Shown in pieces: positions 1-64,000 of a DNA stretch of 64,000 nt. Source of the stretch: Cycas panzhihuaensis (lineage: Eukaryota > Plantae > Cycadophyta). Location of the stretch: contig CM041465.1 of NCBI GenBank assembly GCA_023213395.1, positions 173,855,741-173,919,740 of the forward strand, read 5' to 3'. Position numbers and translations under genes: made by a program. Every line of letters starts with the position of its first letter. Within the stretch, counting starts at the first letter, position 1. The notes beneath the pieces were generated by a model. That model saw nothing but the letters and a program-made list of their open reading frames with translations. It had not been told where the DNA came from and ran no database searches.

Positions 1-392
1 CAAGGCATGCATCTTGGATGTTTGACACTTGTCAAACATCCAAGGCCCTAGGTCTCTCATTTCACTCTATATAATGAGACCTCTTCTCATTGTCTCATAA
101 GAGAGTTGGAGTTGTATTGTTATCTTTGTCGGTTGCTAATCAAACTGTTCATTCTTTGGAGGTTGGACCAATTCCAACTCCACATATTGGGTATCATTTT
201 CTCTTGCTCCTTCATTCATGTTTTGTCTCTTTGCTTTCTCTTTACCTTGAGATTATTATACTTGTTTGTATTTCTGCAACTAGAACTAGAGTGATCCTAG
301 TTTCTAGATCTAGGGACTGTTGAGGCCAGCTAGCCTCTTTTCACAAGAGTGTTGCATTCCATTCGAAGTTGTCCTGCACAACTAGCTGCACA
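1..392 (+). repeat. 3' part of an LTR (truncated by window start), distantly related to the solo LTR at 28097-28657
   Basis: Hairpin ..TGTTTGACA-nn-TGTCAA.. followed by CCCTA..TCTCTC, TATA-like CTATATAA and a T-rich U5; same order of motifs as 28290-28657. Right end approximate (..CTGCACA at 380 or 392). Confidence 0.55.
13..44. repeat. Perfect 15-bp inverted repeat CTTGGATGTTTGACA-CT-TGTCAAACATCCAAG
   Basis: Read directly from the sequence. Confidence 0.95.
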
Positions 393-1499
393 AAAACTTG
401 GGTATACTTCTAGGCTGATTTGGGTAGCGAACACCACAAGAACAATTGTTGAATTGTTTCTGGGTGACCACAGGAAATGTAGGATGTGTCCATGTAGCCT
501 AGCTTTACTAGCCTAACTTTGACAACTAGGCCTTGTGCAAAATAGACCAGCCAACGATGGCACACTTGGGCTCCAAAGGAGCATGCCATAGCCATTGAAA
601 TCTTCTCAACCACATGAACTTGGGGCAGTTGATGTCCCAAATAAAGTTTAGGCGCCCCACCAATTCTAAATCTAGCTAAAGGAGATTGTACACGTGAGAG
701 ACCGAGAATGTTTTAAATGGCTTCACTTTGTTCTACACCTAGTCACACCACCATTTACCTCCTCTAGTCATAGATAGATTAGGCAACTATGGCGTCGAAC
801 AACTATTCCATATCTCAAAACTATAAACTTGCCAGAGCTTTTAAGGTAGAAGGTGTCACAGATATCCATCCAACTCCTCTACCAAGCTTGGGTCTTATCA
901 TATACTTGCTCAATTCCTGTCAAACCTTTTTATATGAGGAACCTCACCTCAAACCAGGTTGTTTCATCAAGTCATTTTCTATTGTATTGTATTAGAGGCG
1001 ACCACCATATAAAGTGATGGCGAAAGGACAAACCTTTCCTGGGCTCATCTCCCTATCACATCAGATATTTTTTGCAATTTTCCATGCTCTCCAAATTGAT
1101 CAAAAGAGTGACATGCCCACCATCTTTAAAGACTAGGGGTAGGAGAGCCTAGTGTGTATCCAGGTGGACACTGGGAAAGCCATGTGTTGTTGCTTGCAAG
1201 ACATTAATCCTAGCGAATATTTTATAATTGTCTTCCCCATCCACCGCTCTTAACCAACCATTTTGCACACAAGACTTGCCCCTGCAACTTGATGTCAATG
1301 AAGCCCAAACCTCCCAAATCAATGAAAGACAACATATATCCCATTACACCTGGCTAAATCCTTTCTTACTTTCTCTATTGGCCCAAAGAAATGATCTTAA
1401 AATTTTAACTAATTCATCATAAGCTGCATTTAAGAGCACCTAGTAAGAAGTATAGTAGACATGCATTGCAACTAAGACTTTAGACAAAATCAATAGCCT

Positions 1500-2527
1500 C
1501 CCAGACAAGTTGAGAAACTTATAATTTTAGGTAGTTAATTTATTTTCAATTTTGTTTAACATAGTTCCATATTTCAAATTCTAAATCCAAATGGAATACC
1601 CTAGAATTTGAAGATCTCACTTGGTTGGATCCACGACCATTCCACTAGAGATAGTTCTTCCTGAAGATCCTATGTGCTTTGGAGGCAGTAGACAGATTTT
1701 CCCTAGTGCACCTTAGAGTCTGAGGCATTGCAAAATGCATTCACTGCATCAAAACCCCGTGAAACATCATTTCTTGTGGCTTTGACGATGAGAAAAGAGT
1801 CACTTGTGAAGGACCCATTAATCATTTGTTTACGTTCCAATCTCGGAAGACTAATTCCCTGCAAGTTTCCTTCTTGAGCTTTGGCCTACAAAAGATAGCC
1901 CAAAGCATTTGTAGCCAGCATAAATAGAGAGGGCACCAATGGGCAACCTTGCCTAATAAATCTAGCGAGAGAAATTGGTCGAGATAAGTTTCCATTCACA
2001 AAAAATTTGGCAAATGCATCAACCAAAAGTACAGTAATCCAATTTATGAATTCATCTCCAAACCCAAGTGATTCAAGCATTAGGAGAACGAAATCCCAGT
2101 CCACCCTGTCATAGGACTTTACAAAATCTAACTTCATAAACAAAGCATCTTACTTGGAAGCCCTAGCCCATTCGATACCTTCTAAAATTGCAATGACATT
2201 ATCAAGTATAAAACAACCTTTGATGAAGCCAGTCTGTTCACGCCTCACCACTTCCAGGAGTATATGCATTATCCTTCTAACCAAAGTCTTCACAAGAATC
2301 TTATATGAGACATTAAGCAAGGTTATCAACCTCCAATTTAAGATATGTTCTAGATCTTCACCTTTGGGAATTAATTTGATAGATCTGTAGTTAATATTTA
2401 CACCTAGAGAACCACTCAAAAATGTCTCTTGAAAGGCCTTCAAAAGAACTAGCTCGATGCATTCCCATGTGGCAAGGTAGAATTCACATAGGAAACCATC
2501 TAAACTTGGGGCATTTTCCTCTGCCAT
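1500..2527 (-). pseudogene. LINE ORF2 reverse transcriptase (stops/frameshifts)
   Basis: ORFs 1886-2143 and 2150-2527 carry canonical non-LTR RT motifs. Confidence 0.9.
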
Positions 2528-3149
2528 GTCCTCGAGTGCATATGTAAGCTCTTCTAAGTGCAGCGGAGCATTACAATTAGCTCATTAGGGAAATATCTAT
2601 CTTGCGGAGAACGACCTACCTATATTTCTCAAGGGCTTCAATCTTGTTTGCTTCTGGGAAGGATGACGAAAATGTTCAATGAGAGTGATCAACAAGAACT
2701 TCTACAATTTCACTAGGCCTTATGACCACACCTTGCCAAATAGACAATGCAATCATTTTCTCAAAGTTTTGTTTCCTTCTAAGTGAATGAAAGAAGAATT
2801 TAGAGCATCAATATCCTTCTTTAATCTAGTGAACCCTTGCCTGAATATGGGCTACCTTAGCCTTAAAATTATCTGAGATTTTGAGCTCTTGGTCGCTCTA
2901 GCTACCTTTTTCTATAGATTTTCATTAAAAGGATCACTTTTTAAATCTCTTCTCAAATTTGTAAGTTCCTGAGCAAAATAAACTCATGACCTTCTTCTAG
3001 CTCTAGCTGGTTGTTTCCCATAACGTCTAAGGAAGGCGATGATTCTATTAATCACTTCATCCCACCAGACAATCCAACCATCATTTCCTTCAAGCATGAG
3101 GATTAAATGCCAAATTAGCCTCAATGAATTGAGGCTAAATCCAAACTTA

Positions 3150-3950
3150 ATATGGAAGACATTGAGCTTGAAGGAAGACTTGGGATAGGGACTTCTATCC
3201 TCACCCCAGGTGAGCATGAACTTAATGGGGTGGTACTCTGATAGAGTTATATCTAATATAAACCTTATAGACCTCCCATATTCAATAGAGATTTAGAAGA
3301 TATTGTCAATAGAGATCATAACTTGATCCAATCTTTTGAGAATTCTACCATGCTTGGCTCTCAGATTGGACCATGTAAACCATGCCTTAGAGCTATTATT
3401 CTTATGAAGGGCATTATGATCAAAGAGCCTAGTCCTATTTTTAAATTGGAGCCATGCCAATCTTTCCACAAGATTCCAACTAAATGGTTTACCTCCCACC
3501 TTATCATGAAGGGTCTATCATATTAAAATCACCACAAATGCACCAGGAGACAACAAGAAGGTTGTCACTCAACCATTCCCAAAGAAGAGCTCTTTCTTGA
3601 GGTGAGTTAAGTGCATAAAAACTCAAAACATCCAAGGTCATGTTTTCACATTAAACAATAACCCATACATATCTATAATCAAGATTTGACCTTGCAAAAA
3701 GGATCTAAAGGCTATGGGGACTTCTGATAAGGATTGCAATGCCACCTCTCCCATTTGCATGGTTGGTGAAGTAGAGGCTACAGTCTGAAAGGAAGTATGC
3801 TACAACAAGCTTTTACATACTACTAGAAATCTTTACTTCTTGAATACATAAAATATCCAAATCAAACTTATTATAGAAAGAACGTAAATTCATGCATCTG
3901 AATTGGTCAGACAAACCTCTTATGTTGTAGTTATTTATCTTCATTACAAT
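3150..3950 (-). pseudogene. LINE ORF2 APE-type endonuclease (decayed)
   Basis: WFTWSN...KRLDQVMIS in ORF 3293-3499; N-terminal ..NIRGLSD.. near 3930. Confidence 0.75.
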
Positions 3951-4399
3951 GAGAGTCTAAGTCCATCCCTGCCTCCTCCTTCAAGATCTGTTGTAGGATA
4001 TAGAATCTATTATTTTCCTACTCGGTACTTGGCTTGGGCTTTTTAATGACAAGGTCAAAGAAGTTGGTGATAGTAACTTCTCCCTTACCTACCTCAGCTC
4101 TTGGCCAAGCCTTCTAGAGCCTTGGCATGTCAAAAGGAAAGACTGAATTTGGTGTGATAGGGGGAGGTTCATAGAAAACCTCTATGGGAGATTCTACCCC
4201 TTTACCCTGCTCAAAGTTTTTCGGTTTTGGGGCTTGCTGTTTAGTTGGAGTTGGCACTTTGGAAAAGAACAATTGAACTTTCTCCTTAGACTATTTCTTT
4301 TGTTTTTTTCCATGGACTTCGATCCAAACATTCTCATGTTCCATCGTAAAACTAGATGGAGCAGTGAGAGGTGAAGACTCCAGCTATTTTGATTCAGCA

Positions 4400-5050
4400 A
4401 TGAGAAGGCAGACCTTAATTTTATACTCCTTAAAGTGGCAACGAAAACATGCATTGAGCACAATAAGATACACTACTCATTGCTTGGGAGTATCTTGCCC
4501 ACACTAGATCAAGATGTGATCGAGAAGGTCCATAAACGAGTCCACCTTAGCACAGACCCATATGTTAGCTCTAGGATAGAATTCTCTGTGCGGCACAAGG
4601 GAGACAAACTCACCAATGGGTTGGACAAGATCTTTCACAAAGGTCCAAAGGTGCATAAGGAAGCCCAAGAATTTTATCCACATAGGGCATTCAAAGGCAA
4701 CGACAATATCAACCAAGAGACTAGGTTCCCAACAGTTGAAGACTACCAAGTTCCTTCTATACATCTAAGGGGCTATTTTCAAGACCTTCTCAAACATTTC
4801 AGGTAGTTCGAAAATGAAAGAGAAGAAACCTTTGGATAGGTTCCTAATGGAGCTCACCTTCGACGTATAGCAGCCTCCGAGGTAACCTAGCCTACAAAAT
4901 ATGCAATCAAAGTGCAAGAATACACTTCTTGAATCACATTAAAAACTACAATAGCACATAGAGAAATGGCGGGAAACTCAAGCTCACCTCATCAAAGACC
5001 TTCAGAACAAACTTTTGTTCTCGTTTGGATGCCATTCCTTGCTAGAAAAA
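4400..5050 (-). pseudogene. LINE ORF1 (DUF4283/zinc-knuckle type), decayed
   Basis: WEPS..ECPMWIKFLGFLMHLW..IGEF in ORF 4504-4764; lies upstream of the endonuclease. Confidence 0.65.
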
Positions 5051-5275
5051 TGTTATCAACTTGGTATACTAGTTGTTGAGATTTTCCTAAAGCATCTACA
5101 AATGACCAGGGCTGGGGATCCAAGGACGCCATATAGGCTCCTCATTTGGAAGGAGTTGTTCAATCTCTAACAAGGCTAACAAACACCCTACTTACTAAAT
5201 GCAGAAATCACCAAGGGGTTGACGAAATGATGGTGATTCCTATACCACTCTAATTCTACATGCTCTGTCCTGGTA

Positions 5276-5878
5276 TGGTATCAAATATACACAACATTTG
5301 AGAGAAAACTAATTAAACAATAAGAATACTCATGGATTAAACATTATTTTCCAACAAACCAACCCATTATATAGCACCCCCAAATGTGGCAACATGAAAG
5401 TGATATCAAATTCTCCTTTCCTAACATTCCAACCAGTCCATCAATCTTCCATTAGGGTTGATCCTTCCACATCACCATCTTGGTGAATCTCTATTATTTA
5501 CATCCAACCCCTATAGACCCAGCGAGCAAATGGGTAAGGTCCATATAAGGTAAGCAAGGCCAAGATGTAGCCCAATATCATGCATAATCAATTATCACTT
5601 ATGTGGGTAACAACCATATTTCCATTCCCAATATACCTTAACATGGGGTCCTATCCATCAAATCTCCATGGAATGCATTCCATCATATCATTCCATTAAG
5701 GGGCTTAGAGCCCTCAATCTCTGGTCACCAGCCCATAAGAAAGTATGGTGTTCTATAGGTCTCAAATAATCTAATTTGTTATTATCATATATAACTATGA
5801 CCTCTATTTCCATGGCCAAACTTGGTTCATGCACAATCATTATCCATGGAAAAACATAAATAAATAAATGAAATAACA
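5276..5878 (-). mobile_element. Solo LTR (603 bp)
   Basis: TG...CA termini; perfect 5-bp TSD TGGTA at 5271-5275 and 5879-5883. Orientation inferred from composition and TATA placement. Confidence 0.8.
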
Positions 5879-7792
5879 TGGTATAATAGTAAGTCCATTT
5901 TCCTACATTCTTTTCAAAATCATATTTATAAATTAAACCATGTTGAATGCATATTAACCATAGAAATACCGTGCATAACTAGCACCATAATTTTTCCAAT
6001 AAAAAATATCCATAAATAAAGGAAAGAAAATGAATATGAAATCTACTATAAATCTGAAAATAGGAAAAATAATACCAAAAAAAAAACACTCATTTTTGGA
6101 TTTGATGGAGGAGAATTCCCACAATTTATAAGCACACTATAGGACAACAAAATAATATGCCCATAAAAGGAGGTTCAAAATGACCAATAAATACTATCAT
6201 AGATTTCAACCATGTGTGTGTATTCCATTTATAAACAAGGTCATAAATGCATATTTATTTCAACCATATGCATAATAATAGTTTAACTCTTAAGTACATA
6301 ATAATTCTAGCCATCAATGCACAATTATTTCAACTATAAGCAGGGTCACAAACTTTGCCATTAAGTTCAACCATAGCATAGGATTTTTTGACAACAAATG
6401 CTCCAGTAAGACCAAATTATACATAGTATTTTGCTAGCCATAAATTATGGCTTCAAGATTTGAACTTGACTTCACATTCAATGCTCTTTTGGCTTATATG
6501 ACTTCTATGGCTTCATATCAGAAGATGACCTCTAAACAATTTTGTCTTTGTTCCTCCATACCCTCTTTCATTCTTACTTCCTCAAGCTCTTCTCACATAC
6601 CTACGAAAATAAAATGCTAATTTTCCTTTAAGATCAATGTGTGCTTATATCGAAAAGTAGTCCATCTCTCAAAAAGAGAGGTGAAAAGATTCTATCTTGG
6701 TATCCATGTTGTCCTTTCCACAATGGCTTTTTTAGACTAAGGGGACATGGACTAATTTCTATACTATAGTAGACCCAATAAATCACGTCATTATTTTGAA
6801 ACTAGAAAGACTCAAAACAAATAACAAATGAGCAAGGGATCAAATGAAAGCTCTTTTCTCCTTTATGAGGAGGAGCCTTCACATGATATGAGTCTATAGA
6901 TGTTGCAAAATAGACATAGAAAGAATTTCAAAGGTTAATGTTTTTATAGATGCCAAAATATAAGAGATCTAGGATCCATATATCAGGCCCTGTTGTTGAA
7001 AATCTACACACCCAGACACCAAACTAAACCTTGCACTGAAAATAAATGCCCAAAATGAAGAACAAACCCTCTATAAGGGATCTCACTATCACTGATTGGA
7101 GAGCCATCCATTGAAATGCCAAGGAGAAAGCAAACACATATTTCACACAGAAGCGCAACTCAGGCACCATACTCTCGAAGGAAGGAAGACAAATTATTGC
7201 ACGCATATGCTTTTTTTTCTAAGTGAAAACATATGCAATCACATGCACTCTAAATCATTAACATTGTTCTCTAACATCTCAACTTGAAATCTAGAGGAGT
7301 ATTGCCTAGTTAGGCGTTGAAAATTTGGATTTTTGAAGGAGAAATGATCACTCAGCTTGGAGAGGAATATTCCATTGAAACCTTTGGACAAAAATTATTT
7401 TCCATTTTACAAAGTTTGGGTGACATTAAACTAAAATTGATAAAATTTGAAGTCCACAATGTAGGCCCCAATCGCGTGGCCTATAGGGTGCCAGGGCATT
7501 TTCTAATCAATCCAGAGTCTATTTTGGACATGTGAATATACCATGGTGTCCATTTTTTCAAGATCTACAATTTGGCAACAATCACATGCAACACTTCTAT
7601 ACAAAGTTTTAAAGAAATGTCAAAATTAAGTGTTTTTATGACTAATTCTAACTACCTATGAGTAGACCGATAAAGCAGAATCACAACTACCAGCTACTTA
7701 CGTGTAAATTGAAGCATTTCACAACTTTAACACTTTATTTTTGCGTTGTTTCAATTGCTTCCTAGTTGGTTTTTATCTATTTTTTACTTGAA

Positions 7793-8425
7793 ATGGCTAG
7801 TGGAAGAGGTATAATGGGATTAGTGTCTAAAAATTTGCTTGGTCCTGATAACTATACTAGTTGGAAACATCACATGTTAAGTTTTTTCCATTTGAATGAT
7901 CTTTGGAAGTATGTGGATAATTCTGTAATGGGAAAAGATGCAACCAAAATCACTACTTTCCAAGCTAAACCAAACTCGAATGAAGACTTTAATACTAAAT
8001 GTCAATCTAAAATGCGAATAACAATTGGATTTCTCAACATGTCTCTCAATGGCAACATCATATTAAACATCAAGAGTGCTGCTACACCAAAGCAGATGTA
8101 ACACATAGTCATGAACCAATATGAACGCAAGGATGATGTAAGATCCCTGAACCTACGAAGTCAACTGTATAGTTTGAAGATGACAAGCAATATGATGGAA
8201 CACATGTGAAATGTGAGATCTATAGAGCATCAACTGATGGCAATAAGCAAGATCATACCTAATTCAGAGATCATAGCCTACATTCTAAGGAGTCTACCAC
8301 TCTAGTACAAGCACTTCTTGACCACATTGACATTGTTTGATAAATTGTCTACACTGGATATTGGTTCTTTGGAATCCTTGCTTATGAAACAAGAGCAAAA
8401 ACTAAAGTAGATGCACGACGAATCA
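7793..8425 (+). pseudogene. gag: Copia-1 gag, N-terminal part
   Basis: UBN2-type gag motifs; frame continues at 26923 after removing element A. Confidence 0.85.
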
Positions 8426-9144
8426 TGTTGCGGTTATATTTGACACGTGCGTCCGTTAGAGGGAATGTATGACAAAAACCAGACAAAACGGTGGATATTT
8501 TGCAAGGCAACCATTCGGAATGGATTCGGGACAGAGAACGAATGCAAAACACAGTCCATACTACCGCAAGAACGGATGTTGAACGCAGGAACGAATGATG
8601 AACACAGGGACGCACTGAGCAGAAAAATGAACGGTTGTGGCACAACAGAGGAATGAAAGATGGAACGTACGTAACACGTGGGCAGTCGTACATGTTAAGG
8701 AACGAATTAGAAGTTAACAGAGTATGGTTAAGGACTGAAGAGGCATCCATTCGAGAAAATAGATGGTTGCGACCGTTAATCGTAATTGTTCTGTAACAGC
8801 GATGCACCGTGTATTTAAATACATCTGCTTGTTGGAATGGATGTGAGAGCCGAGTGAGTGATTTCATTAGTACATGATCTGGTACAGTTGACTAGTTAGA
8901 CCTGTACGGATTATATGTGATGTAATAATTGACTATTGGCTAATGGAATAATAGAGTTATGTGGAAAAACATGTGTACTCACTAAGGAATGCATGGTGAA
9001 TGTATGCGTATAAGCTTATCTGTGGACTTATGTGGCCTAATAAATGAAGATTATGTATGTTGACCACGTGCACACACCCTAGACTACAATGGAAAACCTT
9101 GACAGGTGAAGATCTTGCAATAGAGAGCAGATCTTAAGTTAACA
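8426..9144 (+). repeat. Element A 5' LTR
   Basis: Colinear with 26213-26917. Confidence 0.95.
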
Positions 9145-9145
9145 T

Positions 9146-9158
9146 TGGTTATGTTGCC
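9146..9158 (+). other. Element A PBS, degenerate tRNA-Glu type (TGGTTATGTTGCC vs TGGTTCCGTTGCC)
   Basis: 1 nt after the LTR; 11/13 match to the complement of the plant tRNA-Glu 3' end as recalled. Confidence 0.7.
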
Positions 9159-9276
9159 TAAGTCACTAGTGGAGGGAAGAAAAGCCAGAAAAATCCATGT
9201 GCAAAGGACAAGTCACCTTGGCTGTCACAGTGATGGCAGGGTCTAACTAAGGCTAAATAACCAAGGGGACTTTCCA

Positions 9277-11030
9277 ATGCCACCTAAACGGCCTTCGAAG
9301 GCGGAGGAGCCACAAACAAAACATCAACGGATAACAGAATCAAGCAGGCAGAGACCTTTCAGATGGTCCTAAGAGAAAAAGCTAAGCAAAGCAAGGAGAA
9401 TAAGTATGGACAAAAAAGAGGACCAAAGTAAATCAGTGGAGAGATCTGAGGCAAGTGGAGCCCAAACCCCATGAGAAATAGAAAACAAAGGCCAAGGGGA
9501 GCCTATGACAATCACACCTGCTTCAAAGAAATATCACAACAAAGGGAAGGAAATGGAGGAGGAGAAGAAAGAAACAAACAACCCTGAGACTGAGCTAAGT
9601 TTGGACTCTACTCCGAAGGACCTAAGTGGCAACGAGGAAATGACGGAGGAAGGTCCCCAGACACGTTGGGAGAATCAGTTGATCAAACAACTTTTAGAAG
9701 ATCCATCAGAGGGAAGTGAGGATCAGTCATACCTAGTAACAACTCCAGTGGCGGCGGAGATACCGAGAGTACCAGGGGTAATTCAACTAAAGTCACCTAT
9801 ACACAATCCCTTATTCGAAAAGGGAATAGTGGGGAAGAAACACCACTAAGGAGATCCTACAAAAAGCTTTCGGAAGGAAAGGCAACAACTCCACCTCGAA
9901 GGGAGGAGGGGAGGAATAATTCTACAATAGCACACCATAAGGAGTTTGGGAAACTCATTTTTGATGACTCTACTGACGCTGCAGAACATATTTACCTATT
10001 CCAAAGGTTAATCAATCTTGAAAAAATCACAGATGAGGCAAAAATCAAGGAGAGACTCACATACTCATTGAGGGGTGTACCATTAGCATGGTATAAACAA
10101 TTAGAGCCACAAAAAACCTGGGATGAAATTAAAAAAGAGTTCAAAGCAAGGTTTTTAAAGTACCGAAACAATGACATCATAGAACTAACCCTAAAGGAAA
10201 TACAACAGAAGCCAGGGGAGTCTGTAATGGTGTACATTAGCAGAATAGATATGATTGTTGCTGCCACAGCAAATAATGAGAAGATCATGGACTTAAGTAT
10301 GCCTACCTTCTTTGTTGATGGGTTGAACACCAAGTTAAGGAATGCAATGACATCGCATCCCTTAAAATCATACAAGCATGCACAGGAATTGGCCCTAGAC
10401 TTTGAGGAAGAAATAGACACCAAAAGGATAGCCTATGACCCCTTGGTCATAAGGTTGCAAGAAGAAATAAATGAGTTGAAAATGCAAAACCTTAATAGAC
10501 CCTTGTTCCAAATGGCCAAGGCAAAGGAGAATACAGAGATAGAAGCCCTTAGGAAGGAAGTGGCTAGATTGAAACTACAACATCAAGACAACTCTGGAGA
10601 AGATTCTAACAAACATCGAGGTAAAGAACCCCCAATAATGAAATGGTGCCACACCTATGAGGAAGATACTCACACCACAAAGGAATGTGAGTGTAATGCG
10701 TGAAATTGTAAACAGAACAGTTGGTGCTATATTTGCGACCAAGGAACACACAATACTCGAGACTGTTACTTCAACACCAGAGGCACAAATGCCCGAGGAA
10801 GAGGGCGAGGAAGAAACAACCTGAATACTCGAACGATATATACGACAAGGATGCAACCATAAAACCCAAGGAAGAAACCTCCATTGGGAAGATGTTTGAT
10901 ATGTTTAGAGTACGAGCATTGGAAGTCTAATTACCTAGTAGCGAAACTCCAAAAGGAATGTTAGTACCTATGCAAAAATTATGGTCCAATCGCTCATACC
11001 ACCGAGGAGTGCAAAGGCAAGGGCAAGGCC
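9277..11030 (+). pseudogene. gag: Element A gag (K/E-rich N-terminus, capsid, coiled coil, ~4 zinc knuckles)
   Basis: LRGVPLAWY..TWDEIKKEFKARF, QKPGESV..Y, CCHC-like repeats at 10640-11015. Confidence 0.88.
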
Positions 11031-11459
11031 CTAAATGGAGTAACAATCATACCGAGATCCCCCTAAAAACGTTAACCTACAAAACCAGAAGAATGAGGTA
11101 GAGAAGGACAACCCTAACCCAAAGGTGGAAATTGACTGTTTTGTTGCCACCAAGAAAGCACTGGAAGAAGCCGCGCAGGAAGAAGCAATCAAATCACTAC
11201 CTATAGGAAAACCAAAAATAAAATAGGTGTATCGGAAAAAGAATAAGAAAGTGGAAGAGCAAGCATTACCCGAGAACTTAGGAGAGACCCCCAAGATAGA
11301 GGAACTCTTACAAAAGCTGATACTCATGGAAGTCCTAGTTAACCAATTGAACTTAAAGCATTCCGTTGGGGAGAGTTATTGAATTGATAAAAGGAGGAAA
11401 GATTCATCCAAAAGAGGCCTCTCGAAGCCTACACAAGATCAAACCATCCTGTGACCTAG

Positions 11460-11976
11460 ACCCATCAGTGGATATAAGCATTCTAGGGGTAAAATAAAGA
11501 ATGTTATTGTGGACGGAGGAGTAGCCATGAACGTATTACCGACTCAAACATGGAAAAGGCTAGGAGACCCGCAATTATCACCTACAAATTACTCATTGAA
11601 GTTGGCTAATGAATTGTTAGTCAAACCAGTGGGGCGATTGGAGAATATCCAAGTCAATGTAACCGATATTATCATCCTCGTAGACTTCACAATCGTGGAT
11701 ACCGTTAAAGATATAATCACCTACCCGGCATTGTTAGGGAGACCATGGTTATACCAAATAGAATGCTTGCAAAGCTGGAGAAACGTAAACTTCACACTTA
11801 CAGATGGAAGAAACGAGGTCATCCTCCCCATGCTAGCAAAGAGCAGGCACACAATGGAGGTGATTCCGGACAGCGCATCCAGCACAACAGTCGCCACACA
11901 AGAAACTTCCTCAACCTTCGACGAAGCTAACTTATACCATGTGACGGAAAAAATCACACATATGAATGATGCTTAG
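11460..11976 (+). pseudogene. pol: Element A aspartic protease
   Basis: VDGGVAMNVLP...YPALLGRPWL. Confidence 0.9.
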
Positions 11977-12762
11977 GAGTTCAAGCCCAACGTTTATGGG
12001 GAATTACCATTAGAAGCATCATCCGACGAAGAAAGAACCAGCAATATGATCAGATATTAGATGGGTAATTCGTATGAGATACAACCCTCTTCAATTCATT
12101 GTAATTTGTTATCTAAATGTTTTTCAATTAACAATAAATTAAATAACAATTTGAATTATACATTTGTGAAGGATCCTAATCAATCATTAGATAATCACTT
12201 AGTAAAAGTTGAGTTCCAACTAAGAAATAACGTGCATGTAAATTTACTAACTCCCAAGACCCCTTTCCAATCTTATCCCCATCCCTACACCCTCCCTAAC
12301 CCCTCATCCCCACTCCCCTTCCCCAGAGTCGATTCGAGAGATCTGGCGAATCTCCTCCCCGACTCTAAGGAAACCCTTCCAAGCCCCTCTACCGAAAACC
12401 AAGAAGTTGAAGTAGAAAACCCCATTCTTACCCAAAATTCCCCCCTAAACTCCCCAAAATCCCTTTCTGTGAACCCTCCTAGTGAAACCGAAATGGAGGA
12501 TAATCTCTGGAGGTTAATAGAAAACACCCACCTCACTAATCTCATACCAGAAGACATAACCAAAAGGCAAGAACAACTACCTTCATTTTCAGGGAAGAAA
12601 ATGGAAGGAACAAAACATTTAATCCAATGCATGGAACAATGCTTGCACTATAGGATAGTAGACAAAACCCAATGGATCTTTGACTTTGTAACCACCCTCC
12701 ATGATCATGCACGGTGGTGGTACATAGCCCACCACTGTATCCTCCAAACCTGAGAAAGTTTG

Positions 12763-13313
12763 TGTGTGCGGCCAAAATACTTACTTGTTTTGAGTAGATG
12801 AAGTGCAACAAGACCTTGGTATAAGTGCAATTGGGCTGATATGAGTGCAATCGGGACTGAGGATAAGTGCAACCAGACCTGGACAGGTGCGGTTAAGTGC
12901 AATCAGCACTAACAGCAAGTGCAACCAGGACTGACGGCAAAGCAGTCAAGTGCAACACGGACCGATGTGAGTGCAACTCAGTAGGATAATGCAACCAGGC
13001 GTGATCAGTAATCTTGGCAGCATTAGTTAGAATTTGTAATTAAAAGTTAACAAAGTAGTTATGTAACTGTGTAACTGTAGGACAAATGTATAAAAGAAGA
13101 AGTAAAGACGGAATACGTATGAATCATTGTAAATCCCTCTAGGCTATCTAGTCTGTGGCTGCAATTGTCCAGGCCTGCGTCTGGTTGTGAGAGGAACAGA
13201 CGCAGCGCCCTTCTTATAATGAAGTTGGTTGTTTGTACTCCAAACTGTGCCTTTTTCTCTGGATTATGGTTCTTTGAATGTATGTGATTCAACCTAAGAG
13301 AAAGGCGCACACA
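12763..13313 (+). repeat. Element B 5' LTR
   Basis: Colinear with 21675-22200. Confidence 0.96.
12801..12996 (+). repeat. Array of ~9 AAGTGCAAC-like motifs with variable spacers in B U3
   Basis: Counted by eye; ~8 copies in the 3' LTR (21713-21885). Confidence 0.85.
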
Positions 13314-13315
13314 TT

Positions 13316-13330
13316 TGGTTCCATTGTCAG
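13316..13330 (+). other. Element B PBS, tRNA-Glu type (TGGTTCCATTGTCAG)
   Basis: Differs from TGGTTCCGTTGCCGG only by transitions at CG/CHG sites. Confidence 0.75.
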
Positions 13331-13388
13331 TTATCTTAAATGTGAGAAGATGATTCTCTTCTGAAGAATGAGCAAGGGAGGGCTGTCC

Positions 13389-15510
13389 ATGACACCTAGG
13401 GCCAATTCGGTAAGGAAGGTTGAGACCAGACAAGAGAGAAGCCAGTGTTGGGAGGCGGAGAAAAGCCAGGAAGGCACCTGCAAACCCAAGGAACCGGTTG
13501 AAAAGAAGTCGGTTAAGAGAAAAGTCTTGAAGGGCCGACGGGAGCAAAGTCAGACCCCAAACGTGCGAGGGAGAGATAATCAAGAAAAAGAAAGCGTAAC
13601 AGAGGCCCAAGAGGAAAAGCAGGACTCACAAGTAGAAGATTCAAAGCAGACAAAAGATAAGGACTTGTAGATTTTTGAAGAGGAACACATTGCCCTAGAG
13701 GACGGAAAATCAATTAGTTTAGAGGTGTATAGCACCACCAAAGTAGGGAGGGATTGCTATATTGTGGAGGTCAAAGATTCCCATTCCCATGTATTAAACC
13801 CTTTGTTCAGTAGAATGACTGAAATATTTTCAGGGTCAACATTCTTGGGAGGAAGCCCAGAAAGTGCAAATCAGACAACCCCAAATCAAGGAGGAAGTGA
13901 AGAGGGAGGAGCAAGCACAGCAAGGAATATAAACAGAACTGGGCAGGGTGAACCAATTTCTTCAGGACCAATAAATATGATGCAAGGAAATGCAACAGGA
14001 GGAGGAAATCAGGCAAATTCTCAATATGTAATAGTTCAAAATGATGCAATGTTTGGGCATCTACAGTTTGATGGCTGAGGAAATCTTGGAGATCACTTGG
14101 CTTTATTTTCTAATATGCTGAAGATCAAGAAAATTAAGGATCCAGAGGAGATCAAGGCAAGATTTTTCTCCACATTGCGAGGAGCAGCAATAGCCTAGTA
14201 TCAATATGTGGCAAAGACAAATCCCACATGGGAAGTGGTGCAGACACAGTTTTTGGACAAATTCCAGAGACTAAGGGATCCAATGTCCATCTTTCAAGCC
14301 TTGGAGGAAATCTGGCAAGTACCAGGTGAGTCAGTGAATGATTTTGATGGTAGACTCTAGATTATTATGAACAAAATGGATCCTGCCATACCCCTGAATC
14401 CAATGTTGTCTTTGAAATATTTTGTCCAAGGACTGTTGCCCCATTTAAAGGAAAAAATTACATTTCATCCATTAAATAGCTATGAGCAAGTGAAAGAACT
14501 GGCTTTGCGGTTTGAAAATCAAATGAGGACAGGATATTTACAAACTGGAGTTCAGAACGTTGGGCAGATAGGCATGTCTCAATGGACAATACATCCAGAA
14601 GTTAAGGTCTTGAGAAAAGAAGTAGAATCACTGAAACAGCAATCCCTGATGGTGCCTTCTGGAGCAAGTTAGCAAAATGAGGAAATTGAAAATTTGAGGG
14701 CAAAAATAGCCAAAGTAAAAGTGGGAAAATCCCAAGAAAAATATCTGGTGTCCTCCCCCCTATGGACAGCTAGGACATTTTAGAAATGAACATTAGCAGA
14801 TAGAAAGACATTGGTGTGATATCTGCAAAAGGGGAAATCATTCTACATGGGAATGTTATTATAAGGCACCAGTAAGAGAATCATTCTATCAAAGGAAAGA
14901 GAATACTTCCTTTAAACAATATAAGGGAAAAACAAAACCGGTTCGTTGCCATCTATGTTCAACATGGGGACATTTTTGAACAGACTATCCATTGCAAAAA
15001 CAAGAAGGAGATTACATTTCTGAAGAATGTGTTCCGGCAGAACACGAATGGGCAAACTGCCCAAAGAATCCTAGCCTGAAAATACAAACCTCTAACTTGG
15101 TGACAAAAGTTCCAGATAAAGAATAGCCAGTTATATTCAGACAAGAAGTGGGAAGGTTACTGTTGCACCAGTTGTGGAAAATTTTCCCGATCCAGCAGTA
15201 AAAAGAAAAAGATTACAAGAAGTTGTCCAAGCCTTACAAGAGGCAACAAAAATAGTGCAGCAAGATGAAATGGGGCAAGACAATAGATTTAAAAGCCAAG
15301 TTTATCAGAGGCGACCAGTGATGCATGAAGAACAACTTGGGGAAAATCCTTGGCAAAAATTGCAAGAAAGGAAGGAGCTGTGGACTGAAGCAGGGATTTC
15401 TATTCCTGTTACTACAATTTTCAGGTGGTTGGAAGCTGGCTATTTTCAGCAAGTAATTCTAGACCAGATTGAAAAGCCTGTATTGCGAGCTTTTGAAAAC
15501 AGATTCAACT
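13389..15510 (+). pseudogene. gag: Element B gag
   Basis: QFDG..DHL..FFSTLRGAAIA, PGESVNDF, YFVQGLLPHLK, zinc knuckles at 14745-15060. Confidence 0.88.
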
Positions 15511-15548
15511 GATCCAAGAGGCCCCATGACTCTTTTTATTACAATGAT

Positions 15549-18500
15549 TTGCAAAACTATTGTAGATGGCGGGTCGGGAGTGAATGTATTGCCAGAAACC
15601 ACATGGATTTCATTGGGACGCCGAAAATGGTTTCCCCAGATTATGCGATTAGACTGGCCAATCAATTACAAGCTCGATCGATGGGATCCTTGCTGAATAT
15701 TCCAGTCATGGTGGCAGGAATTACAATGTGTTTAGATTTTGCAGTTGTGAGGATGCAAAATCATAATAAAACGTATCCTACACTCTTGGGAAGACCATGG
15801 TTACTTGCAACAAAAGCATTGCAAGATTGGAGAAGATTGACCTTTACCCTGCATCCTACAGGAAAGAAAGTAGTGTTACCTCTTTGCTCGGATGGACCCC
15901 ATGTAGAAAAGGTGGAAGATCTAGATACAGCGTCCACAACCACTGCCTCATCAGCCACTATAGTTAGTCCTTGTTCTGAAATGGCATTCCAAGTCTTAAA
16001 GACTGCTCCTCAGCTTCCAAGTGAAGCTTCATCAACCTATCTGTTGGACTGGTTGCAATCAGCATGGGAAGAAGTAGGAGATAGATCCTTAAATTGCTAC
16101 CTAATGGAGTTGTGCCCAAACAAACAACAGCAAGAACAGAATACAGAAGGTAATCTTGTAACTCAGGAGAAAAAAGAAAGCTATATAAAAAATCCTTCTT
16201 TCAATAAAATCCAAATTGATTGCTTGTACTTCTTGTCTAAAAGTTTGCCAGTAGAAAATTGTTTGGCTGAAATTTCTAAGTAGAGGAAGGTTCCTTCCTC
16301 TCCCGGGAATTGTTATCAAATAAATCAAGATGAAGTAAGGAATTTTCCAAAAACATATTCTGTTACAAAATATGGACAAAAAGAAATTTGTCAAGTTCTA
16401 GCCTATGGGTTTAATCCAGATAGGGAAACTATTCAAAAAAGAGAACTTCAATTAAAATCAATCAATGTTGGAACAGAAAAAGATCCTAAATGGATAAAAG
16501 TAGGGGACTATTGGGAGCCTGAAATGATGTAGAAGGCAATATCACTTTTTTGTGAATACAAGGATGTGTTCGCATGGTCCTATAAGGACCTATAGGGAAT
16601 CCCTCCAGAAGTCGGTGAGCATAAGATTGAATTGATAGAAAATGTGAAACCAGTAAGGCAGAGGCCTTACAGGATGAACCTGCGATACAAAGAACAAGTA
16701 AAAGCTAAGCTGAATAAATTGCTAGAAGTCGGATACATTTTTGAAGCAAAAAATAGTGAATGGGTAAGCCCAGTTGTGGTAGTACCCAAAAAGAATGGAA
16801 AACTTCGTGTATGTGTTGATTATAGGGCTTTAAATAAATCCACGAAGAAGGATCCATTTCCAATTCCCTTCACCGAAAACATACTGGAAAAAGTTTCAGG
16901 GCATGAGATATTCTCATTCACATATGTGTTCAGCAGGTACAATCAGGTTCGGATAGCACCTGAAGATCAATTGAAGACGACATTTGTCATTAAATGGGGC
17001 ACTTATGCCTATAAGGTTATGTCGTTTGGGCTAACAAATGCCCCAGTAACCTTTCAAAGAATCATTTTGAATATCTTTTGGAAGTTGATAGGAAAGGCAA
17101 TCGAAGTATTTTTGGATGATTGGACTTTGTATAGTCTTTTACAAGACCAATTGCTCCAATTGAGGCTAATGTTAGAATTGTGCAGGAAAAACAAATTATG
17201 CCTGAATCTTGACAAATGTACCTTTATGGTACCATTTGGATCCTTACTGGGACACATTGTCTCAAAAGAAGGATTAATGACTGATCCGACGAAGGTTGAA
17301 GTGATTTTGAAATTTCCTGTTCCCAAAAATCCAAAAAATCAGAAGGGATTCTTAGGAATGACTGAATATTATCAGAAATTTATAAGAGGATATGCCCAAA
17401 TTGCCTATCCTTTGGAATCATTATTGAAGAAGGCAAACAAATGGGAGTGGACAATGCAGCAACAATTGTCCTTTGATGCTTTGAAGAAAAAACATAGTGG
17501 AAGGCCCTATGCTTAAATTCCCAGATTGGAACAAACCGTTCCATGTGCATGTGGATGCCTCATTGTACGCCATTGGATGTGTATTAGCCCAACCAGCTGA
17601 TGAAAAAATAAATCTTCCCATTGCCTTTGCAAGTCGGAAATTAACTCCTGCTGAATGTAACTATACAGTTACGGAGCGAGAAGGGTTAGGCATGGTGTAT
17701 GCCTTACAAAAGTTCTGACATTATCTGCTAGCTAATCCGTTTGTATTTTTTGTTGATCATCAGGCTTTGCAGTATTTAATTAGTAAACCAATCCTGCAAG
17801 GCAGGATTAGTCGTTGGCTAATGTTTTTCCAGGAGTTCATGTTTAAAATTGTAGTGAAAAAAGGTGATAAGCACGTGATACCAAACCAATTATCTAGAAT
17901 AAAAGAAGGAGAATCAAGTATTGGAATATTTGATGATTTTCCGGACCACAAGTTGTTTTCCATTGAAGTTGTTCCATCCTCGTATGAAAGAATTGCAAAA
18001 TACTTATCCACAGGGCAAACACCTAGGGGACTGGAAAAGGCAGAAAGAAGGAGTTCCATCAAGAAAGTCTTTCCTTTCCAATTAATAGGCGGTATGTTAT
18101 GTAAGCTAGGGCCAGATGAAGTTCGGCAAAGATGCATATTGCAACATGAAGTACCATCAATATTAAGGGAAGCACATGAAGGGATAGCTTCAACCCATCA
18201 TGGAGGAGAGGCCACGGCCCGGAAGATATTGGAAGTAGGATTATGGTGGCTGACATTGTTTGAAGATGCTGAGAAATGGGTGAAATCTTTCGATATCTAT
18301 CAGCGAACTGGTAAACCTTCTAAACAAAATTATCTGCCCCTACATCCTTTTTTGGCCCAAGCTCCATTTGAAAAGTGGGGGCTAGATTTTGTGGGACCAA
18401 TTAGCCCCCGGCAGCAAGGACTAATGCCCGATATATATTAGTAGCCACTGATTTCCTAACTAAATAAGCAGAAGTCAAACCTATGAAGAATTGTGATGCA

Positions 18501-19230
18501 AGAAGCACAGCTCGTTTCTTGTATGAAGTCATTATAGTAAGGTTTGGTTGTCCCTCGGAAATTATATCGAATCAAGGAGGAAGCTTTTTAAATCAGACAA
18601 TAAAATATTTGACATCAGAATTTCTGATACAGCATGGCAAATCATCGCCATATTATCCTAGAGCAAATGGCCAAGTAGCAAGTACAAATAAAATTTTGAA
18701 AATAGCTCTAATGAAGATCTGTAATGCACAACGAACAGATTGGGCGAAAATGTTGCATTCGGTTCTATGGGCAGACAGAACAATGAGAAAAAGATCGCAT
18801 AAGCATACCCCATTTCAACTTGCTTATGGACTGGAAGATGTGGTTCCCCTAGAATTTCAAGCAGAAAGTCTGAGGGTGGCTCAACACTTAAGATTGGAAC
18901 CTGAAATTTCTTATGACCAGAGGCTAATACAATTAATGAGATTGGACAAAACTCGAGCTCAAGCCTTTTGGGAGTTGTAGGTAGAGAAGAAAAGGCGCAA
19001 AGCTTGGCATGATTGTCATCTCAAAAAACCTGAGTATAAGGTAAATGATTTGGTCTTATTATATGATAGCAAGTTTAAAATTAAACCAAGTAAAACGAAA
19101 ATAAGGTGGTTGGGACCTTATCGAGTTAATCATATTTATGAGAATGGAGCTGTTAGGTTGCAGCAATTAGATGGTCAGCCATTGACCAGATTGATCAATG
19201 GCAGCAAAATAAAATTATACAAAATATTAA
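15549..19230 (+). pseudogene. pol: Element B pol (PR, RT, RNase H, integrase) with stops and frameshifts
   Basis: VDGGSGVN, YPTLLGRPWL, KKNGKLRVCVDYR, FLDDW, VDAS..IG.VL, EREGL, WGLDFVGPI, PYYPRANGQ, WLGPY. Confidence 0.96.
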
Positions 19231-19858
19231 AAAAAAAAAAAAAAAAAGAGCACCAACAACCAAGGGACAAGATCTCTTCAAGAAATGATCGGAATGTGTA
19301 AGGTAATCATAACAGTAATCAATGATAACCATCACTGATTGGTACGACTATGCACAACATGGACATAACAAATGAACGTGGTGAGGAAGGACGGGATGTG
19401 ACAATGCAGACATGATGATTGGATGCCACAATAAAGACAGCACAACGTGGATGTGGCAACGTGGACATCATAATGAGGACGGAGAAACGTGGATGTGACA
19501 GTTATCGGAGCGCTTCAATAATTGAAGCAACACCCATCGCTGCAAGGTATGGTACCACCAAATGAAATGATGGAACAGTCACATTAAGATTGCTTTTCTG
19601 GAAGGAGATACGACAATAGGCAATTGCAGCGCAGAATTAAAAGATGTGAGCAGACATTTCGGCTACGAGATACAGCATTTCAATGGTAAAGATATCCGCA
19701 GCGCAGGATTTGAGCAAGTGTGGTAATGAATCACAGTAGCAAGGAAGTAAGTAGAGTAAACAAGTGCGACAAGGAACAAAGCACCAACAGAGATACGACT
19801 GCAGGCAATTCCAGTACGGGAGTAAGAAACAAGTAAGCGCGGTAGAAGACAGACGATA

Positions 19859-21598
19859 ATGGCAAAGACAATATTGTTTAAAGAAAATGATGACCTGCAT
19901 ATTAGGACTGAATCGCAAGTTATGAGCGAAGTGGACATGAGGAAAAAACTATTAACAAAAGCCACGTTGCACAGATATATAATGGTAGGCACCTTCCTTG
20001 GTTTAGTTAAATTTTTGAATAATGTAATTCCATTGTTGGCTGAACATCCAAAAATTTTACAAGTTTCTAAGGAATCCATAGCAGCATTAACGGGACTCCC
20101 TAAGGAAGGTAAAATGGTGAGGCGGGATACCCAAATATCCCGAGAAGAAGCTGCTAAATTGATTGGAGCAAGTACTAAAGACACTTCAACCTCAGGTATT
20201 CGAATTGCAGGAATCCAATCTCCCGAAAAGAGATTTTTGGCTCATTTTATATTTACTAGGATAATATTGAATCAAAAGAATCTATTTGTGCCAACAAATT
20301 TAAGAATAATGATCAACAAGGTGGCTCAAGGTATGCGCTTCAATAGGGCAAATCTTGTAGCAGGGAGGTTCATACAAAATCTACAAACAATACAAGAAAC
20401 GGCCAAAACTGTCACTTTTTATCATGTGACACTTTTACAGGGATTACTTATCTCGCAGATTCTAGAAATAATAATGCCTTCACCAAAGGAGGAGCAAGCC
20501 CCCTTAGCCTGTTGGACCAATAGTGGTATCAACTGTGAGAAATGGGGAGAAATACAAAATAAAATTCAAGATTGGGTGCAAAGACAATATACATTGAGAA
20601 CAGTGGTGGTTGAGATCAAAGAGCATGTAGAAGAAGTCAACATTCAGGGAGAGGAAGGAAATGGAGTTCCACACGAAAACAGGGAAACAGAAGAAGAAGA
20701 GAAGATAGGAATAAAACTGCCAGAATGATAGGCAGAAGGAGGAAAAGATAAGGGAAAGAAGGAGCTACCAAAGGAAGAGGCAGCAGAAGAGAAAAAAGAT
20801 GAGAGGGAAAAAAATAGAGGCAGAAGCAGAAAAGGGAAAAAGGAAGCAAGACATTCAGGAAGAAAAAGAAACAGAAAGTGAATTCCAAAGACAAAAGCGA
20901 GTAAGATTGGCCCGGGAGAAAAAGAAAAAGGAAATTATAGAGCAAATAGAAAAATAGCCACCAGAAGTTGAGTATAATGTGGACAAAGAGATACTGGAGA
21001 AGGGATTAGATCCCATGAAATGTGATCCTCAAGACGTATCCAATTGGAGAACCTCTTTTTTGGCCAAGCTAACTAGACAACTAGTTACAGAGTTAGAAAA
21101 CAGAACCAAACCACTGGAAGAGTCATTAAAACTAGCTCACCAAGTGACTGAGAAAAAATTAGAATCTTTTAAAAAGTTTATAATGGAACGGGTTGATGAT
21201 GTAGATAAAGTAGGTCCTCAATTATAGCAATTTAAAGAGAGATTTAACCAATACATTCCAGGAGATATGCAGCCAGTATATCGCAGGTTGAGAGCATGGA
21301 TTCTGAAATCATATGAGCAATCGGAGCACTATAGAACACTGTGGAAAGAACGGTATGCATATCGACAAGAATTGGAACTCGTGCAGAGGGTTAACACTGA
21401 ATTGAATTAAGAAATTGAGCAATTACATTCAGGAGAAATGCCTACACTTTCATTGTTGGATACAATGCGAGACATAGTTCTATTGTGTGAATATTTGAAA
21501 CAAAATGGGTTAAGACTACCCCCTCAAATTGTAAGGCCAGACATGGAGTATATTCGAAGAGAAAAAGCAAAAATTATAGAAAATTAGATGAGGAAATG
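19859..21598 (+). pseudogene. Element B ORF3 accessory protein (TGLP-motif domain, E/K-rich linker, coiled-coil C-terminus)
   Basis: 289-aa open frame containing IAALTGLPKEG..TSGIRIA..FNRANLVA, followed by disrupted continuation up to the 3' UTR. Confidence 0.75.
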
Positions 21599-21674
21599 AA
21601 AGTAGAAAGTTTTGTTCTTTTTTTTGAAATTTTGGAATGAGTATGCTACTCGTTCAAACTAGCTGCAGGGGAGA

Positions 21675-22200
21675 TGTGTGCAGCTAAAATACTTACTTGT
21701 TTTGAGTAGATGAAGTGCAACCAGACCTTGGTATAAGTGCAATTGGGCTGATACGAGTGCAACTAGGACTGAGGATAAGTGCAACCAGACCTGGACAGAT
21801 GCGGTTAAGTGCAACCAGCGCTAACAGCAAGTGCAACCAGGACTAACGACAAAGCAGTGCAACCCGGGCAGGGGATAATGCAACCAGGGCAGCAATCAGT
21901 AATTCGGGCAGCATTAGTTAGAATTTGTAATTAAAAGTTAACAAAGTAGTTATGTAAGCGTAATCAGAGATGATGTATAAAAGAAGAAGTAAAGACAGAA
22001 TACATATGAATCATTGTAAATCCTTGTAGGTTGTCTAGTCTGTGGATGTAATTGTCCAGGCCTGCATCTGGTTGTGAGAGGACCAGATTCAGCGCCCTTC
22101 TTATAATGAAGTTGGTTGTTTGGGCTCCAAACTGTGTCTTTTTCTTTGGATTATGGTTCTTTGAATGCATGTAATTCAACCTAAGAGAAAGACACACACA
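21675..22200 (+). repeat. Element B 3' LTR (PPT AGGGGAGA at 21667-21674)
   Basis: Colinear with the 5' LTR. Confidence 0.96.
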
Positions 22201-22790
22201 GTTTGCAATCAACTTTCAGACTTAGGTTCGACCCACCCCAAAACTTATTAATTGCAGGATTTTTGGTAGGAGAATGCCCTAGCAAGCATCTCCCCAGGTG
22301 CAGACGGGTGTGAAAGCATTGGAACATTCCTAAGCTACATTGAAGCCACATTTTTATCCATACATTGGGAACTTTAGCGAAAACACGGTTCTTAAAGCAA
22401 GAACAAGTCCAACTAGTAGCATGGGAAGAGATAGAGCATTTGTTCACCAAAGCCTTTTCATACTCTTCCAATAACCAAGTAATCCACAAAGTAGCAAAAA
22501 ATATAAAGAATATAAGTAGGGGAGTAGAAAAAAATTTAATGTCAATTGAAAGCATTAAAGATACGGAATACAACGACAATGAAGAGAAGGGGGAGAGAGA
22601 GAAGAGGCGCAAAACCTACCTCCGAAATACACAAAATTAAAATATGGGCAACGAGATATAGAGGACACACCTGCCCACCAAATGGGAAAAAGAAATACAA
22701 CGCGGGGAACCCAAAACAACCCAAATAAACCTTGGGACAGAGACAGACCCCAAAAACATTACTATCAGTAACTACTAGGACGAGAAAACA

Positions 22791-24438
22791 ATGACAGAAG
22801 CTCAAGCACTATTCGAAAAGTATCGAGATGTTTTCGCCTCATCTTACAAGGACCTCAAGGGAATCCCACTTGAAATTGGGATGCACCATATCGATCTAAT
22901 TGAGGGGGCAAAACTAGTGAAACAAAGGCCTTACAGAATGAATCCACGATACAAGGGGAAAGTGAAAGCAAAGATAGACAAGATGTTAGAAGCAGGATAT
23001 ATATACGAGATTGAATATAGTGGTCAGGTAAGTCATGTCGTGGTCATACCCAAGAAAAATGGAAAAATCCGAGCGTGCATAGATTACCAACATCTCAACA
23101 AAGTCACCAAGAAGGACCCCTTCCTGATTCCTTTCACAAAAGATATTCTAAAGACTGTAGGGGGGAAGGAAGTTTATTCCTTCATAGGCAGATTCAGTGG
23201 GTATAATCAGATGAGCATTGCACCTAAGGACCAACACAAGACTACCTTCATAACTGAATGGGGGACCTATGCATATCGAGTTATGTCATCTGGACTTATG
23301 AACGCCCCAACGACTTTCCAAAGGATCGTACTCAATATATTCAGGAAACTAATTTGGGAAACAATTATCGTATTTCTGGACGATTGGACTCTATACAATA
23401 TAATGAAGAACCACATAGAAAACACGCAAAGGAAAATCTTAACAACCGGATTATGGTGGCCGACCTTGTTCGAAGATGTAAAGAATTGGGTCAAAAAATG
23501 CGACCATTACCAAAGGGTAGGGAAACCTAATCGATGAGATTTCAATCCCTTAACCCCAACCCTTCCCTTGGCACCCATTGAGAAATGGGGTTCAGATTTT
23601 ATTGGGCCTATCAAACCGGCAGTGAGAAGAACGCAAGCCCACTATATTTTGGTAGCCACAGATTATGCCACAAAATGGGTGGAAGCCATGCCATTACGAA
23701 AGGCAGATGCAACCAGTACGGCCAAAATTCTCTACGAGGTCATCATCACCATATTTGAATGTCCTATCGAGTTGATCATTGATCAAGGAGCCCACTTTAT
23801 CAACGAGGTGATCAAAGAATTAACAGAAACATTCCTAATCACTCATCATAAATCCACACCGTACTACCCTCGTGCGAATGGGCAAGCAGAAAGCTCTAGT
23901 AAGATCCTGGAGAATTGTTTACAAAAGGTGTGCGATATTAGTAGATCCGATTGGGCAGAGAAACTACCTTCTGTCCTAAGGGCATTCCGCACCACATGCA
24001 AACAAGCCATGGGACACACTCCATTTAAGTTAGTGTATGGGATGGAAACCATACTCCCCATCGAGTTCCAGATACCCAGTTTGAGGATTGCCTTAGCTTG
24101 TCGATTGGACAACACTGAATCTTTACGAGAACACCTATGGCAATTGATTCAACTTGACGAGGATAGACAAAAGTCATAATGGCTACAGGAGATCGAGAAA
24201 ACAAGATAGAAGGCGTGGCACGATTGCCACCTCAAATGCCCTCAGTTCGAAAAAGGAGAACAAGTCCTACTATATGATAGCAAATTCCACACCAATCCCG
24301 AAAAACTAAAACCACGATGGTTGGGACCCTACCAAGTGGAAAAGATTTATCCTAACAGATCAGTTCAACTACAAGAAGTGAACGGTTATAAACTGCCTAC
24401 CCTACTCAATGGCAGTTAGTTGAAAAAATATCACCATT
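22791..24438 (+). pseudogene. pol: Element A RT N-terminal half fused by deletion to integrase
   Basis: RT up to FLDDW then directly TQRKIL..GLWWPTLF (integrase zinc domain); INT core WGSDFIGPI, PYYPRANGQ, WLGPY. Confidence 0.92.
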
Positions 24439-25026
24439 AAAGCATACCCCTCCAATACGAGTCAACTGGATGTATAATACATATTGCATGAAGTTGCAAA
24501 CAACTATAGTTGTCATAGTACTGGTACAAAGACTCGACACCAATGCATAAACATAAAAAATCCTTACAAAAAAACTAAAAAACGGAAAAAAACTAACCGT
24601 AACTCGCAAAAATTATACACCTAGACAAAAGTCAAAGAGAATTATACCTTGCATCCCAAATTCAGAATGTAAACAAGCAAAGAAATCCAGTACAATATGA
24701 TACGTTCCTCACAGGGGACGGAAGAGACAGAAACTGGCCAAAAATTGGAACCGTTCCAAAAATGGAACGGATTGAACTGCATGTGTTCCCAGACAGGAAT
24801 GCAACCCAAACGAATGAAAAAAAAAAAAGTGTATTATAAGTAGCAGAACCCTAGAATCATTCCGACATTCGAACGCATGAAGGAAATGAGAGCAATATCT
24901 GACCCTAAAGAGGCAGCCACTTCAATCGTCTGAACCGAGGCATACGTCCGACAAAAAGGTGTAACTCCGTCGAAAGGATCCATTGTTGAATCTTGTTTTT
25001 TTCATACATTCCCCTTCGGCCACAGG

Positions 25027-26101
25027 ATGAAAATTGCAAGTATCTAGGAGACCTATTTGCCAAAACTCCAGGGAGAATTCAAGGAGTTACGGATAATTTC
25101 AGGGCAAGAATTAAACAAGCTGGATGGGAGGATTTTGTTATAATGCCTCCTCTGTATTGGGACCCAGAAATCATGGAGGAAATCATCATAGTCGTAAAAT
25201 GGAACAGGGAAAAGGTTAAGATAGATGTGGCAGCCATTCATGAGATTACAGGGTTATCCAAGGAAGGAGAAACCCCCACGGTTACAAAGAAATCAAAGGT
25301 AGACTGAGAGACATGCAAAAGGGAGCTATGTGCCTTACATACTCAGGTTTACTCCGGGGGCATAAGAATTGTGGATATCTTAGATAGGAAATTATAGTGG
25401 GCTGCTAAAGTTCTGGTATCCAAATTTTCATTAAAGCAGAAGCATACATATATTCTTGGAGGATTAGTACCCCTACTTTCAGCATTACGAGATGGGATAA
25501 AAATGAACTGATGTGAGTTCTTGGCCAACAGCATAGAGCTACTGTTTCCGGAACTTCAAACCCACCTCTTTAGACAACCATCATTATTATTGGCTTTATT
25601 ATTCCAGCAGTGCCCAGATATTAATCTCCCTTCCTTACCTATCCAACCTGGGCAACCTATGATAAAGAAATAGATTAATATTATGCCAAGCAGTACCCAA
25701 GATCCAGGAGTGAAGCGATAGGTCAAAGCGGAGATGGCCAAAGTATTGAAATGGCTACAGTATAAACCAAGGACCTCCTTTCCACTTCGCCAAAAGCAGG
25801 CAACCAAAAGAGGTACCAAAAGGAGTAGAGGACAACAAGAAGTTGAGAAGCTACCAAAGGAACGGGAAACGGAGCTCCCACCCATAGTTACAAAACCAGG
25901 GGAAGGTTCCTCACAGACGTCCTTAAGTGAAAAGGGTACGCAAATCATCCAGTTATTACAGGAATTAGAACAAGGGTACAAGGCACACATATTGCAGTTG
26001 CAGAAGAAGATTAAGGAGAAAGATGTGATAATAGCCACCCTGATATAGATAAACGAAGTCATGTTGAGAAACATTGAACCATCAAAAGAACCAGGACTGT
26101 A
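25027..26101 (+). pseudogene. Element A ORF3 (disrupted), homologue of the element C ORF
   Basis: IKQAGW, PLYWDPEIME, EITGL, KVLKWLQ, EGYKA..LQ.KIKEKD.IIATL align with 44281-45351. Confidence 0.88.
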
Positions 26102-26212
26102 GGAGCAGCCCTAATTACAAAAAGCGGGCAGGGGGAAGCCAAGAAGAACAATATTTTAAAAATTTTTGAATTGAGCACGGATGCTCAACCATTTTTGTTG
26201 ACCCTGCATAGA

Positions 26213-26917
26213 TGTTGCAATTATATTTGACACATGTGCGTCCATTAGAGGGAATGTACGACGAAAACCAAATAAAACAGTGGATATTTTACAGGGCAAC
26301 CATTCAACATGTATTCGGAACAAAGAACGGATGAAACAAAGTGTAGAAAACAGTTCATCCTGCCGCAGGAATGGATGATGAACACAGGGACGCACCAAGC
26401 AGAAAAAGGAACGATTGCAGCATAGTAGAGGAACAAAGGATGAAACGTGTGTAACACGTGGACAATCGTACGTGTTAAGGAACGAATTAGAGGTTAACAA
26501 AGTATAGTTAAGGACTGAAGAGGCGTCCATTCGGAACAGTTGTGATTGTTAGTCGCAATCGTTCCGTAACAAGGACGCACCATGTATTTAAACACATCCA
26601 ATTGTTGGAATGGATGTGAGAGCTGAGTGAGTGATTTCATTGGTACCCGATCTGGTACGATTGACCAATCAGACCTGTACGGATTATATGTGATGTACTA
26701 ATTGACTATTGCCTAATGGAATAATAGAGTTACGTGGAAAAGCATGTGTACTCACTAAGAAATGCATGGCGATTGTATGTGTATAAGCTTATCTGTGGAC
26801 TTATGTGGCCTAATAAATGAAGATTATGTATGTTGACCACGTGCACACACCCTAGACTACAATGGAAACCCTTGACAAGTGAAGATCTTGCAGTAGAGAG
26901 CAGATTTGAAGTCAACA
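26213..26917 (+). repeat. Element A 3' LTR
   Basis: Colinear with the 5' LTR; followed by the TSD. Confidence 0.95.
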
Positions 26918-26922
26918 AATCA

Positions 26923-29900
26923 TCTAGAGCACTATCATCCAGATCAAAAGGGGAGAAGCCCTATATTCCAAAAAAAAATGCACATTCTGAACCTGCAGTT
27001 CAAAAGGACAAACCAAGAGCTTCAAGGGGACAATACAGATCAAAATGTTATGATTGTGGGAAGTTGGGACACATCAAAAAGGATTATTGGGAATGGCAAA
27101 GACAACAGCATTCAGAACAACCTCAACAGCAGCCCCAACAATAGAAGCAACAACGACAATAGCAACCATCTGGAAAACATGGTTATATTACAAATGCATT
27201 CAAGGATACACATGTTGAGATTGCAAAGCGATTGTTTTTTGCAACACGCAAGATGGGTTTTAATGCACAAAATGTCTAGTTTATTGATTCTAGTGAATCA
27301 AAACACATGACTAGCAAACTAGAATGGTTTTTTCATATGTCAAAAGTGAATCAAAAGGTCACCATTGGGGACAACATTGATTTAGAGGCCACTAGAGTTG
27401 AAAAGGTACCATTCATCATGCCAAATGGTAAACAACAATATTTGGAAAATGTTTTGTACATACCAAATCTAGAGGCGAATCGTGTTTCAGTAGGTGAAAC
27501 AACAAGTTATGATCGTTACATCTACTCGAGAACAATGCACAATCCAAGACAAACAAAACAAGGTTGTACCCAAAGAGCTTAGAGAAAATAATTTATACAA
27601 ACAATAAAGACACTCTGAGGTACAAAGAGCATTCTTTATTGTATCTCTAAAATAGAAATTATGGAATGAACGAATGGGTCATTTCAACTACATGAGTCTC
27701 CATTTGATGCATAAGTTGAAAATGGTGCATGATCTTCCTATGATAAATGTTAAAAGGTGTTTATGTGAACCTTACATTTTTTGAAAACAACAGAGAGAGC
27801 CATTTTCGTCGAAGAAAGCGTGGAGAGCCAAAAAAAAGTTAAGATTGGTTCACTAAAATGTCTATAGACCAATGCCTATTGTCTCGCTTGGTAGAGCAAA
27901 ATATTTCGTCACTTTCATTGACAACTTTTCACAGAAAGCATGAGTTTTTTCCACTAAGGGAAAAATTCCAAGATTTCACCTACTTCAAAAAATTTAAGGA
28001 GTTTGTAGAGAATGAAAGTGGACACAAAATTAAGGTCCTGCGAACCGAAAATGGTGGGGAGTACACTTCGAATGAATTCACTCAGTTCTATAAGGATCTT
28101 TTAGACCTTTATGTTTAAAGGTTAAGTGTTGTACTTTATATAGTAACTTTATGTACTTTATGTAAGGGTGCTTTACCACCTAATGTAATAAGCACACACC
28201 CACATTCTTTCTTGTCATGTAATATTATGACTTGAGGGTCAAGGTATCCCTCATGCACTTTCGCACATGTGAGTGCACATGGCTCATAGCATGCATGTTT
28301 GACAAGTGTCAAGCATGCAACCCCCTAAAGTCTCTCCTCCTTCTCTACATATTGGGACCATTTCTCATGTAGAGTATAATGAAAGTAAGGCACTGCATCG
28401 TTATGCTGCTCGTTTGAATACAAGTTAATTGTGTTATATGGAGATAGGAATAATTCCTGCTCCTCCATTTCTATCGTCTTTCATGTACTTGAGTTTATGC
28501 TTGCTTAGTTGCTTGTTCATCTAGTGCCATTGATGTGATGCTAATCATCTTAATCTCTTAGCATACTCCCTATCCAAGAGATCCTAGGTTGTCTTGTGGT
28601 ATTGGAGCACATACCATCTTCATCATTTCATATCAAAGTTGAATTCTAAACTTAATAAGATAATAGAATCAAGAGGCAATTTGCTACTACACGTATGCCT
28701 CAAAAGAATAGAGTTATTAAGCAAATGAATAGAACTTTGGTTGAAAAGTTAAAGCTATGATGAGAGGCAAGGATGTATCAGAATTTTCATGGACAGAAGC
28801 TATGAATACAATTACATATATGATGAATAGAAGCAATACAAGGCTATTGGGAATATAACACTTAATGAGGCCTGGTCAAATAAGAAGCCAATTGTTTGTA
28901 AACTAAGAGTTTTTGGGTGTATTGCATACATGTACACCCCCAAGGAAAAATGACGGAAATTGAACAATAAAAGAACAAAGTGCATCCTTGTTGGATACTA
29001 TGATGAAAGCAAAGCATACAGAGTATACAAGTTGTGGACTTGTCTATACAATTTGTGATCTAATCTTTCATGAAGATGAGAGTTTGGATGTTGATTTAAT
29101 TGATGTTGAGGACCAGGTAGATGTGCTGCCTGAATGCAATTATTTGTGTGAACTTACTCAACTTGAATATGAGCCATTTGACATTGTTCAGGCAACAGAG
29201 TTAGAATCCTTTCAAGTTCTAAAATTTGAATCTGAGCAAAAGTCTAAGGCAGAGTTGAAGTCAAAGCTAAAGATATTGTCTGAATCTTCACCTTCATCTT
29301 CATAGAAAAAGCTTTCAAAATGATATTCGAAAACCATGGAGGATGCTGAAAAGTTGTTACCTGATTCCAAGCGAAAGCAAAAGTCAAAATTGTGACCTTC
29401 TAAACAAGTGAACATGGCTCTTATGACATGTGTGTTAGATGTTGATGAACCATCTACAACTAAAGAACCCATCAAAAAGTAGAAGTGGAATGACACTGTG
29501 GATTCTGAAATCCAAGCTATCAGTAAGAACCACACATGGGATTTGGTTGAATTATCTACTAACAAGCATGCAATCGGTTGCAAATGAAACTACAGGACTA
29601 AATTCAAATCTAGCGCATCTGCAAACAAATATAGAGCTCGACTTGTAGCAATAGGCTTCAAGCAACAAGAACGGATCAACTACCAAGAAACATTCACTCC
29701 TGTTGCAAAAATGAATACTATATGCCTCATTATGACAATGGTTACATAATTCAATTGGTAGCTTCACTAGATGGATGTAAAAAATGCATTCTTGAATGGG
29801 GATCTAACTGAAGAAGTCTACATGGAGTGGCCACCTGGCTTTATAAAAAAAGGTTAAGAGCACTTACTATGCCGATTGAGGAAGGCCTTGTATAGCCTGA

Positions 29901-30935
29901 AAAAGGCTCCTACAATCTAGTATGAAAAGATTGATCAATACTTTTTAAAAATTGGATTTGAGAGATCTCTAATTGACTCAAATCTATACATCAAAACAGA
30001 AAATACTAAAATTATGCTTATGGTGTAGTACGTTGACAATCTACTGATCATAGGTAATAATATTGATATAATATCAAACTTGAAAGTATATCTTAGTCAT
30101 TTCTTCGAGATGATGGATCTGGAAATTCTACACTACTTCCTTGGACTGGAAGTATGGCAAAGGCCTAAACATGTCTTCATCTCGTAAGAAAAATACACTT
30201 GTGAAATTCCAAAGAAATTTAGAATGGTTGATAGCAAACTAGTGCCTACCTGCATGGAAGTAGGTTCCAAATTGACAACAAAATATGGTGGAGCAGATGT
30301 TGATCCAACAATGTACAGACAACTGGTGGGAAGTCTAATATACCTAATTACTACTAGACTTGATATTTCTTTTGTAATTGAAATGGTGTTTATGTTTATG
30401 GTAGCGCCAAAATAGAGCCACTGGAAAGTTGCAAAGAGAATCCTCAAATACTTGGAAGAGAACGATTCAATACGAGCTTGAATTCAAGCATAATGATAAT
30501 TTCAAGTTAATAGGATTCACAGATTTTAATTAGGCCAGACGTGAAAATAGCAAAAGGTCCACTTCTGGATATTGTTTTAGTTTGGGTTCAGGTATTGCCA
30601 CTTGGAGCAGTAAAAAGCAACTAAAGCTGCTACTAAAACCATTTGGTGATGAAAGATTCTAGTTGGCATGGGACTACTACAATTAGAACCAACCATCTTG
30701 TACTGTGACAATCAAAGTACATTGAAGATTACGAAAAATCATGTGTTGCATGCTCAGACTAAACATATTGAGGTCACCATCACTTCATACATGAAATGAT
30801 TCAAAATTGAGTGATTGAGATGGTGTACAGGCTAACAAAAGAACAATTGGCTAACATCTTCACCAAACGATTAGCACATAATAGATTTCATACTTTCAAT
30901 AATGGTTTACATGCTAGAATAAAAGAAATAAACAT
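26923..30935 (+). pseudogene. pol: Copia-1 remainder: gag zinc knuckle, PR, INT, RT, RNase H (many stops)
   Basis: Motifs as listed for Copia-1; YRQLVGSLIYL..TR.DI and TKHIEV. Confidence 0.92.
28097..28657 (+). mobile_element. Solo-LTR-like insertion (~560 bp) in Copia-1 integrase
   Basis: Splits ..EFTQFYKD|NRIKRQF..; termini and TSD degraded (AAGGA / AAG-A); LTR-like hairpin, TATA and U5. Confidence 0.75.
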
Positions 30936-30945
30936 TATGGGGGAG

Positions 30946-31269
30946 TGTTGACATTTGATGTTTATTGCGGCTCATAACCTTAGGTAATGAACTTCCCCTT
31001 CAATCTTTGTATTTTATTAGTTATCAATTTTATAATGTTATGTGAGTTGGTGAATCATTGGGGGTTACATTCCCACCTCACGTGTCAATCCTTTTGGGAT
31101 CAATATCTCATTTAGGTTTGTACTTAAGCACATACCGTGCATTGTAGAAAGGGAATGAGAGAAGTTTATGGAATGAGATTTATTTCATTTTGTGGAATTA
31201 ATTTTCATTAAGTGATTAAGGTTAATCCATCCATTTGAGTTTTCTCCATGTTAATTTTGAATTCCTACA
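30946..31269 (+). repeat. Copia-1 3' LTR
   Basis: PPT GGGGGAG at 30939-30945 then TGTTG; probable end ..ATTCCTACA (no partner LTR to confirm). Confidence 0.7.
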
Positions 31270-32204
31270 CCTATAAGATAATAAGGAAATGCATGGAAGA
31301 TCACCATAGGTTATGATGGGAGAACAAATACATTTGTATCAAATATGGAGGAACCTATAAACGATGCTCTAAAGATGGGATACTTTTTGAAACCAATGTT
31401 ATCTAAATTTCAAATAACGTTAGGTCAACATTCAATTAAAACCTGCACTCAAAGAAGGGGCATAGCTTTGTTGCATTAAAGGTAAAATGTATGATGACCA
31501 ACAACAACAGAATAAGGCCTCATCATGCAATAAAGAAACATAGTTGAATAGGTGACTTGAGGACAATAAATTTCATAACATGGACAAACGCGGCAAAAAG
31601 TAAAAGCTAGAAGAAAAAAAAAAAAGAAAAGGAATTAGAAAGTTGAGTAAATGTCTAAAAATAATACAACTCGAGGAAAAACATAATAGATAAATGGCAT
31701 TAAAAGTGTGATACCAACATGCATAATCATCAAGATCAATGGTATAATCATGGTAGCAATCAAGTAAGAAGTGGCCATTAAGGAGGAACGTCCAACATAA
31801 AAACAAATCATATTATCTAGATATTTAAAAAGGTATTATCCTACATGTACAATGTTAACTATGTACTAAATGGTGTCATTATAAAGAGAATTTCCCATTG
31901 AACAGATAATGAGTGGTTTTAAAGAATGTCAACTAGGGGATCATAAGTAGAAAGCTTGCCTACAAAATCCAAAAAACAACAAAACAACCAACACAATCTC
32001 CAAAATAACAAATGACATCAATCTATATATAAGAGCAAATGGAGATTAAACCAATCGAGGCATTAGATATTATTGCAATAGATGTGGCAAGGATAAGACT
32101 TCAAAGGACTTTGCAATTATCTAAACAACTTGGAGTGCCTACATACCCAACATTATTGGGAAGACAATTGTTTTGTGACACAAAAGTAGTATGAGATTGG
32201 GAGA

Positions 32205-32713
32205 CGTGCGAATCCTAGTGAGAATTCACATCAAATGAACTAAATACCTCCAGATCTTTGCTATTTTTTCAAAGCAATTTCCATATATACGATGTAATAT
32301 TATAAGAAATCTATAGCAATAATAAACAGATCTCTGAACATTCATTGAAATATCCTAATCATGGAGATAATAAAAGTGGTTCGATTTTATTCACAAGAAT
32401 CTCCAAGACTTACAAACAATGAATATCACAAATCATATCCTCTTCAAGGTGAGGTGTCCTCCCAAAAACAAACCCCAACAAGGAATACAACTTCAAGAGC
32501 CCTAGAAATACTCCGCCATGATGCTTTCCCAAATGGAGGCAAGGCGCCCTATAAATAGGTATAGTAAATGGTATAGATAGAAATTGGTTTTAAGTTAATA
32601 AAGATAGAGAAAACGATAAGAAAGTAGAGGTCACCCCCAATATGGCTAAAAAAGAGAGAATAAAAAGGTGAAAGAATAGATGAGGTCAATTTGCACTTGG
32701 GAAAAATGTTGCA
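32205..32713 (-). repeat. Element D 3' LTR
   Basis: Roughly 75-80% similar by eye to 50016-50518; adjacent PPT. Confidence 0.82.
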
Positions 32714-32749
32714 AGTCCCCCCTCTTAAGACCATACTTTACCCTCAAAG

Positions 32750-34129
32750 CAAGGGGAGGTGCAAATGCTACTAGTACCATGCTTCTAATTCCCACATGGC
32801 ATTCTCTTCATCGAGGTCCTTCCACTTTATTAGATGCTTATGAAACTCTTTAGAACATATTTGTTTGGTCCTAAACTAGGGGATGCCTTCAAGATCCAAA
32901 ACTAGCTTCCCTTAATAGTCTAAGATGGGGAGCTTGGTCTAGGCCAATGTGGTTTGTTCCCATTTTAGCTTAAGGCATGAGACATGGAGTACATGATGCA
33001 CCTTGGTGCTAGGTGGTAAATCGAACTAATAAGCTACTTCTCCCACCCTGTCCAAAATTTGATGTGGTCCACAAAAATATGGTTATACTCTAAGCTTTCC
33101 TGTTGTTTGAGGGCAACTTATTTGTAAGGTTGAAGCCTTAAAAATACCCATTCTCCCATCTCAAGAGATCGTTCAAATTCGTGCAAATCAACCTGTTGCT
33201 TCATGTGGTTTCTTGCAAAGTTGAGGTTGTTCTTCAGGACTTGTACTATCTAGGTCATTTATTCCTGTTGGTATTATACGGTCAAGACATAGGAGCTATT
33301 GACTCATGTGAGCAGAAAAGGGGGTTCATACTCATCCAAAGCCTAAAAGGGGTTCATCTTTGCTAATGTGAGATAGGTAGTGTGGTACCACCCCTCAACC
33401 GTGTGTAATCACTTGTGCCAGTGTTACTATTTCTCCAATGAGAAATTTCAAAGATAACATTCCAAACATTTGTTCACCGCTTCTATTTGGTTAATTGTTT
33501 GTGCATGATATGTTGTGTTCATTGTGAGCTTGGTGCCCACTTGACAAGACATGTCTTGTAAGAAATTGCTCATAGATTAGGTGTTGCAATCACTTGTTAT
33601 GACCTTAGGAAACCAACGCAAATGATGGCTTTCCATGACGAGCAGGTCAACTATCTGGTTAGCCTTGGTTGTGGATTGAGTACATCTGAAATGAGCATAT
33701 TTGGTTAACTAATCCACCACAACGAAAATTAAGTCTTTGCCTTTTGATTTAGGAAGGTTTGTGACAAAGACCATTGAAATCTCTTCTCACTTATCTAGTA
33801 TGTGTAAGGGTTGAAGTAGTCCTAGAATTCTAATGGTTTCACTTTCATTCCTCTAGAAAACATCGCACTCTGATACAAATTTGTAGACATCTATTTTCAT
33901 TCCCTTCGAAAAAAAAATATCGTGGATTTCTCAATAGTTCTTATCAATGCCTGCATAGCCTAACAGTGGTATTGCATGCACCTCCTAGGGGATCTTATGA
34001 TTAACTGTTGATGTGTAAGGGATAAAGATCTTCCCATGGTGTAATATTAGATCATTTTTCGTCTCTTATTCTTTTTTAATCTCGTCTTGAATTTTTTAGA
34101 GTATTTGTTGATATATTAGATCTTGTAAG
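32750..34129 (-). pseudogene. pol: Element D integrase with GPY/F region and decayed chromodomain
   Basis: Minus strand: ISMVFVTNLPKSKGKDLIFVVVD, CGPHQILDRVGEVAY..LP..KVHHVLHVS.LK. Confidence 0.8.
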
Positions 34130-37100
34130 TGTTAGAATATAATGTTTAATGTATATGTGTCTAAGCAAAGTGTGTCTTAAAGACAATGGTCATAGTCCTA
34201 AGTATTAAGGCCTAGGGGTCATACCTTATAATAATATTGTGTGAAAAGTTAGAAGGTCATTAGTTAATTAGTTGGTAAAATGTCATTGGTTAAGTTAAAG
34301 GTAATTGTCCCACATGCGTCTCATCTCTTGTATGTTCTCCCAACTATGTTGTATATAAAGGTAGTTGAGGTAGTATATGAAAATCAAGTCATCATTGGAA
34401 CTCATGTTGAGTCTATGGGGCATTAATATTTTGGTGTAATCCATTTGTATTATGTTAATACAAGCCTTGCTTTGTTCATTGATATTGTTGGATATTGTTG
34501 GAGTTGAATGCTTTCCATGTTACAATCTAACATGGTATCAAAGCAGGTCATCCTGCTAGAAGAAGATTGAGAGTGGAGAAGTCCAATAAAGGACAAAGTG
34601 TTCAAACAAGGAGGTGGCTCCGTCAAGTCATTGCTAGATTGGAGATTGAATTAAAAGAGAAGTCTCAAGGCCATTGTTGATTTGAATCAAGAATTTTACC
34701 GAGTAATATTATTCCATTTCTTTGTTATGCAGGCTTAATAATGGTACTGTATCTGTTTAGGGTTTATGCTAGAGACCTTATTGGAGAAATTTAAGTTCTA
34801 TAAGTTAGCTATCATAATTATGGAGAAAATCTGCTATTTAGGGTTTGCTCTATAAATATCTATTTAGAATCTGTGTTGAACACTGCTGAGAGCCTCAAGT
34901 GCATGAGAGTGGAACACCGTGTTGAAGAGATAAACAAAGAGCCTGTGTACGTGAAGAACTCTCCAAAAGAAGGGAGATTTGACTGTAAAGAAGAAAGTCG
35001 CCTATGATTGACACAGTGCTTTCAGGGGCATTACTATCTCGTGTATGAGTTTCAGAAGACTCTATTGTCGTACTGTTTACTACGCTGCTCATAGCAAGGG
35101 TTGTTAACAAATTTTAGGCGGCAAGCCACCAAGGCAAAGGGGGTCTGGCTCAACTGTCAATTGTCCTTCAAAAGGAAATCTTGAATGCTGCGGATGTGCT
35201 GAGTCCTCCTGCTCTCCCAAATGTTCAAAATCCCTTGTAATGTATGTCTTCATGTGATCCTTTTCAGAAGATTTGCTAACCAAGTGAAAGCTTTAATCTT
35301 GTAATCCAGCGATAGGAGCAACACCAACACAAGCTTGCCAAAGGAGAGGATTTATCATCTCGAATGGACTTCATTTCTGCATGAGTAAAATCGACTGGTA
35401 AAACTGGTAGATCCCAACCTGGCATTGGAGTATTCCAACAACAAAGTTTGAAATGGTGATTAAAGCAACACTACTTTGCACTCAAGCAACTCCTGTGCTT
35501 TGTCCATCCATGTCTTGTGTTGTGGCAATGCTAACTAGTATTAGGGAGATCATTCCCGTCACTTGTCGACCAGGTATATAACCGATGTGTTCGCTCTTTG
35601 TTCCCACTTAGTTGCATCCCCAGTATTCTATTTGCAACCTGCAACAGTTGCGTGACTAGTGAAGATCGACCAAACTTTGAGCAAGCTCCTCATGTCCTTA
35701 CAACTAGTAAGGACCCTCCAAAACAACCAAGCCACAATGCAAAATCACAGCAATGATTAACCAGGGGGCGATGGAAGGAGAGATCAGCAGCGGTACATTT
35801 AGCAAGACAAACGATTGAAGACTAAGCACAAAGGGAAGGGACGCCCAGACCTATTTCCTATTCAACTCCTCCAAGCCACCTTTGCTCTAGCTCATCATTA
35901 TGATGAATAAAGACACAATTGTGCCTGTAGTGAAAGAACAGGACTTGAGACTTGAATTGCGCCCAGCATGAGGTATATGCATGGAGAGCCTAGCCTTGCA
36001 TGGAAGATAGCAGGAATCTGGGCCCAGACGAGGAAATGAATACGCCCACTAGACCACGCCACCACCTCTCATATGGTTAGGGTTTTTCCTAACGCCTTGA
36101 TATTTTCTAAAGTTGGGATCAAATTAAATTGATTTGAATGAGGCAGGTCGCGTCCATAATCAACATAGATTAAAATATAATTTAAGCTCACAAGGTTACA
36201 ATTATTATTGCCCTTTATAACTTCTCATTGATTATTACCCTTTGATGTTATTCCTTCAAAAGATCTTTATGAGTATTTCTTCAAGATTAGTGAATATAAT
36301 TCATTTGTTGGTAATAAAATAATATTTCAATGGTGATATAAAGAGATTGTATATGGGCAAGTAAGGACAAGCTTTGTGCAAGAAATTTATTGACTAACAA
36401 ACAGGGCAAAATATTTGACAATTAACTTGACATAGCTATGAAGACATAAACCTTGGGTAATGTTCTCTTGCACAACTCAATCACACAGTATGGAGTTAAG
36501 TGAGATTATTACCTTTATAGCAGAGAAAAAGAAGTTTTGGGTAACAGATACCAACATAGTTTTGCCTAAATATGTTGGAGTTAATTTTTGGAGTTGAAAA
36601 ATTAAAATGGAATGCATCTTTAAGATTAAAGGGTTATGAAAAATTGTTCGTGATGGCACTCCAGAGATTAATGAAGAAGAGGAGGAAATTTTTAGAAGGA
36701 AAAACAGAGTAGCTACTGATGTGATGCTTGCAGCTTTCAACAAAGATAACCTTCCTCCTTCTTACCATTTTCTTATCCATACACTTCAAAACACTAACTC
36801 AGCTAAAGAAGTGTGAAACTTATTGAGGGAAGTGTATGAAAAGGGTCTTGAAGAGGTGCAGAAGCCTATCAGGAAGACAAAGAACCAGAAAGAGAATTAC
36901 ATGAACCCGTTTCTGAAAATAAGACAAATGAACACTATTTGCTATCTAAAGACATGATTTCACAAAATGCCTTCAACCTCATCAAGTTAGCAGGAAACTC
37001 TGCATTTGGAATGGAGGTTGAAAGATCTAAAAGTAATCAACTTTTACAAGTGGTACACCTTGGAGACATAGGTACCTTGGTAGAAAGTATGGGCAACATG

Positions 37101-38797
37101 ACCTTAATTTGTGTGGATAGATTTGTTGCCAGGGTTCAAATGATGTCAGGACATACAATTATTTGCACATACATGAGACTCTCTATGAACACATTCAATT
37201 CGGTTGCATTTTTAGTTCCTATGTTTGAAAGAATCCAAATTATGTTGGAATACCCTACAATGACCTTAGAAGATTCATTCAAATGAAGAAAGAACATAAT
37301 TGGAATTTCATTTGATCAAAATCTTGTTTATCAAGATCACTGTGTATTTCAGGTAGGCTACTTAACCATGAGATTCAATCATGCCAAGGTGATGTTCCAT
37401 CTTTGTGTAGCCATAATTGGGAAATATGTGCATGTAGTCATTATGGAAATCCTCATCATATTTGGTACAAAGAATTTTTTTGATAATATGGAGAGAACAA
37501 AGCATCTTGTTGGCTCTGGACATGTAGCTGGATAAGTGAAGCTAAAAAAGGAATCATTATTCCTCCTTTCCTTTCAAGGAAATGCTCATTGGCTCGAGAA
37601 GTTGATCATCCTAGCAGACTTGGAGATAAACAAGGAGTCCATTCTTTTCATAGATATTATCTCATTTGATCTAGGAAACAAAAATCGAGAGAGACCACAC
37701 CTACAGTTGGAATACACAGGAGATGTCACCAAACAGGAAGCAAGAAGTGACAGAACAGACATAGCATATAGACTTTGCAGCATTTCAATTGAAGATCAAG
37801 TTTATGACCTCATCTTCAAACAAGTTCCAAGACTCAGGCTGTGGAAATTCGAACAACACTTCAAAGTCAAGGTTTATGTCAATTTGTGTCAGTCATGTCA
37901 GTCAGTACTTAAAAGTAGGTGTCATAATGTCCGCGGTAGTCAATATACTTATGGTCATGACATTAAACATTAAGGGGAGGTGTTAGAATATAATGTTTAA
38001 TGTATATGTATCTAAGTAAAGTGTGTCTTAGAGATAATAGTCATAGTCCTAAGTATTAAGGTCTAGGGGTCATACCTTATAATAATATTGTGTGGAAAGT
38101 TAGAAGGTCATTAATTAATTAGTTGGTAAAATGTCATTGGTTAAGTTAAAGGTAATTGTCCCACATACGTCTCATCTCTTGTATGTTCTAGCATCTATGT
38201 TGTTATATAAAGGTGGTTGAGGTAGTATATGAAAATCAAGTCATCATTTGGACTCATGTTGAGTCTATGGTGCATTACTGTTTTGGTGTAATTTGTTTGT
38301 GTTATGTTAATACAAACCTTGTTTTGTTCATTGATATTGTTGCATATTGTTAGAGTTGAATGCTTTCCATGTTAAAATCTAACATGGTATGAAAGTAGGT
38401 CATCCTACTAGAAGAAGATTGAGAGTGGAGAAGTCCAATAAAGGACAAAGTGTTCAAGCAAGGAGGTGGCTCTGTCAAGTCATTGCTAGATTGGAGATCA
38501 AATTAGAAGAGAAGTCTCAAGGCCATTATTGATTTGAATCAAGAATTTTACAGGGTAATATTATTCCATTTCTTTGTTATGCAGGCCTAATAATGGTGCT
38601 ATATCTATTTAGGGTTTATGCTGAAGACCTTCTTGGAGAAATTTAAGTTCTGGAGTTAGTTATCATAATTATGGAGAAAATATGTTGTTTAAGGTTTGCT
38701 CTGTAAATATTTGTTTAGAATTTGTGTTGAACACTATTGAGAGCCTCAAGTGCATGAGAGTGGAATGTTGTGTTGAAGAAATAAACAAAGAGCCTGT
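34130..38797 (+). mobile_element. Element F: non-autonomous copia derivative in tandem arrangement LTR-internal-LTR-(partial internal)
   Basis: LTRs 34130-34532 and 37981-38384, each followed by a Met PBS (TGGTATCAAAGC / TGGTATGAAAG); PPT AAGGGGAGG at 37972-37980; gag relic (NFWS.KIKMECIFKIKGL.KIV) at ~36570-36850; RNase H tail relic at ~37760-37870. Confidence 0.85.
35305..35590 (+). pseudogene. Captured fragment of a receptor-like kinase C-terminus (LRR-VIII-like) inside element F
   Basis: Translation: S(D)RSNTNTSLPKERIYHLEW..LHE*NRLVKLVDPNLALEYS..VIKATLLCTQATPVLCPSMSCVVAMLT..RPG; resembles kinase subdomains X-XI (ALLCTQ..RP.MS.VVAML). Confidence 0.85.
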
Positions 38798-38798
38798 A

Positions 38799-41700
38799 GC
38801 ATAACTAGAGATGATACAAAACATGGAAAGTAGGACTCCTTATAAAGGAGATTGAACGATCAGGATCTAAACGCATGTCAATGATCAACAATACAAGACA
38901 AATCTGATTAGAACTCTACTTTCCTCAAAGATAAGGATGGTGACAAGTGGAGCCATCCAAAGTTGACTTTCCACAAAGCACATGTGGAAAAGGCACAAAA
39001 GACAAAAGACAATTTTATAATCAAATAAATGAACACTTTAGGATAAAGGTCTAAAGTGGCAAACATACAATTGTTCATGGTCAAGACTTAATGCTTAGGA
39101 CATGAAGGTTTTAACACTCCCCCTGAATGGATACAGCATTAAGTTGAATGTTGAGGCCGTTTCTAAAATGCTCGAACTTCTCTTTCCCAAGTGGCTTGGT
39201 GAAGATGTCAGCTAGTTGTTGATCGGTTGGCTTATAGACAAGGTCGATTTCACCTTCTTGTACATGCTCTCTGATAAAATGGTGATGGACCTCAATGTGC
39301 TTGGTGCATGCATGGAACACCGGATTCTTGGCAATCTTGATAACACTCTGATTATCACAATACAATAGTGTTGGAAGTGTTTGCTCAAGTCCAAGCTCTC
39401 CAAGAATCCGTCTGAGTCAAATAGCCTCACAAGTTGCGCTGATAGTAGCTTTATATTCTACTTCAGTGGAGGAAAGTGTAACATTTGGTTGCTTTTTGCA
39501 ACTCCGTGAAACAATAGCAGACCCAAGGTTGAAACAATAACCTGAGGTGGATTTCCAACTATCTTGGCATTAAACACAATCTGAATCTGAAAACCCTTCC
39601 AGTGTGAAGTTCTCATTACGTTTGTACTGAAGACCATACTGCAAAGTAACTTTGAGGTATCTGAGGATGTGTTTTGCAACATTCTCGTGCCGTTGATTGG
39701 GATTGATCATGAATCTAGAACATATTCCAACCGCATATAAAATGTTAGGTCTAGTGTCAGTCAAGTAAATGAGACTACCCACTAGCTACCTGAAAAGGGT
39801 GGAATTAATAGGTTTCCCTTCTTCATTCATCGACAATTTAGTGCCTATCTCCATAAGTGTTGGTGATGGTTTGCAGTCTTCCATTCTAAATCGCTGCAAA
39901 GTTTTTTACAAAGTTAGTGTGATTAACACACCTAACACAAACTCTTGAAAAAGATGATTTTAAATCACTTTAAGCCCAAATTTAATGACCTAAGTCACCT
40001 CACAGGGAGCTTAGCGTCATTAAAAAATAAGAAAATCTTTATGAAAAGATGATAAAAATCACTTCAAAATAGTGATTTTGGTTCTAAGTTACACTTGCAA
40101 ATTGTTTTATACCATTTAGTATGATTAACACACTAAAGTAAGTGTTAAAGAAGCTCTTAAAATAAAGATTAAAATAAAATTACAAGGAACTTTAATAACA
40201 TTAAAGTTCAAAGCAAAAAATTAAAGAAGGAATATACTAAAGTATATTCTAATTTTTATGTACTAAGGTTTAAAAACTTTAGAAATGGAAAAATAAACAC
40301 AGGCAGCAAAAATTTACCAGTGAAATAGCGAGCGGATTGCAGGTTTTAACAAACTACGAGCGCCATCGTTAACGATCACGTGGAGCAGACGCCACAAGGA
40401 GCAGGTCAAGCATGTGGAGGAAAAAGCCGCCAAACGAGGATTAATGGAGGTCCACGTAGCACCAACGGAGAACGGAAGTCGAGCCACGTGAAGCCCGACA
40501 TCACGCAAAAGACGAGACTCGCATGGATCATGCACAGAGGTGGACAATTACGTCACGGAGGCAGGTGTGGAAATCGCATGAGAAAGAGAGAGTAGACTAT
40601 CCATAGAGGTGTTGCGTCTGCCAGCGTGCAATCTATTTGATGTCGCCCAGTGCTTAAAGATGAAGAGTTGCCAAACAAAAGTGTGCAGAGGTGAGAGAGC
40701 AATGGTTGACAGTGACGCCACACCAAGGAGGTACGGAAGCTAATTGGCGGACCTCCAAATCCTCTTAAATTGTTAGCAGTCAGATAGATGTATTAATTTT
40801 TCACCAAAAGAATATTTTGACCATGATTTACAGCTTGCCAGGCAAAGGAATCTGTCCCATGAATTAAGGTGAGGACAGAGTGCACCATGCAGAGCTACTA
40901 CGTCATCGAAGGTGTCGGATAGCAGGGACAAGCCACGAGAAGAAACGGATGGCAGCCACACAATGAGGAGCCACAAGTCATAGAAATCAAACGGAGCTCA
41001 GAAATCTCATTGTTTGAATTAATGAGGGTTGCAGTCCAGTGAGAAATCAAATAAAGCAAAGCCACCTCAAATGGGAGACATAGTTTGCAGAGTACTACTA
41101 GCAAGTGATTAACAGAGATACTGGATGCAACAGAAAAACAGAATCAGTAGAAAATGAGGAGTAAGGAAGTCCCATGGTATTGTCCTAGAAAGATGCCTTA
41201 GAGATGAGCCAAAATATAGAAAGGACAGAAGCATTGCAATTCCTTCTTTTTTTTTGTTTTTTTTTTTAATCAAAGATAAAGTGAGCCTAGCATATTTTGG
41301 TTCAAGGAGAACTGTCAATCATAAAGAAAGGCTCCAAAACAAAATTCAATAGTCCCTGCAATAACAAAAAATTGGACAGCCACCACTTTCTCCTTTAAAT
41401 CTCCTTTTTTTTAAGGGCAACAAAGTGCAAATTTAAAAAATCTTGAAATAATTAATAATTTCAAGAAGTTTGCATATATCACTCCTTTATACACATTAAA
41501 GAGACTTTAAAAAAACTTCATCAAGCAACCAATATCATCTCAAAAAGAGCTTCTTATACACTAAGCTTTACCAAAGATGCAAAGATTGCAACACAACTTG
41601 AGCTTGTGAAAGAACTGATGAGTATTAGCTCTCAATCACCTGCTAGTCTTGGTATCAACATCCATTTTTTCTACTCACCAAATTAGCCTCCAAAATACAA

Positions 41701-42441
41701 ATATGCAACACAATTTGCATAAAATTATTTTGAAAATTGTGCAAGCTTAAAAGTGCAAAAAGTCTTTCGACAACATAACTTGACAAGAAAGTGATCCTTG
41801 CTCTAGTTGGATCGCTTTCGTATGGCAAAGGTCGTCACCAAAATTGGAGTGTGACAAAGCCTTGAATCTGCTCCTCAAGATGCCACTGCTCTGATACCAA
41901 ATTGAAAGCAATGGAAATGACACAAGCACTAAGATCTATTGAAGAACATGATAGGACATCATAACATGAATGACTAAACTTTGAATTAATAGAAACATGG
42001 AGTACAAGACATGAAGATAATAGGGAGGAGCATTCAACTACAACTCAACCTATTATGGAAACTAGTAGGAAGGAGAATTGATCTCTACACTTCACCTACA
42101 AGTGATGCTATAGCAGCATAACTCTGACTCCAATACTACATGCCAAAACATGGAGAGTAGGACTCCTTATAAAGGAGATTGCATGATTAGGATCTAAACA
42201 CATGTCATTGATCAATAATATAAGACAAATCTGATTAGAACTCTTCTTTCCTCAAAAATAAGGATGGTGACAAGTGGAGCCATCCAAAGTTGACTTTCCA
42301 CAAGCACGTGGAAAAGCCATTACAAGACAAAAGACAATTTTATAATCAAACAAATGAACACTTTAGGATAAAGGCCTAAAGTGACAAAAATACTAATGTC
42401 CATGGTCAAGACTTAATGCTTAGGACATGAAGATTTCAACA
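38799..42441 (-). mobile_element. Element E: internally deleted Ty1/copia
   Basis: 5' LTR 41903-42441; perfect Met PBS (TGGTATCAGAGC) at 41888-41899; ~2-kb leader; only RT end + RNase H retained; PPT 39117-39126; 3' LTR ~38799-39116 truncated. Confidence 0.9.
39111..39900 (-). pseudogene. pol: Element E RT C-terminus and RNase H
   Basis: GSLIYLTDTRP, GFSDSD, YCDNQSVIKIAKNPVFH..TKHIEV, QLADIFTKPL. Confidence 0.95.
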
Positions 42442-42582
42442 CTCCATTCAATGAGATGATACTAGCTATGAAAGAGGTGTGGGTGAGGCTTGTAGTTTGT
42501 ATTCATGCACCTTCTAAAAGAAACCTGTGAATCATATTCTATGATTGAGATTATGTTTCCTAAGTTTTAAAGTTGCAGTATA

Positions 42583-43417
42583 TGTTGGAGCATAATGTGA
42601 CACGCTAGGCTATAGGCAGACTAGAGAGAAGCCGAATATCCTTGGGTATGCAGTAGTGCGGACCGTGCGGAGGTACGTATCACGGTGAAAAGTGAAGAAT
42701 CCAACATTGCATGCGTATGACGGTGCGTACCTAGTAAAGGTATGCAACAGAATCGTACCTCTGGCGGAACACAAGCAAGCGAGGCAGTGCGCATGAGAAG
42801 GCGGATGAAGGGAGCACAGGGTGACGTCGGGGCGTGCGTCACGGATGTACGGATGAGTTAAGATAGTCAATTAAGGAAACTAACCAATGGTTAGGAAGAG
42901 GTACGCTTGATCGAAGGTACGGTTATGACAGACAGTCATAACCCTTCAGCGAAAAGACACCAAGGAGCGTATTTATGAGGCTTCCCAAGGACCATTCGGT
43001 TGGGGTGAGAGCCAAGTATACCAGTACACATTGGCAGGGAGACCAGTACGCATGGAAGCAGCCTGAAGCCATGTATTTTGATGGGTACCTCCTGGGTATG
43101 CATGTGACAGAATTAGTGTATAACGCTGGAATGCACAGGGAATGCATTCCAGCACCTTGTGTAAAAGAACTATTGCTTAATGAAATAAGAAGTTACGTGG
43201 AAATTGTGTATTCTCTGTGTTGTAAGGATTGAATGTGGAATATGTGCTGATTTCTGTACTGCTATGTGCCATTGTGATATAATCATGTGGAAACATTAAT
43301 AAATCTGTGGAATATATGTGGATGACGATGTTGATTGTGTCCTAAACTAGACTATAACCCGTGTAACCTTGACAAGTGTACCCTTCCCACAAGTGCAGTG
43401 GGAAACCTAAGTCAACA
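42583..43417 (+). repeat. Element C 5' LTR
   Basis: TG..CA termini; colinear with the 3' LTR. Confidence 0.93.
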
Positions 43418-43418
43418 C

Positions 43419-43429
43419 TGGTTCCGTTG
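43419..43429 (+). other. Element C PBS, tRNA-Glu (TGGTTCCGTTG)
   Basis: 1 nt after the LTR; complement of ..CAACGGAACCA. Confidence 0.88.
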
Positions 43430-43452
43430 TAGTCTAGTTGGTTAGGATACTC
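43423..43452 (+). tRNA. Sense-strand 5' fragment (nt 1-30) of plant cytosolic tRNA-Glu; not a complete gene
   Basis: TCCGTTGTAGTCTAGTTGGTTAGGATACTC matches the recalled tRNA-Glu 5' end TCCGTTGTAGTCTAGCTGGTTAGGATACTC at 29/30; includes the D-arm/A-box; anticodon loop and T arm absent. Confidence 0.85.
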
Positions 43453-43714
43453 TTATAGGTTAGCTTACCAGCCGGATCAGCTAGTTGTACTATAACGCGT
43501 TGCATGAAGTTGAGGCAAATCAAATTGCCTTGATACCGGAAGGTTATCCACTTCGGTATGGAAACAAAAATACAAAAAAATGAAAAAACAAGAAAAAACA
43601 ACCGTAACCCATATCATATACATAAGCAATATGAAGACAAGAATATTATGACTAAAAGAATCAAGGATAAGAAAGAATTCTGTCAAAAAATCTGAATTTT
43701 TACATACATACCGA

Positions 43715-43985
43715 CAAAATACACTATACGTACCAGGAAAAGTATGTTACCAGTGCACGACTGTAAAATACATTATACATACCAGCAAAGAACGTTATCT
43801 GGTATGCACTATGTAAAATAAGACAAAATACACTCTGCGTACCGGAAAAAAGTACGCTATCTGGTACGCACTATGTAAAACAGGCTAAAATACATTATGT
43901 ATACGGAAAAGTGCGCTACGAGTGCGCATAGTGGAAAATGGATAAATTAAACAGTTTATACTATGCGTGCACGAAAAGTATCTTG
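43715..43985 (+). repeat. Degenerate ~50-60-bp tandem repeat (AAAATACAC/TT..GTACC.GAAAAGTA..TATCTGGT..GCACTATGTAAAA), ~5 units
   Basis: Repeated units visible by eye. Confidence 0.75.
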
Positions 43986-44280
43986 GTCGAAGTACGCATA
44001 GAACAAAGACGGGAATAAGACAAAAGTATATATTACATATCTGCAAGCATTCCCGTGCAGTACGCAACAGGAAATCGAGCATAATTCTGTCCGGATTCTC
44101 AACAACAAGCAACCGAGCACAGCCCTTGCAATCCAGGGAGACAAAAGGACGAAATTCGGCCTCAAATCAGCAAGTATAAAGTCCAATAAACAACAACCAT
44201 ACCAGCAAAGGTACGCACATAGGGTTCGTACCCATAATCTAGGATTATTTCAGTTTTCTCTCTGGAATCCCATAGCCAGC

Positions 44281-45351
44281 ATGAAGACAGCAGGTTGTCA
44301 GGAGACTTTCATACCCAGATTAAAGAAGGACCTCGAAGCATTACCCTCTCAATTTCAAGCAAAAATTAAGCAAGCTGCTTGGGGAGAGTACATATACTGT
44401 AACCCTATGTACTATGACCCAGAAATTATGGAAAATATTTTAGCAGAATTAAAAAAGGACATGAGCAAGATTAAGCTAGATGCAGAGACAGTACATTTGA
44501 TAACAGGACTTCCCAACGAAGGGGAAGTACCCGCAGCAACCAAACGCTCGGAAGTGGACTGTGAGTTATGGCTAAAAGAGTTCTGCCAAGAACACACACA
44601 ACTAACTTCAGGCGGAATCCGTGTGGCAAATATAAAAGACATCCGATTACAATGGATAGCAAAAGTTATTAATTTTAGGTTTTTGTCAAAAAGAAAATAC
44701 ACATACATTCCAAGGGGAATGATGCCAATATTATTGAAGATTCGTGATGGAGAGAAAATGGATTGGTCAGAATTCCTGGCAGAAGACATGCGGCAGCAAA
44801 TTCAGGAAATAATGACTCATCCTCTTCGCCACCCTTCATTGTTGCTAGCTATCCTATTTTATCAGTGTCCAAATGTACAACTGGTGAAAACAACCACTTC
44901 TCCAAAGGAACCCCTAATTAAAAAGTGGGTAACTGAGTTTCCAGATACAACACAAAATCCAGAAGTTAAAAGGAGAGTACAAAAACAGATGAGTAAAGTG
45001 CTTAAATGGTTGCAACAAACCCGTGGGACACCCATTCCTCATCGGGTTAAGCAAACTATAAGGAAAAATAGCAAAAGAAAGAAGGATGAGGAAGAACCAG
45101 CAGAGGCCGAAGAAGTAGAACCTTTGCTAGAAGAATGGGAAGATTTTCCACCCGTAATGGAAACAGGAGAGACATCAGTACCACCCCCGACAGATAATAA
45201 ATCCAGCCAGATCATACAGCTAGTTATGGACATGGAAGAAGGGTATAAGGCAGAAATAACAGCGCTTCAGGAGAAAATTAAAGAAAAGGATGCAATAATT
45301 GCCACACTGACCCAAATCAATGAAGAAATTCTGGCTACAAGACAGCGGTAG
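44281..45351 (+). CDS. Intact 356-aa ORF3 accessory protein of element C
   Basis: Uninterrupted ATG-to-stop frame, the longest in the ORF track; homologous to the disrupted A ORF3; LITGLPNEG motif, basic/acidic linker, coiled-coil C-terminus. Confidence 0.85.
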   Translation: MKTAGCQETFIPRLKKDLEALPSQFQAKIKQAAWGEYIYCNPMYYDPEIMENILAELKKDMSKIKLDAETVHLITGLPNEGEVPAATKRSEVDCELWLKEFCQEHTQLTSGGIRVANIKDIRLQWIAKVINFRFLSKRKYTYIPRGMMPILLKIRDGEKMDWSEFLAEDMRQQIQEIMTHPLRHPSLLLAILFYQCPNVQLVKTTTSPKEPLIKKWVTEFPDTTQNPEVKRRVQKQMSKVLKWLQQTRGTPIPHRVKQTIRKNSKRKKDEEEPAEAEEVEPLLEEWEDFPPVMETGETSVPPPTDNKSSQIIQLVMDMEEGYKAEITALQEKIKEKDAIIATLTQINEEILATRQR

Positions 45352-45450
45352 CATGAGCAGCCTTGAAAAGGGGAGGGGGAGGAATACCCCAAATTTTGAA
45401 AATTTTGTTGAGCAAGGATGCTCAAACCCTTCATGTTGACCGGGGATAGA

Positions 45451-46247
45451 TGTTGGCCAAGTATCCTTGGACTATGCAAGTACGAACCATACGGAGGTAC
45501 GTATGCAATGAAAAGTGAAGAATCCAACGTTAAGGAGTATGATGACAAAAGTACCTAGTAAGGGTACGCAACACAGATACGTACCTCCTGGCAGAACGCA
45601 AGCAAATAGGAATGATACGCATGAGAAGACTGGACAGAATGGAGCCTGGGGTGACGTCAGACGTACATACGGACGTACGGATGAGTTAAGACAGTCAATT
45701 AAGGAAACTAACCAATGGTTAGGAAGAGGTACGCTTGACTGAAAAGGTACGGTTATGACAGATAGTCATAACCCTTCAACGAAAAGACACCAAGGAGCAT
45801 ATTTATGAGGCTTCCCAAGGACCATTCGGTTGGGGTGAGAGCCAAGTATACCAGTACACATTGGCACGGAGACCAGTACGCATGGAAGCAGCCTGAAGCC
45901 GTGTATTTTGATGGGTACCTCCTGGGTACGCATGTGACAGAGTTAGTGTATAAGGCTGGAATGCACAGGGAATGCATTCCAGCACCTTGTGTAAAGGAAC
46001 TATTGCTTAATGAAATAAAAAGTTACGTGGAAATTGTGTATTCTTTGTGTTGCAAGGATTGGATGTGGAATATGTGCTAATTTCTGTACTGTTGTGTGCC
46101 GTTGTGATATAATCATGTGGAAACATTAATAAATCTGTGGAATATATGTGGATGATGATGTTGACTGTGTCCTAAACTAGACTATAACCCGTGTAACCTT
46201 GACAAGTGTACCCTTCCCATAAGTGCAATGGAAAACCTAAGTCAGCA
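45451..46247 (+). repeat. Element C 3' LTR
   Basis: Preceded by GGGGATAGA; followed by the TSD. Confidence 0.93.
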
Positions 46248-46252
46248 GTATA

Positions 46253-49200
46253 CCTAACACCACATCAACACCTTTGATAGCCATGGCAAACATATAGGTG
46301 CTCGGTGAGTAGTCACAAATCAAAAGATGCACCTTGTCACAAAAACCCCCACATGGCATATTGTTTCTATTGGTGATCGTTATTTGGAATTGTTTTAACG
46401 GTTTGACTTGGAGGCCCAACTTGACAAGTGTTGATTTGTTGATGAAATTGTGCATGTTGACACTGTCTACTAATACTAATATATCTTGGCATTCTTGATG
46501 CCTCCCTCAAAATGTAGTGTTTGAGTCATATTTGTAGTTTTGGTGATTGCCTATAGTGATATTTGAACATTCTCAAGATCCTTGTCATTGAGCAATTTCT
46601 TTATTTCTGACTCGTCTTCCTCCAGTGATTTAATATCTTCTAGTTGCTCATCTTACATTGATTTGTGCATTTCTTCATTATTGAGCATAAAAACTTTCTT
46701 TGTTGGCCATTTATGATCTCAACTCCATTTGTCATTGCAATCAAAACATGTTCCCCCCTATGAATATGTTTTACCTTTGATAACCAACCCTCTACAAGCC
46801 TGCCTTCCTTCTATTCCCTGAGTAGTAGGTCAACTTTCATTCCTGACAAATACTAGTCTATTCTATTGCCTTGACCCATCAGTTTGGAGTGGTAATCTCA
46901 ACAAATGTAATTCTAGCAAGTCTCTTTGAACTCAACTTCTATATTGTAGGCCTAGTTTATGGCTTCCCTAAGAGTGTCCACTCCCAATGTCTTTAGATGG
47001 AACTTGATGGCTCCCTTGAGACCCTCCATATATGCTTCTAATAGTAGCACTAAGTATATTCAGGTAGTCATCATGGTTTATAGATTTTGGAACTCCTTCG
47101 TATATACCTGGAGAGTTCTTGTTTGTTGTAGACAAGTTAGCTAAGAGAAGTAATCTCTGCTCCATGAATCCCCATATTGCTTTATCAACAAGGTCTTTAA
47201 AAAATCCCAATTGTATCGTGTTGTTCCTTAGTAGTCCCTAGTCCACCAACAGAACCACTCACTTGCCTTTCCATACAAGTGGAGGGATGTTGTCAGTACT
47301 TTGTCCTCTTCTGATCCATGATACATTTGGAAATATAGATCCATTTGAATGATCCAACTTCAAATATCTCTTAATTTATCTTGGTCAAATTTCTCTAGTT
47401 GGAATTTGGAGTTCTTCATACTAGAGTCTGATCTATGTTTAACACCTCTTTCACCTCCCTCATCACTATGGTGAGAGTTAAACCCGTGGTAGGATGTAGC
47501 ATTCCTAAAATAAAAGAAGTTGGTTTTTTATATGGAGAATTTATTATGGTGAAGTTGGTTTTTGGAAGAATTAAAAGAGACATAAGCAAGATAAGATTCA
47601 AGCTAATGAGGAAGGGCAGGAAGAAGATATTGTTAATGAGGAGATCTTAAGAGACTTTGCAAGAGCTAAAACAAGATCTAGCGCAGAGAAAATAGCATGA
47701 CTACTTGAAGCAGACATGGGCAACAGAAAAATCTCAAATCAATATCAAAGAAGAAATCCAAAGCGAAGTTACACAGGAGCAGCACGAAGACAACGAAGAA
47801 CAAGTAGAGTTTAAAGAAGAATCTCAACAAATTTCATGCAAGGCATTCATTGATCCTTTATTGCACATGCACATTTCGTTTGGTAGGTTTATGTCCTCTC
47901 TCTTTCCCTAGTTCAATAGCAATAGAAAAGCCCTCTTATCCTCAACCCATAGTTAGCCATGATCTTAATCCCTTTAACTTTAGTTTTTTCGTAGGTCAAA
48001 TCCTAATTTCTCTCTGTAATCCTAGTTCATCTCTTTACTTACCTACTCCTTCACCCCCTATAGATCATCCTCAATAGGATATTCCCCAACTTCAAACCGC
48101 TCATCCGATTTCATCACTCAGTATTACCCCTTACAAAATCCAGTCTGACTTTTCCCAAAAGCCTTTAATTTCATATTATCAATACTGTTTTTTTCGGTTA
48201 AAACTTGTCTCCTGTCTAAATATCATCCCTAAAATTTTATTAAAGTCTTCTTTTCATAAAGAACGTCTATCACTAATTCCCCATCCATTTTCCTCTCCCA
48301 AAAGGTGTTGTGATCTAACAAACATATACAAATTCTCATCTCCATCCAGGGTAGATTACAAAATTTATCCTTTCTTCCTATACCTTTGAAACTATGCTTG
48401 ATCTCAGTTCAAAATTCCACCTTTTCTTTTCTTTTTCACAATAATCCTCAATCCATGACCCTTATGATCAATTCTTTTCCCCAAGCCTTCATGTCTTTTC
48501 CCAAAATCCATCCCATCAGGAAACAAAATGTGCAAATGCAAGGCAAGACCAGGACAAGACATTTGAGATACCTCACAGGTCCCAGGATCCTTCCGATTCA
48601 ATACAAGACACAATAGGTACCTGGTCCCAGGAACAAACTTCAAAAAACTCAAGATGGCTTCCAGCAAATCCCACAGAATATGCAGGATCAAGCCAGATCT
48701 TTATGACATACAGGATCTAACAGGTGGTGGTTGGAAGATCAGACCAAGTTGCAAGCAATTCTCAATACTTCGAGGGCGAAGTATTATTTCAAGGGGAGGG
48801 GAATTGTAGCATTCCTAAAATAAAAGAAAAAGTCAATTTTTTATATGGAGAATTTATTATGGTGAAGTTGGTTTTTGGAAGAATTAAAAGAAGACTCGTT
48901 CAATTTAATTTATTATGAAGTTGGTTTTTTGGAGGGAAAATTAAGAAGTTGGCTACAAATAAAGAAGACCCCCTCATTTGAAAATCATCTTGGAGAATTT
49001 CTGTTATGAAGGGATAATAGCCTCGTGCCTATTTGGAGGGTCGCTCTCACCTCGAAGAGGGTTCGTCAATACTGCTAAATATTTTGTATCAAGTGCCATC
49101 TTTCTATTAATATTATTTACTATTGCTCACATACGCTACTGTTATCCCTATTTCATAATATTATAAGAGTTCTGCCTATTGTGAATATGTAAAGTATTGA

Positions 49201-49550
49201 AAGATCATTGTTGTATGGCTAGCATCATTGTCTGGATGAACACCATTTTGTGTATATTTCGTTATCTACTGCTAGACATATTGCTTCTGTCTGTTGTATT
49301 ATTTTTCTGGCTCACTTCACGAGAGGTCTCTCTATCCCTACAACTATCTACAAGCTTAGGCATGACTATTATTCCTTTTGCTAGCAAGGCCTTACCTATG
49401 TCAGCTAGTTGCTTACCAAATTCTTCCCTTAGTTCGTCGTGTTTTTTAATCAATTGGTTGTTTAAAGCATCCACTCTTCTGCTAGCATCCTCTATTGAGA
49501 CTGAAGTGTTCACCATCTTGCCTAACATTAATGTCTTTCCAGATCTCAAT
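46253..49550 (-). pseudogene. gag: Element D gag-protease (split by G1 and C; protease tail at 42442-42582)
   Basis: HNFI..LGL..GVDVVLG (PR), CFDCNDKWS (zinc knuckle), coiled-coil gag N-terminus in ORF 49262-49549. Confidence 0.72.
47495..49221 (+). mobile_element. Element G1: deleted non-autonomous element (same internal family as G2) inserted in D gag
   Basis: Only ~85 bp of the 5' LTR remain (47495-47579), matching the 3' LTR start at 48805; internal region colinear with G2; PPT AAGGGGAGGGGAA; degenerate TSD TAGGA/TAGCA. Confidence 0.8.
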
Positions 49551-49739
49551 TTCGTTCTTGCAAAAAAAATTTGGCCTTTTCTTTTTTTGCACTTATGGTA
49601 TCCTTATTGCCCTTATATGTATTGCTTGTTAAAATCTACTCACGAATTGCTAAACCATGCCTTGGGACAACTGAAATCAACTTGTTGCTTACTAGAGTTA
49701 ACTTCTCGATTGCTGATATCATATTTGTTTGGTTGTTGA

Positions 49740-49985
49740 AATCTGATTTTGACTAAAAATTGTTTTTTTTTTTTTTTACAATAGATATTTGTCTTCTAGC
49801 AATAGAAATTAGAATTTTAATTGCAGAAATCAGATTTTTTACTAATAAATTCCAATTTTCTAAGTGCAAAATCTATTTTCTGATTGAAAAATCAAAATTT
49901 TGAGTGTAGAAATGTGTCTTTCCATGGAAAAAAAATAGAATTCTAAGTGTAGAAATCTAATTCCTAATTACTGAAATTAAATTAA
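49740..49985. repeat. Degenerate ~21-bp tandem repeat in the D 5' leader
   Basis: Recurrent AGAAATC..ATTTT / AAGTGTAGAAAT units. Confidence 0.6.
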
Positions 49986-50015
49986 TGGCCTTGATAATGA
50001 AGCTTTAATACCACT

Positions 50016-50518
50016 TCTAGGAATCTTAGTCGGGATTCACACCAAATCAATTGAATAAACTTAGATCTTTGCTATTTTTGCAAAGTAGTTTCTAGATATA
50101 CCATGTAATATTATGACAAATCTATAGCAATAATAAACAGATCTCAAACCATTCACTGAAATATCCTAATCATAGATATAATAGTAGCAATTCAATTTTA
50201 TTCACAAGAATGTCCAAGGCTTGTAAATAATAAATATCATTGATCATACCCTTTTCAAGGCAAGGTGTCCTCCCAAAAATAGTCCTCGACTAGGAACACG
50301 GCTTCAAGAGCTCTAGCAATCTTCCACCATGATGCGTTTCCAAATGGGGGAAAGGCCCCCTATATATAGGTGCAATATATGAGGTAGAAGTCAATTTTAG
50401 GTTAATAAAGACAGACAAAATGATAATAAAGTAGAGGTTGGCCCTAATGTGGCTAAAAAAGAAAGAATAAAGAAGAGAGAAAAGATGAGGTCAGCTAGCA
50501 TTTGGGAGAAATGCTCCA
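50016..50518 (-). repeat. Element D 5' LTR
   Basis: Adjacent decayed Met PBS; similar to 32205-32713. Confidence 0.82.
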
Positions 50519-51326
50519 AATGTTCACATTTACATTATACAAGAAAGGGCGAAGTCTCCTAGCAATGGTCTTGAAAAGGACCAAAGCAAGAGAAATTAGT
50601 AGATGAAATTTTTGGCACAACAATATCAAGTGAATTGACCACAAATTCATATTTAGCTATGATATATCAATGCTAGGTAGGAGGTACAGACAAACTACCC
50701 AAGGAATTACAACATTTTTGTGACCCAGACTTAGATGAAGTGGATAACATCATCAATGCTATAGAAATCATGACTATTGTCCCGTAAGATTACACCTTCT
50801 AAAAGGGTAATAACACTAGTCTACGAAGTGTCCAAGCATGCGAGCTTACAAAGACAATCAATGGGAATACTCCATAATATGATACGGAAATCTATATATA
50901 CGTATAATCACAAATATATAGAGAAAATAATCCTCAAGAAAGGATATATATGAGGGATTTTGATGAGTTCCAAGAATGCAAGAGAAACATATTGCACAGA
51001 TGGACAATGCAGTGAAAAGTAGCAAAGCTCTTATTTAATAAAGAGACCCTTTAGATCTTATTAACCTAACCACGTTAAGCAGGAAAGGGGCCAAGCACAT
51101 GAAATTATGAGCAACAAGTTATTTGCCAGGAACAAACTAATGTATAGCCAACTACATGTTCATTCTAATAAAATTATAGTGCAAGGAACCAAAACCCCAG
51201 AAAAGGGCTAAGTGTAGACCCACCACTATTCATTCGCAATCAAATGGACTGAATGAGACCAATCGAGACTATAAATCTTATAGATTGGAATGGTTAATGC
51301 TATGTGCACCCTTTATATTCGAAGAT

Positions 51327-51855
51327 TGTGGCACATACTTGAAATACTCACAAATATATTAATTCTTCCCCAAATTCTCACCGGGGTTTATCCTTTAAAA
51401 GACACCTTAATAAATAAGAACTCAAAACTCCTCTAAGCATAATGCACCCACAAAACACACTCACTCACAATCCAGAATTCATCAAAAATACTCTTTTTTC
51501 CACTTAGATGGTTTTGAAAATTTTCACTTCTATTCCTAAAAAATGCCCTAGGATCCAAAAGTCCTATGTATTACACTTTCCTCCCTTTTATATAAGGCAA
51601 AGTCCATTACAAATAAAATAAAAAGAATTCAAAATATTTACAAGAATTATTTTACAAATTATTAATCATCTCATAGAGAGCCAATTTATTGGCAAATTGT
51701 CATAATGACAATAGAATCAAAATTATAACATGAACCTATATTTTACCAAATGCTCTTCACCTCCGTCAACATCTTATGCACCACCTACCTCTAGCTATTG
51801 CATTAATGACAATCATGTAATTAGTGAATGTAATTAATTTGACAAGTGTGCAACG
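51327..51855 (-). mobile_element. Possible old solo LTR
   Basis: Imperfect terminal inverted repeats TGTGGCACATACTTG / CAAGTGTGCAAC and an internal TATA; no clear TSD. Confidence 0.35.
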
Positions 51856-51859
51856 ATTC

Positions 51860-53060
51860 TCAAATCAAAGAAGCTTGACTGATAAGGGCTTACTTTTGTA
51901 TTCTATGCCCATCTGATGAATTGTTCTTTTAACATGTGTTATCTGATCATCTCTTACAATAGAAAGGCAATTTCTTTTTGCCACAATTTTCCTTTCATAT
52001 TACAACATTGAACGTACTAAAAACTTTCCACTCTCGCACTCATGAAACATGAGGGCAGAAAGAGGTTGGCCTTTGATCACACGAAGATGTAGGAAACGAT
52101 CAAAGGACATTTGTCGAAAGAACAAAAAACTTTGGTTCACAAAAACAATGACGAATTCAAAATCTTTTGCCAAAAATTTGTAACTTTCCTATGAAGGCAA
52201 ATGCTTTAGATTCATGAAGTTATATAAACAATAAAGCATCATGGAGTTGTGATTATTCTAACAACTCACATCCCTCACCATAAATATCGAAGAGACATCT
52301 ATCGTCTTGATTTTGCACTGCATATGAATTTCAAATTTTGAATCTTGTGATTTGCTATTTTTGCCTTTATGAGTATTAGGCCCTTTGCTTTGCGAAATGA
52401 CTTCAGTCCTGCAAGATCAAACCATATAGACTTTGCACTACATTCAATCAGCTTTGCCAGAACACTCCTTGAAGATATTACCAAACTTGTGTCGGCCCCT
52501 CTCATGATTTCTTTAGAATGTTTCAAAAATATATTCCTATGATTTGATTTAAAGGAACTTACAAAGGACCCTGCAAATGCCAAATGTCTAATTTGTGGGG
52601 AAATGAAGAAAAAAAATTTTGTGATTTTCAGCAAGAATGTACAAAAAATCTCACATCAGACTACCACGCATGTCTTTGCCCCTTTTCATCTGTTGCTTGA
52701 TCACAAAAGGAAAGGTACATTTTGGGGTGGCAACAATGACCAAATGGTCAATTGAAGCATATAAAGGGAGCGATGCAAGTTGCTTCAAAGTAAGCAAGGA
52801 AACGAATAAAATAGAGATAAGTCGACGAGAGGAGGATGAGTTGGGAGACACACCCAACAAATCAATTCCTGAAGGATGGAAAAGAAGATATCTCAAAAAA
52901 TTGGGGGGATGCCTTTTAAGGAACAACAAACGTAGATTAAGGAAAAGAAAATGTAAACCAAACAACAACATAGAAGTGAGTATAAAAAGTTATAATGAGA
53001 GCACAAGGAAAGGAAAAAGGAAAAACTTGCCTAAACATGGTTGAAGTATAATCAATAACA
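51860..53060 (-). mobile_element. Highly decayed LINE ORF2 relic
   Basis: Faint minus-strand resemblance to the EN-RT linker (..KFFF.., L..AL..K...F.QIFW..I). Confidence 0.4.
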
Positions 53061-54234
53061 CTACTACAAAAGAAATCAAGCTAAAATACCCAACAAAAAG
53101 AAATGGAAGCAATATTATATGTATGCATGACCTATAATTATACATTTAGATGTCCTTGTTGACAATGTCATGGTTCAAGTGAGGAAAGACATGCATGCTA
53201 CACAAGATTACTGAATGTTTTTACTTAAAAGATCATAACTATTCAAACTTTATACTTTTTCATTTATAGTTCAAGTAGTCATACTTTGTATCTTAAATTG
53301 AATGCACGATCTACAATTGCGTAATTGGATGCCCTTGTTGGCAAATCTTGTGGCTCAAGCGGAGAGAGATAAAGATAAATATGCATGCTACATACCACTA
53401 TTAAATCTTTATCCTATATAGGTCATGACTATTCAAAATTAACCCACCTTCAACTAGCTGCCTAATAGACATGTCATGTCACCTTTTACTAACATATCTA
53501 ATATAGAATTTAATAAATATCAACTGTGATATTTATAATGCTATATAAAGCAAACAACAATGCATTTTCTACTTGTATAAACATATATAATTATGATTTG
53601 ATAAAACAAACATATTCTTTTTCCCATATGGAAGATAAACAAAGAATGGTTCCACTATTTACAGCCTTAAGCTTAAAAATGATAACAATTCATAATGCCG
53701 AATCCCGAAACCACTCTCAAAATAAAAAGTAGAAAGGCGATTTACAAAATAAAGCGAAACATCTAATGCCAAAAAATAGAAAAGCATGCATTACTTTACT
53801 TTGACCAAAATATATGCCACAATAAGGACCTAGATGCATAAATTCCCCTCAAAATCATTCAAACATTTACTTGAAAATGTGAATGGCACTTCACAAAATA
53901 ACACTTGTATTGTGTTCCCAAAGAAAAGCTACTTCTAAGGAAAGCTTTTAGAGAATATCAAGCACCAAATGTTAATCATTGTTAACATATGAGACAACTA
54001 AATCTTACTTCACACATTCAAGCACAACTTACAAACACTTCTAGAAGCAATTGACAATTAAGCATCTAAGAATCTGATTACTATAGTATTCAACAAGTCT
54101 TCAATTTTTAAGTAGTGTTAATAAGAATTGATAACACAGAGATCAATGTTACCAAATCGTACAAGAATATCAAGACATAGAATAATAATTTCCAAATAGT
54201 ACATCAACCAAAAGAAAGTATAGAAATACCTCAC

Positions 54235-54423
54235 CTCCCACAGAGTTTTAACAGAAACAATTCCAGAGTAATCTGGATTGGAAGAAGACGAATAACATAA
54301 CCTCCATCTTGTATGATCTCTTGACCTTAAGCTCAATTTATACTTGACCTTTGCAAATACAACATCAACAGCATGTGTCCCGTAGGATTCTCTAATAGGA
54401 AGCACCTCACTATTCCACCCAAA
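54235..54423 (-). CDS. Probable isolated exon of a host gene (63 codons: FGWNSEVLPIRESYGTHAVDVVFAKVKY...VKTLWE); product not recognised
   Basis: Stop-free, non-TE-like peptide bounded by TGCAG| acceptor (CTGAC branch-like motif ~25 nt upstream; alternative TAG acceptor at 54440) and GAG|GTGAGG donor; AT-rich flanks. Confidence 0.5.
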
Positions 54424-54490
54424 CTGCATATAAATAGATCCTACATGTCAGATTAAAATTTATTTATAATTTGAAGTACATACAAAAATG

Positions 54491-54493
<3 letters not shown>

Positions 54494-54548
<55 letters not shown>
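54494..54548. repeat. Compound microsatellite (TC)~18(TA)~9
   Basis: Read directly from the sequence. Confidence 0.97.
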
Positions 54549-54550
<2 letters not shown>

Positions 54551-55399
54551 AAAGAAATAACTACAACTAGTACTTAATCTTTACCCATACTGATATAAGT
54601 TAATCAAAAAAGAAGAACACATAAATTATTGACGTGAACCATGTGGGAAAAAAACAACCACATGAAATAAACAATTCTTCCAAAAGTGAGCATAATCACA
54701 TCGTTTACATCTAAGTTAAGATTCTCTACCAAAACAAAGCAAGGAAAGGTGCCCATTCCAAGGAAAACCTCAATTTGCGAAGATGCAAAAAAAATCTTGA
54801 AACCCTAACTATTCCAGACAATAGACAACATTTAAAAGAATCTCAAATAACAATTTGAATATTCAATATAAAATAGTCAAAATGCAACATAATAATTTAT
54901 TGTGCCAAATCTTAAGACAAAACTACCACTCCATTACCATCATGATGAAATGCAACAATATTATAATGCATCCCTTTTCATCATGAATATCTTACAAACT
55001 CTCATCAACCATAAGGAAAATCACAAATTAAAACCATGAGCACATAGTGACAAACTAAATGGAAATTATTATGTATTAAATCTATTTTTCTACATGTGAT
55101 CCCTTTTGTAAGGCAATGCACTTGATTTGGTTCACATAAATGGCGAGTTCTTGTTAGTCAAGAACTTAACACGATATAGAAAACAATCTAATCTACAAGG
55201 TAACAATTTTCCAATTATTTTTTGTTGCCAAAATGCCAAATTGAGATAACTAATATGGAAGTTGGCATGAGTTAGGTTCAAACTTTTATTTGGTATTCAC
55301 TATAAATCTGTTCAATTCAACCTGCCATTCATCTAAAAGATATCACCAATGATCTCATCATTTTATCTTACCAAGAAATACAATCCAAATAAAAATGTT

Positions 55400-58170
55400 G
55401 CATGCAAAGGATTTGTTTGATTTCTCTATGATTATATTATTACATTCATCCTACACCCCAAGTAACCCAAAATTTCGCTTAATACCATACATGTTGCACA
55501 CCAATGTTACAAAGTAAAACTGTAGCACAAACTCTATTATCAAATGTATATCAACCAAAACTATCCTACCAAACTACTTACAACAATCTCTAACCTTTAA
55601 ATACCATATCCATGCGATTACAACAAATGAATATCACTAGTTGATGGAAACTTGTCATTCAATGCATTCCTACACAATACACCTAAACAACATATTATAT
55701 AGCCTAGTAATAAGTATTACACGATTGGATAATAAGATACCATACAATCAGATCACCTCACTCCCACTATGCAGTGTTACATACAAACCTAATGCAACTC
55801 ATCTACACAAAAGCAACTAAGCCCAATTCTACATTTAGTGTGCTATTGACAAATTCTTCAAGGTTTGTAGGCTCAAACCCAAACTTTGAATAAGTTCCTA
55901 TAAAGTAGCATTCAATTATACAAGAAAAGAACAAGTGTTGAAAGATGCTTTCATAAGACATCATCTAGCCAAAGCTACTTTATTTCAAGAATCATTGCCC
56001 CCTAGGGGGAAGGATCGCCTCAACTCATATGGTATGTGGGCGAATCCATCAAATAGAAGGGTTAGTTCAATTCATGAAGCAAGTTGCAAATCCTTTCAGT
56101 ACTTCAAAACATATCTCTATAAGGGGTAAATATTCAAGTGAAGCCACTATCTCACCATTGATTTATAGAGTATTTAGTAAAAATAATAAGATACTGAAAA
56201 AAATATTGATAACTAGAACAAATATTCTAGAGGAATTTTGCTTCTTGACGAACTAGTGTGTCATTTCAAATGGTATTCTCTGAGTTCCTATAATCGTAAC
56301 ATGCATGTAAGATTGCAACCCCCATATGAGTGGCCATTTACTCCATCCTTTAGAACAAGAAGGCCAATATTGCATATGATCAATTAATCAACTATTATTA
56401 AAAATGAGTCCATTTTAATTTTTTCTATCTCAAAGAAAAAATCTATGCTCAAAACATCACCTAAAAACAAAAAATGGCTTCCGATCTACCAAAGACATCA
56501 ATCTCCAAGTTCTATCACAAGATGAATGAACCAAACGTAAATGGGTTTTGCTATATAAACTTGCAATTTGGCCAAAGAGACTACCATCCACAACTTCCAA
56601 ATATAGAAGAAATAATCCCATTCGTAGAAGATGCTTCCATAGTATTATTCAAGTATGAAAGATAAAAGATATCCATGTATGCATTCCAAAACAATGCCAT
56701 GGAAATGAAAATGCTAAATACTGAATATCTCAATAACAACATAAAGCCCAACGCAAGATCCAAGATTTGTCTTGTAAATAAGAGGGACCCCAAAAGATCT
56801 AAGCCTAACAAATGATCCAATGTGTTAAAACAAAAACTAGGGAATATCAATATACCAAGCCTCTCATCATGCCTCCAATCCAAAATGTTGCACACCTTTT
56901 CATTAATCAAAAATAAACCATCATTAGCTTATTAATACCAACTAACCTTATATGACCAAACCCTAACTTGATGAATTCCATGTGCCAAAAGGCAAAAGAT
57001 CACCCGCCCACACAATGAACAACAAATGCCCTTTAGTTATAACACATCCTAATAAACCTTCCTAAATAATCCCAATCGATCTCCATGATTAGGTATATAG
57101 CAATGATAAGCTACTCACATGTACAGTAGCATCCAAAGGCCATACAATGGATTAGAACTAACTATCAAAATGAGGCCACAAAAAGGTAAAAGGATAAGTC
57201 CACTACTAATAGGGAATCAATGTGGTATGACATCAAAGAATAGAATATGTGCCCAAAGAAAGGACAAATCCTATAAGGGGATGGCATTTCATTAGTTGTA
57301 ACAACCTTGCCTTAGAAAGGCTTAATGCCAACTTCATACTCTCATCTATTAGTATTATAAAGTGCTACCCCTTGTTAAAGCATTGACATGATCTTGATCG
57401 TCCTTACTAAAGCTCTACTCTAAGAATCCTATTACAATAAATGCACCTATGAGTTCGTGCTTAGGTGCCCAAAAGGATGATGTTAATAATCTGCCTCAAA
57501 CTCTCCTATGATGGGCACTAGTTGAATACATGGCTACTAACCCATACTAATGAAAGATATTTGTGTCTGATACAAGTTATAAGTGGAATAAGAAGGCAAG
57601 CCATCATAACATAGTAGAAGGTGCAAGTTTGAACCAAATATGTTAAAACTTGTTATAATGATATCAAAAGGGAGAGAAATCATTTTCGCTTCGCAAAGAT
57701 AAGACCCATAGAAGAACATCAAACCCAAAACAAGAGATCTTTCTAGCTACATTGGAAAAGGAATTGATGAAAATACATACGAGTAAATCTCCAAGACAAA
57801 GAAAAGGTGTTCTGCAACAAATTTTGAAAAGGAACCCTTCCTATGATACTTACGCTAACTCTAGCCAAACTCAAAAATCTTATAGAGAAGGTCTATGTAA
57901 AAATCCCAAGATGCAAGAAAGGAAAAAATTGATCTTTATTGCTTGATGATACAAGAAGGAATAGTACAAGTATTTAAAGCGAAATGCATGAGTGACACAT
58001 GTCAAACATGCTAGACAGGTATAACAACTTTCAAAATACAAAGATTCTAAAGTTACAAAAGAGTAAAACATTATTTCTAACACCCCCCCAAAATGTTTAC
58101 TCTTTGTCCCTTAACCTAATTTTCCTTTTGAAGTACAAGAATTTGTCCTTCCACAGTAGTTTGGTGAAGA
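55400..58170 (-). mobile_element. Possible highly decayed LINE (RT and C-terminal region)
   Basis: Only faint minus-strand RT-like residues near 57600-57900; A-rich plus strand as in the other LINEs here. Confidence 0.3.
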
Positions 58171-58233
58171 TATTTGTTAATTGTATGAATATACGGGTTC
58201 GTAGTAGGAATAGAGAAAGAGAGGATGTTGCAA

Positions 58234-61039
58234 TGTAGCATTCCAAAATATGGTCGAAACTATACCTTATGGCCATTCAAATCAAAGGTCTTTGAACGAG
58301 GATTCCAACGGTTCAATCGAAAGTTAATTCTGGCATCTATATCAAAAGTTATGACCGTTTAAAGTCAGCCTGCCAGTTTTTGGAAAAGTTCTAGTCGACT
58401 TCTATTTGAGTAGTATTAAGAAGAATATCACCCAATCTAGCCGACTTCTAATTGAAGTATTTTGATCACTATAAATAGGAAGTTTGAACTGCATCCCAAA
58501 CCATCTTCGAAGGATCTTTTCGCTGTGTATTTTCGGTTCTAGGGCTACAATTAGCTCGCCCATTTGGGGGTTGCAGTTTGGAGGGCTCCTCCCCTCGAAG
58601 AGGGAAGGTCACTTTTTCAGGGAAGACTGGCATTTTGTTGTAATTTCGCTCTATTTTGGTATTATTTGACAATAAAGATTATTATTTACTTCTATGGATT
58701 CTGTAATTCCTGTTCCTTGTTCATTTTCTTATTGAATAGCATCTAGTTATTGTTTTTAGTGGATTATTACCTGTATTTTTGAGGAAAATTGTTGTAAAAG
58801 TAGAACTAGATCACTACAAGTGGTATCAGAGCTTCGTTTCGAAGGGAAAGGGTAGAGAAGATTTGGAACATACAAAGGCAATTCTGCTCATTCTTGAGAA
58901 AGCACAATTGTTCACAAATAAGAAAAAGTGTTCTTTCGCAAAGGAGACGTTCGTAGCAAGTGGTCATATGTGATGGTTCTGACTAGCAGAGAATATAGAT
59001 TTTTACCATTGAAGTCACAGTCTTTATTGACAAAGAGGCAGTTGAGAACAGTATTTTTAGACCAAGAAAGATGTTTGACCATTTTGAGCCTAGTGAAGGC
59101 ATCGATGCAAGAGAATGGGTAGAATGGGTTGAAGCTCGAAATCAAGTCACAGGGAGTACAACAATTGATGATTATTGGGCAGGCTTAAAATTGTTCTTGG
59201 GAAAAAAAGCTTATGATTGGTTCAATAATTGGTCCAACCAATCAATAGGATACACCGATTGGTTTTGGTTTCGACGTGCATTTATCAAAACATTTGGACA
59301 ACAACAAAAAGATCATCAGACCCACAAGTTAAGGTGAGGGTACCAAAGCATCAAAGCAACCAAATGAAGGGGCAGAAGTAAAAGAAGAAGGAGAAGAAGC
59401 AAAGATTGTACAAGAGCTAAAACAAGAACCAGTCAAGGGGGAACAACATGAGTACATAGAAGATTCAAAGCAAGCTCGAACGACAGAAGAATCTCAAGTC
59501 AATATCAGAGAAGAAATCCAAGGTGAAGTTACATAGGGGCAGCACGAAGACAAGGAAGAACAAGTCAATTTTGAAGAAGAATCACAAAAAACTTCAGGCA
59601 AGGTACTCATTGATGCTATGTTACACATGCACATCTCTCTTGGTAGTTTTGTATATCCTCTCTCTTTCCCTAATTCAATAGCAATAGAAAAGCCCTTTTC
59701 TCCTCAACCCATAGTTAGCCGTGCTCTTAATCCCCTTCACTTTAGTTTTTTCGTAGGTCAAATCCCAATTTCTCTCTGTAACCCTAGTTCATCTCTTTAC
59801 TTACCTACTCCTTCACCCTCTACAAACCATCCTCATTAGGATACTCTTCAAACCACTCATCATGTTTCATCACTCAGTATTACCCCTTACAAATCCCAAT
59901 CCGACTTTTCCCAAACCCCTTCAATTCCATATTATCAATATTGTCTTTTTCCGTTAAATCTTTTCTTTTGTTTGAATACCAATCCCAAAACCCTACTAAA
60001 ACCTTTTTTTCATGAAGAACCTCTATCACTTATTCCTCATTCATCCTTCTCTCCCAAAAAGTGTTGTGGTCCAACAAAACCTACACAAATTTTCATCCCC
60101 ATCCAAGGCATACTACAAAATTTATCCCTTCTTCCTATACCTTCAAAGCTATGCTTGATCTCAGTTCACAATTCCTCCTTTACTTTCTTTCACAATAAGC
60201 AATCACCAATCCATGACCCTCACGATCAATTCTTTTCCCGAAGCCTTCACGTCTTTTTCCAAGATCCACCCCATCTGAAAACAAAATGTGCAAATTCAAG
60301 ACAATACCAGGACAACATATTTGAGATACCTCATAGGTCCCAGGATCCTTCTGATTCAAAACAAGACATAACATGTACCTAGCCCCAAGAACAAACATCG
60401 GCGAATTCAAGATGCCTACTTGCAAAGCTCCATAGAAGACACAAGATCAAACCAAATCTTCACGACCTACAAGATCTAGCAGGAGGTGGTTGGAAGATTA
60501 GACTGAGCTACAAGTATTTCTCAATACTTCGAGGGCGAAGTATTATTTTAAGGGGAGGGAAATTGTAGCATTCCAAAATATGGTCAAGATTATACCTTAT
60601 GACCATTCAAATCAAAGGTCTTTGAACGAGGATTCCAATGGTTCAGACGAAAGTTAATTCTAACATCTATATTAAAAATTATGACCGTTTAAAGTCGGCC
60701 TGCCAGTTTTTGGAGAAGTTTTGGCCGACTTCTATATGAGCAGTATTAAGAAGACATATCACCCAGTCTGGTCGACTTCTAATTGAAGTATTTTGATCGC
60801 TATAAATAGCAAGTTTGGGCCACATCCCAAACCATCTTCTGACATTCTTTTGGCTACATATTTTTAGTTCTAGGGCTGCAATTAGCTCACCCATTTGGGG
60901 GTTGCAGTTTGGAGGGTTTCTTGCCTCGAAGAGGGAAGCTCACTTCTTCAGGAAAGACTGCATCTCGTTATTGTCTTTTGTGAATTATTATCTGTATTTT
61001 TTAGGAAAACTACTATAAAAGTAGAACTAGATGGCTACA
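58234..61039 (+). mobile_element. Element G2: complete 2.8-kb non-autonomous gag-remnant (TR-GAG-like) element inserted in the H 3' LTR
   Basis: LTRs 58234-58818 and 60564-61039; TSD TGCAA (58229-58233, 61040-61044); perfect Met PBS at 58821-58832; PPT 60550-60562. Confidence 0.95.
59071..59337 (+). pseudogene. gag: G2 gag capsid N-terminal-like remnant
   Basis: DAREWV..LFLGKKAYDWF..TDWFWFRRAFIKTFG. Confidence 0.7.
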
Positions 61040-61399
61040 TGCAACACGATCAATCCATACATGCTCAACACCATGTACACAATATATATACAATATATCA
61101 CAACATCGACATATAAAGAAGCACAACACAATAAGCACAATGTCACTTATATCAAAACTGGATGTATAGAAGTCAGATGCGATCACCCCAAACAAACTCA
61201 GAACCATCTGCTAGGATCAAGATGCGCCACATCGCATACCCCACATTTGCCCCTATTACATATATATACATATCTGAACCAATATATGTCGTTTAGTAAC
61301 TAACTAAAACAAACTCAAAACTAATTTCTTTTGACGACATAATTAACAAAATTGATGCCTAACATCTATCCCCCTCTTTTAGCTCTAAGTGCCTCGCTT

Positions 61400-63200
61400 A
61401 GAAGTAGTTGTTGGATCTGCAATGATTTGAGTAGAATCTGGAGTTGAATCTTTAGCTACAGTTTTAGGTGGTGTCGAAGAAGACCCCTTAGAATAAATAG
61501 GGTCAAGTCCTGCTTTGCAATGCCATTTCCAATTTTCACGACTAACCACTTCAACACATTGAAGAACTCTCTCACGGTGTGCCTTCTCTTCATTTAGTCG
61601 ATATGATAATTCTTTAATATAATGTTTTGATCGCTCTTCATTCTGTCAAAGTTGTTCCTCCAGTGTATTGATTTGCTGAATATGGCGAACTTCTCAATTA
61701 TACATTTCTTCATTTGTTTTTAATAATTGACTGCATTCACTCTCCTTTTTGCGTAGCAATTCCTCCGTTTTCTTTAATGAGTCTTCCATTTTCTTTAACG
61801 ACTCTTTTGCTTCCTCGCATTCCTTTTGTAACTAATCATAATTATTTATCTTCTGAAGGTTATCCTCCATTATCCTTATAAGTGATCCTTGTGTTTCCAT
61901 TATTGTCTGATATGCATTAATCACGAGTATGTGTTGAGCCTTTACAACTTGAAGATTATCAAGAATTGTTGCATGCTGCTCTCTTTCAAGTTCTGGATTT
62001 GGTTCTGTCTCCCTGTTAGATGAATTATCTGCAATTGCTCCCATTAATTCATATCTTGCCACTTCACTGTCAACCGTAGGAGATGCTGGAATACTCAAAT
62101 CTAGTGCCCTAAGGACCTCCTCTATCGGAGGTTCACTTCCTTCCTCGACTTCTTCATCTTCCTCTCCACTCGAACTGAGATCCGAATAATCCGCAATGTA
62201 GTCTTCATCTGAGTCATTAAAAGAAGTAGATGAGGATTCATTTGTCCCATGTACCATAACAACCTTGCGTTTCTTTGTCTACTCCCTTCTACTCTCCTTT
62301 AGTACTTATCGTTGAATCTTCTTTGGTGTAGACGAGTCTTTGTGGAATGCAGAAAGCAGTAAAATCGTTGGATTCCTTGCAACATTAGGTAGATGAAACT
62401 TCTCGTAACACAACCCCAACAAGTACAAAGTGAAGTTAAAACTAGATTGTGTTCCTGTAATTAACTAATGGAGTGATGTTTTCATTTTTTTGGAGATGAA
62501 AGCAGACCAGTTATAAACTGTGCCCCTCATTATTCCTTGGAGATATGGAGCAGTCCACCATGGCAGTGCCTTACAACGTTGTTCTCCTAACAACTTGGTA
62601 CACATTATTATCGCAACAACCATCACGTTTGTAGTTTTTAGATGAGTTACCGGAATGCCTCTTCCCCCATGCTTGGTGTGAAATTCTTTTCTACATATTG
62701 CCTTAATGATCTGATCTTTCATTGCAATTGTCAAATTCCCTGTTTTCTTAACCTCCTGCCCTTCCCTCGAAAATCCTGTTAACCTCACTATGTCTTCTTC
62801 CATCCTTATAATGTTTCCATTGATTGTTAACATTCTATCTCTGAAATTATACCCTTGTAATACATCCTATAGTTTTTTCGAATTTTTCGAAAAAATTGGT
62901 AATGAGGCGGCTTGCACAATCCCTACACTTCCTAATTGTGCCTTCAATAAGGCAATACAATCCTCAGTTGCCAATTTGACCCACTTGTGCAGTACTAGTG
63001 AATCTAGTATCTGCCACATGATATGTCGTCCCTCGATCTCAAATGGCAACTCTGCATCCCTTTCCTCGTCGATCATCTTCCGTGATGATTCGGCAAATGA
63101 CAACATACTCTAGGCGAATCTCGCAAATCCAGACATTATCTCTGACAATACATAGGCTTTTCGTAATGCACTTGTCTATCTGCTTCGGTGGCTCCTTGCT
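61400..63200 (-). pseudogene. Element H ORF3 (disrupted)
   Basis: IVRLTGFSREG..RGIPV..YNWSAFIS, acidic linker and coiled-coil C-terminus; same layout as the A/B/C ORF3. Confidence 0.72.
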
Positions 63201-63550
63201 TGGCTCTCTCTTGCTCCATTGCCTTCTCGAGACCCCCCTCATTTTTAAAGAGGGGGGTGTGGTTAAAACCCATGGTTTTTTTGCCCAAAACCATGGGCAA
63301 AAACCATAGGCTACCCATGGTTTGGGTGAAACCATGGGCAGTCCTATGGTCGGCAGTGTGGTCATCCGGTCTATCGGCCTGCCGCCCGTTGCGGTCGACT
63401 AACCGTCTGGCAGCTCGCCAATCAGTCGCCGGCCAACCGATCAACCTATATATTTTTTTTATTTATACATTTTTTTTAAGGCCCCTGATATAATTATGCC
63501 ATTGATGTGCATCTATTTGCTTTGATCACGTTGGTTACATCAAGCTATGG

Positions 63551-64000
63551 TTATGGTTGTCCTTGTCGTCTTTTATCAGCCTGGTCTTTAATTTTATACA
63601 ATTTGAGTTTCAATCCATTGACCACAATCATTTGCCCGTCCTCATTGATATGTGTTATTTCCACCGAACCATTTTCATAGATTTTTCTGACTATAAACGG
63701 ACCGAGCCAACGAACCTTTAGCTTGCATGGTTTTATGAAGTGTTTGCCATCGTATTTAAGAACCAAATCTCCTTCTTTAAATGTTTTTGGATGTAATTTC
63801 TTGTCATGCCATTCTTTCCTCCGTTGTTGTACTATGTTCATCACCCACTGCACATGTTGTTGTTTTTCATCAAGGACAAGAATGGCTTTCAATCGATTCT
63901 AGGGGCTAGTTGCATCTGGCCATCTTTGTTGAATCGCGATTCTTAGACTTGCCACTATATATTCTATAAGAAGAACTACTTTTGCCCCATAAACTAACTG
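63551..64000 (-). pseudogene. pol: Element H integrase C-terminus
   Basis: RKEWHD..FKEGDLVLKYD..KLKVRWLGPF..VNG.KLKLY. Confidence 0.92.

Follow-up and report, generated by a model that had tools for sequence, protein, structure and literature searches.

How does an LTR retrotransposon come to carry the 5' end of a tRNA, in sense and directly in register with its primer-binding site (PBS), when the tRNA species is the one whose 3' end that PBS is complementary to? This question is raised by a retrotransposon of Cycas panzhihuaensis, here called element C, which lies in a 64-kb stretch of DNA that was analysed as a whole (the window). Its features are as follows, with positions counted from the first letter of the window.

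42583-46247, plus strand: element C, an LTR retrotransposon of Cycas panzhihuaensis that lacks gag-pol
42578-42582, plus strand: target-site duplication (TSD) GTATA, 5' copy; the identical 5-mer directly adjoins both LTR ends
42583-43417, plus strand: 5' LTR of C, TGTTGG...AAGTCAACA
43418: 1-nt spacer, a C, separating the 5' LTR from the PBS
43419-43429, plus strand: PBS TGGTTCCGTTG, 11 nt, complementary to the tRNA-Glu 3' end CAACGGAACCA
43423-43452, plus strand: exact sense copy of tRNA-Glu nt 1-30, TCCGTTGTAGTCTAGTTGGTTAGGATACTC, whose first 7 nt are common to the PBS
43453-43468, plus strand: junction stretch, with arguable homology to element A from about 43459 and about 6 nt (TTATAG) without assigned origin
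43469-45450, plus strand: interior, homologous to what follows integrase in element A, including a pairing block (43471-43498), ORF3 and the polypurine tract
45442-45450, plus strand: polypurine tract GGGGATAGA, directly before the 3' LTR
45451-46247, plus strand: 3' LTR of C, TGTTGG...AAGTCAGCA
46248-46252, plus strand: target-site duplication GTATA, 3' copy

Element C has every structural mark of a non-autonomous LTR retrotransposon, namely two LTRs, a TSD, a PBS and a polypurine tract in combination with the lack of gag-pol. The LTRs are roughly 800 nt long with TG..CA termini, and they are 89.6% identical between 42631-43414 and 45456-46244 (blastn), with a K2P divergence of 0.123 and 11 indel events in a MAFFT alignment. 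About 43 nt following the initial TGTTG of the 5' LTR (42588-42630) are absent from the 3' LTR; this is a post-insertion indel, and because of it automatic repeat finding placed the start of C at 42631. That start is wrong, the true one being 42583, with which the GTATA flanks agree. No empty-site paralogue of the flanks of C was found within the 64-kb window.

Beyond the PBS TGGTTCCGTTG, C reads on as TAGTCTAGTTGGTTAGGATACTC, and 43423-43452 is a 30-mer starting with TCCGTTG. The initial annotation had taken this 30-mer for nt 1-30 of tRNA-Glu in sense orientation, and a check against published plant tRNA-Glu sequences bears it out, the match reaching far past the 7-nt stem. Abundant small RNAs known from poplar and olive (PMC4189724, PMC3564680) have the same sequence as nt 1-21 of the tRNA (the first 20-21 nt of the 30-mer), and a strawberry small RNA is a one-base variant of the start of the 30-mer. 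A sequenced fragment of Arabidopsis tRNA-Glu(CTC) reads AGGAUACUC and then GGCUCUCACCCGAG, with the 3' end CAACGGAACCA; nt 22-30 of the 30-mer (AGGATACTC) match this fragment, whose 3' end in turn has the 11-nt PBS as its exact complement (PMC3221849). Barley tRNA-Glu RE6781 agrees with the 30-mer at 28 of 30 positions (PMC1904245). The accompanying claim that the PBS does not run on as anti-tRNA also holds, in that an 18-nt antisense PBS has no match at the site even at 3 mismatches and the sequence turns to sense after 11 nt. The PBS and the sense piece are kept in register by the 7-nt acceptor-stem identity, as had likewise been proposed, and an 11-nt PBS is retained.

Coincidental similarity, a tRNA pseudogene lying at this site and an error of assembly are all highly improbable explanations, and no point in favour of any of the three was found. 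The match is 30 of 30, the 30-mer is unique in the window even when up to 3 mismatches are allowed, and shuffled sequences give an expectation of 0. The whole arrangement lies within an element that has a TSD on its flanks and coherent LTRs. The 30-mer is considered a tRNA fragment because no whole tRNA was found at the site: ARAGORN reported 0 genes and Rfam gave no tRNA match, returning for 43000-44000 only sub-threshold miRNA and snoRNA noise. A tRNA gene or pseudogene was rejected, as there is no cloverleaf and no 3' half (T arm and 3' strand of the acceptor stem), and unrelated sequence follows nt 30. Of the internal promoter boxes, only box A lies in the captured piece, and the box B region is absent. 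The sense tRNA-Glu arrangement in C is real and not a product of chance.

Two autonomous relatives in the window allow the interior of C to be compared.

about 8425-9144 and 26212-26917: outer LTRs of element A, autonomous
9146: PBS of A, TGGTTATGTTGCC, for tRNA-Glu
24418-24420: TAG, end of the A integrase
12763-22205: element B, autonomous, nested in A
13316-13326: PBS of B, TGGTTCCATTG, 11 nt, for tRNA-Glu, CpG decayed

All of gag-pol had been stated to be missing from C, and this proved correct: the interior of C is collinear with the post-integrase region of A, and the tRNA piece sits at the deletion point. C 43571-43608 matches A 24565-24603, ORF3 of C (44281-45351) matches A 25077-26066 with 46% amino-acid identity (ORF3 of A being degenerate), and C 45393-45455 matches A 26153-26217. 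Within 43418-45450 the single long ORF is an intact ORF3 of 356 aa, in which no gag or pol domain, and indeed no Pfam match of any kind, was found. A comparison of the gag and pol ORFs of A, B and the rest of the window with the interior of C also gave no match. Relatives of ORF3 in a representative HMMER search were limited to Ginkgo and Cryptomeria proteins and short Logan fragments, and a separate homologous-protein search with ORF3 returned no relatives. A distant similarity of ORF3 to a B ORF at 19859-20728 was also seen. Homology to A is convincing from about 43469 and arguable from about 43459, leaving at most 6-16 nt between the tRNA piece and the homologous region, and no other match to the junction stretch 43453-43468 was found in the window. 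In A coordinates the junction falls about 10-16 nt past the position of the pol stop; the post-integrase region of B is uninformative. A further related element is indicated at 63614-64000 (minus strand), where a C-terminal integrase fragment, 41% identical to that of A, runs off the end of the window. C derives from a Ty3/gypsy-type family that is primed by tRNA-Glu and related to A, and is itself non-autonomous.

The best explanation for this structure, although our confidence in it falls somewhat short of even, is that C is a gag-pol-less derivative made when reverse transcriptase copied tRNA-Glu, with deletion of gag-pol. As to its parts, capture of the tRNA by way of reverse transcription is likely, and the bridging of the deletion in one step is plausible, being one of two live readings and tentatively held. 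Because the tRNA stands in sense on the plus strand, the minus-strand DNA would have been templated by the tRNA; primer read-through during plus-strand strong-stop synthesis was rejected, since it would leave antisense sequence, which is not seen. The template for the 30 nt would have been a real cytosolic tRNA-Glu, or a 5' fragment of one, copied by the reverse transcriptase of the element. In the proposed course of events, minus-strand synthesis would arrive just 3' of pol on the genomic RNA and carry on with tRNA-Glu as template, copying it from around nt 30 down to nt 1. The new DNA would have CAACGGA at its 3' end, which would pair with TCCGTTG where plus-strand strong-stop DNA holds its copy of the PBS, and completion of the provirus would follow. 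Such an event would delete gag-pol and leave the 11-nt PBS followed by tRNA nt 8-30. That a template switch took place, on which strand and when, and that the 7-nt identity was used, is our inference. The switch could equally have been an end-to-end jump off a subgenomic RNA at its 5' terminus, or the template could have been a pre-ligated chimeric RNA; in a further variant, a tRNA 5' fragment would have acted as an aberrant plus-strand primer and then been copied. The last step, pairing of CAACGGA with TCCGTTG, would be common to all variants.

Several points count against the one-step model. A mismatched 7-nt flap on plus-strand strong-stop DNA must be resolved, tRNA nt 29-30 is not a usual site of cleavage into tRNA halves, and the arrangement is seen in a single copy, produced by an undated event that could have been separate from the deletion. 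Microhomology involving TACTC at the pol end of A was considered and discarded, as this 5-mer is not significant and lies within background; no clear microhomology was found at the tRNA nt 30 junction.

The position of the junction brings in the leading alternative. A random jump has a chance of only about 0.3% of reaching a 20-nt target in about 6 kb, and the observed precision is unexpected. An origin from spliced or subgenomic ORF3 RNA fits this precision at least as well as a random template jump does, since the junction lies directly 3' of the pol-stop position, the place at which one would look for an acceptor, or for the 5' end of a subgenomic RNA, serving a downstream ORF. According to this alternative, which we consider rather unlikely, the piece is an established leader feature of the C family, acquired beforehand by an autonomous ancestor, and had no bridging role in the deletion, and C is a reverse-transcribed spliced or subgenomic ORF3 mRNA or a later deletion derivative. 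The junction sequence ...TTATAG/GTTAGC (the slash marking the join) is compatible with an exon-exon AG/G join, and ORF3 has remained intact despite the LTR divergence of K2P 0.123. However, ORF3 does not begin until about 830 nt past the junction, a distance that would give a spliced mRNA a long leader, and neither A nor B, the autonomous relatives present in the window, has the piece. Similarity to sense tRNA (nt 8-30) in the 45 nt after the PBS is at chance level in A and in B (P = 0.43 and 0.83, respectively), a degenerate sense half in either leader being rejected as not significant. The sense piece is therefore not a general feature of the lineage. A likeness of the tRNA D arm to the pol-stop region of A and to the post-pol block was within window background and was also set aside. 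As for the long leader of C itself, it contains degenerate repeats of about 62 nt (43787-43849 versus 43849-43910, 81% identity, in the region 43700-43950) and A-rich repeats of 8-10 nt at 43561-43601.

Other parts of these elements are complementary to the same tRNA. To assess them, duplex energies were computed for the 30-mer against every 40-nt window on both strands (12,792 windows). The candidate boxes are listed below.

43336-43360, plus strand, with a 3' LTR copy at 46166-46190: U5 box of C, complementary to tRNA-Glu nt about 4-28 (5' acceptor strand and D arm)
within 9054-9094 and 26826-26866: homologous U5 box of A
43000-43020, plus strand, with a 3' LTR copy at 45830-45850: C LTR box TTGGGGTGAGAGCCAAG/TTGGGGTGAGAGCCAAGTAT, complementary to the anticodon arm of tRNA-Glu(CUC)

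Leaving aside the antisense strand of the site itself, no sequence in the window is computed to pair with the 30-mer as stably as the U5 boxes of C and A, which also give its best antisense alignments there. The duplex energy is -29.8 kcal/mol for the C box; for A it is -28.3 kcal/mol in the 40-nt scan and -33.9 kcal/mol with the full A U5 region. Alignment of the two U5 regions places the boxes at homologous positions, 53-61 nt upstream of the PBS. The C box is the complement of tRNA nt about 4-28 with a 3-nt gap and two transitions, and the core of the A box, CTAGACTACAATGGA, is the complement of nt 1-15 with CpG decayed. The third box differs from the complement of the anticodon arm by 3 mismatches, all C-to-T changes that give G-U pairs, and a pattern search of the window found 2 matches to it compared with 0.01 expected. 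It lies just downstream of a TATA-like TATTTAT and may mark the 5' end of R. No complement of the T arm was found, and no U5 anti-tRNA box of B was present among the top matches; other antisense matches, at 55561, 4481 and 50161, were dismissed as they have no PBS context. The conserved U5 boxes suggest, on the basis of sequence complementarity, a bipartite primer-binding system in the lineage of A and C. If the boxes bind tRNA-Glu, then the tRNA would be held through far more than the PBS, with its 5' half unfolded and near the template. Boxes of this kind would keep an unfolded tRNA on the RNA in the particle, making it a plausible template. In the post-pol region of C, a block at 43471-43498, about 20 nt past the piece, can pair with tRNA nt 2-25 (21 bp, -24.3 kcal/mol). 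This pairing falls in the top 0.18% of windows and might mean that a tRNA was tethered at this block, but the A equivalent is unremarkable (-16.8 kcal/mol, top 6%).

The U5 box also bears on where the captured piece came from. The piece matches the tRNA exactly and not the complement of the imperfect U5 box of C, and it was therefore copied from a real tRNA and did not co-evolve with the box. In the RNA of C the piece is computed to pair in cis with the U5 box over 28 bp (-31.6 kcal/mol), and the predicted folds of 43300-43470 and 43300-43530 contain this long stem (z = -3.07 and -2.85, respectively), with nothing comparable in the equivalent A region (z = -0.46). Under capture by reverse transcription, this cis pairing would be a by-product. 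Were the piece instead an established leader feature, the predicted stem could have favoured its retention as a cis element; however, the piece, being exact tRNA, does not co-vary with the imperfect box. A stronger form of this idea, to which we give only a small chance, is that the sense 5' half is a propagated functional cis-element. It might lock the PBS and the U5 box in the 28-bp stem, which would be opened by strand exchange with tRNA-Glu, the tRNA 3' end going to the PBS and the 5' half to the U5 box. It might otherwise supply a built-in 5' half with which a tRNA-Glu 3' half or 3' tRF, once docked, would form part of a chimeric tRNA-like fold and act as primer. Both versions would have the cis-element renewed in each cycle by copying of a real tRNA, in the way that the PBS is renewed.

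Plants are known to carry filler or templated insertions where the ends of a deletion have been joined. It can accordingly be asked whether gag-pol was lost at the DNA level after insertion, by microhomology-mediated end joining with filler copied from a tRNA-Glu gene and seeded by the 7-nt TCCGTTG. The PBS and tRNA stretch, including its CpG, is unmutated, as compared with an 11% difference between the LTRs, which would fit a younger event of this type. However, the probability of no change in 34 nt is about 0.12-0.15 under neutrality, which is not significant, and that of CpG retention is about 0.58 per lineage. Furthermore, end joining would have to choose a tRNA-Glu gene among all genomic occurrences of a 7-mer, whereas primer tRNA species are known to be enriched in virus-like particles. 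The copy begins exactly with nt 1 of the mature tRNA and keeps register with the PBS for the very tRNA species that primes C; this would be a coincidence under DNA repair but is natural under reverse transcription. We regard this DNA-repair origin as improbable, and return to capture by reverse transcription in comparing C with known systems.

C resembles elements of the LARD and TRIM type in having two LTRs, a TSD, a PBS and a polypurine tract without gag-pol, and in an interior homologous to part of an autonomous relative; template switching has been reported as a source of non-autonomous plant LTR elements (PMC13570524). Unlike these, C holds its own primer tRNA at the deletion joint, in sense and in register with the PBS, and has retained ORF3. 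Helenus/TRIMp3 is likewise a non-autonomous LTR element with a tRNA-derived sense sequence, but there the LTR itself houses a nearly complete tRNA-like unit with a Pol III promoter and with no link to the PBS (Kojima 2024, PMC10886601). The piece of C, by contrast, is internal, consists of nt 1-30 only, overlaps the PBS and comes from the primer tRNA species. C was not assigned to the Helenus/TRIMp3 type, its LTRs holding antisense boxes only, with the sense piece internal and box B lacking. Half-tRNA priming, used by copia, Ty5 and the plant Osser and Bianca lineages, also involves the 5' portion of a tRNA in LTR-retrotransposon replication, although in these systems an internal stretch of the tRNA is what the PBS can pair with, the 5' half serving as primer (PMC6317226). 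A copia-type half-tRNA PBS was rejected for C, whose PBS pairs with the terminal ACCA and the 3' strand of the acceptor stem and which contains the 5' half in the form of sense DNA.

Extended or bipartite primer binding is known from boxes 0, 1 and 2.1 of Ty1, the bipartite PBS of Ty3 and the PAS of HIV-1. Like these, the U5 boxes (in C and in A) and C's anti-anticodon-arm box lie outside the PBS and are complementary to the primer tRNA, and the U5 boxes appear, as far as their sequences indicate, to be what defines an extended PBS, namely extra tRNA-complementary boxes conserved among relatives. Whereas the Ty1, Ty3 and HIV-1 boxes are antisense to the tRNA, the captured piece of C is sense and would compete with the tRNA for the U5 box.

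Capture of small RNAs by reverse transcriptases, with microhomology at the joints, has other examples in LINE-mediated U6 and tRNA chimeras and in retroviral recombinants containing 7SL. In HIV-infected cells in culture, reverse-transcribed tRNA-Gly cDNA has been found beside deleted proviruses (PMC12220202). These cases share with C a cellular small RNA that is reverse-transcribed and joined to retroelement DNA, with an associated deletion; in contrast, the HIV tRNA cDNA is nearly full length and lies outside the 3' LTR (PMC12220202), and C carries a 30-nt 5' piece inside the element, abutting the PBS.

The junction was also searched for beyond the window. The junction pattern had 0 matches in a viral contig collection and 6 in metagenome contigs, all of the latter being chance 19-mers that do not continue as tRNA, and a 24-nt version had 0 matches in prokaryote genome contigs. 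In the literature searched, a limited library, no description was found of a PBS followed by the in-register sense 5' end of the same tRNA. The arrangement is an unusual one, known here from a single copy and without a description found in that literature.

As a single copy, element C is a curiosity and not a mechanism. If the piece proves to be family-wide, it would represent a new kind of leader element, a primer mimic. If the one-step reading is true, C would be a sequence fossil of the reverse transcriptase of a plant LTR retrotransposon using its own primer tRNA species as a template, and the self-complementary acceptor stem would be able to rescue strand transfer, giving rise to a mobilisable non-autonomous element in a single cycle. 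Taken together with the conserved anti-tRNA boxes of the LTRs, the one-step reading suggests that tRNA-Glu may be held unfolded on the genomic RNA in this lineage.
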